Of a stretch of 64,000 nucleotides of DNA, positions 1 through 64,000 are shown piece after piece (position 1 is the first letter of the stretch; every line of letters begins with the position of its first letter). Source of the DNA: Trueperaceae bacterium (GTDB lineage: Bacteria > Deinococcota > Deinococci > Deinococcales > Trueperaceae); the NCBI GenBank assembly GCA_034520945.1, contig JAXHNB010000001.1, positions 64,001-128,000 of the forward strand, given 5' to 3'. Under the pieces are notes generated by a model. It made no database searches, was not told the origin of the DNA, and saw only the letters and a program-made list of their open reading frames with translations. Position numbers and translations under genes: made by a program.

Positions 1-715
1 GCTGCGCCTGGGCGAAGGAGATCAGCGCCTCGTCGTGGGTGGCGACGTGCACCAGGCCACCCCCGTCCAGCAGCATCTCCAGTTGTTCGCGGTAGGCCCG
101 GTCGACGTCGGCCTTGTCGGGGAACGCGACCGACGCCGGTTCCCGGTAGGCGCCCTTGACCAGGCGAATCTCCGGCACCGGCGTCCGGGCCAGCAACCGC
201 GCCAGGTCGTACGGCGTGCGACGCAGGTAGCTCTGCAGCACCGTGGAGACGTGAACGTGCCCCTCGTCGTGCAGTGCCTCGAGCAGGGCGAGGGTGTCGT
301 CCACGCGCGGGTGGTCCTCCATGTCGAGGCAGGGCCGCACGCCGGCGCGGGCCGCCTCGACGGCCAACGAGCGCAGGTGGTCCAGCGCCACGTCGAACGA
401 GATCCCCAGCCCTACCTGGGTCGGCTTGACCGACACCATGCGCGGCGGCGGGACGTCGGCCAGGGCGCGTATGGCCGCACGCACCCCGTCGGCCATCTCC
501 GCAGCGGCCTCCGGGTCCTGCACGAACTCGCCGAGCAGGTCCAGTACGACGTACTTGCCTTGGCCGGCCAAGGCGTGCGCGACGCGAATGCCGTCCTCCA
601 GGCGCTCGCCCGCGACGAACCTGCCCGCGCCGAGCTGCAGGCCGCGGCGGCGGGCGAACCGTTCCAGCGGGCCCCAGCCGGCCACGGCCAGCACCAGGTC
701 GCGGTAGCGGCTCAT
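1..715 (-). CDS. Proline dehydrogenase (monofunctional PRODH), 3' end runs off the window
   Basis: Manual translation from ATG 715: MSRYRDLVLAVAGW...GAGRFVAGE...IRLVKGAYREP...VHVATHD, which are PRODH motifs. Not in the ORF track because there is no stop in the window. Confidence 0.9.
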   Translation of the reverse strand, partial: MSRYRDLVLAVAGWGPLERFARRRGLQLGAGRFVAGERLEDGIRVAHALAGQGKYVVLDLLGEFVQDPEAAAEMADGVRAAIRALADVPPPRMVSVKPTQVGLGISFDVALDHLRSLAVEAARAGVRPCLDMEDHPRVDDTLALLEALHDEGHVHVSTVLQSYLRRTPYDLARLLARTPVPEIRLVKGAYREPASVAFPDKADVDRAYREQLEMLLDGGGLVHVATHDEALISFAQAQ

Positions 716-731
716 GGCGCGCCGTGGCGCC

Positions 732-1454
732 TCACCGCGAGGCCGTCTGAGGTGCCTCGCGCCGCGCGGCGGCGTTCGGCGCCGGCTCCCGGCCGCCGGC
801 CCCGAAGCGGTCGGCCAGCAGCGCGGCGAAGGTCGCCACGTGCGTACGCATGGCGGCTTCCGCACGGGCGCCGTCGCCCGCCGCGATGGCATCGGCGACG
901 GCGCGATGCTGCTCGCGCGTTCGCGCCGCGGCGTTCTGGTCGCGGGTGTGAACCTTGAGCGGTGTGACGTGACCGGAGAGTCCGTCGAGCGCCAGGATCA
1001 GAGGCTCGTTGGCGGACAGCTCCGCCACGCGCCGGTGGAAGCTCAGGTCGGCCTCCACCTGCGCCGCGACGTCCGCCGTGCCTGCGGCCTCGACGCGGTC
1101 CAGCAGGGCGGACAGCGCGGCGCGGTCGGCGCCCTCGGCGCGTTCGGCCGCCTGGCGCGCGGCCATGCCCTCCAGGTGCTCGCGCACCTCGTAGGCGTCC
1201 AAGGCGGCACGCAGGTCCGGCTGGCGGACGCGAACGCCCTGGGTGGCGCGGGCCTCCAACAGGCCCTCCTGCAGGAGCCGACGGACGGCCTCCCGGACGG
1301 GCGTTCGCGACACCCCGTAGCTGGCCGCGAGGTCGGCCTCCCGGAGGCGCGTGCCGGGGGGCCACGCCCCCAACAGCAGTTGGTGACGCAGGTGCCGATG
1401 CACCTCGTCCCCGACCGTGGGCGGGCGGGCGATCGGGCCGGACGCGCGGTCCAC
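732..1454 (-). CDS. GntR-family (FCD) transcriptional regulator
   Basis: wHTH motif LREADLAASYGVSRTPVREA and an FCD-like C-terminus (FHRRVAELSAN, EHRAVADAI); sits inside the proline operon. Confidence 0.9.
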   Translation of the reverse strand: MDRASGPIARPPTVGDEVHRHLRHQLLLGAWPPGTRLREADLAASYGVSRTPVREAVRRLLQEGLLEARATQGVRVRQPDLRAALDAYEVREHLEGMAARQAAERAEGADRAALSALLDRVEAAGTADVAAQVEADLSFHRRVAELSANEPLILALDGLSGHVTPLKVHTRDQNAAARTREQHRAVADAIAAGDGARAEAAMRTHVATFAALLADRFGAGGREPAPNAAARREAPQTASR

Positions 1455-1460
1455 GGCCGA

Positions 1461-3014
<1,554 letters not shown>

Positions 3015-3070
3015 GCGGGCCTCCAGGGCGTCACGGATGGGGTCGCGGCGGGGCGTACGACCCACGCCAC

Positions 3071-3089
3071 ATCGTATACGGTATACAAT
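3071..3089. promoter_or_regulatory. Palindromic operator candidate for the GntR regulator
   Basis: ATCGTATACGGTATACAAT is a near-perfect inverted repeat, AT-rich in a GC-rich context, about 55 nt upstream of pruA. Confidence 0.6.
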
Positions 3090-3160
3090 CTTGGCGTCAT
3101 GAGCGCGCCCGGTCCCCCACGCCACCGCGATGGCCCCCGTCGGATGCGGCCGGTCTCGGC

Positions 3161-3349
3161 CTACCGCTCCGACGACGTGGCCAGCGTGTCCAAGAGGTAC
3201 GCCGCGCTGCCCACGATGAACAACCACACCCCGATCCGTTCCGCAGGGCCCCATAGGAACAGCACGCTGCCGATCAGGAACGAAAGGTTGCCCCACGTGG
3301 CCAGCTGCCGCCGCGCCGTCCGGCGCAGCGCCCGAACCCGCCGGCGCAT
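3161..3349 (-). CDS. Small YrhK-like membrane protein
   Basis: 62 aa, two TM segments, FLIGSVLFL...GVWLFIVGS pattern; AGGAG RBS. Confidence 0.7.
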   Translation of the reverse strand: MRRRVRALRRTARRQLATWGNLSFLIGSVLFLWGPAERIGVWLFIVGSAAYLLDTLATSSER

Positions 3350-3699
3350 GGCCGACTCCTCGGGCGCGTCGGGGCGCGCCGCCGCGCTGCCAGGGATCAA
3401 TGCCGTACGGGTCCGCAACACGAGGGCCCCCTTTCCACGCGGTCGTTCGTGCGGAGCCTTGGACCCGGCGGCGCGACCGCCAGGCCCGTGGGCACGGGAC
3501 CGGACTGACAGGGATTCACCCGCGCGTCGCGGGCGTGAATGCTGATTCTAGCGCGCCCATTCACGTGAGGGAAGAGGCTCATGCGACGTTCGGCCGGGGC
3601 GTCCCACGGGCGCGGCCGGGGAGGGCCCGCGGCCGCGCGTCGCGACGACGCGTGAGCTTCCCCGTGCAGGCACCCCTGGCCCGGCCCTATGCTGGACGC

Positions 3700-4218
3700 G
3701 TGCGCCGCCGTCCCCCCCTTGCGCTCGTGGCCGCCTTGGTCCTGGCGTGCGCGGCCGCGACCTTCGCTCAGGCGCAGCCCCAGCCCCGGCCCGGGGCCGA
3801 ACCGGCTGGGCCGATCGATCCGTCGGTGCCGATCCGGGTCGAGCGCGCAGCGGGCGCGATGCCGATCTTCGTCCTGGGCGCCAATCGGTTCACGCCCCGC
3901 CAGATCGCCCACTTCTTGACGGGTCTCCCCGCCTTCCTGAGGCGGGCTCGGGGCGTGCCGCCCGGGCAGCAACTGGCGTGGCGCGTCGAAGGCCTCGGCG
4001 GCTACCTGAGCCTGTCCACCTCGCCGTTCGCGGGGGGCCCGGACTACCTGTTGACCCTGCGCGCCGAGCCCGTGCGGAGCTTCGACGACGAGGGCGCGCT
4101 GCTGCAGGTGATGGAACGCCTGGGCCGCGCCGTGCTGCGCGAAACGGACGGCTTGGTCGATCCCGGCCTGCCCTTGGGCGACCCGCCCCCACCCGGCGCA
4201 CCCAGGTTGGCGCCCTGA
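3700..4218 (+). CDS. Hypothetical exported protein
   Basis: Signal peptide (RRRPPLALVAALVLACAAATFAQA); GTG 6 nt after a TATGCT -10-like box. Confidence 0.6.
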   Translation: MRRRPPLALVAALVLACAAATFAQAQPQPRPGAEPAGPIDPSVPIRVERAAGAMPIFVLGANRFTPRQIAHFLTGLPAFLRRARGVPPGQQLAWRVEGLGGYLSLSTSPFAGGPDYLLTLRAEPVRSFDDEGALLQVMERLGRAVLRETDGLVDPGLPLGDPPPPGAPRLAP

Positions 4219-4239
4219 GCGGGCGGTAGACTCGCCGCC

Positions 4240-5442
4240 ATGGACGACAGCGGCCCTGAGGCCCGCGGGGACGAGCAGGCCCCCTCGCCGACGCCCCCAG
4301 TGGGGGAGGCCGGCGCGTGGGTCGCGCGTTTGCACGCCACCGCGCACCGTAGCGTGTTCGCCTTCGCCGGCGCGGGCGCCGAGGCGCTGGCGTGGCTGCA
4401 CGCCGTCGGGGGCAGCAGCCGCACCATCTTGGAAGCGCACGATCACTACCATCCCGCCTCCCTGACCGAGGCGCTGGGCGGCGCGCCCGAGCGGGCTGCG
4501 GCGCCGGAGCCGACCCGTACGCTGGCGCGACGTTCGCTGGCGCGCGCACGCGCGCTGGTGCAGAGCGACCAACGGCCCGGCCCCGTGTTCGGCATGGGCC
4601 TCACCGCGACCCTGGCCACCGACCGCCCCAAGCGCGGCGAGCACAGGGCGCACCTGGCGACGGCGGACGCGCTCGGGACGCGGGGACTGGACCTGCACCT
4701 CCGCAAGGGTGCCCGCGAGCGCGCCGGGGAGGAGGCGCTCGTCGCATGGGCGGTGCTGCACGCCGCGGCCGGCGCGTGTGGCGTGATGGGCATGCCGCCC
4801 CTGGCCACGTTCGGGGACGAGGGGCCCGAGCATGCCTACCATCCCACCGAGGCGTACGCGGCGTTCCTGCACGACCCCTCGGCGATGCTGGCGATGGACC
4901 GGGACGGCGTGCCCGGTCCCGCCGCGTCTTTCGACGCGATGCCGGCCCTGGTGTCGGGGAGCTTCCATCCCTTGCACGAGGGGCACCTTCGCTTGGCCGA
5001 CGCGGCGAAGGCGTGGACGGGCGGCGAGGTGGGCTTCGAACTGCCGCTGGTGAACGCCGACAAGCCGGAGGTGGACGCCTCCGAGCTGGCGCGGCGGGCG
5101 GCGCAGTTCTTCGGGCGCGCGTCGGTGCTGCTCACGCATGCGCCACTGTTCGCGGACAAGGCGGAACGGCTGCCCGGCACGGTGTTCGTGATCGGTGTGG
5201 ACACGGCGCAGCGCGTGCTGGACCCCAGGTTCTACGGCGGCGACGCGGAGCGGGATGCCTCGCTGGCGCGCATCCGGACGGCCGGGTGCCGGTTCCTGGT
5301 GGCCGGGCGCGCCACGGAGGGGGCCTACCGCACCCTGGAGGACCTGGCGCTTCCGGCGGGCAGCGAGGATCTGTTCGAAGCGCTGCCGTCGTTCCGGGTG
5401 GACCTGTCCAGCACGGCGCTGCGGGCTTCCTGGATGCGGTGA
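4240..5442 (+). CDS. CinA-like N-terminal domain fused to an HxGH nucleotidyltransferase (NMN adenylyltransferase-like)
   Basis: SGSFHPLHEGH motif, VIGVDT and a C-terminal DLSSTALR; N-terminal GAGAEALAWL...GGSSRTILEA domain. Confidence 0.7.
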   Translation: MDDSGPEARGDEQAPSPTPPVGEAGAWVARLHATAHRSVFAFAGAGAEALAWLHAVGGSSRTILEAHDHYHPASLTEALGGAPERAAAPEPTRTLARRSLARARALVQSDQRPGPVFGMGLTATLATDRPKRGEHRAHLATADALGTRGLDLHLRKGARERAGEEALVAWAVLHAAAGACGVMGMPPLATFGDEGPEHAYHPTEAYAAFLHDPSAMLAMDRDGVPGPAASFDAMPALVSGSFHPLHEGHLRLADAAKAWTGGEVGFELPLVNADKPEVDASELARRAAQFFGRASVLLTHAPLFADKAERLPGTVFVIGVDTAQRVLDPRFYGGDAERDASLARIRTAGCRFLVAGRATEGAYRTLEDLALPAGSEDLFEALPSFRVDLSSTALRASWMR

Positions 5443-5779
5443 GGGCAGGCCTTGCGGACGGCGTGGGCGAGGCGCCATCGGCCGCTTTCGGGCACCTCGC
5501 GGTCGTGCCCCCACCGCCCTGTGTACCTGCCTAGCACCTCTCGGCTTCTGCCTAGCGTGCGCGAACCCATGGCCCCGTGATGGGCGACGATTCAGGTGTG
5601 CACGCTCGGCCGGCGCCGGCGCTCGCGTTCGCACGCGCCGCCTGTGCCGTGGGAGCCCGAAGCGGGGACGATCCGACGCCGCGTGCACGCCAAGGTCGGG
5701 TGGGACCGCGACATCCCGCCGACGACCCCTCCGGAACGAGCGGCCGCCCACCCCGTGGTGGGCGGCCGCTCGTGACGCG

Positions 5780-7123
5780 TCACCGTATGCGCACGGGGGC
5801 TTCCACCGCTTCCAGCAGTCCGTGCGTCGCCCGCACGAAGCGAAGCCACGTCCGGACCGCGTCGCGCTCGGCGCGGGCGATCGCACGGCCGTCGCCCCCG
5901 TCCCGCGCGTGGCGGAGCGCGTCCTCCGCCAACCGCCACCGCGCCCGCCGGGCGCATGCCTCCTCGCGGGCGGCGTGGGCCTCCGCGCGGAGCGCAGAGG
6001 CGAGGGCTTCCTGGGTCGCCGCGGCCTCGGCGCGCAAACGTTCAGGGGTCGTCGCGGCGCGCACGCCGTCGCGGCCGAAGCGAAGGGTGGCCGTGACGCG
6101 CGCCCAGCCGCGCTCCTGGATGGTTCCGTCCAGACTGCCCGCCACCTCGGCCCGCGGCCGGCCGGCCCGCATGCCCAGCGTGCCCTCGACCCGCGCGTCC
6201 GACCCGGCATAGCCCACCTCCATCGCCACGTCGGGGATGAACGCCCGCCGGCGGTAGCGCTCGCTGCGCGCCACCTCGGCCGCGAGCCGTAGGGCCCGGG
6301 CCCGGTAGGCAGCCAGCCTCGTCGGATCGGGCGCGGCGGGGTGGTGCAGGTCCCGGCGGGGCGCCGCGGCGGGCGCCGGAAGGAGGGACGGCGCGACCGG
6401 CGTCAGTTCCGCGAGCGCCCGTTCGGCGTCGGCCAGGTCCAGTTCGGCCTCCCGAAGGTCCAGGCGGGCGGCACGGTGCGCTCGGTCGGCCTCGACCTGC
6501 GCCTCGGCGAGCTCGGGGGCGTCCGGGGACGCGGCGGCGGCCGCGGCGCGTGCCTCGTCGCGCCGGGTCCGCGCCGTTGCCACCTCGTTGCGTGCCTCCT
6601 GGAGGTCCGCCCGGGCGGCGGCGCGTTCCGCCACTGCCGCCTCCAGCTCTACCGGGGCGACCAATGCCTCCACGGCCGCGTCCCGCATGGCGTCGGCCAG
6701 GTCGAGCCGCGCCTCGACCACCCGGGCCTCCGCCAAGAGCACTTCGCTGCGCAGCGGCGACCACGCGACCGACGCGTCCGGCCGGGGTGCCAGCTCGGCC
6801 TCCAGCGGGCGTGGCGGGTCGTCGCGCCACGTCAACGTCAGGCGCGGCCGCAGGCGGATCTCGGCGGACAGGCCGAGGCGGGCCTCCTGGAGGGCTCCCT
6901 CGAGGCGCGCCAGCTCCGCCCGGGCCGCCACGATCTCGGCGGCGGCTGCCTCGACGGCAAAGCTCGGGGGTGGGGCCGGGGCGGGCTGGGCCAAGGCCGT
7001 GCCGGCGAGCAGCAGGACGCCCGCCCCCACGCCGAGCAGTCGACGGTGAGCCCGCGGTTGCGGCGCTGCGGGCGCCAAGGTGGGACCGGTTTCGGCGGGG
7101 CGTGCGATAGCGCTCTGTGCCAC
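5780..7123 (-). CDS. Exported alpha-helical protein, TolC/outer-membrane efflux-like
   Basis: Signal peptide, long Ala-rich coiled helices alternating with short beta-like segments; GTG 7 nt after TACGCT. Family assignment is weak. Confidence 0.45.
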   Translation of the reverse strand: MAQSAIARPAETGPTLAPAAPQPRAHRRLLGVGAGVLLLAGTALAQPAPAPPPSFAVEAAAAEIVAARAELARLEGALQEARLGLSAEIRLRPRLTLTWRDDPPRPLEAELAPRPDASVAWSPLRSEVLLAEARVVEARLDLADAMRDAAVEALVAPVELEAAVAERAAARADLQEARNEVATARTRRDEARAAAAAASPDAPELAEAQVEADRAHRAARLDLREAELDLADAERALAELTPVAPSLLPAPAAAPRRDLHHPAAPDPTRLAAYRARALRLAAEVARSERYRRRAFIPDVAMEVGYAGSDARVEGTLGMRAGRPRAEVAGSLDGTIQERGWARVTATLRFGRDGVRAATTPERLRAEAAATQEALASALRAEAHAAREEACARRARWRLAEDALRHARDGGDGRAIARAERDAVRTWLRFVRATHGLLEAVEAPVRIR

Positions 7124-7435
7124 GGCTTGGAGCGTAGGCCCTGCGCTCGGCTCTGTCCCCACTCGCTTGGGCGAAAGCCTAGGATGACCCGGACGCCGAC
7201 CCAGTTGATGACGGGCCTGACCCAAGGAGGGCGAGACCCATGACGCGAATCGCGTTATGCTGATGGGTGCGGCCGCCCGCCCGGCCGTTACGCGGTCCGC
7301 ACCCGCCACACTCGGCGGATCGGACCGCCGCGGACGCCCCGCGGGACCTGTTCGAGCCCTCCCCGGCTCGCGCAGGCCCCGCGGGGCGTCCGCACGTTCA
7401 CGGGCCGTTCTGCGGCGCGGGGCGTCCGAGGGGAG

Positions 7436-7978
7436 TCAGTCGGTGATCTCGATTCGGAACGCCTTCAGCGCGATGCGATCATTGACGTTCACGCGGTGCG
7501 GGTCAGTGTTCGTACCAACGAAGACTTGCACGACCAGGTCGTAGGTACCGGCTGGAGCGTCCTCCTTGAGCTCCAAGGTGGCGTCGGTGCCAATGCCTTC
7601 GCTCAGAGCCTCGTGGTCGTGGACCCTCTGGAAGATCTCCGGTTCGGCGTGTCCGTCGGAGACGATAAGGTGGGCCGCCTGTGGCCAGGGCTCCTGCGTT
7701 TCGACAACGTTGAGGAACGGCACGGCGGACTGGACGGTGTGCTCGGGGTCGATCAGGCGGATGGAGATGCTCCCTCGCACGGTTTCACCGGCCGCGTACG
7801 CGTCCTCCAGACCGCTGGCCATGATCTCGACGCCCTCGGGGTCGGGTGCGGCGCCGCCGCCGTCTTCTCCCGCACCTGCGCCCCCGCAGGCCGTCAGCAC
7901 GACCGCAAGCATGACGAGAGCCACCTGAGCCGAACGGGCCAAGCGGTGAACAGCGACCAACGGTGCGAAGACCTGCAT
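7436..7978 (-). CDS. Hypothetical lipoprotein
   Basis: Lipobox VLTAC-GG; AAGGAG RBS; beta-rich body. Confidence 0.7.
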   Translation of the reverse strand: MQVFAPLVAVHRLARSAQVALVMLAVVLTACGGAGAGEDGGGAAPDPEGVEIMASGLEDAYAAGETVRGSISIRLIDPEHTVQSAVPFLNVVETQEPWPQAAHLIVSDGHAEPEIFQRVHDHEALSEGIGTDATLELKEDAPAGTYDLVVQVFVGTNTDPHRVNVNDRIALKAFRIEITD

Positions 7979-8118
7979 CCAGGGACTCCTTCGGCCAACG
8001 GGCCAAGGTAGCGGCCCGCGGAACCTAGCGCGTACGCTACCACGCGTCGGCGGCGACCGGCCGCCGGCACCGTACCCGACGACCCGCCCCTCGCCCGCCC
8101 CGGTGTACCCTCCTGCGC

Positions 8119-8850
8119 ATGACGTTCTCGCGCCCCGCGTTCAAAGAGGGAGTCAAGGACGTGGCGCCGATGATGCTGGGCGTGGCGCCGTTCGGGATGA
8201 TCACCGGCGTGAGCGCGGCGGCGATCGGCATGGGCACCCCTGACGCGGTGGGGATGTCGGCGTTGGTGTTCGCCGGCGCGTCGCAACTGGCCGCCATCGC
8301 CCTGATCGGCCAGGAGGCCTCGTTCTGGGTGATCGTGGCGACCACGTTCATGATCAACCTGCGCATGGCGATGTACAGCGCCTCGCTGGCGCCCTGGCTG
8401 GTGCACCTCCGGCCCTTGACGCGGCTGGGCTTGTCCTACCTGATGACCGACCAGGCGTACGCGTTTTCGATCCTGCGCTATCCGCGGGAGCCGGACGACT
8501 TCCCGCGCCGCGACTACTACCTCGGGGTGGCGACCCCGCTGTGGGCGTTGTGGCTGACCGCCACCGCCGCCGGGGCGCTGCTCGGCGCGCAGGTGCCCCC
8601 CGCCTGGCAACTGGACTTCGCCATTCCGCTGACCTTCCTCGCCCTGTTGGCGCCCGCGGTTCGAAACGTGCCCAGCCTGCTGGCCGCCCTCACCGGGGGC
8701 GCGCTGGCGGTGGCGCTGCAGGGCCTGCCGTTCAACCTCGGCCTGGTGCTGGGGGCGCTGAGCGGCATCGCCGCCGGCACGGTCGCGGAGGGGCGCGTCC
8801 GGCAGCGCGCCCGCGCGACGTCGGCCGCCGGGGACGGGGATGCCCCGTGA
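8119..8850 (+). CDS. azlC: AzlC-family branched-chain amino acid exporter permease
   Basis: MSALVFAGASQ, NLRMAMYSASL and YLMTDQAYA motifs. Confidence 0.9.
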   Translation: MTFSRPAFKEGVKDVAPMMLGVAPFGMITGVSAAAIGMGTPDAVGMSALVFAGASQLAAIALIGQEASFWVIVATTFMINLRMAMYSASLAPWLVHLRPLTRLGLSYLMTDQAYAFSILRYPREPDDFPRRDYYLGVATPLWALWLTATAAGALLGAQVPPAWQLDFAIPLTFLALLAPAVRNVPSLLAALTGGALAVALQGLPFNLGLVLGALSGIAAGTVAEGRVRQRARATSAAGDGDAP

Positions 8851-9179
8851 CGCACGAGGCGCTGTGGTGGCTGTTCCTGGTGATGGGCGTGGTCACGCTG
8901 GCGTTGCGGGCGTCGTTCATGGTGGCCCAAGACCGGCTGGCGCTTCCGCCCGTGCTGCGGCGGGCGCTGCGCTACGTCCCGGCCGCGGTGCTGGCCGCCC
9001 TGGTCGCGCCCGCCCTGTTCGCAGGCGGCGAATCGCCGCTCGGCCCGGTCGACGCGAGGCTTCCCGCGGGCCTGGTGGCGATCTTCGTGGCGTGGCGCAC
9101 CAAGAGCGTGTTGGCGACGCTGAGCGTGGGCATGGCGACGTTGTGGGCGTTGGGCTGGCTCGGCAGCGCGGTAGGTTGA
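8847..9179 (+). CDS. azlD: AzlD-family membrane protein
   Basis: GTGA overlap with azlC; RRALRYVPAAVLAALVAP motif. Confidence 0.85.
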   Translation: MTHEALWWLFLVMGVVTLALRASFMVAQDRLALPPVLRRALRYVPAAVLAALVAPALFAGGESPLGPVDARLPAGLVAIFVAWRTKSVLATLSVGMATLWALGWLGSAVG

Positions 9180-9183
9180 GCGC

Positions 9184-10899
9184 ATGGATGCTGGGTGCGA
9201 ACCTTCCCTGCTGGCAGCCCTTCCGCAGGACGATCCGGAGGCGTGCTTGGACGTTCTGCGGCGCGACGTGATCGGCGCCGATGCCTGTGTGGAGGGGCCG
9301 TTCGGGCCGCGCCGCATCGCCTACGCCGATCACATCGCCTCCGGACGCTCACTCGCGTCGGTGGAGGACGCGATTCGGCGCGTCGTCCTGCCTACCTATG
9401 CCAACACGCACACGGAGGACAGCGCGACCGGCGCTCGCACCACGGCATTGGCCCGCTGGGCCGCGGCGTACATCAAGCGCTGCCTGGGCGCCGATGATCG
9501 GTATGCTGTTTCGTTCCCGGGTACCGGTGCGACGGGGACCGTGAAGCGGCTGCAGGAGATCCTAGGCGTGGCCGTTCCCTCGACCTTGCGGGACCGCGTT
9601 CTGGAGGTCCTGCCTCCCGAGGAGCGCTGGGTGGTGTTCGTGGGGCCGTACGAGCATCACTCCAACGAGGTGTCGTGGCGGGAGTCGCTGGCCGAAGTGG
9701 TCACCGTGCCCATGAACGCGAGCGGCGTGCTGGACGTGCACGCACTGGAAGAACGGGTGTCCGATCCCCGCTATGAGGGACGGCCCAAACTGGGTTCGTT
9801 TTCGGCCGCCAGCAACGTGACCGGCCTCCGAACGGACGTGCGCGCCGTCGCCCGCATCCTGCGGCGCCACGGGGCGCGCGTGGCGTTCGACTTCGCGGCC
9901 AGCGGCCCCTACCTCGACATCGACATGCGGCCGGGCCGAGCGGACGCCATCGACGCCGTCATGCTCAGCCCTCACAAGTTCCTGGGCGGCCCCGGTTCGC
10001 CGGGCCTGTTGGCGTTTCACCGCGACCTGTACCGCCTCGCAGCCCCCACCACGGCCGGGGGCGGCACGGTGTCGTACGTGAATGACCGCGAGCATGCCTT
10101 CGTGGACGACGTCGAAGCCCGCGAGGACGCGGGCACGCCCGGCATCGTGCAGCGCATCCGCGCGGCATTGGCCTTCGGCGTCAAGGAACGGGTCGGCACG
10201 GCGACGATTCATGCACGCGAAGTGGACTTCGCCGCGCGGGCGTTGGCGCGACTGGGGGCGCACCCGCGCATCGAGCTGCTCGGCAACGTAGGGGCGCCGC
10301 GCTTGGCGGTGGCGTCGTTCCTGGTGCGCAGCGGGCCGCCCGCGCCTGATGGGCGCCCTGCCCCGTACCTGCACCCGCGCTTCGTGATTCGGCTCTTGAG
10401 CGACCTGTTCGGGATTCAGGGCCGGGCCGGCTGTTCGTGTGCCGGACCGTACGGCCACACGTTGTTGTCGATCGACGCCTCGCGTTCCGCCGCCTACCGC
10501 GCCGCGGTGGACGCCGGGTACGAGGGCATCAAGCCCGGCTGGAGCCGCGTGAGCTTCCATTGGCTGCTGGACGAGGGGGCCTTTGCGTACCTGCTGGAGG
10601 CGCTGGACTTCGTCGGCGATCACGGCGCGCGCTTCCTCCCGCTGTACGCCTTCGATTGGAAGGGCGGCGCTTGGCGGTACCGAGGTGGGCCCGGCATGCC
10701 GGCGCCCACGGCCGACGACGGCCACGATGCGTGGGCGGAGCCACGCCGCTCGTCACGGCCGGTGGCCGATGACCGGCGGCGGTACCTGCAGGAGGCGCAC
10801 GCGTTGGCGGCGCGCTTGGATCCCCCGTCCAGCGGTTCGTCGGGCCGCGGCGACGTGCCGGCCGGCGTCGATCCCGCACTGGTGACATTCGCCCACTGA
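9184..10899 (+). CDS. Class V PLP aminotransferase / cysteine desulfurase-like protein
   Basis: YADHIASGR, PYEHHSN, SAASNVTG, SPHKFLGG, GCSCAGPYG. Confidence 0.88.
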   Translation: MDAGCEPSLLAALPQDDPEACLDVLRRDVIGADACVEGPFGPRRIAYADHIASGRSLASVEDAIRRVVLPTYANTHTEDSATGARTTALARWAAAYIKRCLGADDRYAVSFPGTGATGTVKRLQEILGVAVPSTLRDRVLEVLPPEERWVVFVGPYEHHSNEVSWRESLAEVVTVPMNASGVLDVHALEERVSDPRYEGRPKLGSFSAASNVTGLRTDVRAVARILRRHGARVAFDFAASGPYLDIDMRPGRADAIDAVMLSPHKFLGGPGSPGLLAFHRDLYRLAAPTTAGGGTVSYVNDREHAFVDDVEAREDAGTPGIVQRIRAALAFGVKERVGTATIHAREVDFAARALARLGAHPRIELLGNVGAPRLAVASFLVRSGPPAPDGRPAPYLHPRFVIRLLSDLFGIQGRAGCSCAGPYGHTLLSIDASRSAAYRAAVDAGYEGIKPGWSRVSFHWLLDEGAFAYLLEALDFVGDHGARFLPLYAFDWKGGAWRYRGGPGMPAPTADDGHDAWAEPRRSSRPVADDRRRYLQEAHALAARLDPPSSGSSGRGDVPAGVDPALVTFAH

Positions 10900-10914
10900 C
10901 GGCTGTGCGCCTGC

Positions 10915-12105
10915 TCAGCGCAGCACGGCCAGGCGTCGCTCCAACTCGTCCAGCGTGGCGTCGGACTTGGGAAACGCGAAGCGCAACAGCCCGCGGCCCA
11001 GCCCGGGATCGCTGCGGTAAAAGCTGCTGCCCGGCACCGTGCCCACGCCGACCTCGTCGATCAGGTAGTGGGCGAAGGCCTGGTCGTCCGCGTCCCGGCC
11101 CAGCCGCTCGGCCAACCGCTCCATGCCGGCCATCAGGTAGTACGCCCCTTCGGGCGGGGTCGCCTCGAAGCCGGCCTCGCGCAGCATGCCGACGGTGCGG
11201 TCGCGCCGCGCCCGGTAGAACGCGCGCAACTCCTCGTAGTAGGCATCGGGCAGCCGCGCCGCCGTCACCGCGGCCTGCTGCAGCGGCGAGGGGGCGCAGA
11301 TGGTCGTGAAGTCGTGCACCTTGCGGATCGCGTCGGTGAGCGCCGCGGGCGCGTAGGCCCAACCGACGCGCCAGCCGGTGGCGGCGTAGGTCTTGGAGAG
11401 GCCGCTGATGGTGATGGTGCGTTCCTTCATGCCGGGATGCGTGGCGATCGCCACGTGCGCGTGGCCGTCATAGGTCATGTGCTCGTAGATCTCGTCGCTG
11501 ATCGCGACCACGTCGTGCTGGGTGCACAAGCGGGCGAGGGTGGCGAGTTCGTCTTCGTCGAAGACGCGGCCGGAGGGGTTGTGCGGGCTGTTGAAGATCA
11601 CAGCGCGCACGCCCGGCCGCGCCATGGCCGCGGCCAGCTCGTCCGGGTCGACGCGGTGCGTCGGCGGCCGGATCGGCACGAAGATCGGCGTCGCGCCGGC
11701 GAACACCACGCCGGCGTGGTAGTTCTCGTGCGCCGGTTCGAGGATCACCACCTCGTCGCCCGCGTCGACGACCGCCAGCAGCGCGCTGATCACCGCCTCG
11801 GTCACGCCGCAGGTGACGGTCGTCTCCGTTTCCGGGTCGTAGGCGAGGCCCTGAAAGCGCTGCGCCTTCTCGCTCAGCGCCTGCCGCAGAGCGGGAAGGC
11901 CCCAGGTCGGCACGTACTGGTGCACGCCGTCGGCCAAGGCTTGCCGGGCCGCCTCGACCACCTCGGGCGGGGGCGGGAAGTCGGGCGAGCCCTGCCCCAT
12001 GTTGATCGCGCCGCGCTGATGGGCGTAGGCGGTGAGGCCGCGGATGGTGGAGGGGAACAGCGCCTCCGTGCGGCGCGCGGCCGTGGGGGGTGGGGCGTCG
12101 CCCAT
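10915..12105 (-). CDS. Class I/II PLP aminotransferase
   Basis: INMGQGSPDF, NSPHNPSG, SDEIYE, SKTYAATGWRVG. Confidence 0.9.
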   Translation of the reverse strand: MGDAPPPTAARRTEALFPSTIRGLTAYAHQRGAINMGQGSPDFPPPPEVVEAARQALADGVHQYVPTWGLPALRQALSEKAQRFQGLAYDPETETTVTCGVTEAVISALLAVVDAGDEVVILEPAHENYHAGVVFAGATPIFVPIRPPTHRVDPDELAAAMARPGVRAVIFNSPHNPSGRVFDEDELATLARLCTQHDVVAISDEIYEHMTYDGHAHVAIATHPGMKERTITISGLSKTYAATGWRVGWAYAPAALTDAIRKVHDFTTICAPSPLQQAAVTAARLPDAYYEELRAFYRARRDRTVGMLREAGFEATPPEGAYYLMAGMERLAERLGRDADDQAFAHYLIDEVGVGTVPGSSFYRSDPGLGRGLLRFAFPKSDATLDELERRLAVLR

Positions 12106-12108
12106 GCG

Positions 12109-12486
12109 TTACTCGGCCGTGGAGGCGCCGTCGCTGGCGGGGATCCAGCTCGGTTCGGGCGTGACCTCTTCGGCCGGTTCGGGGCCGGCGTCGGACCACC
12201 CTTCGGACCGCAGCGTCATGAGCGGCCGGACCGTCATGTCGTGCGTGAGCACGATCTGGCACGACAGGCGCGCCTGTCCGCTCAGGCCCTTCTCGGCCAG
12301 CTTGTCGGCCTCGGCGCGGGTCATCACGTCCGGTTCGCCGGCGTCGAATTCGACGCGGCAGGTGGTGCAGCGCGCCTGGCCGCCGCAGCGGTGGCCGATG
12401 TCCACCCCGAGCGCTTCGATGGCGCGCACCAGACGGGTGCCTTCTGGGAACTCACGACGCGAATCGCCGACACTCAACATGGGCAT
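12109..12486 (-). CDS. 2Fe-2S ferredoxin
   Basis: CGGQARCTTC...RLSCQ; GGAGG RBS before ATG 12486. Confidence 0.88.
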   Translation of the reverse strand: MPMLSVGDSRREFPEGTRLVRAIEALGVDIGHRCGGQARCTTCRVEFDAGEPDVMTRAEADKLAEKGLSGQARLSCQIVLTHDMTVRPLMTLRSEGWSDAGPEPAEEVTPEPSWIPASDGASTAE

Positions 12487-12619
12487 GGGAACCTCCAAGG
12501 CTCAAGGGTCTGCCCCGAGGTGGGGCGGGCCGGGCCGGGCCGGGCGGGGCCCGGCCACCTGGGGGACGATACCGCCCCGCGCGCGCCGCCGGTGTCGGGC
12601 GTCGCGGCGCGGGCGAAGG

Positions 12620-14185
12620 TCAGCGGGGGCCGCGGTCACGGGGCGGGGCGAACCGGTCGCGCACCGCTCGCGCCTCGGGCAGGCCCAGGGCCCATACCGC
12701 CAGGGCATAGGTCGCCAGGCCAGCCGTGCCGCCCGCCATCAGGCGCCCGGCCCACGCGAACCAGTGCGGGGTGGGCACCAGGCCGGCCACGGCCCAGGCG
12801 ACCGCGGCGGCCAGCAGGGCGGCCAGCAGCACGCGTCCCCCATGCGCCAGCAGGGGCCGGAGGGCCAGCCCCTCCTGCCGGGCGGTCAGCGTCAGCATCA
12901 CGGCCAGTTGCAGCCAGGCCGCCAGCGCCGACCCCCATGCCAGTCCCGCCACGCCGAGCATGGGACCCAGCACCGCGAACGCCACCCCCTGCGCGCTCAG
13001 GAACCCGACCGCCACCAGGATCGGCGTGCGGACGCGCCGGCGGACGTACCAGGCGCGGGTGAGCAGCTGGTGCAGCCCCAGCGGCAGCACCGCCAGGCCG
13101 ATGCCGGGGGTGGCGGCGACGGTGAGGCGCAGGCGCTCCGCGTCCAGGCCGCCGCCGACCAGGGACAGCCAATCGAACGTCACCCGCACGGCCGGTTCCG
13201 CCAACACCGCCAGCAACAGCCCCGCCGGCGCGCTCAGCACGGTGATGAAGCGCAGCCCGTCGCGCAGGGTGGGGGCGAAGGCGTCCGGATCCTCGCCCGC
13301 CAGGCGCGACAGGCGCGCGTACCAGGACAGGGCGGGACTGACCGCGAACAGCCCGACGCCCAGCGACAGGAACAGGTCGGCGTTGAACCAGGCGGTCTGG
13401 CTGCCGGACGGCAGCCCGTTCAACACCCGGGTGGCGACCACGTTCACGATCTGCCGGCCGCTGGTGGTGACGGCGAACGGAGCCATCAACAACAGCACCC
13501 CCGCCAGCTCGGGGTGCCACGGCCGGCCCAGGCCGGGCCACAGGCCGGCCCGCACCAAGAACGGCACCTGGACCAGGAACTGCGCCGCGCCGCCCAGGGC
13601 GAACGCCGCCGCCAACGGGATCGCTGCGCCGGGAAACGCCAGCATGCCGCCGACCGCCACCAGGTTCAAGGCGACGGGTGCCCACGCCGGCGCCAAGAAG
13701 CGCTCCTCGGCGTTCAGCACCCCCATGGCCCAGGCCGAGAGGCTGACCGCCATCAGGAACGGGAACACGGCGCGGGTCAGGCGGACCGCCAGGGCGGCGT
13801 CGACGCTGCCCTCGCCTCCCAGGAGCAGCGCCACCAGCCAAGGCGCCGCCAACGTCGCGGCCAGGACCAGAAGCCCGTTCACCAGGATCAGCAACGAGAA
13901 CAGCGCCGCCGAGAGACGACGCGCGTCGGCCGGCGCCAGGCGCGCGTACACCGGCACGAAGCTGTTGGTGAGCGCCCCCTCGGCCAGCAACTCGCGGAAC
14001 AGGTTGGGGACGCGCACCGCCACGGCGAAGGCGTCGGTGATGGTGCGGTCGAACAGCTGGTTGAGAAGCGAGTTGCGCAGCAGCCCGGTGACGCGGCTGC
14101 CGAGCGTACCCCCCATCAGCACCGCCGCGCCGCGCCCGGCGGAGCGGCGCGGGCGGGGGGCGGGGGCGTCGGAGCGAGGCGTCAC
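12620..14185 (-). CDS. murJ: Lipid II flippase MurJ (MviN)
   Basis: SRVTGLLR, PNLFRELLAEGAL motif; many TM segments. Confidence 0.9.
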   Translation of the reverse strand: MTPRSDAPAPRPRRSAGRGAAVLMGGTLGSRVTGLLRNSLLNQLFDRTITDAFAVAVRVPNLFRELLAEGALTNSFVPVYARLAPADARRLSAALFSLLILVNGLLVLAATLAAPWLVALLLGGEGSVDAALAVRLTRAVFPFLMAVSLSAWAMGVLNAEERFLAPAWAPVALNLVAVGGMLAFPGAAIPLAAAFALGGAAQFLVQVPFLVRAGLWPGLGRPWHPELAGVLLLMAPFAVTTSGRQIVNVVATRVLNGLPSGSQTAWFNADLFLSLGVGLFAVSPALSWYARLSRLAGEDPDAFAPTLRDGLRFITVLSAPAGLLLAVLAEPAVRVTFDWLSLVGGGLDAERLRLTVAATPGIGLAVLPLGLHQLLTRAWYVRRRVRTPILVAVGFLSAQGVAFAVLGPMLGVAGLAWGSALAAWLQLAVMLTLTARQEGLALRPLLAHGGRVLLAALLAAAVAWAVAGLVPTPHWFAWAGRLMAGGTAGLATYALAVWALGLPEARAVRDRFAPPRDRGPR

Positions 14186-14209
14186 GGAGCCGACGGGCCC
14201 GGCGCGCCC

Positions 14210-15442
14210 TCAGGCGAAGCGGGTGAACACCAGCGCGGCGTTCTGGCCGCCGAAGGCGAAGTTCTGGCTGATGGCGACGTCGACCCGCGCTTCGCGCGCC
14301 TCGTTGGGGACGTAGTCCAGGTCGAGGTCCGGGTCGGGCTCGAACAGGTTGCGCGTGGGCGGAAGCACGCCCGACGCGATGGCCTGAATCGCGGCGATCG
14401 CCTCGATCCCGCCGGCCGCGCCCAGGGTATGGCCCGTCATCGACTTGGTGCTGCTCACGGGCGGTGCCTGGGAGACGTCGCCGAACACCGCCTTGATCGC
14501 CAGGGTCTCGTTGCGGTCGTTGGCCGGGGTGCTGGTGCCGTGCGCGTTGAGGTAGTGCACGTCGGAGGCGTCGATGCCGCCGTCCCGCAGGGCCCACCGC
14601 AGGCAGCGCGTGGCGCCGGTCCCGCCGGGCGCGGGCGCCGTGATGTGGAAGGCGTCCGCACTGGTGGCGTAGCCGGTCACCTCGGCGTAGATGCGGGCGC
14701 CGCGGGCCTTGGCGTGCTCCAGCTCTTCGAGCAGGACGATGCCCGCCCCTTCGCCGGCCACGAAGCCGTTGCGGTTCTTCGAGAACGGCCGGCTGGCGGT
14801 GGCGGGGTCGTCGTTGCGGTTCGAGAGGGCCTTCATGACAGCGAAGCCGGCGATCCCCATCGGGGTGATGGGGGCCTCGGTGCCGCCGGCGAGCATCAGG
14901 TCGGCCTCGCCCCGCTGGATGATGCGGTAGGCGTCGCCGATCGAGCCCGACCCGGTCGAGCACGCGGTCACGACGGAGGTCGACGGCCCGGTCAACCCGT
15001 AGCGCATCGCGACATGACCGGACGCCATGTTGGCGATCAGCATGGGGATGAAGAACGGGCTCATGCGCATCGGGGTCCGCTCGAAGCGGACCCGCGACTC
15101 GCGCTCCCACGTCTCGAGCCCGCCGATGCCGCTGCCGACGGAGGTGCCGGTGCGTTCCCCCGCGACCTCGTCGGGGGTGAGGCCGGCGTCCTGAAGCGCC
15201 AGGTCCGAGCCGATCAGCGCCAGGTGCACGAAGCGGTCGAGCCGGCGGGCCTCCTTGCGATCGATGAACGCGGGGACGTCGACGTCGACCTCGCCCCCGA
15301 TCCGCACGCTGAGGTCCGAGGCGTCGAACGCGGTGATGCCACGGATGCCGTTGGCGGCCCGGTGCTGCCCTTCGAGGAAGGCGTCAGCACCGACGCCGAT
15401 CGGCGTGACCGGCCCGAGGCCCGTGACCACGACTCGCTTCAT
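14210..15442 (-). CDS. fabF: 3-oxoacyl-ACP synthase II
   Basis: MKRVVVTGLG, TACSTG, NAHGTST, KSMTGHTLGAAG, NFAFGGQN. Confidence 0.95.
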   Translation of the reverse strand: MKRVVVTGLGPVTPIGVGADAFLEGQHRAANGIRGITAFDASDLSVRIGGEVDVDVPAFIDRKEARRLDRFVHLALIGSDLALQDAGLTPDEVAGERTGTSVGSGIGGLETWERESRVRFERTPMRMSPFFIPMLIANMASGHVAMRYGLTGPSTSVVTACSTGSGSIGDAYRIIQRGEADLMLAGGTEAPITPMGIAGFAVMKALSNRNDDPATASRPFSKNRNGFVAGEGAGIVLLEELEHAKARGARIYAEVTGYATSADAFHITAPAPGGTGATRCLRWALRDGGIDASDVHYLNAHGTSTPANDRNETLAIKAVFGDVSQAPPVSSTKSMTGHTLGAAGGIEAIAAIQAIASGVLPPTRNLFEPDPDLDLDYVPNEAREARVDVAISQNFAFGGQNAALVFTRFA

Positions 15443-15525
15443 GTTCTCCATCCCAACGCCCACGCGGGCCCACTGCGGCCGAGGCGTGCGTGCACGCCCG
15501 GGACGGCCCGCCCGCGAAGCACGGC

Positions 15526-15765
15526 CTACTGCTTGCTCGAAATGAAGTTGATGGCGTCTCCGACGGTGCGGATGCCCTCCGCTTCCTCGTCGCTGATTTC
15601 GATGTCGAACTCGTCTTCGAGCCCCATGATGAGCTCGACCACGTCCAGAGAGTCGGCGCCGAGGTCGTCGACGAAGGACGCCTCCTCGGTCACGTCGGAG
15701 GGGTCGGCGTCGAGCTTGTCGGCGACGACGTCCTTGATCTTGTCCAAAATGGCTTGCTGGTCCAT
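15526..15765 (-). CDS. acpP: Acyl carrier protein
   Basis: [12 protein letters not shown] phosphopantetheine motif; 79 aa. Confidence 0.97.
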
Positions 15766-15870
15766 GAGGGTCCTCCCAGGGTGGGTTCCGTGCTGGCGGG
15801 ATTCTAGCACGGGCCATTCGCGCGGCCCGCGGCGCCTTTTGGGGGGCACGTCCGTGCCGAACGGACGAGT

Positions 15871-16629
15871 CTACGCCATCGACAGCCCGCCGTCCACCGC
15901 CAGCGTCTGGCCGGTCACGTACGCGGCATCGTCCGACGCCAGGAACGCCACGGCCCGGGCGACCTCGCCTGGGTCCCCGAAGCGGCCGGTCGGGATCCGT
16001 TCCAGGTAGGACGCGGCCAGGCGTTCGTCCAACCCCTCGGTCATGTCGGAGGCAATGAAGCCGGGCGCGACGGCGTTCACCGTCACGCCGCGCTTGGAGA
16101 CCTCCCGCGCCAACGACTTCGTCAGGCCGATCAGGCCGGCCTTGGAGGCCACGTAGTTCGCCTGGCCCTCGTTGCCGAGCAGGGCGACCACGCTGGATAC
16201 GTTCACGATCCGTCCCCAGCGGGCCTTGATCATGCCGCGCAGCACGCCGCGCGCCAGGCGGAAGGCGCCCCCCAGGTTGGTGTCCACCACCGCCTGGAAA
16301 TCCTCGTCCTTCATCCGCATCGCCAGCGTGTCCCGGGTGATGCCGGCGTTGTTCACCAGCACGTCCACGCCCCCGAAGGCCGCGGTGACCTCCTCCAGAA
16401 GGCGCGCACACGCGCCTGCGTCGGCCACGTCGGCGCCGAACGCGGCCGCCCTCCCCCCGGCCGCTTCGATCTCACGCACCACCTCTGCGGCGGCGTCCTG
16501 ACCGCGCACGTAGTGGACGGCCACAACGTGCCCGCGGGCCGCCAGCTCCAAGGCCGTCGCGCGGCCCAATCCCCGGCTCGAGCCGGTCACGAGGGCGACG
16601 CGGGGCGCGCCGGTCGACGATCCGTTCAT
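15871..16629 (-). CDS. fabG: 3-oxoacyl-ACP reductase
   Basis: TGSSRGLG, NNAGITRD, YVASK; fab cluster context. Confidence 0.93.
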   Translation of the reverse strand: MNGSSTGAPRVALVTGSSRGLGRATALELAARGHVVAVHYVRGQDAAAEVVREIEAAGGRAAAFGADVADAGACARLLEEVTAAFGGVDVLVNNAGITRDTLAMRMKDEDFQAVVDTNLGGAFRLARGVLRGMIKARWGRIVNVSSVVALLGNEGQANYVASKAGLIGLTKSLAREVSKRGVTVNAVAPGFIASDMTEGLDERLAASYLERIPTGRFGDPGEVARAVAFLASDDAAYVTGQTLAVDGGLSMA

Positions 16630-17570
16630 GGGGTGCCCTCCTCCCGCTGCGTGCCGCCCTCGGCGAGGGCGTTCTGCAGCCCTCCCGGGTCGGACGCGGC
16701 GCGCGCGTCGGCGTTCGGCACGGTCCGGCGCACCAATCCGCACAGCACGCTGCCGCTTCCGAACTCGACGAAGCGGTCCACGCCGCGGGCGTGCATGGCC
16801 TGCACGCACGCCTCCCACCGTACCGGCGCCGTCACCTGGCGCACCAACAGTTCGGGGATCTCGGCCTCCGACGCCACGACTTCGGCCGTGACGTTGGCGA
16901 TCACCGCGAAGGCGGGCGGGCGAACGCGGACCGCTGCCAGGTCTTCGGCCAACCGCCGCGCGGCCGGCTGCATCAGGCTGGAATGGAACGGCGCGCTGAC
17001 GCGCAGCGGCACCGCCCGGCCGCCCTGCGCCTTGGCGGCGCGGGCCGCCGCCGCGACGGCGGCCGCCTCGCCCGACACCACGATCTGGCCGGGCGCGTTC
17101 AGGTTGGCCAGCTCGACCAGGCCCGGCACTTCGGCACAGATCGCCTCCACCTGGGCGGCGTCCAGCTTGAGGATGGCCGCCATGGCGCCCTCGCCCTCGG
17201 GGACCGCCTCCTGCATGTAGGTGCCGCGCGCCCGCACCAGGCGCACCGCCTCGGCCACCTCCAGGCTGCCCGCGGCGACGTGGGCGGTGAACTCGCCCAG
17301 GCTGTGCCCCGCCGCCACCACCGGCATGGGCCCGTCAGCCTCCTGCCACGCCGCGAACGCCGCGGCCCCCGCCGCGACGAGGGCGGGCTGCTGGTTGGCG
17401 GTGCGGGTCAGCACCTCCTGCGGCCCCTCGAACATCACCGAGAGCAGGCCCGGGAGCGCGTCCTCCGCCCGGTCCAGCACGGCGCGGGCGGCCTCGCTGC
17501 TCTCGTAAAAGGCCTGGGCCATGCCCACCGCCTGCGAACCCTGCCCCGGGAACAGCGCCGCGATCCTCAC
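16626..17570 (-). CDS. fabD: Malonyl-CoA:ACP transacylase
   Basis: FPGQGSQ, GHSLGE, SAPFHS. Confidence 0.95.
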   Translation of the reverse strand: MRIAALFPGQGSQAVGMAQAFYESSEAARAVLDRAEDALPGLLSVMFEGPQEVLTRTANQQPALVAAGAAAFAAWQEADGPMPVVAAGHSLGEFTAHVAAGSLEVAEAVRLVRARGTYMQEAVPEGEGAMAAILKLDAAQVEAICAEVPGLVELANLNAPGQIVVSGEAAAVAAAARAAKAQGGRAVPLRVSAPFHSSLMQPAARRLAEDLAAVRVRPPAFAVIANVTAEVVASEAEIPELLVRQVTAPVRWEACVQAMHARGVDRFVEFGSGSVLCGLVRRTVPNADARAASDPGGLQNALAEGGTQREEGTP

Positions 17571-18577
17571 GCGCCCGCTCCCCGGTGCGCATGCGGGCCG
17601 CCCCCCCAGGTGAGCACGCCGGCCGCCCAGGTGAGCCCCCCGCCGAACGACACCAGCAGCAGCGGATCGCCGTCCTGGATGCGGCCCTGGTCCAGGGCGT
17701 GGGCCAGGGCGAGGGGGATGCTGGCGGTCGAGTTGTTGCCGTACTCGTCCACCGTGACGATCACCCGCTCGGGCTCCAGCCCCAGGCGTTCGCGCGCGGC
17801 GTCGATGATGCGGAAGTTCGCCTGGTGGGGCACGAACAGCCGGATGTCGTCCGTCGTCATGCCGGCACGCTTCATGGCCTCCACCGTGGCCGTGTCCATC
17901 ACCCGCACCGCGAACTTGAACACCTCCCGACCGTTCATGTAGAGGTGATCGGTGAGCGGCTCGCCCCCCGGCAGGCGGCGGCCCGTCGCGCGGGCGTGCA
18001 GGTAGCGCCCGCCCGAGCCGTCGGCGCCCAGCACCATCGGCGCCAGGCCGTACGGCGGCGGCACCTCCTCCACGACGGCGGCGCCCGCCCCGTCCCCGAA
18101 CAGCACGGCGGTGCTACGGTCCTCCCAGTCCACCAGCTTGGTCAACGCCTCCGCGCCGATGGCCAGCACCTTGCGGCACTGGCCGCTCAGCACGTACGCC
18201 TTGGCGACGCTGAGCGCGTACAACCAGCCCGGGCACGCCGCCAACAGGTCGAACGCGCCGGCGTCCAGGCCGAAGCGATCCTGCACCAGCGACGCCGTGG
18301 AGGGAAACAACGCGTCCGGCGTGTTGGTCGCCAAGATGACCATGTCGACGCCCGCCAGGGCGCCCTCGCCGTAGCGGCGCACCAGCGCCTCGACGCTGCG
18401 GAACGCCATGTCGCTGGTGAACTCGTCCTCGGCGGCGATGTGGCGACGCCGGATCCCGGTGCGGGTGCGGATCCACTCGTCGCTGGTGTCCATCCGTGCC
18501 GCCAGGTCGTCGTTGGTCAGCACCGTCTCCGGCGCGTACGCCCCCAGTGCGGTGATGCCGGCACGTCGTTCGCTCAC
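17567..18577 (-). CDS. fabH: 3-oxoacyl-ACP synthase III
   Basis: DTSDEWIRTRTGI, AACPG, FGDGAGA, PHQAN, GNNSTAS. Start is approximate. Confidence 0.93.
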   Translation of the reverse strand: MSERRAGITALGAYAPETVLTNDDLAARMDTSDEWIRTRTGIRRRHIAAEDEFTSDMAFRSVEALVRRYGEGALAGVDMVILATNTPDALFPSTASLVQDRFGLDAGAFDLLAACPGWLYALSVAKAYVLSGQCRKVLAIGAEALTKLVDWEDRSTAVLFGDGAGAAVVEEVPPPYGLAPMVLGADGSGGRYLHARATGRRLPGGEPLTDHLYMNGREVFKFAVRVMDTATVEAMKRAGMTTDDIRLFVPHQANFRIIDAARERLGLEPERVIVTVDEYGNNSTASIPLALAHALDQGRIQDGDPLLLVSFGGGLTWAAGVLTWGGGPHAHRGAGA

Positions 18578-18686
18578 GACGGGCCTCCGTTCCCCCGTGG
18601 CCCCTGATCGCCGAGCCGGCACGAAACACGCCCGGGACCGCACCTGCGGTCCCGGGCCGACGACCGACCGCGCGGCGGCGCCAGGG

Positions 18687-18875
18687 TCAGGCCTCCACCT
18701 CGAAGACCTGGCGGCCGGCGTAGCTCCCGCACTCGGGGCAGACCACGTGCTGCGGCTTCTGCGACTTGCACTGCGGACATTCCGTCAGGTTCTTCGGCGT
18801 CAGCGCGTGGTGGCTGCGCCGCTGATCGCGTCGCGCCTTCGATGTCTTCTTCTTGGGGACGGGATGCTTGGCCAT
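18687..18875 (-). CDS. rpmF: 50S ribosomal protein L32
   Basis: MAKHPVPKKKTSKARRD...CPQC...CPECG; Deinococcus-Thermus type. Confidence 0.97.
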   Translation of the reverse strand: MAKHPVPKKKTSKARRDQRRSHHALTPKNLTECPQCKSQKPQHVVCPECGSYAGRQVFEVEA

Positions 18876-18938
18876 GGTGGGATTCCTCCTGGGATGCGGC
18901 CGGTCGGGCCGGGGTGTGTGGGCCTAGGGGTGCGAGGC

Positions 18939-19544
18939 CTACGAGCGCGAGTCCACGTCGAGGTCCTTGAGGACCTCGAACGGCGAGGCGGGCCCGCCCT
19001 CCGCGTTCGGCGCGACGTGGTCGGGGTGCTGGTTGAGGTCGACGCCGTCGACCGACAAGCCCCTGCAGTCGGGCCGGCACAGCCCGGTGAGCGGCAGGTC
19101 GATCGCGAACACCTGCCTGAGGAGGGGGCCGAAGTCGGCTTCGGGGGCGCCGAAGGCCAGCACGTCGTCCTGATCGAGCGCCTCCTCGAGCTCGCCGTCG
19201 CGGAGCGGCGCTTCGAGCAGCAGGAGGTTGGCCTCCTGCGCCGGACGGTACACCATCGGGTAGATGAACGACGCCTTCACCTCGACGAACGCGTCGGAGA
19301 GGCAGCGCCGGCACTCCATCACGGCCGTGCCCGAAACCTCGCCCTCGGCGAGGAAGTCATCGGTGCCGCCCGTGCTGCGCACCACGACGTGCCAGCTCAA
19401 CGGGCCATGGAGCCGTAGGCCGTCGGCCTCCAGCTGCGCCGCGGTGGGCGCCAGCATGCCATCGCCCACGACCTCGGGGTCGAGCCCGGGGGCGTGGGAC
19501 AGCAGGCGGGACAGATTGAGGATCGCGTCCTGCCTCGGGACCAT
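18939..19544 (-). CDS. yceD: YceD/DUF177 family protein
   Basis: ECRRCL and LCRPDCRGL motifs; immediately upstream of rpmF. Confidence 0.88.
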   Translation of the reverse strand: MVPRQDAILNLSRLLSHAPGLDPEVVGDGMLAPTAAQLEADGLRLHGPLSWHVVVRSTGGTDDFLAEGEVSGTAVMECRRCLSDAFVEVKASFIYPMVYRPAQEANLLLLEAPLRDGELEEALDQDDVLAFGAPEADFGPLLRQVFAIDLPLTGLCRPDCRGLSVDGVDLNQHPDHVAPNAEGGPASPFEVLKDLDVDSRS

Positions 19545-19671
19545 CTCCTGAAAGTATAGGGGCGCCCCAGACCTTGTCAAGGCTCCTGCGAACGTAGCGC
19601 ACGGGGTGCAGCGCACACCTTCGTACGACTTCGCACCGCCTGCGGCGCGGACGTCGCGGTACCGTTCGGCC

Positions 19672-20616
19672 ATGGCCGACGCCCGTCGCGACCCGCCGCA
19701 CGTCCTGGCGATCGACGACGACGACACGAACCTGAGGTTGCTCCGGTCGGTCCTCTCGGCTTGCCGGGTCACCACGTTCGAGGGGCCCGAGGAGGCGCTG
19801 GCCGCCCTGCGCGGGGGGCTTCGCCCCGATCTCATCGTGTGCGACGTGACGATGCCGGGCATGACCGGCTTCGAACTGCACGGCGAACTGCGCGCCATGC
19901 CTGCGGTGCAGGGCGTTCCGTTCGTTTACCTCACCGCGTTGGACGCCCCGACCGACCGGCGCCACGGCATGGGCCTCGGGGCCGACGACTACCTCACCAA
20001 GCCGTACACCCCCGCCGAGCTGCGGGAGGCGATCTTCTCGCGGTTGGCGCGCGTGGAGGGGCTTCGCAGCGCACCGGACGGTGCCTGGCGCATCGTCAGC
20101 CTGGGCGGGTTCGACGTCCGGGTGGGCGAGACGCGGATGCACTGGGAGTCCCGCCGCTCGGCCGAGCTGTTCCTGTTGTTGCTGGAGGCGTACGAGGCGG
20201 GCGGCGTGCCGGTGCGCGAGGTTCGCCAGGAGCTGTGGTGGCACCCGCCGGAGGGGAATCAGCTCCACGCGCTGGTCAGTCGGCTGCGCAAGGCGCTGGC
20301 GGGCGCGGCGCACGTCGACAGCGACGGCGAGGTGCTGGCGCTCTCGGGCTTCAGCGAGGTGCATTGGGACGTGCCCACCTTCGAGCGGGCCGCACGCGAG
20401 GCGCTGGCCAGCGGCCGGCCGGACGCGCTCGAGGGGGCGCTCGCCGCCTACCGCGGCCCGTTCCTGAAGGGGTCGGACGGCCCGTGGGTCGAGCGGGTGC
20501 GCGCACGCCTGGAGGAGGCGACGGTCGCCCTGCTGGACGCGACGATCGAAGCCAGCGACGGCGCGCGGCGCGAGCGTGCCCGCCGCCGGCTGGAGGCGTT
20601 CCTCGACGAGCCCTGA
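19672..20616 (+). CDS. Response regulator: receiver plus SARP-like wHTH/BTAD-like domain
   Basis: IDDD, CDVTMPGMTG, YLTKP receiver; then SLGGFDV...VSRLRKAL...YRGPFL. Confidence 0.82.
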   Translation: MADARRDPPHVLAIDDDDTNLRLLRSVLSACRVTTFEGPEEALAALRGGLRPDLIVCDVTMPGMTGFELHGELRAMPAVQGVPFVYLTALDAPTDRRHGMGLGADDYLTKPYTPAELREAIFSRLARVEGLRSAPDGAWRIVSLGGFDVRVGETRMHWESRRSAELFLLLLEAYEAGGVPVREVRQELWWHPPEGNQLHALVSRLRKALAGAAHVDSDGEVLALSGFSEVHWDVPTFERAAREALASGRPDALEGALAAYRGPFLKGSDGPWVERVRARLEEATVALLDATIEASDGARRERARRRLEAFLDEP

Positions 20617-20770
20617 GGAGCGACGCCGTGCTTCGCTGCGCTCGAACCCGGTCCTGCACGGCCCGTGCCGCATCGTTGTACGCACCGGGCTCGGGGGTCA
20701 CTGCGCGGTCCGCCCTCGCCGGTCTACGCTGAATCTCCCTCGGGCGCTCCTCGGGGGGTTGGGAGGCACC

Positions 20771-20977
20771 GTGCCCGCGCACCTCAGGATTCGCAGCAGG
20801 GATGACGACATGCGCCGCGTCGTGCGACGCTGGCAGGCCCGCCACCGCACCAGCGGGGCCGTGTGGGACGGACCGCCGGGTGAGATGCTGATCGGCGGGG
20901 ACACCGGGGTCGCCGCGGTCGAGGACCTGATGCGCCTGCTCGACGTCAGCGAGGTGGAGATGATCTGGCGCGCCTGA
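20771..20977 (+). CDS. Small hypothetical protein
   Basis: GGGAGG RBS before GTG 20771; 68 aa, protein-like composition. Confidence 0.5.
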   Translation: MPAHLRIRSRDDDMRRVVRRWQARHRTSGAVWDGPPGEMLIGGDTGVAAVEDLMRLLDVSEVEMIWRA

Positions 20978-20989
20978 GCGCGTCGCACC

Positions 20990-21679
20990 TCACGATCCGT
21001 CCTCAGTGCGATGCACGACCCCTTGGCGCCAGGCGTACACGGCCGCCTGCGTGCGGTCGGCCAGGTGCAGCTTGGACAGGACGTTGCTGACGTGCCCCTT
21101 CACGGTCTTGTCGCTGACGCCCAGGCGCCCAGCGATCTCGGCGTTGGTCATGCCCTCCGCGATCGCCTTCAGCACCTCCAGTTCGCGCGGCGTCAGTTCG
21201 GTGAACGCCTGGGGCCCCTCGCCGAATTCGCCACGGACGTCGCGCATGAGCCGAAGGGCCACACGTGGATGCAGCGTCGGCTCTCCGCGGGCGGCACGGC
21301 GGACCGCGCCGGCCAACTCGCCGGATCCGACGTCCTTGAGGACGTAGCTCAGCGCCCCGGCCCGTAACGCGGAGAACACGTGCCCGTCGTCGTAGTGCGA
21401 GGTGAGCACCACCACCTGAGTTCGGGGCGACACCTCCTTTAGGCGCCGCGTCGCCTCGACCCCGTCCATGCCCGGCATCAACAGGTCCATCAGCACCACG
21501 TCCGGCACGGCCTGCGCCGCAAGTCGCAGCGCCTCCTGGCCGCTGCCCGCCTCGCCCACCACGTGCAGGTCGTCCTGTGCGTCCAGGAAGCCCCGTACCC
21601 CCTCGCGCACCAGCGCATGATCGTCCACGATCAGCACCGTGATCGGCTCGCCCCCAGCAGGGTTCGGTGCGGCGCTCAC
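20990..21679 (-). CDS. NarL/LuxR-family response regulator
   Basis: VDDH, MDLLMPGMDG, LTPRELEVL...TVKGHVSNVLSKL. Confidence 0.92.
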   Translation of the reverse strand: MSAAPNPAGGEPITVLIVDDHALVREGVRGFLDAQDDLHVVGEAGSGQEALRLAAQAVPDVVLMDLLMPGMDGVEATRRLKEVSPRTQVVVLTSHYDDGHVFSALRAGALSYVLKDVGSGELAGAVRRAARGEPTLHPRVALRLMRDVRGEFGEGPQAFTELTPRELEVLKAIAEGMTNAEIAGRLGVSDKTVKGHVSNVLSKLHLADRTQAAVYAWRQGVVHRTEDGS

Positions 21680-23244
21680 GCCGGCGCCCACGCCTCGGCG
21701 TCGCGCCCGCTCGCCACGGGGATGCGTGCCTCGATGCGGGTCCCGTCCCCACCCACGCGCGTGTCGATGTCGATACGGCCACCGAGCGCCTCGGCCCGCT
21801 CGCGCATCGAGGCGAGGCCTACGCCGCGGTCGCGCGTGCGCGCCACGTCGAAACCGCGACCGTCGTCCGCCACGCGCAACACCCAGGCCGCGTCGGTGCG
21901 GTGCAGGCTGAGCGTGACGCGCGTGGCACGGGCGTGACGCACGGCGTTGGCGAGGGCCTCCTGCGCGATGCGGTACAGCGCCGCGCTCCGCTCCGGCGTC
22001 GGCGACGCGCCGGCATCGACGTCCAGGTCCACCCGGGGACCGCCCGACTCGGCGAAGGTCTCGGCCAGTTCGTGCAAGGCCTGGCCCAAGGGGCGCGGGT
22101 CGAGCGTGGGCGGACGAAGCTGGTAGATGAGGTCGCTCAGTTCCTGTTGGGCCTGGCGCACCAGCGCCTCCGCCGCGGCGACGTGCGAGGCGGCCGCGTC
22201 GCCCCGTGCCGCGCGGGCCGAACCCAGCCGCATGCTGGCCGCGAACACCTGTTGCTTGACGCTGTCGTGCAGCTCGCGTGCGATGCGGGTCCGCTCGCGC
22301 GTGCCGGCCAGGGCCTGCCGGGCGCGCACCAACTCGCGCAGCTCTTCGGCCATGTGGTCCAGCCTGCGCGAGAGGCGGCCGAGCTCGTCGTTGCTGGAAT
22401 CGTTCACCGCCCGCGCGAAGTCCCCTCTGCCCCAGGCGTCGGCGGCGCCGGAGAGCGCCTCGATCCGTCGCACCAGGGGGCGGGAGGCGTACAGGCCGAA
22501 GACCGTGCCGATCAGCACCACCAGCACCGTGGCGACCGCCAGCACCGACAGGCCGAACGCCAGCAGCCCGGGCGTGGCCGGAAGCAGGGTGGACACCAAC
22601 AGCAGCGCACCGCGCGTGCGACCGTCCTCGCCGACGAGGGGGTGGGCGGAGGAGGTGTGCAGCAGCCCGCGGCGACGCGCGGGCTCTCCGCCGTCCAAGG
22701 TGCGCTGAACCAACGCGCGGTCGGGGCCTTCCAATCGTTCGGGCAGGTCCTGAAACCGGCGGGTCCCGGCCGCCCCCGCGTCGTCGCCCCCTTCGGGCGC
22801 GACGCGGTTGTCGAACCACACGCCACCCTCGCCGTCGGTGACGACCGTGTACCCCTTCGAGCCCTTGGGCACCATGACGCCGAGGGGCGGCTGCTCGCTG
22901 CGGAGGCTGGTCGGACGCTCCAGGTACGCCAGCAGGGCGTCGCCGTCGACGCCCGCCGCGAGCAGGTCGCTGGCGACGGGCGACAGCTGCTCCGCCACCT
23001 CGGTGTGGTTCTGTTGAACGGCGTACAGCACGGCCTGCGTCAGGACCACCAGGCCGACGAGCTCCACGATCATTACCGCGACCAGCGTCACCCGCATGTA
23101 GGTCGTGCCCAACCACCAGCGAAGCGAGCCGACCCGGCGCCACGGCCACCACCGCCGGACGCGGGGCAGCGGCGGCGTCCACTCGTTGGACCCGGTGCGC
23201 TGCGGGTGCGCGCCGGCCGGCGACGGCGGGATCGAGTCGGCCAT
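21676..23244 (-). CDS. Membrane sensor histidine kinase (HAMP, HisKA_3, HATPase)
   Basis: ERTRIARELHDSVKQ, QEALANAVRHA, DDGRGF, GLASMRERA. Confidence 0.92.
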   Translation of the reverse strand: MADSIPPSPAGAHPQRTGSNEWTPPLPRVRRWWPWRRVGSLRWWLGTTYMRVTLVAVMIVELVGLVVLTQAVLYAVQQNHTEVAEQLSPVASDLLAAGVDGDALLAYLERPTSLRSEQPPLGVMVPKGSKGYTVVTDGEGGVWFDNRVAPEGGDDAGAAGTRRFQDLPERLEGPDRALVQRTLDGGEPARRRGLLHTSSAHPLVGEDGRTRGALLLVSTLLPATPGLLAFGLSVLAVATVLVVLIGTVFGLYASRPLVRRIEALSGAADAWGRGDFARAVNDSSNDELGRLSRRLDHMAEELRELVRARQALAGTRERTRIARELHDSVKQQVFAASMRLGSARAARGDAAASHVAAAEALVRQAQQELSDLIYQLRPPTLDPRPLGQALHELAETFAESGGPRVDLDVDAGASPTPERSAALYRIAQEALANAVRHARATRVTLSLHRTDAAWVLRVADDGRGFDVARTRDRGVGLASMRERAEALGGRIDIDTRVGGDGTRIEARIPVASGRDAEAWAPA

Positions 23245-23520
23245 CCGCTCAGTCTAGCAACGGCCGTTTCGGGCTGGACACGGCCTCGCGTCGGGGGTGC
23301 AGGCGGGACCCGAGACGGGGCATCTGACCGGCTGGGGCCGGGGGGGCGATGCGCGACGCGCGCGGACGGAGCGGGCCGCGCGGCGGGGTGCGGCCTGCGC
23401 CCGAGGTGCCGTCCACGACGGGCCTGCGGACCGATGCGCCGAAGGGGGTCGCGGACCTATCCTCATCTCACGCCGCCAAGGGCAACGTCCCGGCGGTAGG
23501 GAGATAGGGGAGGTACAGAC

Positions 23521-24036
23521 ATGACGCACATTCGTACGCTGGTTCTGTCGCTGGTCGCCTTCACGCTGGTGCTCGGCACCGCCGTGGCGGCCGGGGTCGC
23601 CTTCGATGCGCGGAGCTTCGACGCCTACTTGGAGGACAACGACGAGGGCTACGTCGACATCGTCAAGGTCGGCGACGTGCTGACGGTCATCTTCGACGAG
23701 GAGATGGGCAGTCTGCCCGCCACTATGGAGGGCGCGACCCTGCCGGTGGACGAGGACTTCGACGAGTTCCGCCTTCTGAGGGACACGGCGTTGGCGCTGT
23801 ACGGCGGGCTGCCGGTCGAGACCTCGACGACGACCGTTCTGGTCGAAGTCGATGGCGATGCGGACGTCATCCACGATGCGCTTCTGGCCCGCCTGAACAC
23901 GCTGGGCGTGACGGTCGAGCCCGAGCATCTCGCGGGTCCGATCCGCAGCTACGATCTGAGCGACGGTGACGCCTCCTGGCGGCTGGCGTTCACCGATACC
24001 GCGGACGGCGGCGTGATTCACCTGCAGGCCTTCTGA
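23521..24036 (+). CDS. Hypothetical secreted acidic protein
   Basis: GGGGAGGT RBS, signal peptide, divergent from the two-component system. Confidence 0.75.
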   Translation: MTHIRTLVLSLVAFTLVLGTAVAAGVAFDARSFDAYLEDNDEGYVDIVKVGDVLTVIFDEEMGSLPATMEGATLPVDEDFDEFRLLRDTALALYGGLPVETSTTTVLVEVDGDADVIHDALLARLNTLGVTVEPEHLAGPIRSYDLSDGDASWRLAFTDTADGGVIHLQAF

Positions 24037-24062
24037 GCCCGACACCGACGCCATGCACGACC

Positions 24063-24089
24063 CGAAGGGCCCCGCGCAGGGGCCCTTCG
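24063..24089 (+). terminator. GC-rich hairpin after the secreted protein gene
   Basis: CGAAGGGCCCC-GCGCA-GGGGCCCTTCG perfect 11-bp stem; no U-tract. Confidence 0.55.
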
Positions 24090-24191
24090 CGCGTCGGGCT
24101 ACTGCTGCGCCCGGCCCGCGTGCGCCGGCGCCGTGCGACCGGTTCCAACGTGCGACCCGCGAAGCGTGGCCGGCCGGGCTATCATGCCGCC

Positions 24192-24893
24192 ATGTTCGAG
24201 ATCATTCCCGCCGTGGACGTGCAGGACGGCCGAGCGGTCCGCCTGTTCGAGGGCGACCCCGACCGGGAGACGGTGTACTTCGAGACACCGCTGGAGGCGG
24301 CGCGTCACTGGGCGGAGCTCGGGGCGCGCACGCTGCACCTGGTGGACCTGGACGCCGCGCTGGGACGGGGCGACAATCGCGCCGCCATCGAGCGCATCGC
24401 GCGGGAGCTTCCCCTCCGCACCGAGGTCGGCGGGGGGGTGCGCAGCGAGGAGGCGGCCCGGGGTTGGCTCGAGGTGGTGGACCGGGTCGTGCTCGGCACC
24501 GTGGCGGTGGAGCGCCCCGACGTCGTCGACGCGCTGTTGCTGGCGTTCGGCCCGTCGCGGGTGGTGGTGTCGGTGGACGCGAAGGACGGCCGGGTGGCGG
24601 TCCGGGGCTGGCGCGAGGTGACCGAGCTCTCCGCCGTCGAGCTGGCGGAGCGCGTGGCACGCCAAGGGGTCCGCGAGTTGATCTACACCGACGTGGGACG
24701 GGACGGCACCATGCGGGGCGTCGACGCCGAACCGGTCGCGCGCCTGCGAGACGCCTTCCCGCACCGCCTGGTCGCGGGCGGCGGCGTGGCCCGGGACGAG
24801 GACCTGGACACCTACGAGCGCTTGGGCCTGGACGGCGCGATCGTCGGTCGGGCCTTGTACGAGGGAACGGTCCGCTATCCCCGAACTGCCTGA
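24192..24893 (+). CDS. hisA: ProFAR isomerase HisA
   Basis: MFEIIPAVD, HLVDLD, VGGGVR, TDVGRDGT, GRALY. Confidence 0.93.
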   Translation: MFEIIPAVDVQDGRAVRLFEGDPDRETVYFETPLEAARHWAELGARTLHLVDLDAALGRGDNRAAIERIARELPLRTEVGGGVRSEEAARGWLEVVDRVVLGTVAVERPDVVDALLLAFGPSRVVVSVDAKDGRVAVRGWREVTELSAVELAERVARQGVRELIYTDVGRDGTMRGVDAEPVARLRDAFPHRLVAGGGVARDEDLDTYERLGLDGAIVGRALYEGTVRYPRTA

Positions 24894-25749
24894 GGTCGAG
24901 ACCGTCCGGCGCGAACTGGCGCCGTGGTTGCGCGGACGGACCATCGTGCAGGCGGAACGGGTCGGCGCCCCGCCGGGCCCCAAGTACGCCCACCTGGAGG
25001 AGGCCGCGGGCCAGCGGATTCGGGGCGTGCGTAGGCGCGGAAAGTTTCTGCTGCTTCCGCTGCAGGGCGGCGCACGGCCGGGCGACGTGTTGGTGATCCA
25101 CCTCGGCATGACCGGCCGCCTGAGCGCCCGCGCGCCCGAAGGGTACGAGCGCGCGCGCCTCACGTTCCAGGAGGGGCCCGACCCGGTGCTGCACTTCCAG
25201 GACGTGCGGCGGTTCGGGCGTTTCCTGCTCTTGCCCGGCGGGGACCCCGCGGGATTGCCCACCCTGGCGGCGATGGGCCCGGAGCCGATGTCGCGCGCCT
25301 TCGACGCGGCCGCGTTCGCCCGGTCCCTGCAGCGCAGCCGAACGGCGGTCAAGACCTACCTGTTGAGCCAACGGCCGGTCGCGGGGGTCGGGAACATCTA
25401 CGCCGACGAGGCGTTGTGGCGGGCCGGCATCCATCCGGCCACGCCGGCGCGGTGCGTGAGCGGCGCACAGGCGGCGGCGCTCCGCGAGGCGATCCGCGCC
25501 GTGCTGAGAAACGCGATCCGTGCGCAGGGCACCACCCTGAACGACTACCGCACGGTGAACGGCGCGCTCGGCGCGTACGCGGCGGCGCTGAGCGCGTACG
25601 GCCACGCCGGCGACGCCTGTCCGCGCTGCGGCGGCACCATGGAACGCATGGTGCTGGGCGGTCGGGGCACCCACCTGTGCCCGCGCTGCCAGCCTGCATC
25701 CGCGGGGCCCGCCACGCCTCTTGGCCCGAGCGGTAGGCTCACGCCATGA
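24877..25749 (+). CDS. mutM: Formamidopyrimidine-DNA glycosylase, apparent ATC start
   Basis: ATC-CCC-GAA-CTG-CCT-GAG-GTC-GAG gives (M)PELPEVE; RRGKFL, HLGMTG, DVRRFG, GNIYADE, CPRC..CPRCQ zinc finger. Confidence 0.93.
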   Translation: MPELPEVETVRRELAPWLRGRTIVQAERVGAPPGPKYAHLEEAAGQRIRGVRRRGKFLLLPLQGGARPGDVLVIHLGMTGRLSARAPEGYERARLTFQEGPDPVLHFQDVRRFGRFLLLPGGDPAGLPTLAAMGPEPMSRAFDAAAFARSLQRSRTAVKTYLLSQRPVAGVGNIYADEALWRAGIHPATPARCVSGAQAAALREAIRAVLRNAIRAQGTTLNDYRTVNGALGAYAAALSAYGHAGDACPRCGGTMERMVLGGRGTHLCPRCQPASAGPATPLGPSGRLTP

Positions 25750-26192
25750 CCGCCCGTGACGACCCTGGCGGCGCGGACGGCCGCGGCCCCACGGGGCGTA
25801 CGCACCGTACGCCGATCCAGCTGCGCTTTCGAGACACCGACATGTTCGGTCACGTCAACAACGCCGTGTACGCCACCTGGGCCGAGATCGCCCGTATCTC
25901 CTTTCTGCGGAACCTCGATCCGCCCTCGGGCGACCTGATCCTGGCGCGGATCGAGCTGGATTTCTTGGCGCAGATCTCGTTCGGGCAGCAGATCGAGGTG
26001 CATTCGAAGGTGGTGCGCGTCGGCCGCACCAGCGTCACGCTGGATCAGACGGTCCTGGCGGACGAGGCCGAGGCCGCACGGATCGGCAGCGTGGTGGTGT
26101 TGTACGACTACGCGCACATGCGGGCGCGCCCGGTGACGGATGCCTACCGCGCCGCGCTACGGCCGTACCTGATCGATCCCACGGGGGGCTAA
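25746..26192 (+). CDS. Acyl-CoA thioesterase (4HBT/hotdog)
   Basis: RFRDTDMFGHVNNAVY. Confidence 0.88.
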   Translation: MTARDDPGGADGRGPTGRTHRTPIQLRFRDTDMFGHVNNAVYATWAEIARISFLRNLDPPSGDLILARIELDFLAQISFGQQIEVHSKVVRVGRTSVTLDQTVLADEAEAARIGSVVVLYDYAHMRARPVTDAYRAALRPYLIDPTGG

Positions 26193-26525
26193 CGCCCACG
26201 CCACACCGGCCATTGCCGGGGCTGCGCCGGACGGAGGCGTAGCGGGGTAGGGCGCGGCCGGTCCGCCCTCGGGCGCCGTGCCGGACCCACGCGGCTCGCG
26301 TCCCGTCGGTGCGAATGCGTGCGGCGACGGCTTCCTATCCTACGAGGGCGCCGGACATCCGGCGCCGACCCATCCCGCCGGGCGGCGTGCACGTCCTCCC
26401 CGCGCGTGTGCCGCCGCCCGGTCCCCGCCCCGCCCGCCGAGCCGGCCGACTGCCCGATGCGCCGGCTCGGACGGTCGGGCGCTCGCTGGGGCCGCCCCGC
26501 CGCTATGGGGCGGAAATGCCGGCGT

Positions 26526-27788
26526 CTACGCCGCAGAGGGTTCGGCCTCGCCCAGGCGTTCCACGTCGAAGCCGCGCTGAAGCTGCGGGTGCATGCCCGG
26601 CCATCCCTCGGGGTGGTGCCGCATCCAGCGGCCGTCGGGCTGCCCGGGACCGGCGCCGAGGAAGGCCACCGTGAAGTGCCGCACCAGGTCGCCGACCCGC
26701 CGCGGGTCCCACACGCCGTCGGCGTACCGCAGGTAGGCGTGCGGCCGCGCGGCCCGGTACGCGGCGGACGGCGGCGGGTCGGGCGCCACCACGTGCCCCG
26801 CGCCGGCCAGGGTGAGCAACCATCGTTCCGTCCCGCGCAGCCCCTCGTGAATCCGGCGCACCCCGTCTCGGTAGCCGCTCACCGTGTCCCGGTCTCCGCA
26901 GGCGCACAGGACCGGCACGCGCACATCGTCGAGGCTGGACCGTGCGATCGCCGCCCGGCCGCCCCATGGCGCCAGCGCCACCACCGCCCCGATCCGGGCC
27001 GCGAAGGCGTCCAACGCCGCGCCGTGCCGCCCCTCCTGCACCGGCCGCAGCGTCTCGCTCCAGGTGGGCGGCACGTTCTCCTCGCGCGCCAACGCCTCGG
27101 CGTCCAGCCGCGCACCGGCCGCCAGCAGCGCACCGTAGCCGCCCATCGAGTAGCCGATCAGCGCCCGCGGGCCGTCGTCGACGGCGGCGAAGAGGGCGGG
27201 ATCGGCCTCCGCGAGGCCGTCCTCCAGCCAGCCCAGCAGGAACAGCAGGTCGCGCGGCCGGTGCAACAGCGAATCCACCACAGCCGCCGCGTCGGTGTGC
27301 GTGCTGCGCTCGTGGTCCGCCGCCAGCACGATCCAGCCACGGCTGGCCAACGGCTCCGCCAGGTGCGTCATCATCGTCCGCGAGCCCGGATGCCCATGCG
27401 CCAGCAGCACCACGGGGTGGGTCCCCTCCGCCACCGCCGCGTCGCGGACGCCGCGCCCCCGGAAGGCGAACGGGACCGGGGCCTCGCCCTCCAGCGCGGG
27501 CAGCGCGTCGTGATGCAGGCAGGTTCCACGCGCCGGGCTGGGGTACCACGCCTCGAGCACCAACACGCGGTCGCGGCGTCCGCCCTGGACCGGGTCGGGC
27601 TGGTCCCGGTGTCGCGCGCGCAGGGTCCGCACGCCGACGCCGTGCATGCCGCGATACGCCAGGTCGGGGGCGCCCGGCAGCGGATCGCCGGGCAGCAGCG
27701 CCAAGGGCGCGTCCACCGCCGCGGCCGGGTCACCGGCGTGCGACGGCTCCCACCGGAGCGCCCCCTCCTCGTTCGGATCGGTGCTCAT
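26526..27788 (-). CDS. Alpha/beta hydrolase (dienelactone hydrolase/PAF-AH-like)
   Basis: WYP, LAHGHPG, GYSMGG nucleophile elbow, GDRD, AGH. ATG 27788 chosen from its -10 box. Confidence 0.8.
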   Translation of the reverse strand: MSTDPNEEGALRWEPSHAGDPAAAVDAPLALLPGDPLPGAPDLAYRGMHGVGVRTLRARHRDQPDPVQGGRRDRVLVLEAWYPSPARGTCLHHDALPALEGEAPVPFAFRGRGVRDAAVAEGTHPVVLLAHGHPGSRTMMTHLAEPLASRGWIVLAADHERSTHTDAAAVVDSLLHRPRDLLFLLGWLEDGLAEADPALFAAVDDGPRALIGYSMGGYGALLAAGARLDAEALAREENVPPTWSETLRPVQEGRHGAALDAFAARIGAVVALAPWGGRAAIARSSLDDVRVPVLCACGDRDTVSGYRDGVRRIHEGLRGTERWLLTLAGAGHVVAPDPPPSAAYRAARPHAYLRYADGVWDPRRVGDLVRHFTVAFLGAGPGQPDGRWMRHHPEGWPGMHPQLQRGFDVERLGEAEPSAA

Positions 27789-27811
27789 GCGGTTCACGCT
27801 ACCCTTCCGGT

Positions 27812-28030
27812 ATGGACGGTACCGAACTGTGGGTTCGACGGCCCGGCTCGCCCGAGGCCCTGCGCCTGTTCGTCGGGCGGATGGAGGGGCACGAAGGCCC
27901 CGTGCTCGCGCTGATCACCGAGTCGGGCCCGAAGCTGCTGGCGGTGGTGCTGGACGACGATGCCGAGATCGCCCTGTCGGAGCTTCTGGCCGAGCTCCCC
28001 GGCTCCGCGTTGGAGGTGCGTAGCGCCTAG
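27812..28030 (+). CDS. Small hypothetical protein
   Basis: 72 aa MDGTELWVRR...; TACCCT 6 nt upstream of ATG. Confidence 0.6.
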   Translation: MDGTELWVRRPGSPEALRLFVGRMEGHEGPVLALITESGPKLLAVVLDDDAEIALSELLAELPGSALEVRSA

Positions 28031-28144
28031 CGACGATGGGTCGCGCCGGCACGCCCCCGCGTCCCGGCGCGGCGGCGTGCCGGTATGCTGCCCCGGAACA
28101 CGCCCCCGACACCGCAACGAGACCGCGACGAAAAGGAGACCCCC

Positions 28145-28933
28145 ATGGACCTCGGACTGAAGGACAAGCGTGCCCTGGTACTGGCCGCCAGCAGCGGCCT
28201 GGGCCGCGCGACGGCCACCGAACTCGCCCGCGAGGGCGCCCGCGTGGCGCTGTGCAGCCGCGACGCCGGCCGCGCCGCCGACGCCGCCCGCGACATCGCG
28301 GCGGAGACGGGCGCCGAGGTGCACGGCTTCGCCTGCGACGTGGCCGACGCCGCGTCGTTGGCCACGCTGTTCGAAGAGGCGACCGGCGCCCTGGGCGGAC
28401 TGGACGTGCTGGTGACGAACGCAGGTGGGCCACCCGTCGGCAACTTCGAGGGCGCGGACGAGGCGGCGTGGGACCGTACCTATCAGTTGACGCTGCAGAG
28501 CGTGGTGCGCGCGGTCCGCCACGCCGTTCCGCACTTCCGGCAGGCGGGCGGCGGCGCGATCCTCGCGCTGGCCAGCAGCAGCGTGGTGCAGCCCATCCCG
28601 AACCTGCTGATGTCGAACGTGTTCCGCCCCGCCGTGCGGGCGTTGTGCAAGCACCTGTCCGAAGAGCTGGCCGGCGACGGCATTCGCGTCAACGTCCTGT
28701 CGCCGGGCCGGGTGCATACGGAACGGACCGAGCAGCTGGACGCGAACCGCGCCGAGCGGAGCGGCCGGACGGTCGAGGAGGTGCGCGCCGACACGATCGC
28801 CCGGATTCCCCTGGGCCGGCTGGGCCGCCCCGAGGAGTTCGGCCGCGTCGCGGCGTTCCTGGTCTCGGACGCCGCCTCCTACCTGAACGGCATCCACGTG
28901 CTGGCGGACGGCGGGATGGTGCGGGCGCTCTAG
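28145..28933 (+). CDS. SDR-family oxidoreductase
   Basis: MDLGLKDKRALVLAASSGLG, TNAGGPP, IPLGRLG; AAGGAG RBS. Confidence 0.9.
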   Translation: MDLGLKDKRALVLAASSGLGRATATELAREGARVALCSRDAGRAADAARDIAAETGAEVHGFACDVADAASLATLFEEATGALGGLDVLVTNAGGPPVGNFEGADEAAWDRTYQLTLQSVVRAVRHAVPHFRQAGGGAILALASSSVVQPIPNLLMSNVFRPAVRALCKHLSEELAGDGIRVNVLSPGRVHTERTEQLDANRAERSGRTVEEVRADTIARIPLGRLGRPEEFGRVAAFLVSDAASYLNGIHVLADGGMVRAL

Positions 28934-29847
28934 GCGCCCATCGCCTCCCGCACGGCCTGCCGGGTGGGCATCGGGGCGACCGCGCCGTGGCCCAGGGTGG
29001 ACAGCGCCGCGGCGACGACCCCCCAGCGGGTGGCGTCGAAGGCGTCGGCGCCGCGCAGGATCTCGGCCAGGAAGGCGCCGTCGAAGGTGTCGCCCGCCGC
29101 CGTCGCGTCCACCGGCGTGACGGGGTGGCCGGGCACGCGCTCGCGGCGCGAAGGGGTGGCCACCAGGGCCCCCTCGGCGCCCAACTTCAGCACCACCGTC
29201 CCGGCGCCCAGCGCCAGCAACGCGTCCGCGGCGGCGTCCGGATCGTCGACGCCCAGCACCTGATACGCATCGTCGGCGCTGGGGAGGCAGTGGTCGACCC
29301 TGGGAATGGTGGCCCGGATGATGGCGCGGGCGCGCGGCAAGGGCCACAACTTGAGGCGCAGGTTCAGGTCGTAGGCGACCTGCGTGCCGTGCTGGCGGGC
29401 GTGGTCGATGGCGGCGAAGGTGGCGTCGCAGCTGCCCGTCGAGATCGCCTGCGTGATGCCGGACAGGTGCAGGATCCGCGCGCCTGCGAGGGCATCGTAG
29501 GGGAGGAGGTCTGGACGCATCCGCGTCGCGGCCGAGGTGCTGCGGAGGTAGGTGAAGTGATGGCCGGCCTCGTCGTAGTCGATGAAGTAGGCGCCGGTCG
29601 GGGCGTGCGCGTCGCGCTGGACCAGGGCGGTGTCGATGCCCTCGCGCCGCCACAGGGCCTCGAAGGCGCCTGCGAAGCCGTCCTCGCCGACGCGCGCCAG
29701 CATGCCCACGGAGGCCTCCTGGCGGGCGGCGGCGACCGCCACGTTGGAGGTGTCCCCGCCGAAGCCCTGCAGGAACAGGGGGCGGTCCGGGTCCTCGAGG
29801 CGCGCGAACTCGACCATCGGTTCGCCGAAGGCGATCAGGTCGCGCAT
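28930..29847 (-). CDS. kdgK: PfkB sugar kinase, 2-keto-3-deoxygluconate kinase-like
   Basis: FGGDTSN, YDLNLRLKLW, DATAAGDTF. Confidence 0.8.
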   Translation of the reverse strand: MRDLIAFGEPMVEFARLEDPDRPLFLQGFGGDTSNVAVAAARQEASVGMLARVGEDGFAGAFEALWRREGIDTALVQRDAHAPTGAYFIDYDEAGHHFTYLRSTSAATRMRPDLLPYDALAGARILHLSGITQAISTGSCDATFAAIDHARQHGTQVAYDLNLRLKLWPLPRARAIIRATIPRVDHCLPSADDAYQVLGVDDPDAAADALLALGAGTVVLKLGAEGALVATPSRRERVPGHPVTPVDATAAGDTFDGAFLAEILRGADAFDATRWGVVAAALSTLGHGAVAPMPTRQAVREAMGA

Positions 29848-30501
29848 CTAGATGCGGTCGTACTTCGCGAGCCCCTCGCGCAGGGAGCCCGTCTCGAGGA
29901 TGAAGCGCGTCTGCTCGGCCTCTTTCCGCTCGATGTCCTCGGCCATCTCCAGAACGCCGTCGACGTGGGCCTGAGGTACCACCACGACGCCGTCGCGGTC
30001 GGCGACGATCAGGTCGCTGGGGTGGACGGTGACGCCGCCGCAGTCGACCGGCACGTCCTTGTCCAGCGTCCGGTAGCGGCCCACGGTGGTGCCGGGGGAC
30101 ACGGTGCGGGCGTACACGGTGAAGTCGAAGTCCCGTTCGATTTCGCTCACGTCCCGTACCCCGGCGTCGAGGACGGCGCCCGCCAGGCGGTTGGCGACGG
30201 CGCCGGCGGTCATCAGGCCGCCCCACACCGCGACGTCGCGTTCGCCGCCCACGCCGATGACCAGCACCGTGCCGGCGTCGGACTCGTCGATCATGTCGAG
30301 GGCGTGCTTGGGAGGCTGCGGCTCCTCGGTGGGGCCCTCCAGCACGGTGGCGGCCGGACCGACGATCTTGTGCGAGCCGGCCCGCGGCTTGATCTCGTAC
30401 TGCATGTAGCCCCGTTGGCCGGCGACCTTATCGACGGCGTCGGCGACGGAGGCGGTGGCGAGTTTGCGGAAGCGTTCGATGATGGTGGAATCGTAGCTCA
30501 T
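29848..30501 (-). CDS. RraA-like / HMG-CHA aldolase family protein
   Basis: AVWGGLMT, VRD, DLIVADRDGVVVVP. Confidence 0.82.
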   Translation of the reverse strand: MSYDSTIIERFRKLATASVADAVDKVAGQRGYMQYEIKPRAGSHKIVGPAATVLEGPTEEPQPPKHALDMIDESDAGTVLVIGVGGERDVAVWGGLMTAGAVANRLAGAVLDAGVRDVSEIERDFDFTVYARTVSPGTTVGRYRTLDKDVPVDCGGVTVHPSDLIVADRDGVVVVPQAHVDGVLEMAEDIERKEAEQTRFILETGSLREGLAKYDRI

Positions 30502-31142
30502 AGGGTCTCCTCGGAATGCGATTCGGGGCGGGGGTGGGCCGCGTCGAGGTAGCGACGGGCGGAGGCTTCGATGGCGGCTCGGTCGGTGCCCTTGCTCAGC
30601 GCGCTCCCGACGCCGACGCTGTGGGCGCCCGCGCCCAAGTGGGCCCGGAGATTGTCCAGGTTCACGCCGCCGGTAGGGATCAGCGGTAGCTCCGGAAACA
30701 CCGCGCCGACCGACTTGACGTGCGCGGGTCCGCCGACGCTGTCGGCGGGGAAAATCTTGATGGCGTCGGCGCCCAGGCCGCGGGCGGTCAGGATCTCGGT
30801 CGGGGTGAGGCCCCCGAGAATGGCGGCCGCCCCACCCTCGTGCGCGGCGGCGGCGACCTCGCCGCAGCCGGCCGGGCTGACGACGAACCGCGCCCCGGCC
30901 TCGGTGGCCCTACGCGCGTCGTGGGCGGTCAGGACCGTGCCGACGCCGACCGTCACCGCCGGGTCGGTGGTGAGGTCGCGGGCGAGATCGGTGGCCCCGG
31001 GCACGGTCATGGTGATCTCGAACACGCGGAACCCGGCGCCGTGCAGCGCCTCGATCACGAGCTCCGCTCGGCGCACGTCGGCCTCGCGGATGACGGGGAT
31101 GATCACGTGCTGGCGCAGGACGTCCAGCACCTCAGCGGCCAT
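30498..31142 (-). CDS. eda: KDPG/KHG aldolase
   Basis: PVIR, FEITM, GVGTV, FVVSP, TPTE, KIFPA, PTGGV. Confidence 0.88.
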   Translation of the reverse strand: MAAEVLDVLRQHVIIPVIREADVRRAELVIEALHGAGFRVFEITMTVPGATDLARDLTTDPAVTVGVGTVLTAHDARRATEAGARFVVSPAGCGEVAAAAHEGGAAAILGGLTPTEILTARGLGADAIKIFPADSVGGPAHVKSVGAVFPELPLIPTGGVNLDNLRAHLGAGAHSVGVGSALSKGTDRAAIEASARRYLDAAHPRPESHSEETL

Positions 31143-31300
31143 AGAAGCGTCCTTTCCCGCCGCCCTCCTTGGGCCGGGCGTGGGGCGTGCCCGGCCCAAG
31201 GAGGGCCGAGCACGCCGGGGGGATGGTGGGGCGGCTCACGGTGTTCGCGGCGCGCGGGCCCGGGTGCCGCCGTCGGCGACGCGGCCCGCGGCCGTCCCCT

Positions 31301-32302
31301 TTAGTTCTGGGCGGCCTCGACGGCCTCGAACAGGCTGTCGACCCATTCGTCGCCCACCGCGTCGCGCAGGTACTCCTCGACGGCTGGCTGGGCGATTTCG
31401 CGGAAGGCCGCGATCTCGTCCGGGCTGAGGACGGTGACCTCCATGCCCACCTCGGTGAGGATGCTCTCCGCGTTCATGTCCTGCGCCGTGGTCATGCCGC
31501 GGTGGATGCCTTCAGCGATGTCGGCGCCGGTCTGGACGATGCGCTGCTGCTCCTCGTCGAGCTGATCCCAGAACGCGCCGCTCATCAGGTACAGGTGCAC
31601 GCTGTACACGTGCCCGTCGAGGGTGATGTAGCGCTGGTTCTGGTACAGGTCGGCGGCGAGAATGTTGGTCACGCCGTTCTCCTGGCCGTCGACGACGCCT
31701 TGCTGCAGGGCGCTCGGCAGCTCGGGCCAGGAGATCGCGCTGGGGCTGGCGCCGAGCGACTCGACCAGGTTCTGGTAGATGGGGCTGGGCTGCACGCGGA
31801 TCTTGAGGCCGTCCATGTCCTCGGGCGTCACGACCTCGCGCACGTCGTTGGTGAAGTGGCGGATGCCGTTGTCGCCGACACCGAGAAGCTGCATGTCGGA
31901 CTCCGCGCGCATCGCCTCGCCGAACTCTTCCATGAAGGGCCCGTCGAACACCTCCCAGGCGACGGCCTGGTTGGGGAACAGATACGGCATCTGCAGCACC
32001 TCGATCGGCTTGAAGAACGAGGCGATGGGGCCGTCGTGCACCACGCCCATCTCGATGGTGCCGAGCTGCAGGCCCTCGAGGACGGTGGCGGCGTCGCCCA
32101 GCTGGCTGGCGGGGTAGATCTCGACCTCGAGCTCACCCCCGGTGGCGCCCTCGACGTACGACTTGAAGGCCATGGCGGCTGCGTGCTTGGGTTGGTCCAT
32201 GGAGCCGGGCTGGAAGTGGGCGTACTTGATGACGGTCTGGGCCTGGGCGAGCCCGAAGGCCAGGGCGGCGCCTAGAAGGAGCGTGCGGATGAAGGTGCGC
32301 AT
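31301..32302 (-). CDS. dctP: TRAP transporter substrate-binding protein
   Basis: Signal peptide, YPASQLG, GLKIRV, ALQQGVVDGQEN. Confidence 0.92.
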   Translation of the reverse strand: MRTFIRTLLLGAALAFGLAQAQTVIKYAHFQPGSMDQPKHAAAMAFKSYVEGATGGELEVEIYPASQLGDAATVLEGLQLGTIEMGVVHDGPIASFFKPIEVLQMPYLFPNQAVAWEVFDGPFMEEFGEAMRAESDMQLLGVGDNGIRHFTNDVREVVTPEDMDGLKIRVQPSPIYQNLVESLGASPSAISWPELPSALQQGVVDGQENGVTNILAADLYQNQRYITLDGHVYSVHLYLMSGAFWDQLDEEQQRIVQTGADIAEGIHRGMTTAQDMNAESILTEVGMEVTVLSPDEIAAFREIAQPAVEEYLRDAVGDEWVDSLFEAVEAAQN

Positions 32303-32386
32303 TTGGAACGTCCTTTCACGAGAGGCGGAAGGGTCGGGGCGGGCAGGGGCCGGCCGGGGGTGCCCGTGCCGGCGACACGAGGCCGC

Positions 32387-33676
32387 TCATGACGTGAACC
32401 CGAAGAAGCGGGGCACGGCGAGGGCCAACTCGGGGAACGCGATCACCAACGACAGCACGACCAACTCCGCCAGCAGCAACGGCAGCACGGCCCGGGTCAC
32501 GCCCTCCAGGCGTAGCTTGCCGACCGTGGCGATCACGAACAGCACCGGGCCGATCGGGGGTGTGATCATGCCGATCGCCAGGTTGAGGATGAGGATCAAC
32601 GCGAAGTGGAGCGGGTCCACGCCGGCGTTCGCGGCGACCGGCGCCAGGATCGGCGTCAGGATGATCACGGCCGGCAAGGTGTCGATCACCAGGCCGCACA
32701 GGAGGATGAACACCGCCAGCAGCACCAGGATCAGGGCGCGGCTGTCGGTGAGGCCGCCCAGCCATGTGGCCAGCATCTGGGGTACCCGCAGGACGGTGAG
32801 GAGCCAGCTGAACGCGGACGCCATCGACACGATGAGCAGCACGGCGGAGGTCAGCAGGCCGCTGCGAAGGAACACGCCGGGGACGTCGCGCAGCTTCAGG
32901 GAGCGGGTCACGAACATGCTGACGAACAGCGCGTAGAACGCCGCCACCGCGGCCGCCTCCGTCGCCGTGAAGATGCCGCCCAGGATCCCGCCCAGGATAA
33001 TCACCGGCATCAACAGCCCAGGAAGGGCCGGGAAGAAACTGCCCGCGATCTGACGCAGCGAGGCGCCGCGCGTGCCGGCCTGGAATCCCGCGCGGGTCAC
33101 GATGACGTGATTCACGATGGCGAGGGCGACGGCCAACATGAGGCCGGGCACCACCCCCGCCAGGAACAACCCCGCTACGCTCACGCTGCTTTCGCTGACG
33201 GCGTAGATCACTGCGATGATCGACGGCGGAATGATCGGCCCGATGGTGGCGGTGGCAGCGGTCAGGGCGCCCGCGTAGTAGCGGGGGTAGCCCGCGCCAC
33301 GCATCATCTTCATGATCACGGCGCCGGGGCCCGCTGCGTCGGCCAGGGCCGAGCCCGAGATGCCGGCGAACAGCATGCTGGTCAGGATGTTGACGTGGCC
33401 CAGGCCGCCGCGCACGTGCCCGACCAGCAACTGCGTGTGCCGCAGAAGCGCTTCGGTCAGGCGGCCGGCGGTCATCAGGTCGGCCGCCAGGATGAACAAC
33501 GGCACCGCCATCAAGGGGAACGAGTTGATGCCGCCGAACAGGCGCTGCGGCAGCACCAGCAACGGGTAGGTCCCTCCGGCTTCGATGGCGACCAGCGACG
33601 CGACCCCCATCGACAGCGACACCGGCAGGCCGACCGCCAGCGCCACCACGAACGCGACCAGCAGCGCCGTGGTCAT
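32387..33676 (-). CDS. dctM: TRAP transporter large permease
   Basis: AVPLFILA, SGSALADAA, IIPPS, GIFTATEAAA, TPPIG. Confidence 0.92.
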   Translation of the reverse strand: MTTALLVAFVVALAVGLPVSLSMGVASLVAIEAGGTYPLLVLPQRLFGGINSFPLMAVPLFILAADLMTAGRLTEALLRHTQLLVGHVRGGLGHVNILTSMLFAGISGSALADAAGPGAVIMKMMRGAGYPRYYAGALTAATATIGPIIPPSIIAVIYAVSESSVSVAGLFLAGVVPGLMLAVALAIVNHVIVTRAGFQAGTRGASLRQIAGSFFPALPGLLMPVIILGGILGGIFTATEAAAVAAFYALFVSMFVTRSLKLRDVPGVFLRSGLLTSAVLLIVSMASAFSWLLTVLRVPQMLATWLGGLTDSRALILVLLAVFILLCGLVIDTLPAVIILTPILAPVAANAGVDPLHFALILILNLAIGMITPPIGPVLFVIATVGKLRLEGVTRAVLPLLLAELVVLSLVIAFPELALAVPRFFGFTS

Positions 33677-34227
33677 GTGCTCGCCTCCCCGGGCTCGGGG
33701 GCACCTTCGTCGTGGGCGCCCTCCTCGGGCTCCTCGAAGCCCGGCACGGCGGTGATCCATTCGCGGATCATGGCCAAGAAGTGCAGCGCGAACAGCAGCG
33801 CGCCGATGGGAATGGCCAAGTAGACCGCGCCCATGGGCCACTGCATCACGGGCGAGCGTTGCCGCCACGCGAACTCGCTGAACTGCACTCCGACCACCAT
33901 CAGCACGCCCATGAAGCCGAGGATCACCAGCGCCACCAGGCCTCGGAACCAGGGTTGCAGCCGCCTCGGCAGCAGGCCCTGGCCGTACTCGATGGCGACG
34001 TGTTTCCCTTCCCGCATGGCCAGGCCGGCGCCGAGGTAGGTCACCCAGATCATCAGGTAGCGCGAGACCTCTTCGCTCCAGTTCAGGGAGTCGCCGAAGA
34101 CGTAGCGGGAGACGACGTTGACGAACACCAGCGTCGCCATCACCATCATCATCAGCGCCAGCGCGGCCTGGTTGGTGACCACGAGGCCACGTTCCAAGAT
34201 GGCCAGCGCGCGGGCGACGCCCCTCAC
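33673..34227 (-). CDS. dctQ: TRAP transporter small permease
   Basis: WSEEVSRYLMIW...GKHVAI; four TM segments. Confidence 0.9.
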   Translation of the reverse strand: MRGVARALAILERGLVVTNQAALALMMMVMATLVFVNVVSRYVFGDSLNWSEEVSRYLMIWVTYLGAGLAMREGKHVAIEYGQGLLPRRLQPWFRGLVALVILGFMGVLMVVGVQFSEFAWRQRSPVMQWPMGAVYLAIPIGALLFALHFLAMIREWITAVPGFEEPEEGAHDEGAPEPGEAST

Positions 34228-35096
34228 GATCGGCTCCTCGCCGGCGGGAGGCGCTCGGCGGCCAGCGCCTCCTTGATGCGCTTCAGCCGCGTCGCGTTCT
34301 GCTCATTGCCCCGCAACGCCACGCCCAGGGCCAGCACGTCCACCACCACCAGGTGGGCCAGGCGCGACACCATCGGCGTGAACACGTCGGTGTCCTCGGC
34401 CGAGTCGACGTCCACGTGCAGGTCGCACGCCTGCGCCAGGTGCGAGGCGCTGGCCGTGATCGCCAGCGTGGTGGCACCGGATCGCCGCGCCAGCGTCATG
34501 CTCTCGATCAGCACCCGGGAGCGACCGGTGTTCGAGAACGCCACCGCCACGTCGCCCGGGCCGAGCACGGCGGCCGCCATGCGCTGCATGTGCGTGTCGC
34601 GGTGGGCGGTCGTGGGCGTCGACAGACGGAAGAACTTGTGCTGCGCGTCGAGGGCCACCACGCCGGAGGCGCCCACGCCGTAGAACTCGATTCGCCTCGC
34701 GCCGGCCAAGGCATCGACGGCCGTCTCGACCTGCTCCGGCGCCAGCCCGCTCCGTAGGCGCATCAGCGCGGCGAGCGAGGCATCCACCACCTTGGCGGCG
34801 TACTCCGCGGCGGAGGAGTCGGGGGTGAGGGAGAGCTCGACCGATGCGAAGCGGGCGGGGATGCTGGCGGCCAGCCGCACCTTGAAGTCGGCGAACCCGT
34901 CGCAGCCCACCGCGCGGCAGAAGCGGATCACGGTGGGTTCGCTCACCCCGCAGTCGCGCGCCAACGCCGCCAGCGTCGTGCGGGGCACGCTGTCCGGCTC
35001 GCGCAGCACGCGGTCGGCCACACGCCGCCCCGCCGGGCTCAACGAGGGGTATGCCTCCTCGATGGCCTGAAGGGCGTCATGGTGCGCCGCGATCAT
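34224..35096 (-). CDS. RpiR/HexR-family regulator (HTH + SIS)
   Basis: VSEPTVIRFCRAVGCDGFADFK, GASGVVALDAQHKFFR, FTPMVSR; HexR-like. Confidence 0.9.
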   Translation of the reverse strand: MIAAHHDALQAIEEAYPSLSPAGRRVADRVLREPDSVPRTTLAALARDCGVSEPTVIRFCRAVGCDGFADFKVRLAASIPARFASVELSLTPDSSAAEYAAKVVDASLAALMRLRSGLAPEQVETAVDALAGARRIEFYGVGASGVVALDAQHKFFRLSTPTTAHRDTHMQRMAAAVLGPGDVAVAFSNTGRSRVLIESMTLARRSGATTLAITASASHLAQACDLHVDVDSAEDTDVFTPMVSRLAHLVVVDVLALGVALRGNEQNATRLKRIKEALAAERLPPARSRS

Positions 35097-35119
35097 ACGT
35101 GGGGTCGACCTCCTCGCCG

Positions 35120-35197
35120 TGTAGTCGAGCTACAGGAATGTGGGCGTCTCCGTTGCCTGCGCCGCCGTATGCTAGGACTTTTTGTAGTTCTACTACG
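35120..35197. promoter_or_regulatory. Two HexR-like operator sites
   Basis: TGTAG-TCGAG-CTACA (35120-35134) and TGTAG-TTCTA-CTACG (35183-35197) upstream of the regulator/TRAP operon. Confidence 0.7.
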
Positions 35198-35254
35198 CGC
35201 TCGGGTCGTTCGTCAACCGCGGACCACGCCGCGTGAGGGGCGGGCGCACCTTGT

Positions 35255-36379
35255 CTAGGACGTGTCTTTGCCGACCTCCAGCATACGCACCCGCACCGTC
35301 CGCTCTGCCAACCACGCCCGGTCCAACGTCACGCCCAATCCCGGCCCCTCCGCAGGAACGCGCTGCACCCCGTCCTCGGCCTCCAGCGGCTGTTCCACCA
35401 GGTCGCGGGCGTAGTAGCGGCTGGCGCTGCTGGTGTCGCCCGGCAGCACGAACCCGTCCAGGGTGGAGAGGTGCAGGTTGGCGGCCCGCCCCACCCCCGT
35501 CTCCAGCATCCCGCCGCACCACACCGGCGCGCCGAAGGCGCGCGCCACGTCGTGCACCTCCCGGGCGCGACGGAATCCCCGCACGCGGCCGACCTTGACG
35601 TTCACCACCCGGCCCGCCTCCAGCTGCAGCGCCTTGCGGGCGTCCTCGGGCCCGTGGATCGACTCGTCCAAACAGATCGGCGTGGCCAGCTGCCGCTGCA
35701 ACGCCGCGTGGTCCAGCAGGTCGTCGTGCGCCAAGGGTTGCTCGACGTAGTCCAACGCCAGCGCGTCCAGCTCACGCAGTCGGCGCGCGTCCGTCAACCG
35801 ATAGGCGCTGTTCGCGTCCACCGTGAGCGGCACCTCCGGCAGCGCCTCCCGCACCGCGCGCACCACGTCCACGTCCCAGCCGGGCCGAATCTTTAGTTTC
35901 ACGCGCCGGTACCCCTCGGCCACGGCCCGCCGTGCCGCGGTGACCGTCGCCGCCACGTCGTCCTGGATCCCGAGCGACACGCCGACCGGCACGGGCCGGT
36001 CCCGCCCGCCCAGCAGCACCCACAACGGCACGTTCAGCGCCTTCGCCTGCAGGTCCCAGAACGCCATCTCGACCGCGGCGACCGCCATGTCGTGGCCCCG
36101 GACGCCGGACAGGGCGTGCAGCAGCTCATCGGGCGTGGCGAAGGCGCGCCCCACCAGCTGCGGCGCAATGAAGCGCTCGATTACCGTCCAGCAGGTATCG
36201 ACCGTCTCGGACGAATAGCCCGGCGAAGCACCCGCCACGCACTCCGCGATCCCCTCGAACCCCTCGCCGTGCAGGTGCAGCAACAGGATGCGGCGGTCCC
36301 GCTCCGCCCCGAAGCTGGTCCGGAACGTGAACTCGAGGCGCATGCCCACCTCGCGCAGTTCGATGCGATCGATCCTCAT
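35255..36379 (-). CDS. menC: o-succinylbenzoate synthase / N-acylamino acid racemase (enolase superfamily)
   Basis: KLKI, VDANSAY, EQP, LDES, KVGRV, WCGGMLETG, PGDTSSASRY. Confidence 0.82.
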   Translation of the reverse strand: MRIDRIELREVGMRLEFTFRTSFGAERDRRILLLHLHGEGFEGIAECVAGASPGYSSETVDTCWTVIERFIAPQLVGRAFATPDELLHALSGVRGHDMAVAAVEMAFWDLQAKALNVPLWVLLGGRDRPVPVGVSLGIQDDVAATVTAARRAVAEGYRRVKLKIRPGWDVDVVRAVREALPEVPLTVDANSAYRLTDARRLRELDALALDYVEQPLAHDDLLDHAALQRQLATPICLDESIHGPEDARKALQLEAGRVVNVKVGRVRGFRRAREVHDVARAFGAPVWCGGMLETGVGRAANLHLSTLDGFVLPGDTSSASRYYARDLVEQPLEAEDGVQRVPAEGPGLGVTLDRAWLAERTVRVRMLEVGKDTS

Positions 36380-36529
36380 CACGCCTCCCGTGGGCGGGCA
36401 CCTCCGCGCCTCTGCCCGACGCACCCAAGCATGCCACGCCCGCACCGCGCCGCGCCCCTTCGCGGGCCGCCCGAGGGTACGATGGCCCATCCCGGAACGC
36501 GGCACGACGGGGGAGGAGCAGGATGCAGG

Positions 36530-36856
36530 ATGTGGATTCGTAGCCTCGACGAGAAGTTGGTCAACCTCGCCGTCACCGAGGCCGTGGAGGTGGTGGACGT
36601 ATTCCCGGACGACGCCTCCGCCGAGGCGATCGACGCCGGCGCCGTCCCGCCCGTCGCCTTCGAGGTGGTCGCCTACCTCCCCGGCGGCTGGGAGGTGCCG
36701 CTGTACGGCTCCGAGCACGGCGACGACGCCGAGCGGGCCCTGTCCTTCCTGGCGGGACTTCTGGCGACCGACGGCGTGTCCGCCACCCTGGGCGGCGGTC
36801 GCGTGCGCGCCCTCGAAGAGTTGATGGAGCGAGGCCAGGGCGCCGGCCGCAACTGA
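36530..36856 (+). CDS. Hypothetical protein
   Basis: MWIRSLDEKLVNLA...; purine-rich RBS; typical codon usage. Confidence 0.65.
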   Translation: MWIRSLDEKLVNLAVTEAVEVVDVFPDDASAEAIDAGAVPPVAFEVVAYLPGGWEVPLYGSEHGDDAERALSFLAGLLATDGVSATLGGGRVRALEELMERGQGAGRN

Positions 36857-36999
36857 GCGGACGGGCCCGCGTCGGCCCGGGGCCGGCACGAAGCGGACGC
36901 TCGCAGCATGCCCGCTCGAAGGCGTTTCGGTCGTCCGCTGGTGCTAGGCTCGCAGGCGATTCCCCTCGCGTCCCGACGCGGACGCCTCCCGGAGGTCCC

Positions 37000-38370
37000 G
37001 TGATGCACACAGGCGACGCGCCCCCGAAGGACACGCGCGACCCCGCGGCCGGCGCCGCGTACCGCCTGCCCGGCGAGGCGACCCGCGCCCTGGCCGAGCG
37101 CCAGGCCCGCGCCCTGTTCCCCATCCAGTCCCGCATGGCGTACTACGGCGACGCCCCCCTCGCCGTCGCCCGCGGGGAGGGCTCCTGGTTGTGGGACGTC
37201 GAAGGCAACCGTTACCTCGACTTCTTCGGCGGCATCCTCACCGTCAGCGTCGGCCACGCCAACCCCGAGGTCGCAGACGCGGTCGAGCGGCAGCTCCGCA
37301 CCGTGCAGCACACCAGCACCCTCTACCTGAACGAGATCACCATCGACGCCGCCGAGCGCATCGCCAGGATCGCCCCCGGCCGGCTGCAGCACTGCTTCTT
37401 CACCAGCAGCGGCAGCGAAGCTGACGAGACCGCGGTGATGGCCGCCCGCATGTACACCGGCCACAGCGACGTGATCGCGCTGCGCCACGCCTACGCCGGC
37501 CGGACCGCCACCGCCATGAGCCTCACCGCTCACGCCAACTGGCGCCTGGGCGGGGTGTTCGACGGCGGCATCAAGCACGTCCGCAGCCCCTACGTCTACC
37601 GCGCGCCGGCCGGCCTGGACGAAGCCGGCCTGCTGGACCTGTGCGTGCAGGACCTGGAGGAGACGATCCAGACCTGCACCGATGGCCGCATCGCCGCGTT
37701 CATGGCCGAACCGATCCAGGGCGTCGGCGGGTTCGTGGTCGCGCCCCAGGACTACTTTCGCCGCATCGAACCGGTCGTGCGGGAGGCCGGCGGCGTGATG
37801 ATCATCGACGAGGTCCAGACCGGCTGGGGCCGCACCGGTCGCCACTGGTGCGGCATCGAGCACTGGGGGATCGAACCGGACGTCATGACCTTCGCCAAGG
37901 GCATCGCGAACGGATTCCCCGTCGGCTGCACCATCACCACGCCCGAGATCGCCGAAGCGGTCGACGGGCCCACGCTGTCCACCTTCGGCGGCAACCCGCT
38001 GGCGATGGCGGCGACGGTCGCCACGCTGGAGGTGATCGAACGTCACGACCTGCCCGCCAACGCAGAAGCGCGCGGAGCGCAGCTCCGCGAGCGGCTGGAC
38101 GCCCTTGCCCGCGTCACCCCCTGGATCGGCGAGGTGCGCGGCATGGGCCTGATGCAGGCGCTGGAGCTGGTGGAGGCCGGCGGCGGCAAGGCGCCCGACC
38201 CCGAACGGACGAACGCTCTGCTGGCCGCCGCGCGCCGTCACGGTTTGCTGATCGGAAAGGGCGGCCTGTACGGCAACGTGCTCCGCATCGCCCCGATGCT
38301 GAATGCCACCGAGGACGAGATCACGCAGGGCGCGGACCGCCTGGACGCCGCCGTGCGAGAGGTCGGGTAA
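37000..38370 (+). CDS. Class III PLP aminotransferase (AGXT2-like), copy 1
   Basis: YLDFFGG, SGSEADE, AEPIQGVGG, DEVQTGWGRTG, AKGIANG, STFGGNP. Confidence 0.92.
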   Translation: MMHTGDAPPKDTRDPAAGAAYRLPGEATRALAERQARALFPIQSRMAYYGDAPLAVARGEGSWLWDVEGNRYLDFFGGILTVSVGHANPEVADAVERQLRTVQHTSTLYLNEITIDAAERIARIAPGRLQHCFFTSSGSEADETAVMAARMYTGHSDVIALRHAYAGRTATAMSLTAHANWRLGGVFDGGIKHVRSPYVYRAPAGLDEAGLLDLCVQDLEETIQTCTDGRIAAFMAEPIQGVGGFVVAPQDYFRRIEPVVREAGGVMIIDEVQTGWGRTGRHWCGIEHWGIEPDVMTFAKGIANGFPVGCTITTPEIAEAVDGPTLSTFGGNPLAMAATVATLEVIERHDLPANAEARGAQLRERLDALARVTPWIGEVRGMGLMQALELVEAGGGKAPDPERTNALLAAARRHGLLIGKGGLYGNVLRIAPMLNATEDEITQGADRLDAAVREVG

Positions 38371-38405
38371 GGGTTTCGTTGGCGGCCCTTGCCTAGCGTA
38401 CAGCC

Positions 38406-40085
38406 ATGAACGCCTGGATCGTTCGGATCCCCGTCGCCCTGTTCGCCGCGCTGCTGGCGGTGGCGGCGGCGTTTCCCGCCACGCCCGTTCCGGTGCTGGG
38501 GCTGTCCGCGCTGTTGTTCGCGGCCGCCACCGCGCGGGCGTTCGGGCTGGGGGTGGCGTTGCTGGCGCTGCCGGTGGCCGCCACGGTGGTGGCCCGCCCC
38601 TGGAACGAAGCCGGCGGCGCGCTGAGTGTCGAACCGATGTTCCTCGCCGCCCTACCGGCGTTCGCGCTGGCCGGCCTCTGGATCGGCCGATTGGAGCGCC
38701 ACCTGGGCGCGCAACGCCAGGTGAGCAAACAGGCGCAGTTCGACCCCCTCACCGGCCTGCTGAACCGCACCGCCTTCGAGCGCATCGCGGGCGAGGCGAT
38801 GCTGGAGGCCCGCGAGCGCAACGGCATGGTCGCGATGTTGTTCATCGACCTGGACCGCTTCAAGGTCGTCAACGACACCTACGGGCACGAACTCGGCGAC
38901 GCCGTCCTGCGGCGCGTTGCCGACCTCCTCCGCGAGCACGTGCGGCAGGCCGACCTGGTCGGCCGCCTCGGCGGCGACGAGTTCACCGTCGCGCTCCGCA
39001 ACCTGCGCGAACCCGACAGCGCCGCCTCCGTCGCCCGCAAGCTGCTGAAGTTGCTCAACGAACCCCAGGAGGTCGCCGGCCGCCGCATCGAGGTCGGCGC
39101 CAGCATCGGCATCGCCATGTACCCCCGCGACGGCCAGGACGTCACCGAGCTGCTCAAGAACGCCGATCACGCCATGTACCAGATCAAGGACCGCGGCCGC
39201 AACGGCATCAGCTTCTCCAGCCACGAGACGCAGATCCGCAACGACCGCCGCATCGAGGTCGAGCGGCAACTGCGCGGCGCCCTCCACGAGGACGAGTTCG
39301 AGCTGCACTACCAACCCAAGGTCGACTTCCGCAGCGGCGGCCTGGCCGGCGTGGAGATGCTGCTCCGCTGGCGCAACCGTGACCTGGGCCTGGTGTCGCC
39401 TGATGAGTTCATCCCCATGGCGGAAGAGACCGGCATGATCCTGCCGCTGGGCCGCTGGCTGCTGCGCCAGGCCTGCTTCCAGCTGCGCGACTGGGACGAG
39501 GCCGGCCTGCCCCCCATCACCCTCGCCGTGAACGTCTCTACCCTGCAGTTCCGCCAACCCGACTTCGTCCACGCCGTCGAGGAGGCACTCCGCGACTCCG
39601 GGATCGCCCCCGCCCGCCTGGAGCTCGAGATCACCGAGTCCGTCCTGATGAAGGAATACGCCGCCTCCCTGCGCCAGCTCGAACGTCTCGCCGCCCTCGG
39701 CGTCGGCATCGCCCTGGACGACTTCGGCACCGGCTACTCCTCCCTCGCCTACCTGCAGAACCTGCCCATCCGCACCCTCAAGATCGACCGCTCGTTCGTG
39801 TCCGGCCTGACCCTGCGCGGCGGCGGCGAACCGGGCGGCACCGCCCCCATTGTCGAGACCATCCTCACCCTCGGCCAAAAACTCGGCAAGGAGATCGTTG
39901 CCGAAGGGGTCGAGACCCGCGGCCAGGCCCGCTGGCTGGCGCAATCCGGCTGCACCTACGGGCAGGGCTTCCTGTACGCCCGCCCGCAACCCGCCAGCCG
40001 CATCGCCAAGCTGCTGGAGCGGGCCGTGCCGGCGCCGACGCGCGCGGACGTGCGGGGGGAGCGGTTGTTGATGTCGGGGGCGTGA
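38406..40085 (+). CDS. Membrane-anchored GGDEF-EAL protein, copy 1
   Basis: N-terminal TM segments, DPLTGLLNR, RLGGDEF, EML, ELEITE, DDFGTGYSSL, AEGVE. Confidence 0.93.
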   Translation: MNAWIVRIPVALFAALLAVAAAFPATPVPVLGLSALLFAAATARAFGLGVALLALPVAATVVARPWNEAGGALSVEPMFLAALPAFALAGLWIGRLERHLGAQRQVSKQAQFDPLTGLLNRTAFERIAGEAMLEARERNGMVAMLFIDLDRFKVVNDTYGHELGDAVLRRVADLLREHVRQADLVGRLGGDEFTVALRNLREPDSAASVARKLLKLLNEPQEVAGRRIEVGASIGIAMYPRDGQDVTELLKNADHAMYQIKDRGRNGISFSSHETQIRNDRRIEVERQLRGALHEDEFELHYQPKVDFRSGGLAGVEMLLRWRNRDLGLVSPDEFIPMAEETGMILPLGRWLLRQACFQLRDWDEAGLPPITLAVNVSTLQFRQPDFVHAVEEALRDSGIAPARLELEITESVLMKEYAASLRQLERLAALGVGIALDDFGTGYSSLAYLQNLPIRTLKIDRSFVSGLTLRGGGEPGGTAPIVETILTLGQKLGKEIVAEGVETRGQARWLAQSGCTYGQGFLYARPQPASRIAKLLERAVPAPTRADVRGERLLMSGA

Positions 40086-40374
40086 GGCTCTACCGTGCCA
40101 CGGTGCACGCCCGTGTCGCGCACTTTGCAGTCGGAAGGCGATCGTTTCGGCCAGAATCGAAGGCGTAACGACATTGAGCGGAACCGTCGCGCGTGAGGCC
40201 ATTGGGATCGACGCCGGTGGGGTCCGGCGCGGGCGCCGCATCCGCTGCCCGAAAGGGGGATGGAATGCCCTAGGTGCGGAGATCGAAGGCGAAACTTCGT
40301 CCTCGGAACGTGGTCTGGCACGCACGTGTTCGGAGGACGGCCGCGTTGCTCGACTCGCGAAGGAGAGATCGTCC

Positions 40375-42003
40375 ATGTCCAACGAAACGCCAGTCCCTAC
40401 GAACCTGAACCGCCGCCGTTTCCTGAAGCTGCTCGGCGCCGTAGGCGGCACCGGCATGGTGTTCAGCGCCCTCGATTCCTTCGGACTGGGGATGGCCTCG
40501 GCCCAAGACGCGCCCCCCGACCTGAGGGGACGCCGCGACGGCACCCGCGTGATCGTCCTCGGGGCCGGCGTGGCCGGGATGACCGCGGCGTACGAACTCC
40601 AGAAGCTGGGGTACGACACGCCCATCCTCGAGGCGCGTGATTTTGCTGGGGGCCGTGCCCAAACGGCTCGCAGAGGCTTCACGCTCACCGAAGCCAACGG
40701 CGTCACCCAGCGCTGCAGGTTCGACGAGGGGGAGTACATCAACCACGGCCCGTGGCGCATCCCCTTCCACCACCGGTCCGTGCTGCACTACGCCAAGCAG
40801 TTCCAGGTGCCCCTCGAGATCATGGTGAACCAGAACGACGCGGCGTACGCGTTGTTCGAGGACGTGGAGGGTCCGCTCTCCGGGCAGCGCTTGCGCCAGA
40901 TGGAGATCAAGGCCGACATGCGCGGGTACACGTCCGAGCTTCTCGCCAAGGCAGCTCAGCAGGACGAGCTCGACCGCGAGCTCACCCAGGAGGACAAGGA
41001 GAAGCTCATCGAGTACCTCGTGCGCGAAGGGTATCTCGACAGCGAGGATCTCGCGTACCGGGGCATGGGCGCGCGCGGCTACGAAGAGCCCCCAAGCGCG
41101 GGGCTCAACCCGGGCGTCCCGTCCGACCCACACGGCTTCCTGGACCTGCTTCGCCCGGAGCTCGGCAACCTCTACCGGTCGGTGTCTTCGTACTCCCAGC
41201 AACCCACGATGCTGCAACCCGTCGGCGGTATGGACCAAATCGCGAAGGCGTTCGAGCAGCAGGTGGGGGACGACATCCATTACGGGATCGAGGTCACCCA
41301 GATCCGTCAGGGCGAAGACGGCGTGCGGATCGTGTATCGCGATACCCGGACCGACGAGATGGGCGAGATGACGGGTGACTACGTCGTCTGCACCATCCCG
41401 CTGTCCGTGCTGAACGGCATCGACGGCGACTTCTCCGAGGACTTCAGGCAGGCGATGTCGGGCGTGTCGTACGCCTCGACCGGCAAGATCGGCCTGCAGT
41501 TCGCCCGGCGCTTCTGGGAGGAGGACGACTGGATCTACGGAGGCCACTCCGAGACCAACTTCTTCGGCAGCATCTCGTATCCCTCCTACAACTTCCACAA
41601 GCAGAAGGGCGTCATCCTCGGCTACTACAACTTCGGCGGCGAGGCGGTACGCGTCAGCAACATGACGCCTGAAGAGCGCACCGAGTTCGCCCTCGAGAAC
41701 GGCGAGAAAATCCACCCCGGCCAGTACCGCGACAACTTCGAGGAGTCCTTCAGCGTCGCCTGGCACCTGGTGCCGTACAGCCTTGGCGGCTGGGCCTCGT
41801 GGTCCTCGGACGCGCGCGAGAACGCCTATCCCCTCCTCAACGAGCCCGACGGCCGCGTCTACCTGGCAGGGGAGCACCTCAGCTACCTGACGGGATGGCA
41901 GGCCGGAGGGATCGAGTCCGCGTGGCTTCAGATCGAGAAGCTGCACCGCCGCGCCGCCCAGGACGAGGCCAATGCTGCGATGGCGGCGGCCGGGAACGCC
42001 TGA
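40375..42003 (+). CDS. Tat-exported flavin monoamine oxidase / L-amino acid oxidase family protein
   Basis: NRRRFLK twin-arginine signal, GAGVAG dinucleotide fold, GGR, GPWRIP, AGEHLS..GWQAG. Confidence 0.9.
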   Translation: MSNETPVPTNLNRRRFLKLLGAVGGTGMVFSALDSFGLGMASAQDAPPDLRGRRDGTRVIVLGAGVAGMTAAYELQKLGYDTPILEARDFAGGRAQTARRGFTLTEANGVTQRCRFDEGEYINHGPWRIPFHHRSVLHYAKQFQVPLEIMVNQNDAAYALFEDVEGPLSGQRLRQMEIKADMRGYTSELLAKAAQQDELDRELTQEDKEKLIEYLVREGYLDSEDLAYRGMGARGYEEPPSAGLNPGVPSDPHGFLDLLRPELGNLYRSVSSYSQQPTMLQPVGGMDQIAKAFEQQVGDDIHYGIEVTQIRQGEDGVRIVYRDTRTDEMGEMTGDYVVCTIPLSVLNGIDGDFSEDFRQAMSGVSYASTGKIGLQFARRFWEEDDWIYGGHSETNFFGSISYPSYNFHKQKGVILGYYNFGGEAVRVSNMTPEERTEFALENGEKIHPGQYRDNFEESFSVAWHLVPYSLGGWASWSSDARENAYPLLNEPDGRVYLAGEHLSYLTGWQAGGIESAWLQIEKLHRRAAQDEANAAMAAAGNA

Positions 42004-42004
42004 G

Positions 42005-42808
42005 GTGACCGAGTTCGGACGCTTTGCCGCCCGCGTGGCGGTCGCCCTCGGGCTCATTGCGGGGATCGTCGGCGCCGCCATGGCGCAGGACGATCCCCAC
42101 CCGGGGCAGGCGGTGTTCGAGCAGCACTGCACCACCTGCCACCAGTCCGACGGCCAGGGAATACCCCCTACCTTTCCGGCGCTGGCGGGGAACGACTTCG
42201 TCACAAGCGAGCCCGCCGCGGTCGTGCGCAAGCCGCTGGAGGGGCCGGGCGCGATGCCGTCATTCGCGGGCACGCTCACCGACCAGCAGATCGCCGACGT
42301 GCTCAGTTACGTACGGTCGACGTGGGGCAACGACGCACCGCCGGTGAGCGCCGAGCTGGTCGCCGAGGTGCGGGCCGAAATCGGGGCGGACCCGGCGCCC
42401 GCGGCCGAGGACGACGCGTCCGACGGCGACTCGGACAAAGAGGCATTCGCGTGGCAGGAACTCGGCGCCGACGTCTTCGCCAGAAACTGCGCAGCATGCC
42501 ACCAGGCGGACGGCGGCGGCATCGAGGGCATCTACCCCGCCCTCGCGGGCAACCCGTTCGTCCAGTCCGGCGCCGAGGACGTCGCGCGCGTGCCGCTGAA
42601 CGGCCGCGCGGGCATGCCCTCTTTCGGTGGCGAGCTCTCGAACGAGGAGCTCGCTGCGGTGGTGTCGTACATCCGCAATAGCTGGGATAACGAGGCTTCG
42701 GTGGTAACGCCGAATCAGGTCGCGCAGCTGCGAAGCGGTGCGGACGGCGACGAAGAGGAGGAGGAAGAGCCGCGCGATCCCCGGGAACGGCCGGGCGCTG
42801 CGAACTGA
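42005..42808 (+). CDS. Exported dihaem cytochrome c
   Basis: Signal peptide; CTTCH and CAACH, each followed by MPSF...YxRxxWxN. Confidence 0.9.
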   Translation: MTEFGRFAARVAVALGLIAGIVGAAMAQDDPHPGQAVFEQHCTTCHQSDGQGIPPTFPALAGNDFVTSEPAAVVRKPLEGPGAMPSFAGTLTDQQIADVLSYVRSTWGNDAPPVSAELVAEVRAEIGADPAPAAEDDASDGDSDKEAFAWQELGADVFARNCAACHQADGGGIEGIYPALAGNPFVQSGAEDVARVPLNGRAGMPSFGGELSNEELAAVVSYIRNSWDNEASVVTPNQVAQLRSGADGDEEEEEEPRDPRERPGAAN

Positions 42809-42834
42809 ACACGGTGGGCCCGCGGTGCCTGGAC

Positions 42835-42862
42835 GGGGCTGCAGCCGACCGGTTGCGGCCCC
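42835..42862 (+). terminator. Hairpin downstream of cytochrome c
   Basis: GGGGCTGCAGCC-GACC-GGTTGCGGCCCC stem with G-U pairs. Confidence 0.4.
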
Positions 42863-43121
42863 GCCATGTTGTCGCGGCCTCGCCCCCGCAGGTGGTTGCC
42901 GTGCCACACGGGCTTGCAATAGTTCTCACGAGGCAGGGGGCGCGAGCTCGTGCGCATCGCGAAGCATCGCGTCTAGCAGCGCGCAAAATTCGTTGTGGAC
43001 GCGCCTTGTGCCGCCTGGCCGGCGAGAGATCATCCAACCTTGTGTAAGTGGACACTACAGACCTACCGGGCTGGCATGCTAATGTGAAACCAAGTCTCGG
43101 AGAAGTTGGGAGGTGAAGACT

Positions 43122-43193
43122 ATGTGGACCAAGCCCACGTTCAAGGAGATCTCTACCTGTGCGGAGATCACTGCTTACGCGTACGTCAAGTGA
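43122..43193 (+). CDS. pqqA: PQQ precursor peptide PqqA, copy 1 (MWTKPTFKEISTCAEITAYAYVK)
   Basis: 23 aa, WxKP N-terminus and E-x3-Y motif; GGGAGGT RBS; upstream of pqqBCDE. Below the ORF-track cutoff. Confidence 0.95.
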   Translation: MWTKPTFKEISTCAEITAYAYVK

Positions 43194-43263
43194 TTGACCG
43201 CGCCGTCCGGTGAGGCGGCATTAGTGTGACACCAAGTCTCGGAGAGAAGGGAGGTGAACCACA

Positions 43264-43335
43264 ATGTGGACGAAGCCTACGTTCAAGGAAATTTCCACCT
43301 GCGCCGAAATTACGGCGTACGCCTACATGAAGTAA
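43264..43335 (+). CDS. pqqA: PQQ precursor peptide PqqA, copy 2 (MWTKPTFKEISTCAEITAYAYMK)
   Basis: 22/23 aa identical to copy 1; own GGGAGGT RBS. Confidence 0.95.
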   Translation: MWTKPTFKEISTCAEITAYAYMK

Positions 43336-43370
43336 GGCGGTTACTCATCACGCGTGAGAACCGCGTACAA

Positions 43371-43410
43371 ACCTCAGGGGTCGAGCCACGGGTTCGGCCC
43401 CGGGTCTTTT
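43371..43410 (+). terminator. Intrinsic terminator/attenuator between pqqA2 and pqqB
   Basis: GGGGTCGAGCC-ACG-GGTTCGGCCCC stem followed by GGGTCTTTT; a second hairpin lies at 43337-43364. Confidence 0.65.
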
Positions 43411-43464
43411 GGCGCGCCGCCGCCTCCCAGCGCTGCGCACGCCCACCGCAGAGGAGCCTAGACC

Positions 43465-44367
43465 ATTCACGTCCGCATCCTCGGAACCGCCGCCGGCGGC
43501 GGGCTCCCCCAATGGAACTGCCGCTGCCGCTACTGCGAAGCGACCCGCCGCGGCCTGCTCGCGCCGCGCCTGCAGGCCTCGCTGGCGTTCTCGCCCGGCG
43601 GCGAGGATTGGTACCTGGTCAACGCCACCCCCGACGTGACCACCCAGATGCTGCACGCCGCGTCGCTGTACCCCCAGGAAGGCATCCGGCACACGCCGCT
43701 CCAGGGCGTGTTGCTGACCGACGCGGAGTTGGACCACACGCTCGGGCTGCTGCACTTGCGTGAAGGAGCACGCTGGTCGCTGCACGCGACACGGGGGATG
43801 CTGGACTGCATGGCGCGCGGCTTCGACGTGGTGCCTTCGCTCAGGCGCTATGCCGACATCGACGTGCAGGAGGTCCCCCTGGACGCGCCCCGCACGTTCC
43901 GCGAAGGGGACGAAGCGATCCGTGTGCGCTGGCTGGAAACGGACCGCGACCCGCCCCTGTACACCGGCGCCAACGACGAAGTCGGCGGCGCGGGCTGCGC
44001 ACTGGTCCTCGAGGACGAAGGCGATGGCGGCAAACTCGTGTACGCGCCGGGCGTGGCGTTCGTGTCGGACGCGTTGCGCGCCGCGTGCGAGGACGCGGAT
44101 GCGGTGCTGTTCGACGGCACCTTCTGGACCGGCGACGAGATGCAGCACGTGACCGGCGGTACGCGCGATGCACGCGCCATGGGCCATTTGGCCATCGACG
44201 GGCCCGACGGCTCGGCCGCGTTCCTGGCCGAGCTGCCCGCGGCCACCAAGCGCTACGTCCACATCAACAACACCAACCCGGTGCTCGATGCGAGCTCCTG
44301 GCAGCGCGCGCGCCTGCGCCAGCAGGGCCTCGACGTGGCCGAGGACGGGGAGGAGCTGATCCTGTGA
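43465..44367 (+). CDS. pqqB: PqqB (metallo-beta-lactamase fold), ATT start
   Basis: (M)HVRILGTAAGGGLPQWNCRCRYC, NATPD, DAELDHTLGL, DGTFW, MGH, HINNTNP. In-frame TAG two codons before ATT; GAGGAG 8 nt upstream. Confidence 0.93.
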   Translation: MHVRILGTAAGGGLPQWNCRCRYCEATRRGLLAPRLQASLAFSPGGEDWYLVNATPDVTTQMLHAASLYPQEGIRHTPLQGVLLTDAELDHTLGLLHLREGARWSLHATRGMLDCMARGFDVVPSLRRYADIDVQEVPLDAPRTFREGDEAIRVRWLETDRDPPLYTGANDEVGGAGCALVLEDEGDGGKLVYAPGVAFVSDALRAACEDADAVLFDGTFWTGDEMQHVTGGTRDARAMGHLAIDGPDGSAAFLAELPAATKRYVHINNTNPVLDASSWQRARLRQQGLDVAEDGEELIL

Positions 44368-45068
44368 CGGACACACCCACGAAGGGCGGCCTCGAGGCGC
44401 GCCTGCACGACGTGCTGGAGCGGCGCTACCACCACCTGCACCCGTTCAACCAGGCGATGCACGCCGGCAGGCTCACACCGGAGCAGCTGCGCCAATGGGT
44501 TGCGAACCGTTTCTACTACCAGCAGAACATCCCCGTCAAGGACGCGCTGCTGCTGTCCAAGCTACCGACCGAGTACCGGCGCGAGTGGATCGGCCGCATC
44601 CACACCCACGACGGGCGCAGCGCCGAGGAGGGCGGCCTCGAGACGTGGCTACGCCTGGCCGAGGCGACCGGCCTGGACCGGAAGCCGGTGCTCGACAATT
44701 CCATGGTCTTCCCCGGCGTCCGCTTCGCCGTGGACGCCTACGTGGGCTTCGTGCGGGACCAGCCGTGGCTGGACGGCGTCGCCTCTTCGCTGACCGAACT
44801 GTTCGCGCCACGCATCATGAAGACCCGCACCGGCGCGTTCCTGGAGCACTACGACTGGATCGAGTCGGACGGCCTGCAGTACTTCCGGGACCGGCAAACG
44901 CAGGCGCCGCGCGAGGCGGAGCAGGCGCTCGCGATCGTCCAGCGGCACGCCACCACGCCCGAGCTGCAGGAGCGCATGGTGGCCGCGCTGCACTTCAAGT
45001 GCGACGTGCTGTGGGCGCTGCTGGACGCGCTGGACTACAACGTGCCCGGCAGTGATGTGCTGTCATGA
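44364..45068 (+). CDS. pqqC: PqqC
   Basis: YHHLHPF, WVANRFYYQ..IPVKDA, RFAVDAY, SSLTELF, FKCDVLW. Confidence 0.96.
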   Translation: MTDTPTKGGLEARLHDVLERRYHHLHPFNQAMHAGRLTPEQLRQWVANRFYYQQNIPVKDALLLSKLPTEYRREWIGRIHTHDGRSAEEGGLETWLRLAEATGLDRKPVLDNSMVFPGVRFAVDAYVGFVRDQPWLDGVASSLTELFAPRIMKTRTGAFLEHYDWIESDGLQYFRDRQTQAPREAEQALAIVQRHATTPELQERMVAALHFKCDVLWALLDALDYNVPGSDVLS

Positions 45069-45343
45069 CCCACGTGCCCGAACGCCCTCGCATGGCGCGG
45101 CGCGCCCGCATGCGCTACGACGACACGCGGGAGAGCCACGTCCTGCTGCTGCCCGAACGCGTGGTGATGCTCAGCGAGAGCGGCGCCGAGATCCTCGGCC
45201 TGTGCGACGGGGAGAGGACGAAGGACGACATCGTCCAGGAGCTTAAGCGACGTTACCCCGACGCCGACCTCGAAGGTGACGTGCAGGAGTTCCTGAAGGA
45301 GGCGTTGGAGAGACAATGGTTGGAACCGCCCCCCAAGACGTGA
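45065..45343 (+). CDS. pqqD: PqqD peptide chaperone
   Basis: VLLLPER, ILGLCDG; operon position. Confidence 0.92.
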   Translation: MTHVPERPRMARRARMRYDDTRESHVLLLPERVVMLSESGAEILGLCDGERTKDDIVQELKRRYPDADLEGDVQEFLKEALERQWLEPPPKT

Positions 45344-46452
45344 AGCCCGCGAGCGGCGTCAAGGCGCCGTTCAGCCTGATGGTCGAGCTGACGCACCGCT
45401 GCCCGTTGCACTGCGTCTACTGCTCGAACCCGCTGCAGATGGACCAGGTCGAGAACGAGCTCTCCACCGAGGCGTGGCTGAGCGTGATCGACCAGGCCGC
45501 CGACATGGGGGTGCTGCAACTGCACTTTTCCGGCGGAGAGCCCATCATGCGGCGCGACTTCCTGACGTTGCTGGAACGCGCGAACGAGCGCGAGCTGTTC
45601 ACCAACCTGATCACCAGCGGCATCGGCGTGACCGACGCGATGCTGGAGCGGCTGGTGGAGTTGAACCTCGGCTCGTTCCAGCTCAGCTTCCAGGGAAGCG
45701 ACGAGGCGATGGTGCAGGAGGTCGCCGGTGGACCGTTCTGGAAGAAGAAGATGGAGATCGGCCGCAAGGTCCGCGACGCCGACCTGTCCCTGTCGATCAA
45801 CACCGTGCTGCACCGCAAGAACCTGCACCAGGTGGGCGACCTGATCGAGCTGTCCGCCGAGCTGGGTGCGGAACGCCTGGAGCTGGCCAACACGCAGTAC
45901 GCCGGGTGGGCGCTGTTGAACCGCGATCAGCTGCTGCCGACCCGCGCCCAGTTGGAGCAGGCGTCGGCCGAGGTCGAGGCCAAGCGGGAACGCTACGGCG
46001 ACCGGATGGAGATCATCTGGGTGGTGCCCGACTACTTCGACGACTTCCCCAAACCCTGCATGGGTGGGTGGGGCGATTCGCTGTTCAGCCTGTCGCCCGA
46101 CGGCACCATCATGCCGTGCCTCTCCGCACGCGTGATCCCCGGCTTGGAGCTCCCCAACGCGCGTCAGCACGACCTGCGTTGGGCCTGGTACGAGTCGCCG
46201 GCGTTCAACGCCTTCCGCGGTCACGACTGGATGCAGGAGCCGTGCAGCAGTTGCCCCATGCGCTTCCAGGATCACGGCGGCTGCCGCTGCCAGGCGATGA
46301 TGATGACTGGCGACCCGAATGCCACCGACCCCGCCTGCATCTACTCGCCGCATCGACACGAGATCGACGAGGCCCGGGCGAAGGCCGAAGCGCAGGAGGC
46401 GCCGGCCGGCGAGGCGCAGTACCGCCGCCTCGAGGGTCCGGCGGGTGACTGA
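45316..46452 (+). CDS. pqqE: PqqE radical SAM/SPASM enzyme
   Basis: ELTHRCPLHCVYCSNP, ELANTQYAGWA, PKPCMGGWG, GGCRCQA. Start could be GTG 45340. Confidence 0.96.
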   Translation: MVGTAPQDVKPASGVKAPFSLMVELTHRCPLHCVYCSNPLQMDQVENELSTEAWLSVIDQAADMGVLQLHFSGGEPIMRRDFLTLLERANERELFTNLITSGIGVTDAMLERLVELNLGSFQLSFQGSDEAMVQEVAGGPFWKKKMEIGRKVRDADLSLSINTVLHRKNLHQVGDLIELSAELGAERLELANTQYAGWALLNRDQLLPTRAQLEQASAEVEAKRERYGDRMEIIWVVPDYFDDFPKPCMGGWGDSLFSLSPDGTIMPCLSARVIPGLELPNARQHDLRWAWYESPAFNAFRGHDWMQEPCSSCPMRFQDHGGCRCQAMMMTGDPNATDPACIYSPHRHEIDEARAKAEAQEAPAGEAQYRRLEGPAGD

Positions 46453-47546
46453 GCCTGCGCCGGGTCGCTCCGGCGCGACGAGCGAGGAGCCCGATTCGGC
46501 GGGCGCGCAGGTCCTGATCGACGGGCACCTGGACCTCGCCTTCAACGCGATCACCAAAGGCCGCGACCTGACGCTGCCGCTGGACGAGCTGCGGCGGCGC
46601 GAAGGGCTCAGAGCCGCGAAGGAGGCGATGGTCACCCTCCCCGAGCTGCGCATTGGCGGGAGGGATGGACGTCGTGGTCGCCACGATCTTCGTGCTGCCC
46701 AGCCGGCATGCGGACCGGCCCGGCCCGAAAACCGCCGACGACGACGCCGAGGCCGGGGCGCTGGCCTGGGAGCAACTGGAACTGTACGAGCGCTGGGAGG
46801 AGGAGGGCTGGCTCCGCCTCCTGCGGAGCCGGAAGGACCTCGACACGCACCTTGCGCGCCCGCGCGCCGAGCGCCTGCCCGGCGCGGTCGTCCTGATGGA
46901 GGGCGCGGCGCCCATGCGCGACCCCGCGGACGTGGCGTACTGGTTCGCGCGCGGCGTCCGCGCGCTCGGCCTCGCCTGGAAGCGCACGCGCTACGCCGGC
47001 GGGACGGGCGAACCCGGCGGACTCTCGGCGGAGGGCGAGGAGCTGATCGACGCCATGACGCATCACGGCGTGGCCCTGGACGTCAGCCACCTGGCGGAGG
47101 AGGCGTTCTGGCAGGCGATCGAGCGGCATCGTGGGCCCGCGCTGGCCAGTCACAGCAACGCGCGGGCGTTGGTGGACACCGACCGGCAGCTCTCCGACGC
47201 GATGCTCAAGGCCATCGGCGCACGCGACGGGGTCGTCGGCCTGGTCCTGGCGGACAAGTTCCTGCGCGCGGGCGGAAACCGCGCCCTCGGTCCGGGCGAA
47301 GCGCCGGTCTCCCTGGACGACGTGGCGCGCCAGGCGCAGCACCTGGCGGGGCGCGTCGGCTGGCCTCGTCTGGGCGTGGGCAGCGACTTCGACGGCGGCT
47401 TCGGGCGCCAGGAGACGCCGGTCGAGCTCGACCGGGGCGCGGACTTCACGCGCCTCGGCGATGCCGTGCCGGCCGAGCACCGCGAGGGCTTCCTGGGCGG
47501 GAACTGGGCGCGCTTCCTGCGGCGCGCGCTGCCCGCCGCGCGCTGA
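46445..47546 (+). pseudogene. Membrane dipeptidase (M19), frameshifted by a GGGA duplication at 46658-46665
   Basis: IDGHLD in the first frame; MEGA, DVSH, SHSN, GSDFDG in the second. Removing one GGGA restores ELRIGGMDVVVAT. Confidence 0.8.
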
Positions 47547-47654
47547 CCCCGCGACCGCGAATTGGGCCCGCCCGCACGCGTGCTGGACTCGCCGCCAACG
47601 CCGCCGCGGCGGGGCCTTCGTCGGCCCCGAGCCCGCCCGGCCCAGGAGGTACGC

Positions 47655-48972
47655 ATGAGCGCGATGGAGACCCGCAGCCGCATGGCGGAGCTACGCGAAC
47701 GCCAGAAGCAGGCACTGTTCCCGATCCAGTCGAAGATGCTGCTCTACGGCGAGAAGCCCCTTGCCGTCGACCGCGCCGAGGGATCGACCGTGTGGGACGT
47801 CGAGGGCAACGAGTACCTCGACTTCTTCGGAGGCATCCTCATGGTGAGCGTGGGGCACGCCAACCCCGAGGTCGTCGAGGCCACGCATCAGCAACTCCAA
47901 CGCGTCCAGCACACCAGCGCGCTGTTCATCAACGAGAAGACCATCGAGGCCGCCGAGCGCATCGCGGAGGTCACGCCCGGGCGGCTGCGCAGCTGCTTCT
48001 TCACCAACTCCGGCAGCGAGGCCGATGAGACGGCCGTGATGGTCGCCCGCATGTACACCGGCAACACGGACGTGATCGCGCTGCGCCACGCCTACTCGGG
48101 ACGCACGGGCACCGCGATGAGCCTCACCGCGCAGAGCAATTGGCGCCTGGGCGGCGTCTTCGACGGCTCCATCAAGCACGTCCGCAACCCGTACCACTAC
48201 CGCGCGCCCCTTGATCTGGACGAGGACGAGTTCCTGGAGCTGTGCGCCCAGGACCTCGAGGAGACGATCGCGACCTGCACCAACGGCCGTATCGCCGCGT
48301 TCATGGCGGAGCCGATCCAGGGCGTGGGCGGCTTCGTGGTGGCGCCCCAGAAGTACTTCAAGCGCATCGAGCCGATCGTCAAGGACGCCGGCGGCCTTAT
48401 GATCATCGACGAGGTGCAGACCGGCTGGGGCCGGACCGGCACCCACTGGTGCGGCATCGAGCACTGGGGCATCGAGCCGGACGTGATGACCTTCGCGAAG
48501 GGCATCGCCAACGGCTTCCCCGTCGGTTGCACCATCACCACGCCCGAGGTCGCCGCTGCCGTCGACGGGCCCTCGCTGTCGACCTTCGGTGGCAACCCCG
48601 TGGCGATGGCCGCGACGCTGGCGACGCTCGACGTGATCGAGAAGAACGACCTGCCCGGCAACGCCGCCCGGCAGGGCGCGCGCCTCCGCGAGCGGCTCGA
48701 CGGCTTGCAGGCGCGCTACCCGTTCATCGGGGAGGTGCGCAGCATGGGCCTCATGCAGGGGCTGGAGCTCGTCGTGCCGGACAGCAGCAAGACGCCCGCA
48801 TCCCGCGCGCACGCAGGCGCTCACCGTCGCCGCGCGCAAGCACGGCCTGATCATCGGAAAGGGCGGGCTGTACGGCAACGTCATCCGCATGGCGCCGATG
48901 CTCAACAGCGACGCCGACGAGATCGACCGCGGCGTGGGCCTGCTGGAGGCGGCCCTCGGCGACGTGGCGTGA
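47655..48972 (+). pseudogene. Class III aminotransferase copy 2, +1 frameshift near 48799
   Basis: Close paralogue of 37000-38370. CCCGCATCCC should read CCC GAT CCC; GLIIGKGGLYGNVIRMAPML continues in the shifted frame to TGA 48970-48972. Confidence 0.85.
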
Positions 48973-49089
48973 TCCCCGCGCGTCCTCCTCGCGACGGGCG
49001 CGCTGGATACCGTACCCGACGCACGCGTCAGGATTCTGTGACGAACGCGTAAGTACGCCGTTGCGCGCCCTTCCGTAGGCTCCGACCAT

Positions 49090-49981
49090 GGTGCGTCGTG
49101 ACGAAGCTACGTTGTCTTCCCGGTTGGGGAGTGCGCTTGCTTCTTGCTGCACGTCTCTTGCGGGTGTGAGTCCCGTCCCGGTAGGTGTCGGAGCGCCGGG
49201 TAGCAGGCCCCAGGTGTTTGGGGGAGACCCCTTCGCCCGAGCGGGGTGTCGAAAGCCTGTGAGGCGACTTCGGTCGTTGAGTGGGGAGCAAGCGCGCGGG
49301 CCGCAACATGAAGTGAATCCTGCAGCCTCGTTAGAGTCACAATCCGGAAGCCGAGCCGCTCATGTCACGGTGAAGGCCACGTCTGGCACGCTTGTTCCGA
49401 AGCGCGTGTTGGGTTCCGGCGGGGTACGGGGAGCAGCACGCGTGCATAGAGGGGTGTGGAACTCGAGAGGCCCGTCTCGGTTGCCGTTGCCGCGGCAAGG
49501 CGTTTCGTATAAGTCAAGGACGAAGTCGAGCGCTGCCGAGCGGGAGTCCGAGGGGACCGTAGTACTGTTGTCTGCCTTGTGTGGGTGGGCGCGATGGTCG
49601 TGTGGCAGAACGCGGCTGGAGGGAAGGGTCCCTGCGGTGGTTGGTGTCGTTGATGTGGGTAAGCGCGAGGGCATGGCCGGCTGGACCGGTTCTAACTACC
49701 CCCTGGGGCTCTGGTCTCATGGTGAAAGCGCGAGATCTGCGGAGGCGACTGTGGGTTGGGGCCAACTGGCCGTTCCAGGCGTGCGTTCATGCTGTTGTGC
49801 CAACTTCTTGGGGTGGCGCCCTGGGGAGGGTGTGAAGGCGTGTTTCTGGGCGGGTTGGGTAAAGCCTCGACTTGAGCGGCCACCGGAAAGCCGTGTGCGG
49901 GAAATCCGCACGCACGGTTTGAACGGGGGTCTTGACTACCATGCCCGCCGTAAGGCGCGGAAGGAGTAAGGATCTACCAAT
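49090..49981 (+). mobile_element. ORF-less (RT-deleted) group II intron at the start codon of the GGDEF-EAL gene
   Basis: GTGCG at 49091; domain V AAGCCGTGTGCGG-GAAA-TCCGC-AC-GCACGGTTT (49888-49920) with AGC triad; domain VI with bulged A 49976; ends CCAAT. Only a short trace resembling the start of an intron-encoded protein remains (~49660-49765). Confidence 0.9.
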
Positions 49982-51247
49982 GGCCGCGTGGACCCGAATG
50001 CTCCTGACGCTCCTGGTGTGGGCGATCCTCGTGGTCGTGGCGGTGAGCGGCTGGCTGGACGCCGCCGCCGTGGCCGCACTGGCCCTGCCGGCCGCGTTCG
50101 TGGCCGGCAGGACGTTTCGCTGAACGGGTGGGATCGTCGGCGCCGTGGTCGCCTGGGCCCTGCTGCGTGCCGCCCAGGTCGAGGCCGGTGGGTCCTGGGT
50201 GCCGGCTGCATTCTCCCCAGGGCTCATGGAGCCCATGGCGCTCGTCGCCATGGGGTCGGCGGCGCCTGGGTGTCGTACCTGCAGGCACAGCTCGACTCGC
50301 AGCGGATTGCCTCGGCGAAAGCCCAGTACGATCCCCTCACCGGGCTCCTCAATCGCGCCGCCTTCGAAGCCAAGGTTCACGACGCGATGTCCGAGACCTA
50401 CGAGCGCGGCTCGATCCTCGCGCTCCTGTTCGTGGACCTCGACCGCTTCAAGTTCGTCAACGACACCTATGGCCACGAGGTCGGCGACAGGCTTCTGCGG
50501 CGTGTGGCCAAGATCCTGGGCGAGCATGTCCGCGAGCACGACCTGGTCGGGCGCCTGGGCGGCGACGAGTTCACCGTCGCCGTACCCGGCTCCGCGAGGA
50601 GGATTCCGCGCGGGCGGTGGCCCGCAAACTGGTGTCCGTGCTCAACGAGCCCCACCACATCGACGGCCGGATGGTGCACGTCAGCGCCAGCATCGGCGTC
50701 TCCATCTACCCGCGTGACGGCACCACCGTCGACGCCCTGCTCAAGAACGCCGATCACGCCATGTACCTGGTCAAGGAGGGCGGCAAGAACGGCGTCTTCG
50801 TGACCACGCTCGAATCGCAGCGTGTCAACGGTCGCCGGCTGGACCTCGAGAAGCAGCTGCGCGCGGCGCTCCAGGAGGACGAGTTCGAGCTTTACTACCA
50901 ACCGAAGGTCGACCTCCGCACCGGCGCGCCCGTCGGGGTCGAGATGCTGCTGCGCTGGCGCAACCGGGAGCTGGGTCTGGTCTCGCCGGAGGAGTTCATC
51001 CCCATGGCGGAGGAGACGGGACTCATCGTGCCCCTCGGGCAGTGGTTGATGCGGCAGGCCTGCCACCAGCTGCGCGACTGGGACCGGGCCGGGCTCCCGC
51101 CCGTGGAGTTGGCGGTCAACGTGTCCACGCTGCAGTTCCGCCAACCGGACTTTGTCGCCGCCGTCGAGGGCGCGCTGGACGACAGCGGCCTGCCGCCCGA
51201 CCGGTTGGAGATCGAGGTCACCGAGAGCGTGTTGATGCGCGAGCTAG
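49980..51247 (+). pseudogene. GGDEF-EAL protein copy 2: nonsense codon, two frameshifts, truncated by IS
   Basis: MAAWTR start resembles MNAWIVR of copy 1; TGA 50121-50123; shifts near 50255 and 50590; RLGGDEF present; EAL domain stops at EVTESVLMREL. Confidence 0.88.
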
Positions 51248-52963
51248 CCCGCTTTATTCATGAGAGGCGCTGTTGGGCGGGTTTCGGGTGGGGTTGGGCG
51301 GCGTGAGCGGGGGGTCACGCTCGTCGGTGGGCGTGTCGGGGTTTCGTTGGTGGCATTGTGGGTGGTTCGGACGTCGTGAACGAGGTTCACGAGGCCTGAA
51401 GGGCCGCGTTGGGGCGTAGGGGGCCCTTCGGCGCCAGGGGTTGGCGTCGATCGTGGGGTCGAGGTTCGTTATTGGGGCTTCGGGGGTCGTTCAGGCGGTG
51501 CTGGTGGCTTGCAGGGCTCTGGCGACGTGCCGCCATTCCTGTTGCCAGGGGGCGTCCTGGGGGAGGTGCAGGACGATGCGGCGGGCGGAGGTCTTGATCC
51601 ACGCGCCGAGCTTGATGAGGCGCTCGCGGAGGGTGCCCGCGTACGCGCGGGCCAAGCTCGTGCCGGCCGCGTGCAGCCGGAGTTCCTGGTACAAGGCGTA
51701 CGCGGCGGTGTGCAGCAGCAGGCGGGCTTGGTTGGCGAGGAACCGCGTGCAACTGAGCCGGTCTGCGGCCAGGTGCTCCTGCAGTTCTTTCAGGCGGTTC
51801 TCCATGTCGCCGCGCTTGGCGTACATGCGGCGGTAGATCACTTCCGGATCGGCGCCTACGTTGGTGATGAGGAAGCGGGGGTTGTCCCGCGCCTCCCGCC
51901 CGGGATGCTGGGTGACTTCGGACTTGTACACGACCGTTCGTTCGTGCGGCCAGCTGCGCGTCTGGTAGGGGGGCGTGCCCGTAGCGGCGTTCGCTCTGCC
52001 CGCTCGCCGCGCTGGCCTGACGGGCGTCACGCATGCGGGGTTCCGCCAGGCGTTCCAACACCGGGTTCTTGGAAATCCCGACCACGTACTCCACGCCCTC
52101 TTCCTCGAGGAACGAGAAGATCTCGGGGAGGCGAACCCGCCGTCCAACCGCACCCGCAAGCGCGCCTTGGGGAACGCACCTCGGAGGCGCGCCAGGATGC
52201 GGCGCAACAACCCCGTCGCGCCCAGGGCGGGTGGCGCGTTGCCCTTCCGCAGGAGGCTCGTCAAGACGTACTGATCCCGTTCTTGCTCGAACTGCATGGA
52301 GGCAACCAACGGCAAGTAGCAGTGCTCCCCGTAAAACCCGTTGAACAACGCGCCCTGCTGCGCCCCGTGCGTGGGGTCGTCCGTGCCGTCCACATCGACC
52401 GTGATGCGTTTCGCCCGGCCCCGACGGTGGGCCCGGTGCCGTTCGATCACACCCTCGGCGAGGGCGACGCCCATCTCGAACACCTCCCGGCGCGTCACGC
52501 CGTTCTCGAACCGTGACAGCGTCGGTTGCGACGCGAGATCTGCTCCCCGTTCGGGGTCCCGGTCGACCACCAGCTTGTGCATGGGGTCGTGCCGCAACCT
52601 TGCGGCGTCGTTGCCGTCCTCGTACCCGCAGGCGATCCCGACCACCCGCTGGCGAAGCACGTCCCCAAACGAGTGCTGCACGCGCTCCGGGTCCCGCCGG
52701 TCCCTCAACACCGACGCCATCGCGGTCGTCAAGCCCAGCCGGTCGTCCGCGCCGCGAAGCAACACCGCCCCACCATCGCTGGTGCCGAGCGGCTGATCGA
52801 ACATCGCCACCAACGGCTTCGTGAACCACCCCTCGAACAACACAGGCTGTTGCGTGCTATCCTCGCGCATTAGAAGGCCTCCAACGTGTAGGAAGTTCGT
52901 GCCTCACACCCTTTCTACCACGTTCGAGGCCTTCACGTTTCCAACCCTCACGAATAATTCAGG
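51248..52963 (-). mobile_element. IS1380-family insertion sequence (~1.7 kb)
   Basis: Imperfect terminal IRs CCCGCTTTATTCATGAG / CCTGAATTATTCGTGAG; CTAG on both flanks (51244-51247, 52964-52967). Confidence 0.88.
51491..52870 (-). CDS. IS1380-family DDE transposase with two compensating indels
   Basis: TSDGGAVLL, GYEDGND, ASQPTLSRFEN, DVDGTDDPTHGAQ, YAKRGDMENRLKE. The segment ~51970-52127 is out of frame (EIFSFLEEEGVEYVVG lies in another frame). Confidence 0.85.
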   Translation of the reverse strand: MREDSTQQPVLFEGWFTKPLVAMFDQPLGTSDGGAVLLRGADDRLGLTTAMASVLRDRRDPERVQHSFGDVLRQRVVGIACGYEDGNDAARLRHDPMHKLVVDRDPERGADLASQPTLSRFENGVTRREVFEMGVALAEGVIERHRAHRRGRAKRITVDVDGTDDPTHGAQQGALFNGFYGEHCYLPLVASMQFEQERDQYVLTSLLRKGNAPPALGATGLLRRILARLRGAFPKARLRVRLDGGFASPRSSRSSRKRAWSTWSGFPRTRCWNAWRNPACVTPVRPARRAGRANAATGTPPYQTRSWPHERTVVYKSEVTQHPGREARDNPRFLITNVGADPEVIYRRMYAKRGDMENRLKELQEHLAADRLSCTRFLANQARLLLHTAAYALYQELRLHAAGTSLARAYAGTLRERLIKLGAWIKTSARRIVLHLPQDAPWQQEWRHVARALQATSTA

Positions 52964-53377
52964 CTAGGTGACGTGCCGAAGAGCGAGATCGTCGGATCCC
53001 GCCTCTTCACACGTGGGGATCACCAGTTCTCAAATTACCTCGCTACGCTCCCGGAGGACGAGCGCTGGCGGCGCTTCCCTTACAACACGACGGAACATCT
53101 GCTGAGGCACGTCCGCAACGACGTGATAGCGGCAGGGCTCGTGTGGCGCCCGGAATTCGATCACTACGTGGCGGAGAACGAGGCCACGGACCTTCGCGCC
53201 ATCGCCATGGATCCGCTTGCATCCGTGCAGCGCGACATCGGATTCGTGGTCCGTGAAGACGAACAGTACCTACGAACACTGCTCGACGAAGCGATCGTGA
53301 ACGTCATCGAGGCGGGCGTGATGGAGGAGCTTGTTGCAGAGCATGGCCCGCCTGGGGAGCCGGGAGCGCTCGAATGA
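52964..53377 (+). pseudogene. 5'-truncated substrate-binding protein (MxaJ-like), paralogous to 61643-62530
   Basis: VGSRLFTRGD...RRFPY...IGFVVREDEQYLRTLLDEAI aligns with VGTRMLSQGD...RRIPY...IGMRSRDEFLRASVDEAL; N-terminal half absent. Confidence 0.75.
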
Positions 53378-53465
53378 CGTCCGCGAGACGCGTCCAGGCA
53401 GGCGCGGCGGCACCCAGCACACGTCGCGTGGCGACGTGGGGCCGAAAAGGTAAACTGGCGCCACC

Positions 53466-54074
53466 ATGTTCTTCCTGAGTCTCCAGCAGGTCCTCCTCAA
53501 TATCGTGGCGGCCGGCGTAGTCGGTAGCGTTTACGGTTTCACGGCGGCAGCCATGGCGGCGGCGCTCGGAGACTACGGACCGAAGCGGGACGGGCGCAGG
53601 ACGGTGAGCCCTATTAGCCACTTCGGTGCCCTCGGCTTCCTCGCCATGATGTTGTTCCGAATGGGCTGGATCCGGCCGGTCGACGTGCGCCCAAAGGAGG
53701 CTCGCGCAGGCCGTTGGGCGCCCGTGGGTGTTGTCGCCGGCGGCATGGCCGCCTTGTTGCTACTGGCGTTCGCGGCCAACGCGCTGCGGCCGGTGGCGTT
53801 GCAGCTTCTCTCTGGCAACGCGGGACTCACGGTCTCGGCGGCGCTGAACACCATCGTCATGACCTCGCTGGGGACCGCGGTACTGAACCTCTTGCCGCTG
53901 CCGCCGCTGGCCGGCGGGTTGCTTTGGCGTACGGTGCACACCACAACTGCACAGCGGCTCGAGTCTATCGCGCGTTACATCGCCATTGCCGTCTTCGTGG
54001 TCCTCGTTACGAGCGGTGCTGTGGGCGTCCTGAACGAGTGGCGGACCGCGTTGCGCGCGTGGTTGGGAATGTAG
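53466..54074 (+). CDS. Site-2 protease (M50)-like membrane protein lacking zinc ligands
   Basis: LGD..PKRDGR.TVSP..H, GW.RPV and NLLPLPPLAGG scaffold; no HExxH. Confidence 0.7.
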   Translation: MFFLSLQQVLLNIVAAGVVGSVYGFTAAAMAAALGDYGPKRDGRRTVSPISHFGALGFLAMMLFRMGWIRPVDVRPKEARAGRWAPVGVVAGGMAALLLLAFAANALRPVALQLLSGNAGLTVSAALNTIVMTSLGTAVLNLLPLPPLAGGLLWRTVHTTTAQRLESIARYIAIAVFVVLVTSGAVGVLNEWRTALRAWLGM

Positions 54075-57000
54075 GTCTCCGGAACGGTCGCGCCCACCAA
54101 CGTGGTGCGTAGCGCTCGGCCAAGGCGGAAAGCAGTGCAGCCAATGCCAATAGAGCCCAAGGTATAACGCTGGGCGACCAGCGCCACGTCGTGTCGCCCA
54201 GCGCAGGAACGGTCGGCGTTTCCCCTTCGGCGAGACGCCGACCGCCCGTGGCGTCTGCCACTGCCGTCAGTAGCGGGGAAGTGCGATCAAAGCTCGCCGG
54301 TGCAGCCAGGGACGCCACGACGTAGCGGGCGGACGTGCCAAGTCGTTCGCCACGATCGGAAAACGCGAGTTGATAATCGCCGGGCGGCGCCAGAACATCG
54401 GCCTGGTACTCGCCGGGCGCCGTTCGGTGCATGGGCGCTGCCTGGCTCTGGCCGGGACCAGCCACGTTCACGACGGGGTCCTGGAGTCCCCCAGAAGCTT
54501 GCGCGTCCCGGGCGACCAGGGTGACGCGCAGACGATCCCCGTGGCGTTCCACGCGAGCGTCCAGGGGCGTCGGGGAGCTGGCACGCGTGGTCCAGCGTGA
54601 AGCCTGCGTCCACCAGCGCGGGTAGGCCCCTCGGGCTTGCCACTGGGTGGCCCAGGGGCCGACCGCCTCGCTCGTGAACGCCACGACGTGGCCGAGGCCG
54701 TGGCGCCAACTCGCCAGCACGGGCGCATCGTCGGGCCCACGGAGGTGCACATTGGCCTCGTCCTTGGCGGTCGTTTCCACGTATCCCCCGAGCGTGGGCG
54801 GCGGGTCGGGCCACCCCTCGAGGAAGGACGCCTCACGATCAGCCCAGCGAGGTTCGAAGGGCTCGTCGTGGACGGGCGACTGCGACAGGAGCAGCGCCTC
54901 CTGCGCGAGGATGCCTGGAAGGGCGCGAAAGTCGGAACTTGCGTGCGCCGTGCCGCTCCCCATCTCTGCGAGTCGCGCTAACCGGCTGGTATCCGCGCCG
55001 CGGCCGATGGCGACGGTACTCACGGTGATGTCGTCGTTGGCGGCACGTGCCAGCAGGTCGTCGAACGGGCCGGGCTGGGACAGACCGTCACTGAGGACCA
55101 CCATGTGGCGTGCTGCGGAGTCAGACTGCTGGAGCAGCTCCATGCCCAATTCGACGCCAGGATAGATGGCCGTGCCACCTCCGGGCGTAAGGGGAGCGAG
55201 GCTAGCGCGTATCGCTTCGAGGTTCTCGACACGGCGCAAGGGGCTAACGACAGCGGCCTCGGCGTCAAATGCCACGATGCCCGCTAGGCTTTCTTCGCCG
55301 AGGAGGGAGATCGCGGACAACGTGGCATCCTTCGCCAATGCCAAGCGGGACCCATCCCCGACTGTCTGTTGCATGCTCCCGGAGCGGTCCAACACGAAAA
55401 CGATCGACACCTCGGGTGCGTCGCGCTCGATTCGGCTCGACAGAGGCGAAACGCGATCCAGGGCCGTTTCGTAATACCCGCCGGGCCCAAAGCTCGTCCG
55501 TCCGCCGAGCATCAAGGCGCCGCCTCCCTGGTCCTGTACGAACGTTTCGATGGCGATGCGTTGGTCGGGCTGGAGGGCGCCGGCGGGCAGATTGAGAAGG
55601 ATGACCCCGTCCCACGCCTGCCACTCGGCGGCGTCAAAGGGAGTGCGATGGGGCGGGGTTACCGTCGTATCGATGCCCTGCAGCTCGAGGGCGTCCGCGA
55701 GCGTGGCGCCGGATTCCGGCAGCGTCGTGACGATGCGTATCCGCGGCGCCGCGGATACGTTGACCGTCGAGGCGGCCACATTGTTGGCCGCGTTCACGTC
55801 TTCCTCCGCGACAAGGCGCAGGTGGTAGGTGACACCCCCCGTTTCTTCCTCGTAGACCGGGACGGTCACCATGCTCCGTCCGTCGGGGAGGTCGATCGTG
55901 CGCTCCATGGCGACTTCGCCCTCGCGTTCCAGGCGCAAGGTGGCCGTTGTGGCTTGGCGGGACCATACGTGCGCGGTGAGCTGCGCTGGGGCTCCGGCGC
56001 GCACACGCGAAGGCGCCAATAGGCGTTGGACCGCCACGTCGGCCGAATCTGGTATTGCGGGCTGGCGGAAGAAGACGGGAAGCGGTGCGGCGGTCGACGC
56101 CGACGACGCGCTAGCCACGAGGACCCTCCCCGTCGTCGGCGGGGAAGCATCTTCGAGGACGATTGCGCCCGATCGGTGCGGTGGCACGGCCGCAGCAGCG
56201 AACCGCAAGGCTTCGGGCACGTCGTTCACGCCCGGAGGGGCAAACGTATCCGCAGGCAGGTTCACAACTCGCGCCCCGTCATCGGTGGTGCCGGCGTCCC
56301 CTGCGATGTCACCGTCGTTGCCGGTGACGCGGACCAGGTAGCGTTCGTCGAGCGGGCCCGGCAGGGGGGCGTCGACCAGGGCCAGCACGGTGCCTGCCAG
56401 CGCCAGCACGGTGAGGCTCGCGATCCAGGCGCCCCGCATCCGCTGTCCCGGTGGAACGCGTTGCCCGGTCTGAGCGCGATGGCGACGCCACGCCGCATAG
56501 GCGAGGAGCGCCTCCACGGCCACGACAACTGCCGCCATCGACCATAACCACGTAGACGGGGCAGCGGCGGAAGCGATCGCCGGGGCGTCGTCGACGACGT
56601 CCGACGCGGGTAGCGTCTCGAGGTGGGTGCCCGAGAGGACGGGAACGAAGCGTTCACTCGTTCCCTCCGCGGACACCGTGTGCACCCCCGCGCGGACCGG
56701 GACGAAGGCCGGTGGCTCGGGTGCGAACGCCTCGGTTGATCCCGGGATGCGCAGCGGAATTCCTGTCGGGTCCACAACGGTTTCGCCCGGTCGGTCGAGG
56801 ACGCACGCGACGCCGACGGTACAGGCTGTGAACGACTCCGTGGGGGGGGCCAGCCAATCCAGGACGGCGGCGGTGAACGCTGGCAGGGCAGCACTCGACG
56901 GACCCTCCAGGGCACTACCCGCGAACGAGGTGACAAGTTGCCGGCCGCTCGTACCGCCATGGCGTACTTGCAGGACGGGACCACGTCCGCCATGTACCAG

Positions 57001-58335
57001 CGTCTGGGCCCCCTCGAGTTGCGCAACTGCTTCACCTTCGAATTCGCCGAGGTCATGCCACGCCACGGGGCGTGTAAGGGCATGCACGGGCTCCCAGGCG
57101 GTAATCCGATCGACGACACGCTGGCCTTCGCTATCAGGAGGTGCCGTGCCCGCGAACCAGGTGGGAACACTGGGCATGCGGTCCAAGGGCCGCAGCGCGA
57201 GGACGGCATCGACGCCGTCGAGATCTGCGGGAAGAGTTTCGCTCCGGCGAAGATTTGTGTCCTGCAATGCCTCTAGGGCACGTGCGAACGACGGTTCGGG
57301 CGTGCCCACAACTAGGAGGCGGCGTTGCGGTGGATCGTGGTGCAGGCGAGCGATGGCCTCGTCGTCGCTGTTCCACCCGGGCAGTCCCACGCCATCGTCC
57401 GGAGGCACGAGGCGGCTCCTGAGCAAGCCCGGTCCGGGGAGGCGCAACTCGGCTTCGATGGTTGTGACGCCGTCGTCGTCGAGCCTCACCGTGCGGCGCT
57501 CCCAATCCAGGAACGAACCCGTTCCCTCCGGCTGGAACGCGAAGGCGAGGGCCGACTCCTCAGGAACGTCCCCGCGCGCATCGACGCTCACCGTCACGTT
57601 CCACGGCTGACCGTCAGCTTGTGGCTCCGCGGCGTTGCGTGGTCCTTCCGGACCCGCGGCGGGCCGCGCCTCGAAGCGCGCGATGCCCAAGTTGCTGTCG
57701 TGACCGTCGAACGACGTGTAGGCCGCGTCCATGTCGTGCGCGGCCAAGGCCTCCCGTGCGGCGTCGGCGTCGTCGGTAAGGACCCATACGCGCGTCTCCT
57801 GGTCGCTCTTCAGCCTCCGGGCGGCGAGTGCCGACGCGGCGTCCCAGTCGGATCGCTGGGCGTACGGAGCCGACAGGGCCGTATCCAAGCGGTCGCGCAC
57901 GTCGCGCCAATCAGAGAAGGACATTGCAAGTGGCGTGGGCTCAGCACCGACCGCCACGACGGTCCATGTGCCGCCGTTCCCCACGGCGTCCAAGAGGCGT
58001 TCCCGTGCCTTCTGGAGGTTGGCTTCGCCGGTGCTTCCGGCCCCCATGCTCGCGGATACGTCCATCAGGACGAGGGTGGCGGGATCGGTCTCCTCGGTCA
58101 TGCGGGGCTCCGCCAAGGCGAGTGCGATCAGTGCTACCGCCAGGAGTTGGAGCAGGAGGGGTACGGTGGGCCGGGGTGGCCGCCAGTTCGCGGCCGGCGC
58201 CGTGCCCTCGGCCACGCGTCGCCACAGGACGAGGCTGGGGACGGGCATCGTGTGTCGCCGACGCATGTGCAGTGCGAGGACGACGGCTGCCGCGACTGCG
58301 CCGGCCAACAGCCACCAGGGTTGCGCCAGGATCAC
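54007..58335 (-). CDS. Large BatA/VWA multidomain membrane protein
   Basis: N-terminal BatA-like (PWWLL...LH...PSLVLW...ALAEP); MIDAS motifs DVSAS and DRSGS; GATase-like LGGRTSFGPGGY region. Confidence 0.85.
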   Translation of the reverse strand: MILAQPWWLLAGAVAAAVVLALHMRRRHTMPVPSLVLWRRVAEGTAPAANWRPPRPTVPLLLQLLAVALIALALAEPRMTEETDPATLVLMDVSASMGAGSTGEANLQKARERLLDAVGNGGTWTVVAVGAEPTPLAMSFSDWRDVRDRLDTALSAPYAQRSDWDAASALAARRLKSDQETRVWVLTDDADAAREALAAHDMDAAYTSFDGHDSNLGIARFEARPAAGPEGPRNAAEPQADGQPWNVTVSVDARGDVPEESALAFAFQPEGTGSFLDWERRTVRLDDDGVTTIEAELRLPGPGLLRSRLVPPDDGVGLPGWNSDDEAIARLHHDPPQRRLLVVGTPEPSFARALEALQDTNLRRSETLPADLDGVDAVLALRPLDRMPSVPTWFAGTAPPDSEGQRVVDRITAWEPVHALTRPVAWHDLGEFEGEAVAQLEGAQTLVHGGRGPVLQVRHGGTSGRQLVTSFAGSALEGPSSAALPAFTAAVLDWLAPPTESFTACTVGVACVLDRPGETVVDPTGIPLRIPGSTEAFAPEPPAFVPVRAGVHTVSAEGTSERFVPVLSGTHLETLPASDVVDDAPAIASAAAPSTWLWSMAAVVVAVEALLAYAAWRRHRAQTGQRVPPGQRMRGAWIASLTVLALAGTVLALVDAPLPGPLDERYLVRVTGNDGDIAGDAGTTDDGARVVNLPADTFAPPGVNDVPEALRFAAAAVPPHRSGAIVLEDASPPTTGRVLVASASSASTAAPLPVFFRQPAIPDSADVAVQRLLAPSRVRAGAPAQLTAHVWSRQATTATLRLEREGEVAMERTIDLPDGRSMVTVPVYEEETGGVTYHLRLVAEEDVNAANNVAASTVNVSAAPRIRIVTTLPESGATLADALELQGIDTTVTPPHRTPFDAAEWQAWDGVILLNLPAGALQPDQRIAIETFVQDQGGGALMLGGRTSFGPGGYYETALDRVSPLSSRIERDAPEVSIVFVLDRSGSMQQTVGDGSRLALAKDATLSAISLLGEESLAGIVAFDAEAAVVSPLRRVENLEAIRASLAPLTPGGGTAIYPGVELGMELLQQSDSAARHMVVLSDGLSQPGPFDDLLARAANDDITVSTVAIGRGADTSRLARLAEMGSGTAHASSDFRALPGILAQEALLLSQSPVHDEPFEPRWADREASFLEGWPDPPPTLGGYVETTAKDEANVHLRGPDDAPVLASWRHGLGHVVAFTSEAVGPWATQWQARGAYPRWWTQASRWTTRASSPTPLDARVERHGDRLRVTLVARDAQASGGLQDPVVNVAGPGQSQAAPMHRTAPGEYQADVLAPPGDYQLAFSDRGERLGTSARYVVASLAAPASFDRTSPLLTAVADATGGRRLAEGETPTVPALGDTTWRWSPSVIPWALLALAALLSALAERYAPRWWARPFRRPTFPTTRATRSATRSGRPQHRS

Positions 58336-59207
58336 CGCAGGAGCCCCTCCCGGACGAAGTCGTGTAGGAACACGGAGCGCAGCGACGCGTCGGAGCGGAG
58401 GGGGACGAAGTGGTTGCCGAAGGAGGCTAGACTTTCGCGCAACTCCCGTTGGAAGCGGTCCAGTTCCTCGCGATAGCGTTGAAGGACGTCGTCCCGGACC
58501 GCGAGTTCGAGCATCGATCCGCTCTCGCTGTCCACCATGCGTACGTCACCCTCACGCAGGTCGGGGTCGATCTCGCCGGTATCGAGGACCTGGATTGCGA
58601 CGACCTGCGGCCCATGGGCTGCCAGGGTGGCGAGACCGGCATCGGAGCGTTCGCTCAGGAAGTCGCTCACGATGATGAGGAGGCCCTCGGTGGGGAGTTG
58701 GGGGAGGGCTACCTCGAGGGCCTCCTCGAGGTCGAGGTGCCCCGATGGCTCGCGTTCCTCGAGCCAGGCCGAGAGCTCGTGGAAGCGGTGCGTGCCACTG
58801 AATCGTCGCGACGCTTGCAGGGACCCCGACCCGACGACGCCAACCGTCACGCGATCTGAACCTGCGAGCCCGGCACATGCGAGCCCGGCCGCGACGCGCG
58901 TGGCGAACACGAACTTGTTGGGCGTCCCGAAGTCCATGGATGCGGTGCCATCGACGAGGAGGACCACGTCCAACTGTCGTTCCGGATGGAACTGACGGAC
59001 GACGGGCTGCCGCAGGCGGCTGTAGACCGACACGTCCAGGTGCCGCATGTCGTCACCCGGTTGGTAGCCACGGTGGTCCGCGAACTCGAGGCCGGCGCCT
59101 TTGTCGCGTGAGACACGCTCCCCGATCCCATGGATCGACCGTGCGCCCAGGGCGTTGAGCCGTGCTTGCGTCAATGCCTCGCGCAGGTCGGCGGGCAACA
59201 GGCTCAC
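58332..59207 (-). CDS. DUF58 domain protein
   Basis: GLEFADHRGYQPGDDMRHLD, DGTASM, SDF. Confidence 0.9.
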   Translation of the reverse strand: MSLLPADLREALTQARLNALGARSIHGIGERVSRDKGAGLEFADHRGYQPGDDMRHLDVSVYSRLRQPVVRQFHPERQLDVVLLVDGTASMDFGTPNKFVFATRVAAGLACAGLAGSDRVTVGVVGSGSLQASRRFSGTHRFHELSAWLEEREPSGHLDLEEALEVALPQLPTEGLLIIVSDFLSERSDAGLATLAAHGPQVVAIQVLDTGEIDPDLREGDVRMVDSESGSMLELAVRDDVLQRYREELDRFQRELRESLASFGNHFVPLRSDASLRSVFLHDFVREGLLR

Positions 59208-60229
59208 GCTGCCTGAACCTCCTTCATGACTCGCGCCAGGAGGTTGTCGATGATGTTGTCGACCGTCAAGCCCTCGGCGGCGCCCATGTAGTTGAGGTGC
59301 ACGCGGTGGCGTAGCGTCGGAAGCGCCATCGCTTGGAGATCGTCGAACGCGACGTTGAAGCGGCCCTCCAACATCGCACGGGCTTTGGCGGCCAGTAGCA
59401 GGCTCTGGGCGCCACGCGGGCTGATACCGAACCGCACGAACCGTCCCACCTCGTCGGAGACGGCATCGAGCTGTGGTTGACTGGAACGCGCCATCCGGGC
59501 CACGGTCCGAGCGACCGCCGCGGGGACGTGCACGCTACGGGCCAGCGTCTGCAGTCGCAGGATGTGGTCGGACGACACCACCGACGCGACGGCCTCTTCC
59601 GGAGCCCCGGTCGTTTGTTGCAGGATGCGGACGACGGAGTCCTCGCTCGGGTAGGTGATGAGCACCTTGAGTAGGAAGCGGTCGATCTGCGCTTCGGGAA
59701 GGTCGTAGGTGCCCTCCATCTCGATCGGGTTTTGGGTCGCGAGGACGAAGAATGGGTCCGGTAGCACGTGTTCCGCGCCGCCTGCGGTCACGGTGTGCTC
59801 CTGCATGGCCTCCAGCAGCGCAGATTGCGTCTTGGGTGTGGCGCGGTTGATCTCATCGGTCAGCACAAGCTGTCCGAAGATCGGACCCGCCTCAAAGCGT
59901 GTGGCGGCATGACCTGCCTCGTCGTGGTACAGCACGTTGGCGCCCGTGATGTCCGCCGGCATGAGGTCGGGCGTGAATTGGACACGGGAGAAATCCAGAC
60001 CACATACGCGCGCAAGGGTGCGGACCAACAGCGTCTTGCCGAGCCCTGGTGCTCCCTCGATGAGGACGTGGCCGCCGGCGATGAGGGCGATCAGCAGCTG
60101 ATCGACCACCTGTTCCTGCCCGACGATCACGCGGTTGACGGTGTCGCGACCCTCTTGGAGGGCGCGGACGAGCGTGTCGACGTCGCCGGTGTCGACTGGG
60201 GTCGCGTTGCGCTCCTTGTGTTCGGTCAT
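59204..60229 (-). CDS. MoxR-family AAA+ ATPase
   Basis: GAPGLGKT, QFTPDLMPAD, DEINRATPKTQSALLEAMQE, ATQNPIE, DRF, SPRG. Confidence 0.95.
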   Translation of the reverse strand: MTEHKERNATPVDTGDVDTLVRALQEGRDTVNRVIVGQEQVVDQLLIALIAGGHVLIEGAPGLGKTLLVRTLARVCGLDFSRVQFTPDLMPADITGANVLYHDEAGHAATRFEAGPIFGQLVLTDEINRATPKTQSALLEAMQEHTVTAGGAEHVLPDPFFVLATQNPIEMEGTYDLPEAQIDRFLLKVLITYPSEDSVVRILQQTTGAPEEAVASVVSSDHILRLQTLARSVHVPAAVARTVARMARSSQPQLDAVSDEVGRFVRFGISPRGAQSLLLAAKARAMLEGRFNVAFDDLQAMALPTLRHRVHLNYMGAAEGLTVDNIIDNLLARVMKEVQAA

Positions 60230-60239
60230 GGGTTGTGGA

Positions 60240-61637
60240 TTACCTCCCCGAATTCGCGTCGTCCGACGGTGTGAAGTATTGGCGCACCACGTTGCGGACG
60301 GCAGCGTCGACGGGCGCCTCGTTGGAAGTCGCTTCGTCGACGCGTTGCCAGTCTCCAGTCTGACCCGGCGTGTCCGTGGCTCCCTCCTGGGAGACTTCGG
60401 GTGGAAGTTCGATGTCGATGCGACGTCCTTCCCCACGGTCCGCCGTGGGCAGCGAGACGTCCTCGTCCGGCGTCCGGGGGGTGGCGCCTTGGGGTTCTCC
60501 GTCCATGGGCTGCTCGCCGCCCCCCGCGAGTTCACTGGCTCCGCGGTTGCTGCGTTGCGCGGCTCCAATCACTTCGCCTGCGGCTTCACTGCTTTCCTGC
60601 TCACGCGCTCGTTGTATCGCCTCTTGCTCGGGAGGCCGTTCACCGTACATCACGTCGGTAGGTCCCGCCTCCTGTGGAGCACCCTGACGGATCTCGGCTG
60701 ATGTCGTGTCTACGCCTGAGTCGTCATCCGACGGAGAATCGGACGTTCCTTCGGCCTGCTCCGTCGTTGCCTCGTCCGCCGCTGTCGATGGTGTGAGTCG
60801 AGGCTGGGGCAGCATCTCGAGGTCGTTCGGGGCCTCGGTTGCCTGTGCATCGGGGGCGGCGCCACTCCCCCCGCTGAACGATTGCGTGGGATCAGGAAGA
60901 CCGGCTTCCTCGTAGGCGCGCTGAACGTGTTCCAGCGAGCGTTGGAACCGGCGCTCGGCCTCCTCCTCCGAGAGGTTGCCACCTTCGTTGTCCTCACTGA
61001 GCCGACGCAAGGACTCGCGAGCGGCGCGGACATACGGGTCGTCTTCGCCCCGCCCCTCCTCGTTGAGGTGTTCACGAAACGCCTCGAGGTCGTCGATACC
61101 GACGGTGTCGGCGGTCTGGCTTGGCGTTCCAGTGTCGGGCGTCGGAGCCGACGGCATGGGCCAAGCCATTGCGGCAAAGGTAAGTGGTATGGCCCACCAG
61201 AGGCTGACGTGCACTCCGAGCGGTGCGACCCGCGCGGGTTCCACCTCCTTGGCGTGGCTGCCCGCGTCACGGATGACGGCTTCGTCGAAGGCGCCCCTGT
61301 AGCGACCCGACAGCACCTCCACGGCACTGACGAAACGTTCGTTGGTGCCGTGGCGCAGGTCGATGGCCAAGGCCGTCGCCAACAAGGATTCGGGCCACAT
61401 GACCAATCCCACCAGTTCCAAGGCAACACCAACCGCTACCGACGCCGTGAGTACCGCCATTAGCTCGACCGAGCCCCATCCGAGCAACATCCGCAGGACA
61501 AGGGCGATGCCGGCACCTCCAAGAGCGCCAAAGCTTGCGCCACGGAGAAGGCGCACGGCGACCCTGCGGCGTCGTACCGCGTGGATGGTTCTCCAAAATG
61601 CGCGGACGGTTGGGATCGAAAGGAACTCGTGTCGCAT
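60240..61637 (-). CDS. Hypothetical membrane protein with acidic low-complexity tail (MoxR-operon accessory)
   Basis: Three TM segments, ID...ERFVSAVE, C-terminal VRQYF. Confidence 0.75.
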   Translation of the reverse strand: MRHEFLSIPTVRAFWRTIHAVRRRRVAVRLLRGASFGALGGAGIALVLRMLLGWGSVELMAVLTASVAVGVALELVGLVMWPESLLATALAIDLRHGTNERFVSAVEVLSGRYRGAFDEAVIRDAGSHAKEVEPARVAPLGVHVSLWWAIPLTFAAMAWPMPSAPTPDTGTPSQTADTVGIDDLEAFREHLNEEGRGEDDPYVRAARESLRRLSEDNEGGNLSEEEAERRFQRSLEHVQRAYEEAGLPDPTQSFSGGSGAAPDAQATEAPNDLEMLPQPRLTPSTAADEATTEQAEGTSDSPSDDDSGVDTTSAEIRQGAPQEAGPTDVMYGERPPEQEAIQRAREQESSEAAGEVIGAAQRSNRGASELAGGGEQPMDGEPQGATPRTPDEDVSLPTADRGEGRRIDIELPPEVSQEGATDTPGQTGDWQRVDEATSNEAPVDAAVRNVVRQYFTPSDDANSGR

Positions 61638-61642
61638 GGCGT

Positions 61643-62530
61643 TCAGGGACGTGGGACCGTTCCGGCCACGTTGAAGCGTTCGAGGAGATCGGCGATGACC
61701 CCGTCCTCGATGAGGAACGTTAGTGCCTCGTCTACCGAGGCACGCAGAAACTCGTCTCTGCTACGCATGCCGATTGCGAAGCGTAGCGTAGGGGGTTCGA
61801 AATCGGGATCGTTCCATACCGTCAATGCCGGGGCGCCATCGCGTTCCTCCCACGCCTGGCGGATGCCGGGTTTCCATGCGAGCGCTGCGTCGAGCGTGCC
61901 ATCGGCCAACCGCTCGAACAGTAGTTCGTTGCCCGGGTAGGGGATGCGCCGCAGTTGCTCGCCCTCGGGCCGGGCTCCGTTGTAGGCCGTGAATTCGAGG
62001 TCGCCCTGGCTCAGCATGCGGGTGCCCACCTTCGCGCCGCTGGACAGCCCATCGGTAGTGATGGCGTCGTCGGTCGTCGCAAACACGAATGACGTCTCCA
62101 GGTAGGCGCGAGACACGATCAACCAATCGGGGTAGTTGCGCTCGCCCAGCAAGAAACCTGGGAAGGCCACGCAGTCGTTGGTGAGAAGCACGAAGAGCTC
62201 CTGTTGGTCCACGGGGAAACGATACGAGTAGGCGGGCGTGGGGCGCGTAGCCCGCACCTCCGTGAACTCCGCCTCCAGTAGGAGCGCGTCCGCGACTGCG
62301 GTACCGACGGCGCGTTCGAAATCCTTCAAGGCGCCTTCTTCGTTCAAGCAGAAGCGGATCGTATCGCCCTCGATCTGTCGCCCACGGTTTTCCAGGAACT
62401 CGGGTGGGATGAAGTCGGGTGTGGCGAAGTTGAACTGAGCCGTGGCGTGGGCATTCAATAGGGCTACGCACATGGCGATGAACATGGCAAGAAAAAACCG
62501 TGCGCGACGCGATCTGTAGATGGCAATCAT
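61643..62530 (-). CDS. Quinoprotein-dehydrogenase-associated substrate-binding protein (MxaJ-like)
   Basis: Signal peptide, SBP family 3-like pattern, two Cys; directly downstream of the PQQ dehydrogenase. Confidence 0.7.
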   Translation of the reverse strand: MIAIYRSRRARFFLAMFIAMCVALLNAHATAQFNFATPDFIPPEFLENRGRQIEGDTIRFCLNEEGALKDFERAVGTAVADALLLEAEFTEVRATRPTPAYSYRFPVDQQELFVLLTNDCVAFPGFLLGERNYPDWLIVSRAYLETSFVFATTDDAITTDGLSSGAKVGTRMLSQGDLEFTAYNGARPEGEQLRRIPYPGNELLFERLADGTLDAALAWKPGIRQAWEERDGAPALTVWNDPDFEPPTLRFAIGMRSRDEFLRASVDEALTFLIEDGVIADLLERFNVAGTVPRP

Positions 62531-62573
62531 CAAGATATTCCTTCGGTGGGGGCCGATGGGCCCAAAACGGGAA

Positions 62574-62610
62574 CGCTTTGGGCGATCCTCCTCGTGGATC
62601 GCCCAAAGCG
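62574..62610 (-). terminator. Strong hairpin after the PQQ dehydrogenase gene
   Basis: Perfect 15-bp stem CGCTTTGGGCGATCC/GGATCGCCCAAAGCG, followed on the minus strand by TTCCCGTTTT. Confidence 0.7.
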
Positions 62611-62628
62611 CCTCGTGACGTGTGGCCC

Positions 62629-64000
62629 TCACGGCAGCTTGAACACGTAGAGGGTGTTGCCGGTGTTGGGCACGCTGACCTCGGGCGTCAGCGCGAGGTA
62701 GCCACCCACGACGGCGGCGTTACCGCTGCCGGCAGGAATGGCGATGTACTGCTCGCCATCGACGGAGTAGCTGATGGGATCGCCGGAGACGGAACCGCTG
62801 AGGCGGGTTTCCCATTCCACTTCGCCGGTCTCCGCGTTAAGGGCACGGAAGTTGCGGGCGGAATCGCCACCGAAGATGAGGTTGCCACCGGTGGACAACA
62901 GGGGCATGGTGCCCGTGCGCGTCTCAAACGTCCACAGCGTCTCACCGGTTTCGACGGAGACCGCCTGGACCGTGCCGACGTTCTCCTCGCCGGGGGCGAT
63001 CATGGTATTGAAGCTCAGCCCATACAGATCGGCCGGCGTCCATTCGGCGACACTGATCTCGGGCTCCATACACATGTTCTGCAGCGGCATGTAGATGGCG
63101 TTGGTGTTGGGGTTGTAGGCGCCCGGCATCCAGTTCTTGCCACCCAGCATCGTGGGGCAGACCAGGCCGTAGGGGTCGTCGATGCTGTCGGGGATGACGT
63201 CCTCGTTGACCGTTACTTCACCGCTGCCCGAGACGCTCTCGATGACGTTCTGGCGGACGGTCTCCTTGGCCCACAGGAATTCGCCGGTTTCACGGTCGAG
63301 CGTCCATACGACGCCGGTCTTGCCCGGAATTCCGGTCATGACCTTGTACTCGGTGCCCGGCTCGACGTCCGGGTTCATGGACAGGACGTCGTCCTCGGAC
63401 GGGGCGATCGCGCTATCGACCAGGATGCGCTCGAACGGGTGGTCCATGTCCCAATTGTCGCGGGGCAGGTGCTGGAAGTACCACTCGATCTCGCCGGTGT
63501 CGGCGTTGATGGCGAGGGTGGAGTTGGAGTACAGCACGTCCTCGCCCTCGGTGCCGCGAAGGATCTCCGGGGAGGGGGCGGGCACGGAGGTGCCCCAGTA
63601 GATGAGGTTCAATTCCGGATCAAAGGCGCCGGCTTGGCCCCAGGCGCCGACGTGCAGCCGGCTCTCCAGCGGCAGGTCGCCCCAGGTTTCGCTGCCGGGC
63701 TCGCCGGGACGCGGGATGGTGTGCGTGCGCCACAATTCTTCGCCACTTTCCACGTCATGGGCGGTGATGAAACAGCCGCCGGGCAGCGCCGGGTCGCAGG
63801 CGCGACCGTTCACGACCTTGCCGTCGAGGATGATCGGGCCCGTGGTCTGCGCGATGACGCGGGGGTCGCCCACCGGGGTTTCCCACTCGAGCTGGCCCGT
63901 CTGCGCGTCCAAGGCGATGATGTGCGCATCGTACGTGGCATGGAAAATCTTGTCTTCGTAGATGGCAATGTTACGGGTGATGTTGCCGAGGCCAGCGATG
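62629..64000 (-). CDS. PQQ-dependent dehydrogenase (methanol/ethanol-type beta-propeller), 5' end outside the window
   Basis: Repeated A.D..TG...W tryptophan-docking motifs, LIYWGT, WYFQH.P.D.WD.D, GGKNW, PISYSVDGEQYIA. Confidence 0.92.
   Translation of the reverse strand, partial: IAGLGNITRNIAIYEDKIFHATYDAHIIALDAQTGQLEWETPVGDPRVIAQTTGPIILDGKVVNGRACDPALPGGCFITAHDVESGEELWRTHTIPRPGEPGSETWGDLPLESRLHVGAWGQAGAFDPELNLIYWGTSVPAPSPEILRGTEGEDVLYSNSTLAINADTGEIEWYFQHLPRDNWDMDHPFERILVDSAIAPSEDDVLSMNPDVEPGTEYKVMTGIPGKTGVVWTLDRETGEFLWAKETVRQNVIESVSGSGEVTVNEDVIPDSIDDPYGLVCPTMLGGKNWMPGAYNPNTNAIYMPLQNMCMEPEISVAEWTPADLYGLSFNTMIAPGEENVGTVQAVSVETGETLWTFETRTGTMPLLSTGGNLIFGGDSARNFRALNAETGEVEWETRLSGSVSGDPISYSVDGEQYIAIPAGSGNAAVVGGYLALTPEVSVPNTGNTLYVFKLP

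Follow-up and report, generated by a model that had tools for sequence, protein, structure and literature searches.

An RT-deleted group II intron behind the start codon of a decayed GGDEF-EAL gene, and its apparently start-codon-homing relatives

Results

The locus and the intron

The window analysed here, a 64,000-nt stretch of a Trueperaceae bacterium genome (GCA_034520945.1, JAXHNB010000001.1:64001-128000), carries a group II intron between the start codon and the second codon of a GGDEF-EAL gene (Table 1). As read in the window sequence, the 5' junction consists of TAGGCT (49076-49081), CCGACC (49082-49087), ATG (49088-49090) and GTGCG (49091-49095), and the 3' junction is AAGGAGTAAGGATCTACCA-ATG, with this second ATG at 49980-49982 and GCC GCG TGG after it. 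A search with Rfam covariance models returned two matches above their gathering scores: RF02003 (group-II-D1D4-4) at 49158-49311, with 73.0 bits against 49, and RF00029 (D5/D6) at 49886-49953, with 44.5 bits against 40. These matches confirm what a preliminary description, made from the sequence alone, had placed at 49076..49990, namely a group II intron devoid of its RT. The absence of the RT ORF is equally clear from comparison with full-length relatives, with which the copy is colinear at nt 1-753 and 763-891; about 1.17 kb of RT ORF is missing between these two parts. The deletion junction lies in domain IV at about 49843-49853, and the remnant ORF spans 49581-49835. The RT ATG of the window copy (49719) and the 5' ATG are now in different frames, and the RT start of a related fragment elsewhere in the genome (contig C5, below) is likewise out of frame with the frame upstream of it.

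Table 1. Coordinates of the features at the locus, counted from the first letter of the window
Feature	Start	End	Strand	Basis or remark
Intact paralogue, 559 aa, TAGCGT-ACAGCC-ATG	38394	40085	+	Model of intron-free site
-10-like hexamer TAGGCT, 6 nt upstream of start codon	49076	49081	+	Read in sequence
IBS1 (C-ATG); its ATG is the start codon of the host gene and forms the final three bases of the 5' exon	49087	49090	+	
Open frame of 293 codons, from host ATG through whole intron	49088	49969	+	TAA at 49967-49969
Group II intron, RT ORF deleted; GUGCG...ACCAAUG	49091	49982	+	892 nt; Rfam matches, colinear with full-length relatives
Domain I core	49158	49311	+	RF02003 match; begins at intron nt 68
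EBS1, CAUG, in 9-nt loop closed by CCG/CGG	49361	49364	+	Loop alignment of 56 copies, covariation
EBS3 (C), intron nt 337; pairs with G49983, the first 3'-exon base	49427	49427	+	
Domain IV remnant: IVa-type region, first ~35 RT codons and deletion junction	49586	49870	+	
Domain V hairpin, AGC triad and 2-nt bulge	49888	49920	+	RF00029, fold
Domain VI, bulged branch-point A at 49976	49925	49978	+	Centroid fold
SD-like AAGGAG / AAGGA, 3' strand of domain VI	49961	49972	+	Read in sequence
Intron-terminal AUG, abutting codon 2 of host ORF	49980	49982	+	Frame and lineage junctions
Decayed GGDEF-EAL gene	49983	51306	+	ORF pieces, Pfam, paralogue comparison
IS transposase (DDE_Tnp_1_4), truncating the EAL domain	51491	52870	-	Pfam E-value 1.4e-111

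The 5' end of the intron is fixed by GUGCG together with the EBS1/IBS1 pairing described below. GTGCG at 49091 conforms to the GUGYG start of group II introns, and the relatives begin with GTGCG (35), TTGCG (25) or GTGTG (4). Covariation of EBS3 with IBS3, the position of the branch A and the frame of the host ORF fix the 3' end; A49976 is the seventh base counted back from G49982, which agrees with the usual 7-8 nt from the 3' end. The 3' splice site indicated by covariation falls after the G of the AUG, so the inserted unit is 892 nt rather than 891. The evidence for this 3' boundary is covariation, geometry and reading frame, not RNA, and the UG end that it implies would be unusual: group II introns normally end in AY, and here the end would be ...AAUG, with AU before the last G.

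In an alignment of 29 sequences, 97.6% of domain V cells are paired, as are 88.5% of those in the basal helix of domain VI, which has five covarying pairs and an invariant, unpaired branch A. RNAalifold applied to D5-D6 predicted domain V alone; domain VI was tested with a structure given by hand. With domains I-III colinear, domain V intact and domain VI retaining its bulged A, the ribozyme of the window copy looks complete from its sequence and fold.

Host gene, intron-free sites and reads

The gene downstream is broken. It has an in-frame TGA (50121-50123), a frameshift near 50270 and another inside GGDEF, and its EAL domain is cut short. It is a decayed duplicate that stands beside an intact paralogue, and the intron is a passenger in a pseudogene. 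The paralogue at 38406 reads TAGCGT-ACAGCC-ATG AAC GCC TGG; the likeness of its start layout to that of the interrupted gene, pointed out in the preliminary description, holds, and its ORF of 559 aa is intact. A search of 128 genomes of the family with 49983-50900 yielded no intron-free orthologue: among the matches listed all start at query position 297 or beyond, at or close to the GGDEF domain. Divergence of the N-terminal part is too great for a near-identical empty site to be obtained, and the paralogue was therefore used in its place, together with two intron-free homologues (genomes G118 and G120) that read TACGCT-GACCAGCG-ATG-AAC.

Among 22 read runs, X1 and X2 alone contain the stretch (74% and 67% of sampled words, respectively). 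Their contigs span both intron junctions with 0 differences, so the junctions are not assembly slips, and the segment 49894-50400 is also confirmed by them with 0 differences. X1, X2 and the RNA runs X20 and X21 gave no sign of an intron-free allele or of spliced RNA, since no contig joins 49090 to 49983 at 85% likeness; all four runs were available as contigs only, in which RNA ends are not visible, and the RNA contigs are intron relatives of 85-95% rather than this locus.

The spacing between hexamer and start codon at the insertion site is common in the host genome. The pattern TANNNT-N6-ATG occurs at 309 sites and TANNNT-N7-ATG at 211, compared to 43-66 at other spacings, and 54% and 58% of these sites open long GC3-rich ORFs, compared to 21% for any ATG. 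The leaderless-type layout of -10 box and ATG that had been proposed for the site is thus borne out and is widespread in the genome. A simple scan for sigma-70-type promoters, which requires a -35 and says little on -10-only promoters, gave 0 matches at the locus for lack of a -35 match. No terminator-like site was found in 48900-50100, and the terminator or attC context of group IIC introns is thus absent there.

Exon-intron pairing

Exon positions -1 to -4 pair with intron nt 271-274. Among 56 copies, position -3 and nt 273 form A-T in 50, G-C in four and G-T in two, and position -4 is paired with nt 274 in 53, by four pair types. The preliminary description had found no convincing EBS1 match; the CAUG at 49361-49364, a 4-bp EBS1 that covaries at -3 and -4, supplies one. 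In 46 of 49 copies, the column at nt 337 pairs with the nucleotide that follows the 3' ATG (G-C 18, A-T 16, C-G 11, T-G 1). This EBS3 covariation puts the whole AUG inside the intron, in place of an earlier scheme in which the intron's last AT and an exon G rebuild the codon, and splicing would consequently restore ATG-GCC. Ordinary splicing with that outcome is structurally provided for by EBS1 and EBS3. Since both elements fit their flanks, the window copy stands at a cognate site.

For exon positions -5 to -12, the 56 copies show no covarying intron column; an EBS2 was therefore not found, with the reservation that an alignment-dependent miss is possible. Pairing of the 3' AUG itself with EBS1 was considered and rejected, as only L019 among the three copies with a CAC EBS1 (L019, L020 and L035) has a GUG 3' end.

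Insertion sites across the lineage

Junctions were compared in 80 RT-bearing loci, the window copy and G060, a sample drawn by RT similarity in which active copies may be over-represented. The 5' junction is visible in 64 copies, and the exon ends in ATG in 55 of these, GTG in six and ACG in one; the two without such a codon (L079 and L081) are outgroups of 49% identity. Hence ATG or GTG precedes 61 of the 62 lineage copies. Of the 57 flanks that reach 20 nt or more, 54 have a TANNNT box 4-9 nt upstream; the misses are L050 and the two outgroups. The matches are spaced by 6 nt (35), 7 nt (14), 8 nt (5) or 4 nt (2), and both flanks with the 4-nt spacing also hold a box at 6-8 nt. For comparison, such a box is found at 216 of the 9515 ATGs in the same loci.

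At the other end, 69 of 70 visible 3' junctions read ATG (...ACCA-ATG) and one reads GTG. Judged by GC3, the downstream coding frame coincides with that of the 3' AUG in 49 of 61 loci (19 of 19 by a strict criterion), and the N-termini that follow the 3' ATG read like genuine protein starts. Five loci (L015, L033, L040, L070 and L076) have just 2-24 codons open after it. In the window, the 3' AUG and the host ORF share one reading frame.

A Shine-Dalgarno sequence and an AUG had been described together at the intron end. The AUG is upheld by the 69 of 70 junctions; the SD-like motif is a trait of one sublineage only. In the window copy AAGGA (49968-49972) ends 7 nt upstream of the 3' AUG, within the 3' strand of domain VI, and in the predicted fold the SD-like bases are paired inside that domain. 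One of the 4-mers AGGA, GGAG and GAGG is present between -18 and -5 in 21 of 70 tails; these 21 all belong to the non-actinobacterial type (21/35), and no SD-like 4-mer was seen in the 35 tails of actinobacterial type.

The open frame from the host start codon

The TAA that closes the 293-codon frame of the window copy lies 10 nt before the 3' AUG. In 14 of the 62 lineage copies, which are the 14 closest RT-bearing relatives of the window copy, this same frame is open for 630-965 codons, from the 5' ATG across domains I-III and into the RT. The distance from the 5' ATG to the RT motif GxxGVD takes six different values between 243 and 259 codons, all in frame. In 15 sequences compared across their first 200 codons, no stop column occurs in frame 0, compared to 22 and 24 distinct ones in frames 1 and 2, and in each of these two frames 19 stop columns are present in at most seven sequences. 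Seven of the nine distinct gap runs are multiples of three. A test of stop variants on the consensus (8 observed against 15.4 expected; 47 of 2000 simulations gave a count this low) proved unsound, as the consensus frame is displaced by two 1-nt gap runs, and the count of stop columns per sequence was used instead.

The 230 ribozyme-encoded residues of the fused ORF match 2464 protein clusters. Three of five examined proteins with such residues start MVRP or MVRR; in the other two (P0036 and P0098) an ORF reaches further upstream than MVRR, and insertion is therefore not always at the start of a gene. The stop-free frame in the closest full-length relatives suggests that the lineage relies on the promoter and leaderless start codon of the host for expression of its own protein. 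Alternatively, the RT may in fact begin at a conserved in-frame ATG in domain IV, the ...REGMAG... codon. The fused arrangement is not shared by all members: in the 55 copies whose two junctions are both visible, the RT lies in frame 0 for 16, of which 13 have no break from the ATG onward, and in frames 1 and 2 for 14 and 25, respectively. In actinobacterial-type copies a stop ends frame 0 at about 125 codons, and the RT frame is open from nt ~158, a layout for which a programmed frameshift would be one conceivable reading.

A related RT in the same genome

Besides its 100% self-match, the intron has own-genome matches to two pieces of a single fragment on contig C5. This fragment, truncated at both ends, is without domains I-III and the end of domain VI; it contains a 476-aa ORF with RVT_1 and GIIM (intact RT, 437-476 aa) that scores 410 bits on TIGR04416 (cut-off 300). 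Fragment and window copy are 91% identical at intron nt 496-675, the domain IVa region, and the C5 RT could act in trans on the window copy. A tblastn search of the assembled genome brought up no further intact RT of this kind. An additional RT-bearing relative of ~92% identity is present in the same runs at about three times the depth. Comparison with RTs of solved structure is not discriminating as to class, since RTs from different intron classes obtain similar scores (E-values 1.5e-51 to 2.8e-45).

Discussion

Proposed origin and alternatives

We consider it probable that the window copy is an internally deleted mobile group II intron belonging to an En-less lineage that homes to start codons. 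Reverse splicing would have placed the intron directly after the start codon of a GGDEF-EAL gene of leaderless type (TAGGCT-N6-ATG). The target would have been read by five base pairs only, four formed by EBS1 (CAUG, nt 271-274) with the start codon and the base before it, and one by EBS3 (C337) with the first base of codon 2. An intron-free site would be expected to read TAGGCTCCGACC-ATG-GCC. Splicing at GUGCG...AAUG, with the cut after the final G, would rejoin ATG-GCC, and unspliced RNA would keep an in-frame AUG with AAGGA 7 nt upstream. A single deletion of ~1.17 kb removed the RT from this copy.

A wider reading, which we offer tentatively and hold to be plausible without being probable, is that the lineage parasitises leaderless gene starts as complete expression units and that the window copy is a relic of this habit. 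The 5-bp pairing would then be supplemented by some added reading of the -10 region, either by RT contacts with positions -15 to -10 or by access to the melted promoter. Host promoter and 5'-terminal AUG would be taken over, with the RT fused in frame through domains I-III, and the host would be compensated by the spare 3' AUG, in some sublineages with an SD.

The preliminary description had suggested a different role, that of an unspliced, structured 5' leader of ~890 nt in which domain VI provides SD and AUG and the gene stays translatable. The near-invariance of the terminal AUG (69/70), always abutting codon 2, is what such a leader would call for, and the codon is no mere mirror of the target, since AUG is kept at the 3' end in four of the five both-junction copies with a 5' GTG. 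AAGGA 7 nt upstream, SD-like 4-mers in 21/35 non-actinobacterial tails and a frame from the 5' ATG that stops 10 nt before the AUG, a layout that would allow re-initiation, point the same way. Furthermore, if transcription starts at the A of the ATG, it would leave a 5' exon of 3 nt, a weak hold for exon ligation, which such an RNA would find hard. The covariation of EBS1/IBS1 and EBS3/IBS3 and the conservation of domain V and of the domain VI branch A argue instead for selection on splicing and reverse splicing. The SD-like bases, moreover, are paired within domain VI, and the motif is missing from each of the 35 actinobacterial-type tails. With the gene downstream broken, no live gene is kept translatable here, and for the window copy that part of the claim fails today in view of the TGA, at least two frameshifts and the IS truncation. 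We regard the leader model as rather unlikely; it may hold as an added function in live copies of the lineage.

It is quite conceivable, if somewhat doubtful, that the window copy has become an inert fossil which neither splices nor moves, its features merely inherited from an active parent. The RT is absent in cis, and its remnant is frameshifted relative to the upstream frame; the host gene has decayed, so that nothing selects for splicing; the sole RT-bearing relative in the assembled genome is truncated at both ends; and no spliced form is seen among the contigs of X1, X2, X20 and X21. Weighing against complete inertness, all domains are present, EBS1 and EBS3 still fit the flanks, and the 293-codon frame is still open. 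The same genome also has an intact RT, with a domain IVa region 91% identical to that of the window copy, and the RT-bearing relative of ~92% identity occurs in the same runs at about three times the depth.

A link to the Azotobacter groEL introns had also been suggested, that is, membership of the specialised IIB1 clade (Avi.groEL, EcKTE56.groEL) described by Michel, Costa and co-workers. According to PMC12584367, introns of this clade occur in proteobacterial hosts in or adjoining start and stop codons, have a subdomain Ia of 300-700 nt at the base of domain I, encode a CL1 RT with a C-terminal endonuclease domain and use EBS1/EBS2/EBS2a pairing; the groEL introns split the stop codon after its second base and change it from TAA to TAG (PMC12584367). 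Both systems are tied to a host translation signal, the junction codon is rebuilt in both by the intron's terminal bases, and the present insertion does adjoin a start codon. Against this stand the absence of subdomain Ia, En domain and EBS2. The conserved core starts at intron nt ~67, and the window copy has only ~40 nt more than the shortest relatives, with no large 5' insertion. The cognate RT (contig C5) and its relatives, which have only RVT_1 and GIIM, end ~40 residues past the maturase domain and are without En, a difference judged by domain content. Pairing amounts to 4 + 1 bp, with no column covarying with exon -5 to -12; insertion follows the third base of the start codon; the 3' end of the intron is AUG; and hosts of the present lineage are found in many phyla, to judge from sequence record titles. 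Membership is therefore very improbable.

Relation to other known systems

Group IIC introns home to terminators and attC sites. They resemble the present lineage in having a short IBS1 and an IBS3, no EBS2 and a dependence on upstream context (in part after PMC12584367); with its 4-bp IBS1 and 1-bp IBS3, the lineage shares a functional likeness with them rather than membership. The context of the lineage, in contrast, is not a hairpin but a -10-like hexamer that precedes the start codon by 6-8 nt; domain VI has a standard bulged A, and the D1 core matches Rfam D1D4-4.

In the yeast mitochondrial introns aI1 and aI2, the intron protein is translated in frame with the upstream exon, through domains I-III. 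The same continuity of intron ORF and upstream exon frame across domains I-III is found here, to judge from the reading frames. The differences are that the upstream exon would contribute the start codon alone, that the hosts are bacterial, and that the arrangement is confined to one sublineage (14/62).

ORF-less derivatives served in trans by a related RT have been described for the Thermosynechococcus TeI3 family (PMC2882425), and the Trichodesmium dnaN introns are likewise ORF-less and trans-served (PMC12584367). As in those cases, the putative RT-binding region of domain IV is retained after the internal deletion, and the genome encodes a related RT at another place; here, the putative RT donor is truncated at both ends and the host gene is a pseudogene. 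We found no literature on an En-less lineage at leaderless start codons; Michel et al. 2007 may hold a prior description.

Implications

The intron lineage is apparently widespread and undescribed, homing to promoter-adjacent start codons and bringing a spare terminal AUG. The survival of bacterial group II introns is thought to rest on gene avoidance or clean splicing. The present lineage would depart from both, with an EBS that reads the start codon, a -10-like box 6-8 nt upstream of it in nearly all copies and a replacement AUG, and in a large sublineage the frame of the intron protein is joined to the host start codon and free of stops across the ribozyme. The window copy itself is a decaying passenger, with no present use to the host evident. 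For annotation, thousands of database 'reverse transcriptases' of 620-680 aa start with about 200 ribozyme-encoded residues, and genes behind such introns have two candidate start codons. If confirmed, homing to a promoter plus start codon would be a new targeting logic for retroelements, translation of a bacterial intron protein from a host initiation signal would be the counterpart to aI1 and aI2, and the lineage would offer a natural system for ribozyme splicing with a 5' exon of 3 nt.

Structure and Boundaries of the Window Intron

The preliminary description of an RT-less group II intron inserted at a start codon is confirmed and sharpened here. Two Rfam group II models match the element above their gathering scores (see the table), and these are the only Rfam matches in the whole 64 kb. 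Contigs from two sequencing runs, X1 and X2, span 48800–49197 and 49894–50400 with no differences from the window, and therefore both intron junctions are real sequence. The element has no RT gene; it aligns colinearly with full-length relatives at intron nt 1–753 and 763–891, and ~1.17 kb of the RT ORF is gone from between. Eighteen nucleotides of the domain IV remnant around this deletion (49795–49812) recur a few bases past the intron at L040, an RT-bearing locus, within a 427-codon ORF; either chance or the shared end of a mobile element may account for this.

Coordinates of the window intron, its host gene and the related fragment in the same genome
Feature	Position	Strand	Detail
-10-like box TAGGCT	49076-49081		then CCGACC; sequence reading
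Host ATG	49088-49090		then intron start GTGCG from 49091; sequence reading
Group II domain I core	49158-49311		RF02003, 73.0 bits (gathering score 49)
Domains V/VI	49886-49953		RF00029, 44.5 bits (gathering score 40)
Intron 3' part ...AAGGAGTAAGGATCTACCA-ATG	ATG at 49980-49982		then GCC GCG TGG; sequence reading
Host GGDEF-EAL defects	50121; near 50270; inside GGDEF		in-frame TGA; frameshift; another frameshift
IS transposase gene (DDE_Tnp_1_4)	51491-52870	minus	cuts EAL domain
C5 intron fragment	G000 (window's genome) contig C5:835794-837315		L002:1501-3052; L003

To locate the exon-binding sites, the first 560 nt of 56 copies were aligned and each column was scanned against each flank position. 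EBS1 is CAUG at intron nt 271/272/273/274, in a loop closed by CCG/CGG, pairing with exon positions -1/-2/-3/-4, respectively. Covariation is seen between exon -3 and nt 273 (A-T in 50 copies, G-C in 4, G-T in 2) and between exon -4 and nt 274 (C-G 38, G-T 9, T-A 5, A-T 1, unpaired 3). The earlier lack of a convincing EBS1 match is not borne out: CAUG at 49361–49364 pairs with CATG in the window. No EBS2 was found, no column of this alignment covarying with exon -5 to -12. EBS3 is nt 337, the only column to pass the filter against the base after the 3' ATG, with which it pairs in 46 of 49 copies (G-C 18, A-T 16, C-G 11, T-G 1).

Because these pairings end the 5' exon at the start codon and open the 3' exon with codon 2, the terminal AUG is, as judged from sequence, part of the intron. 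The bulged domain VI adenosine (49976) takes the seventh position from the 3' end only with G49982 as the final intron base; in the alignment behind this geometry 93.9% of cells are paired, falling to 27%–50% when partner columns are slid. Host ORFs share a frame with the 3' ATG, and intron-free homologues (the paralogue at 38406, and those in G118 and G120 of the same family) read -10 box, 6–8 nt, ATG, codon 2, both in agreement with these boundaries. EBS1 and EBS3 (49427) of the window match its own flanks, CATG and G, so this copy lies at a cognate site.

Relatives and RT Source

BLAST for other copies and RT-bearing relatives, proposed as a check, returned both. In the G000 assembly (10 contigs, 3.47 Mb, 71% GC), the intron finds, besides its 100% self-match, only two pieces of a single fragment on contig C5, with 91% identity at nt 496–675 and 93% at nt 781–847. 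The fragment lacks domains I–III and the 3' half of domain VI and retains domain V; its ORF is intact (437–476 aa, RVT_1 and GIIM, without an endonuclease domain) and scores 410 bits on TIGR04416 (cut-off 300). It is flanked by a divergent peptidyl-prolyl isomerase gene and by a PilT-like gene whose ATG lies ~30 nt downstream (MLSNLVERGASDVHL...). No other intact RT of this kind was found in the assembly by tblastn; a distant RT-like fragment at C5:576427–576906 has 39% identity to the C5 RT over 161 aa. A 1751-nt contig (X1/X2 contig records 5 and 14, aligned to window 49343–49762) encodes an RT-bearing relative, ~92% identical to the window intron from nt ~253 on, at ~3x the depth seen for contigs of the window itself. 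Its 5' side is more complete than that of the C5 fragment, and hence it represents another RT source in the same community.

A 72% identical copy occurs in G060, of the same family, with the 5' flank TAACCT-CGACCC-ATG preceding GTGCG. The unpublished genome G090 underlies none of the conclusions drawn here. Scanning species-representative genomes with the C5 RT gave at least 585 stretches encoding relatives, of which the best 80 were kept; these have 49%–77% RT identity and, by record titles, hosts among Actinomycetota, Myxococcota, Acidobacteriota, Planctomycetota, Gemmatimonadales, proteobacterial MAGs, and others. Of 64 copies, 25, of actinobacterial type (L015–L052 and others), begin with UUGCG rather than GUGCG; they lack the ~40-nt 5' insertion and end in ...CCCCUGACUACCAAUG without an SD-like motif, and their ~125-codon frame starting at the host ATG overlaps that of the RT, open from nt ~158. 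The insert at L060 is 3954 nt, ~2 kb above its relatives, with an RT frame opening only at nt ~2503, and may hold a nested element.

Insertion Sites across the Lineage

Junctions were mapped by BLAST and motif search in the best 80 loci, the window, and G060, and nearly all copies proved to sit at start codons: the codon before the 64 visible 5' junctions is ATG in 55, GTG in six, and ACG in one, and the two without a start-type codon are the outgroups L079 and L081 (49% identity). TANNNT lies 4–9 nt before the junction codon in 54 of 57 flanks of at least 20 nt (all but L050 and the same outgroups), compared with 216 of 9,515 ATGs (2.3%) in the same loci. Box and codon are 6 nt apart for 35 hits, 7 for 14, 8 for five, and 4 for two, both of the last in flanks that also hold a box at 6–8 nt. 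At the 3' side, 69 of 70 visible junctions read ...ACCA-ATG and one has GTG. In 49 of 61 loci the best downstream GC3 frame coincides with the 3' ATG (+1 in eight, +2 in four), and under a stricter criterion the 3' ATG frame is the downstream coding frame in 19 of 19; host N-termini behind it resemble true protein starts. Exceptions are L015, L033, L040, L070, and L076, with 2–24 codons open after the 3' ATG.

The 3' junction of L030 (about 4390–4430) is aberrant: between ...CTACCA and the host ORF stands a 16-nt repeat of this copy's 5' flank (TAAGCT-CGGCGTC-ATG), which leaves the host gene with a -10 box and ATG of its own, perhaps through aberrant integration or repair. In two database proteins, P0036 and P0098, a long upstream ORF (glycosyl-hydrolase family 2 sequence in P0036) precedes the intron-encoded frame MVRR...; in both, the insertion follows an internal Met codon and the host frame reads on into the intron.

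An Open Frame from the Host Start Codon

From the 5'-junction ATG, the window copy reads through 293 codons without a stop (49088–49969). Its closest relatives, 14 of the 62 lineage copies, keep this frame open for 630–965 codons, straight into the RT, and their other two frames close after 5–76 and 3–9 codons. The RT motif GxxGVD lies 243, 246, 247, 250, 258, or 259 codons from the ATG, always in frame. Over the first 200 codons of a 15-sequence alignment (pairwise identity 70%–99%, the sequences being related rather than independent observations), frame 0 has no stop columns, frame 1 has 22, and frame 2 has 24; 19 in each of the latter occur in at most seven sequences and so arose after divergence. 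Seven of nine distinct gap runs are multiples of three. We infer that selection keeps frame 0 open across the ribozyme. A search with the 230 ribozyme-encoded residues of one fused ORF matched 2,464 protein clusters (E-value 1e-5 or better), the best-listed being mostly 617–680 aa with RVT_1 and GIIM; three of five fetched proteins start with MVRP or MVRR, that is, ATG plus GUGCGUC....

On the simplest reading, this sublineage would translate its RT from the host start codon. Alternatively, RT synthesis could begin at a conserved domain IV ATG (...REGMAG...). The fusion is missing in other sublineages; among the 55 copies with both junctions, 25 have the RT in frame 2, 14 in frame 1, and 16 in frame 0. 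Neither in the window nor in the C5 fragment does the RT start share the upstream frame.

The Terminal AUG and the Host Gene

It had been proposed that the intron's terminal AUG, with an SD-like motif before it, keeps the host gene translatable without splicing. For the lineage this holds in part, the terminal AUG being near-universal. The codon stays AUG in four of five both-junction copies whose host codon is GTG, and thus does not simply reproduce the target; it may plausibly serve as a spare start codon. The motif is present in the window (AAGGA ends 7 nt before the AUG, with AAGGAG further upstream), but its bases are paired within domain VI, and SD-like 4-mers at -18 to -5, found in 21 of 70 tails, occur in 21 of 35 non-actinobacterial and none of 35 actinobacterial-type tails.

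At the window locus the proposal fails, as the host gene has decayed (see the table). The aminotransferase gene upstream of it seems frameshifted too. The two belong to a segmental duplication of a class III aminotransferase and GGDEF-EAL pair (window ~37000–40085 versus 47562–51306), of which the pair ~10 kb upstream is intact (GGDEF-EAL of 559 aa, start 38406); the intron occupies the decaying copy. G000 has 309 TANNNT-N6-ATG and 211 TANNNT-N7-ATG sites, compared with 43–66 at spacings of 3, 12, or 20 nt, and 54% and 58% of them open ORFs that reach 150 codons or more and a GC3 of 0.85 or higher, versus 21% for any ATG. Leaderless-type starts are therefore common in this organism.

Comparison with Known Introns

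In its working, minimal pairing plus upstream context, the lineage resembles IIC introns. The yeast mitochondrial introns aI1 and aI2 have their ORF fused to the upstream frame, a trait they share with this lineage. The clade at start and stop codons is characterized, in the parts of PMC12584367 that describe it, by IIB1 structure, a CL1 RT with an endonuclease domain, a subdomain Ia of 300–700 nt, EBS2 pairing, and proteobacterial hosts. The window lineage lacks the features compared (endonuclease domain, large 5' insertion, EBS2), which speaks against the suggested kinship with the Azotobacter groEL intron lineage. Toro and Martinez-Abarca (PMC3552965) described En-less varieties g1–g4, some from Actinobacteria and myxobacteria, in a main text silent on their insertion sites; by motif, g2 is disfavoured for the C5 RT (YADD versus FADD in g2).

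Start-codon homing at leaderless genes is not described in the literature searched, outside which lie Michel et al. 2007 and Simon et al. 2008. At the level of the lineage, four features merit follow-up: an EBS pairing with the start codon, the upstream -10 context, the AUG that ends the intron, and an RT frame joined to the host ATG.

Follow-up and report, generated by a model that had tools for sequence, protein, structure and literature searches.

A group II intron inserted at a bacterial start codon keeps the reading frame of its host gene open through the ribozyme

The window analysed here, meaning the whole stretch of 64,000 nt, contains an ORF-less group II intron that separates the start codon of a host gene from codon 2 and that can be read in the frame of this start codon (frame 0) without a stop until its domain VI. 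Hundreds of related introns keep the same frame open, which suggests that ribosomes are meant to traverse the ribozyme. The favoured explanation, to which we give a probability of roughly 0.65, is that the intron belongs to a lineage resident at the start codons of leaderless genes, which keeps one frame open and so spares ribosomes a stop within the ribozyme. Bacterial group II introns are as a rule portrayed with a free-standing reverse transcriptase (RT) gene in domain IV and with translation of the ribozyme either avoided or passively tolerated; here, a whole clade keeps the ribozyme translatable from the host start codon, including ORF-less descendants that have no protein to make.

The features of the locus are collected in Table 1. 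The intron opens with GTGCG at 49091, in agreement with the GUGYG of group II introns, and the 3′ ends of its relatives are conserved up to CTACCA+ATG and divergent beyond, whilst contigs carrying the repeat in another sample end at 49087 and 49983. Since an ATG is present at both ends of the unit, the splice sites can be placed only to within 3 nt. The insertion point is nevertheless fixed by an intron-less paralog in the same window, which reads CCATG AAC GCC TGG where the interrupted gene reads CCATG, intron, GCC GCG TGG. In domain VI the pairing is preserved by compensatory changes in two relatives, L048 and L173 (GGCGTTGG..CCAACGTC), and, read from this pairing, the candidate bulged branch-point A is 49976, 7 nt before the end of the unit, or 49968. 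No joint excising 49091-49982 was found in the short-read contigs of either the DNA or the RNA library, in the latter of which contigs span the intron and not the exons. A DNA search of 60 relatives from the same genus, family and order returned no further copy of the intron, its sole match being of 23 nt.

Table 1. Features of the intron and its insertion site (window positions).
Feature	Position	Strand	Basis and remarks
-10-like hexamer TAGGCT (TAnnnT), host DNA	49076..49081	+	6 nt 5′ of ATG 49088; conserved in paralog and ortholog
Host start codon	49088..49090	+	Last 3 nt before GTGCG; sets frame 0; paralog comparison
Stop-free frame 0, including TAA	49088..49969	+	293 codons, 882 bases; ORF recount, shuffles, relatives' proteins
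Inserted unit, 892 nt, GTGCG to ..CTACCAATG	49091..49982	+	Rfam matches, empty-site comparison, relatives' 3′ ends
Domain I core, Rfam RF02003 (group-II-D1D4-4; D1-D4)	49158..49311	+	73 bits; gathering score 49
RT gene remnant	49673..49835	+	Homology to relatives' RT and to the C5 copy
D5/D6, Rfam RF00029	49886-49953	+	44.5 bits; gathering score 40
Domain V hairpin	49888..49920	+	Fold of 49884-49985; frame 0 reads SRVREIRTHGL, as in ORF-less relatives
Domain VI hairpin	49925..49978	+	Fold; 3′ strand contains TAA 49967-49969 and AAGGA 49968-49972
Terminal ATG of the unit; host ORF continues from it	49980..49982	+	AAGGA 5′ of it, 7-nt spacer
Host gene remnant, N-terminal membrane part of a GGDEF-EAL protein	49980..50123	+	TGA after 47 codons

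The opening of frame 0 is real and exceeds chance expectation. The ORF list and an independent recomputation agree with the earlier note that 293 codons on the + strand run from ATG 49088 up to TAA 49967-49969, that this TAA forms the first three letters of TAAGGA and that 10 nt (49970-49979) remain between it and ATG 49980; the nearest in-frame stop 5′ of the start codon is TAG 49076. Over the intron there are 0 stops in frame 0, 11 in frame +1 and 12 in frame +2, and the probability that all 23 of 23 + strand stop triplets fall outside frame 0 is (2/3)^23 = 9e-5. Dinucleotide-preserving shuffles contain a mean of 7.9 stops per frame, with frame 0 open in 2 of 20,000 and any forward frame open in 14 of 20,000. 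It is scarcely credible that the frame arose by chance, or as an assembly artefact, in a genome where G+C is high and long open frames abound. The window as a whole does have 70.7% G+C and many long spurious ORFs, and frame breaks occur in neighbouring genes, but the intron itself, at 63.7% G+C, has 11-12 stops in each other forward frame, indel errors would close a frame rather than open one, both junctions are confirmed by short-read contigs and the trait recurs in relatives across many assemblies. These contigs, from two runs of one sample that is perhaps the window's own source, are identical to the window at 48900-49197 and 49894-50200 and show one difference at 49700-49883; for 49373-49699, the sole cover among the contig pieces listed is a relative of 92% identity.

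The frame is conserved in full-length relatives. In 14 of the 16 close relatives from genomes (close being defined as an RT identity of at least 66%), the frame of the exon ATG is stop-free through D1-D3 and into the RT, whilst the other frames contain 3-13 stops each; the result is a single ORF of 630-680 codons, or in one case 965. Full-length metagenome copies are likewise open in 11 of 17 cases, and five of the six exceptions are open on either side of one frame change. When 13 non-redundant sequences (pairwise identity 0.70-0.87) are considered together, 44 distinct stop sites are found in frames 1 and 2 and 0 in frame 0, for which the chance expectation is (2/3)^44 = 2e-8. The prediction that indels would come in multiples of three is also largely borne out, with 7 of 9 gap blocks in the alignment of full-length relatives divisible by 3. 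A total of 255 database proteins of 514-2000 aa contain the D1-D3 peptide, with RVT_1 present in 119 of 120 among the matches listed, and the relatives' records span Myxococcota, Planctomycetota, Acidobacteriota, Actinomycetota and others, Polyangium fumosum DSM 14668 and Sandaracinus amylolyticus being among the names given. In distant relatives (RT identity of at most 63%), frame 0 closes after 57-187 codons, so the trait is limited to one clade. In the full-length relatives the frame leads into the RT and ends at the RT stop, some 120 nt 5′ of the 3′ ATG; the primary trait of the family is thus the fusion frame from exon ATG to RT. The earlier idea of selection for ribosome transit is supported by the conservation of the open frame in homologues, whereas its second half, termination on the Shine-Dalgarno (SD) sequence, does not describe the primary family trait. 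As a separate observation, the end of frame 0 in distant relatives is often a conserved D3 UAA near codon 126, and frame 0 there overlaps an RT frame that is open upstream. The overlap suggested a -1 frameshift, but no X_XXY_YYZ heptamer is conserved among these introns (CCCGGGG occurs in 3 of 12).

The window copy retains only a remnant of the intron-encoded RT/maturase in domain IV. As the earlier note recognised from 'GKREGMAG..SNYP', frame 0 passes through the former RT start: ATG 49673 (MAGWTGSNYP) is in frame 0 at the position of the conserved 'GKREGMAG.TGPNDP' of the relatives' RT, and the homology to the RT N-terminus (MVKARDLRRRLW..) shifts to frame +1 after about 49690-49722. Between 49765 and 49871, homology to a full-length RT copy on contig C5 of the same genome is interrupted, and the window intron accordingly lacks the remainder of the RT gene; a related contig has the joint 49762>49874 with 1281 letters between. 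The RT on C5 (P0001) is intact at 437 aa, with matches to RVT_1 (3.7e-34), GIIM (2.4e-16) and TIGR04416 (410 bits), RVT_1 and GIIM being its only Pfam domains, and its PDB and NCBIfam matches specify nothing finer than 'group II intron RT/maturase'. Because the intron around it is 5′-truncated, this copy is unusable for the D1-D3 test. In the window the RT start lies 585 nt from the 5′ splice site; the aligned segment extends slightly beyond that point, by a few nt, and is 546-594 nt long in the 14 close relatives. An internal GAGGGAATG is also conserved, so that initiation of the RT at an internal site, besides the exon ATG, would be possible.

The evidence at the level of the peptide points to selection on translatability rather than on a protein, because variability among relatives is without codon periodicity (entropy of 0.52/0.59/0.55 by codon position, p = 0.82). 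The G+C content by codon position is similarly flat in frame 0 (0.65/0.63/0.64), whereas two real genes of the window show 0.65/0.45/0.95 and 0.65/0.44/0.92, and no Pfam family matches the 293-aa product, in keeping with the earlier impression that it does not look like a folded protein. If the frame instead encoded a genuine protein of some 300 aa overlapping the ribozyme, or gave the RT a functional N-terminal domain, this could explain why predicted proteins in their hundreds align with 96-97% of the query, why many columns are invariant and why the D1-D3 extension is joined to RT in the 255 proteins. This is, however, highly improbable given the absence of codon periodicity, GC3 bias and Pfam matches: the peptide abounds in R, G, A, S and P, its conserved columns correspond to conserved ribozyme sequence, and members differ in the frame in which the segment from the RT remnant to D5 is read.

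The frame is also maintained in introns that lack the RT gene. The window ORF matches 738 database proteins of 161-513 aa, many over 96-97% of the query. Among the 120 matches listed, at least 73 ORF-less relatives, each representing a 90%-identity cluster, begin with the exon ATG (M[VS]R) and have D5 translated as (S)RVREI, although 73 is a number of open copies and not a fraction, as gene callers report open frames only. These ORFs of about 300 codons end 17-33 residues past the D5 motif, that is, in D6 (56 of them at 23-24), and their middle parts are in differing frames, all of which return to the D5 frame. One of the database proteins, P0122 (293 aa), from a close relative, corresponds to frame +1 over residues 202-242 and to frame 0 on either side, with the same end residues as the window. 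Relative to the window its frame changes twice, the second indel compensating the first, and the length of 293 codons is kept; indels matching these changes are present in another sample. A small, unbiased DNA sample comprised six copies without the intron-encoded protein, and in three of them (L132, L169 and L147) the frame closes before D5/D6. L173 and L167 each have a single frame-0 stop, beginning 22-26 nt before the unit end, whilst L154 is open to about 30 nt before D5, near the RT stop position of full-length copies. In the first 600 nt of L154, L173 and L167, whose D1-D3 is 72-73% identical to the window, frame 0 has 0 stops and the others have 4-7.

An alternative scenario is that the frame was selected only in full-length introns, for the RT, and that ORF-less copies inherited it as a relic whose tail past the RT-start remnant is open by luck. 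When the tail of the window frame alone (279 nt past offset 600) is shuffled, 394 of 5000 versions are open, and chance could account for the open tail of this copy; for L173 and L167 the counts are 469 and 629 of 5000. Moreover, given the conserved sequence, one of the three frames in the D5-D6 of any copy is open to a D6 stop, the stop on TAAGGA being one of three possible outcomes, and the relic scenario is favoured further by the three copies closed before D5/D6 and by the broken host gene of this copy. It is nonetheless considered unlikely. At least 73 distinct ORF-less ORFs, as cluster representatives, do reach D6, their middle parts regain the D5 frame from different frames, P0122 and the window arrive at 293 codons through compensated frame changes, and D1-D3 of L154, L173 and L167 is still clear of frame-0 stops over the 600 nt in which the other frames have several.

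In the favoured explanation, ribosomes enter at the start codon behind which the intron has inserted, and the sequences 5′ of this codon suggest how. The -10-like box of the interrupted gene recurs as TAGCGT in the intron-less paralog (window ~38392) and as TAGGCT in the ortholog G002:C273, with a spacer of 6-7 nt to the ATG. At 40 relatives' junctions with a start triplet, the triplet 5′ of GTGYG is ATG in 34, GTG in 5 and TTG in 1, and TAnnnT occurs 5-8 nt upstream at 35 of the 40, as against 48 of 2000 shuffled flanks. Genome-wide, TAnnnT precedes ATG at spacers of 6 and 7 nt 309 and 211 times, compared with 43-122 times at other spacers, and 63-65% of the ATGs with TAnnnT at 6 or 7 nt open at least 150 codons, compared with 30% of all ATGs. 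From these patterns, the mRNA of the host gene is probably leaderless with ATG 49088 as its 5′ end, and the first letter of the exon ATG, its A, would be the transcription start. A scan for E. coli-type promoters found none at the intron locus or the paralog; TTGCGC (49061-49066) was dropped as a -35 box, being merely 9 nt from the -10-like box. No terminator-like site was found in 48900-50150.

The 3′ end of the intron supplies a new start codon for the host gene. The ends of 76 of 77 relatives are ATG, and an ORF of at least 100 codons continues in the frame of this ATG in 53 of the 69 relatives with enough flank, compared with 10 and 30 in the other frames; these host ORFs are real genes starting exactly at the terminal ATG, as exemplified by an SRAP gene in which profile position 1 is residue 1. 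The host gene of the window copy is itself interrupted after 47 codons, so coupling would bring no present benefit in this copy. The break is confirmed by short-read contigs (0 differences over 49894-50200), GGDEF and EAL homology continues 3′ of 50123 in two other frames, and the paralog at 38406-40085 is intact (559 aa, GGDEF and EAL domains). In the termination-reinitiation of bacterial operons, the upstream frame stops near or overlapping the downstream start, and the SD sequence may lie in a helix that the terminating ribosome opens. The ORF-less introns resemble this arrangement in that the upstream frame ends 10-20 nt before the start and the SD sequence lies in the D6 helix, the elements in the window being TAA 49967-69, AAGGA 49968-72 and ATG 49980. 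The arrangement differs in that the upstream frame is not a gene but reads a ribozyme in a sequence-agnostic way, and in that coupling is here a prediction from the layout. AAGGA doubles as the 3′ strand of D6, and some sublineages have other letters in its place (CCAACGTC in L048 and L173). Termination-reinitiation at the intron-borne ATG is plausible for those ORF-less members whose frame stops in D6 within 10-20 nt of it.

Translation of the ribozyme, its coupling to the host gene and any effect on splicing would, under the favoured explanation, proceed as follows. Host genes with an ATG 6-8 nt 3′ of a TAnnnT box would produce leaderless mRNAs, with the intron between start codon and codon 2. 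The 5′ exon would then be the AUG alone, and ribosomes loading at the 5′ end would read directly into the ribozyme; entry into the intron is explained because the exon AUG looks like the 5′ terminus of a leaderless mRNA. In full-length members the frame would take them via domains I-III into the RT/maturase, as one ORF of about 640 codons, and in ORF-less members via domain V to a stop in domain VI, 10-20 nt before the intron-borne 3′ ATG of the host ORF. The peptide would have its sequence dictated by the RNA and would not be conserved as a protein. Such a frame could serve three purposes: the RT could be translated from the leaderless start of the host; premature termination, with its polarity and RNA decay, could be avoided; and, in ORF-less copies, a ribosome at the D6 stop could open the helix hiding AAGGA..ATG and restart on the host gene.

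In the mitochondrial introns aI1 and aI2, the ORF is translated as a fusion with the exon and then processed. The present introns resemble such exon-fused ORFs in that one frame runs from the exon through domains I-III to the RT/maturase, beginning at the start codon of the host: an intron ORF that shares the frame of the upstream exon and is open from it is found in the full-length relatives, and the window frame is open in the same way. They differ in having bacterial hosts, a 5′ exon that consists of the start codon only and is probably leaderless, and an RT without an endonuclease domain; their ORF-less derivatives are also unlike the mitochondrial cases, being open through D5 into D6 and providing a new ATG for the host gene. 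In a literature search on group II introns whose frame continues that of the upstream exon, the group II cases are organellar by title and abstract. If ribosomes do traverse the ribozyme, translation, folding, splicing and host expression would be mechanically linked, as a bacterial parallel to the mitochondrial exon-fused ORFs.

Group IIC introns insert after intrinsic terminators or attC sites. Like them, the present introns combine a short exon-binding pairing with a structural or functional DNA context in place of a long homing site, the upstream constants being the ATG and the -10-like box at a variable spacing of 5-8 nt; unlike them, they have no upstream terminator, a larger ribozyme and the context of a promoter and start codon. 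A target composed of a 3-nt ATG and a -10 box at variable spacing may mean that the introns enter promoter complexes in their open state, or leaderless transcripts at the 5′ end. As excerpted here, a 2015 review (PMC4424553) gives the target specificities of bacterial group II introns as homing sites, terminators and attC only, and the combination of -10 box, start codon and rebuilt 3′ ATG would be a fourth beyond these three. Literature searches combining group II introns with leaderless mRNAs, with start or initiation codons, or with start-site, promoter or retrohoming targeting, returned nothing relevant by title or abstract, and a further search on start codons and one on ORF-less group II introns had PMC12584367 as their single relevant result. 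The terms 'start codon', 'ATG', 'in frame' and 'promoter' are absent from Toro and Martinez-Abarca 2013 (PMC3552965).

A further bacterial comparison is the start/stop-codon IIB1 lineage of Michel et al. 2007, whose members, by the account in PMC12584367, insert within or next to initiation or termination codons and encode a CL1-type RT with a C-terminal endonuclease domain and its own SD and start in domain IVa. Insertion at an initiation codon is found here too. In contrast, D1-D3 spans only about 585 nt in the present introns, leaving no room for the insertion described for the IIB1 lineage, and the RT is a 437-aa protein with RVT_1 and GIIM only, its frame continuous with the exon ATG in 14 of 16 close relatives. 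Michel et al. 2007 may also describe the present lineage. Of two further sources, as far as excerpted, a review uses the term 'core creep' for organellar introns (PMC8393795), and the one bacterial group II study from the search on exon-joined frames (PMC1702495) has 3′ splice-site choice as its subject.

A broader and more tentative proposal, to which we would attach somewhat less than an even chance, is that these introns constitute a widespread, undescribed bacterial lineage specialised for leaderless start codons, with an RT ORF of about 640 codons and a large ORF-less subfamily in which a sequence-agnostic frame of about 300 codons ends in domain VI beside the intron-borne ATG, and in which the host gene could restart by coupling even without splicing. 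The pattern of insertion offers a handle on how mobile introns persist inside housekeeping genes. The open frame also accounts for hundreds of database entries, both the 'hypothetical proteins' of about 300 aa and the RTs that are about 200 aa longer than P0001.

In the window's ORF-less group II intron, the frame set by the exon ATG at 49088 (frame 0) had been reported in an earlier note to stay open for 293 codons, and an independent recount agrees: frame 0 contains no stop before TAA 49967, against 11 and 12 in the other forward frames of the intron stretch, and the nearest in-frame stop upstream of the ATG is TAG 49076. The letters also bear out the claimed position of the terminal stop (49967-49969), which begins a TAAGGA motif followed, after 10 bases, by ATG 49980. 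The stretch, with a G+C content of 63.7%, is rich in G and poor in A. In dinucleotide-preserving shuffles of its 879 bases, a control the note had proposed, frame 0 remained open in only 2 of 20,000 sequences and any forward frame in 14 of 20,000, with an average of 7.9 stops per frame; the tail of the frame alone (279 nt) was open in 394 of 5000. The product, described as unlike a folded protein, matched no family in a Pfam search, and the codon-position G+C of the frame is without bias (0.65/0.63/0.64; chi-square p 0.35), two real genes of the window giving 0.65/0.45/0.95 and 0.65/0.44/0.92. Taken together, the stop counts, the shuffles, the flat codon composition and the lack of a Pfam match identify an open frame that was correctly observed and lies beyond chance expectation, yet is unlike an ordinary gene.

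Features of the intron and of the intact paralogous gene pair in the window
Feature	Position	Strand	Remarks
Aminotransferase, intact paralog, intron-less	37000-38370		456 aa
GGDEF-EAL protein, intact paralog, intron-less	38406-40085		559 aa
Stop-free frame 0	49088..49969	+	ATG start, 293 aa; ORF listing and independent stop count
Group II intron domains I-IV	49158-49311		Rfam, score above gathering
Group II intron domains V/VI	49886-49953		Rfam, score above gathering

The 5' end of the intron, GTGCG, starts directly after the exon ATG. One more related piece is found in the same genome, on contig C5, where the intron is truncated at its 5' end and the reverse transcriptase (RT)/maturase is intact (P0001, 437 aa; RVT_1 and GIIM domains only; TIGR04416 score 410 bits). 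As the intron copy in the window matches this one on both sides of the RT gene (91% and 93%) and the RT gene itself is absent from it, the window copy is an ORF-less derivative; 1281 additional letters occupy the RT site in a related contig of the run that best holds the window. The C5 piece (locus L002, G000:C5:834294-837473, at about 1500-3050) lies directly upstream of a pilT-like ORF, and window homology begins at about 49598. In this locus the ancestral RT-start frame (MAG..) closes with a TAA within ATGGATAA that shares bases with the ATG from which the RT now starts, a stop/start overlap of the type typical of coupling.

The empty site reads ..TAGCGT ACAGCC ATG AAC GCC TGG.. in the intact paralog and ..TAGGCT CATGGCG ATG ... 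in the ortholog of the same-genus genome G002, whose aminotransferase/GGDEF-EAL pair is likewise intron-less; the occupied site reads ..TAGGCT CCGACC ATG (892 nt) GCC GCG TGG... Comparison with both empty sites indicates that the unit, GTGCG...CTACCAATG with an uncertainty of at most 3 nt in its limits (ATG being present at both ends), was inserted precisely at the boundary of the start codon and codon 2. The host ORF in the window stops after 47 codons and its GGDEF and EAL parts continue in two other frames, so the host gene can no longer benefit from the intron in this copy. Short-read contigs concur with the window sequence at the broken ORF. The adjoining aminotransferase copy is also frame-broken, with a frame change near 48790, and the intact pair 11 kb upstream shares 80% and 75% DNA identity with the intron-bearing copy. 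The intron sits within a decaying duplicate of a two-gene block (47562-51306; paralogs 37000-40085). Just past the broken GGDEF-EAL copy lies a 459-aa minus-strand ORF (51491-52870), transposase-like by sequence impression alone; a putative transposase here fits a degenerating region.

Homologues hold the same frame open, a check that the earlier note had proposed. In 14 of 16 genome relatives (RT at least 66% identical to P0001; the exceptions are L008 and L011), the stretch between the exon ATG and the RT is free of frame-0 stops, with 3-13 stops in each of the other frames, and the RT itself lies in frame 0, giving single ORFs of 630-680 codons and one of 965. The 5' end could be recognised in 17 full-length metagenome copies, and 11 of them stay open all the way from start triplet to RT stop; five of the remaining six have a single frame change whose two sides overlap stop-free, and many of these metagenome assemblies may, we assume, contain indel errors. 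The further expectation, that indels would come in multiples of three, held for seven of the nine distinct internal gap blocks and failed for two in a D1-D3 (ribozyme domains 1-3) alignment of 15 sequences, the window and 14 relatives (pairwise identity 0.70-0.99, median 0.75). Over 13 non-redundant sequences, frames 1 and 2 each contain 22 distinct stop sites and frame 0 none ((2/3)^44 = 2e-8). Entropy by codon position in this alignment is 0.52/0.59/0.55 (Kruskal-Wallis p=0.82) and, given this equal variability at all three positions, the D1-D3 peptide is not conserved as protein.

Residues 1-210 of the window product match 255 clusters of 514-2000 aa in the protein database; RVT_1 is present in 119 of the 120 listed, mostly 625-690 aa long, and the fused exon-ATG/RT frame is therefore common. 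Such proteins are annotated without remark, e.g. as 'Retron-type RNA-directed DNA polymerase' or 'group II intron reverse transcriptase/maturase'. Since frame 0 closes after 57-187 codons in distant relatives (RT identity at most 63%; mostly Actinomycetota by source names), the trait belongs to one clade. In these relatives (L014, L024, L028, L031, L045, L068, L073, L074 and others) the exon-ATG frame often ends near codon 126, at the conserved D3 'GTATAAGCC'. It is overlapped by the RT frame, which in most cases is shifted by -1 and extends upstream without stops as far as offset 110-290. A search for a conserved slippery heptamer was negative, and a frameshift device, a relic or chance are alternatives for this overlap.

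Six DNA copies without an RT gene were recovered in the metagenome sample. L173 (913 nt) and L167 (920 nt) each have a single frame-0 stop, 22 and 26 nt before the unit end, that of L173 beginning at a distance of 17 nt from the terminal ATG. L154 (870 nt) stays open until some 30 nt short of D5, close to the RT stop position of full-length copies. In L147 (604 nt) 147 codons are open, and in L132 and L169 the frame is not open. The 293-aa product matches 738 protein clusters of 161-513 aa. Among the 120 listed, 97 start with M[VS]R (exon ATG plus GTGCG), the D5-encoded (S)RVREI is found in 85 and both features occur in 73, a count and no fraction, as gene callers report open frames only. These 73 end 17-33 residues after (S)RVREI (56 at 23-24), which places the stop of these ORF-less ORFs in domain VI. 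An alignment of 20 ORF-less products varies in reading frame between the RT remnant and D5, and 19 of them are back in a common frame through D5. P0122 (293 aa, 80% identical), the closest relative among the matches listed, follows frame 0 over residues 1-201, window frame +1 over residues 202-242 (71% over 41 aa, E=6e-18) and then returns to frame 0, with a C-terminus identical to that of the window product; contigs of another sample show the corresponding -1 at 49690 and +1 at 49809/49813. P0122 and the window copy thus differ by a compensated pair of frame changes.

An RT search yielded 585 relatives, of which 80 loci were kept, and a metagenome scan with a 21-base domain V piece added 80 more; at 40 junctions GTGYG is immediately preceded by a start triplet and the flank is 25 nt or longer. 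These triplets comprise 34 ATG, five GTG and one TTG. TAnnnT lies 5-8 nt upstream in 35 of the 40 (spacer 6 nt in 20, 7 in nine, 8 in four and 5 in two), compared with 48 of 2000 shuffled flanks, a variability in spacing that resembles a promoter -10 box with its start site and is unlike a fixed recognition site. In the genome that contains the window, TAnnnT boxes ahead of an ATG number 309 for a 6-nt spacer and 211 for a 7-nt spacer, whereas other spacers give 43-122. The box is 3-5 times commoner at 6-7 nt than at neighbouring spacings, and at least 150 codons are open from 63-65% of these ATGs against 30% of all ATGs. This enrichment, coupled with the long ORFs, indicates that the host probably uses many leaderless genes of this geometry; several hundred such genes are suggested. 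A scan with an E. coli-type consensus found no promoter at the intron locus.

At the 3' end, 77 relatives terminate in ..CTACCA followed by ATG (76) or AGG (1), and a few others outside this pattern have GTG. In the 69 relatives whose flank extends for 303 nt or more, the terminal ATG opens at least 100 codons in 53; the other two frames do so in 10 and 30. Pfam domains were identified in seven of nine host ORFs scanned (ETF, GIDA, SRAP, NAD-dependent DNA ligase, amidohydrolase, glycosyltransferase and DegT), residue 1 of the SRAP ORF aligning to profile position 1. The 5' triplets, the terminal ATG and these domains together indicate that the lineage inhabits native start codons of diverse ordinary genes, which keep a start codon. 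One metagenome copy (L138; oriented, positions 1-30) begins right after ..GGTCTACCAATG, another copy's 3' end, implying that the terminal ATG of one intron was used as the target of the next in a tandem or nested arrangement; the TAnnnT box is absent from the 20 bases shown.

The open frame is real, non-random and conserved, and the central proposal of the earlier note, selection for an open frame through the ribozyme, survives in that relatives keep it open. The analysis establishes the insertion position, the open frame and its conservation, the ATG at the intron's end and a lack of protein-like constraint. A putatively leaderless start codon, the RT frame fused to it and the ATG rebuilt at the 3' end supply a context that lay beyond the view of that note. 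The primary transcript would begin AUG-GUGCG, and a ribosome bound at this 5'-terminal AUG would read on into the ribozyme. In full-length introns, frame 0 would deliver it into the RT, which may also be made from an internal start at GAGGGAATG, as this element is conserved there too. In ORF-less introns, the frame would be held open to D6. Polarity and decay are the usual risks of long untranslated RNA, and a stop inside the ribozyme would incur them by freeing the ribosome on such RNA. Termination within the 3' strand of D6 would instead leave the ribosome at AAGGA-N7-AUG with the D6 helix opened, allowing the termination-reinitiation envisaged previously. Full-length copies end their RT some 30 nt upstream of D5, at a distance of about 120 nt from the terminal ATG, and this coupling would therefore be a feature of the ORF-less form. 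On any one molecule, translation and ribozyme folding should be mutually exclusive.

Yeast aI1 and aI2 are cases of exon-fused intron ORFs. Such ORFs are familiar from mitochondrial group II introns, where a review uses the term 'core creep' (PMC8393795), and the fused frame of the present lineage is like them. A start/stop-codon lineage of 2007, as described in PMC12584367, is characterised by a 300-700 nt insertion in domain I and an RT with an endonuclease domain. Assignment to that lineage was dropped, as the domain I insertion is absent here, P0001 has no endonuclease domain and most present relatives come from other phyla by source names. A 2015 review lists homing sites, terminators and attC as the three bacterial target specificities and, in a term search, contains neither 'start codon' nor 'in frame' (PMC4424553). 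The arrangement was not found described in literature on group II introns searched with leaderless, start-codon and upstream-frame terms; subscription papers fell mostly outside this scope, and a prior description may therefore exist.

Contigs of two sequencing runs, X11 (alkali-sediment DNA) and X20 (an RNA library of the same sample), contain a near-identical ORF-less intron at high depth. They end at 49087 and 49983, as expected of a repeat in many contexts, and some 17 other runs, on salt-lake, soda-lake and sediment samples, contain 10-14% of the sampled words.
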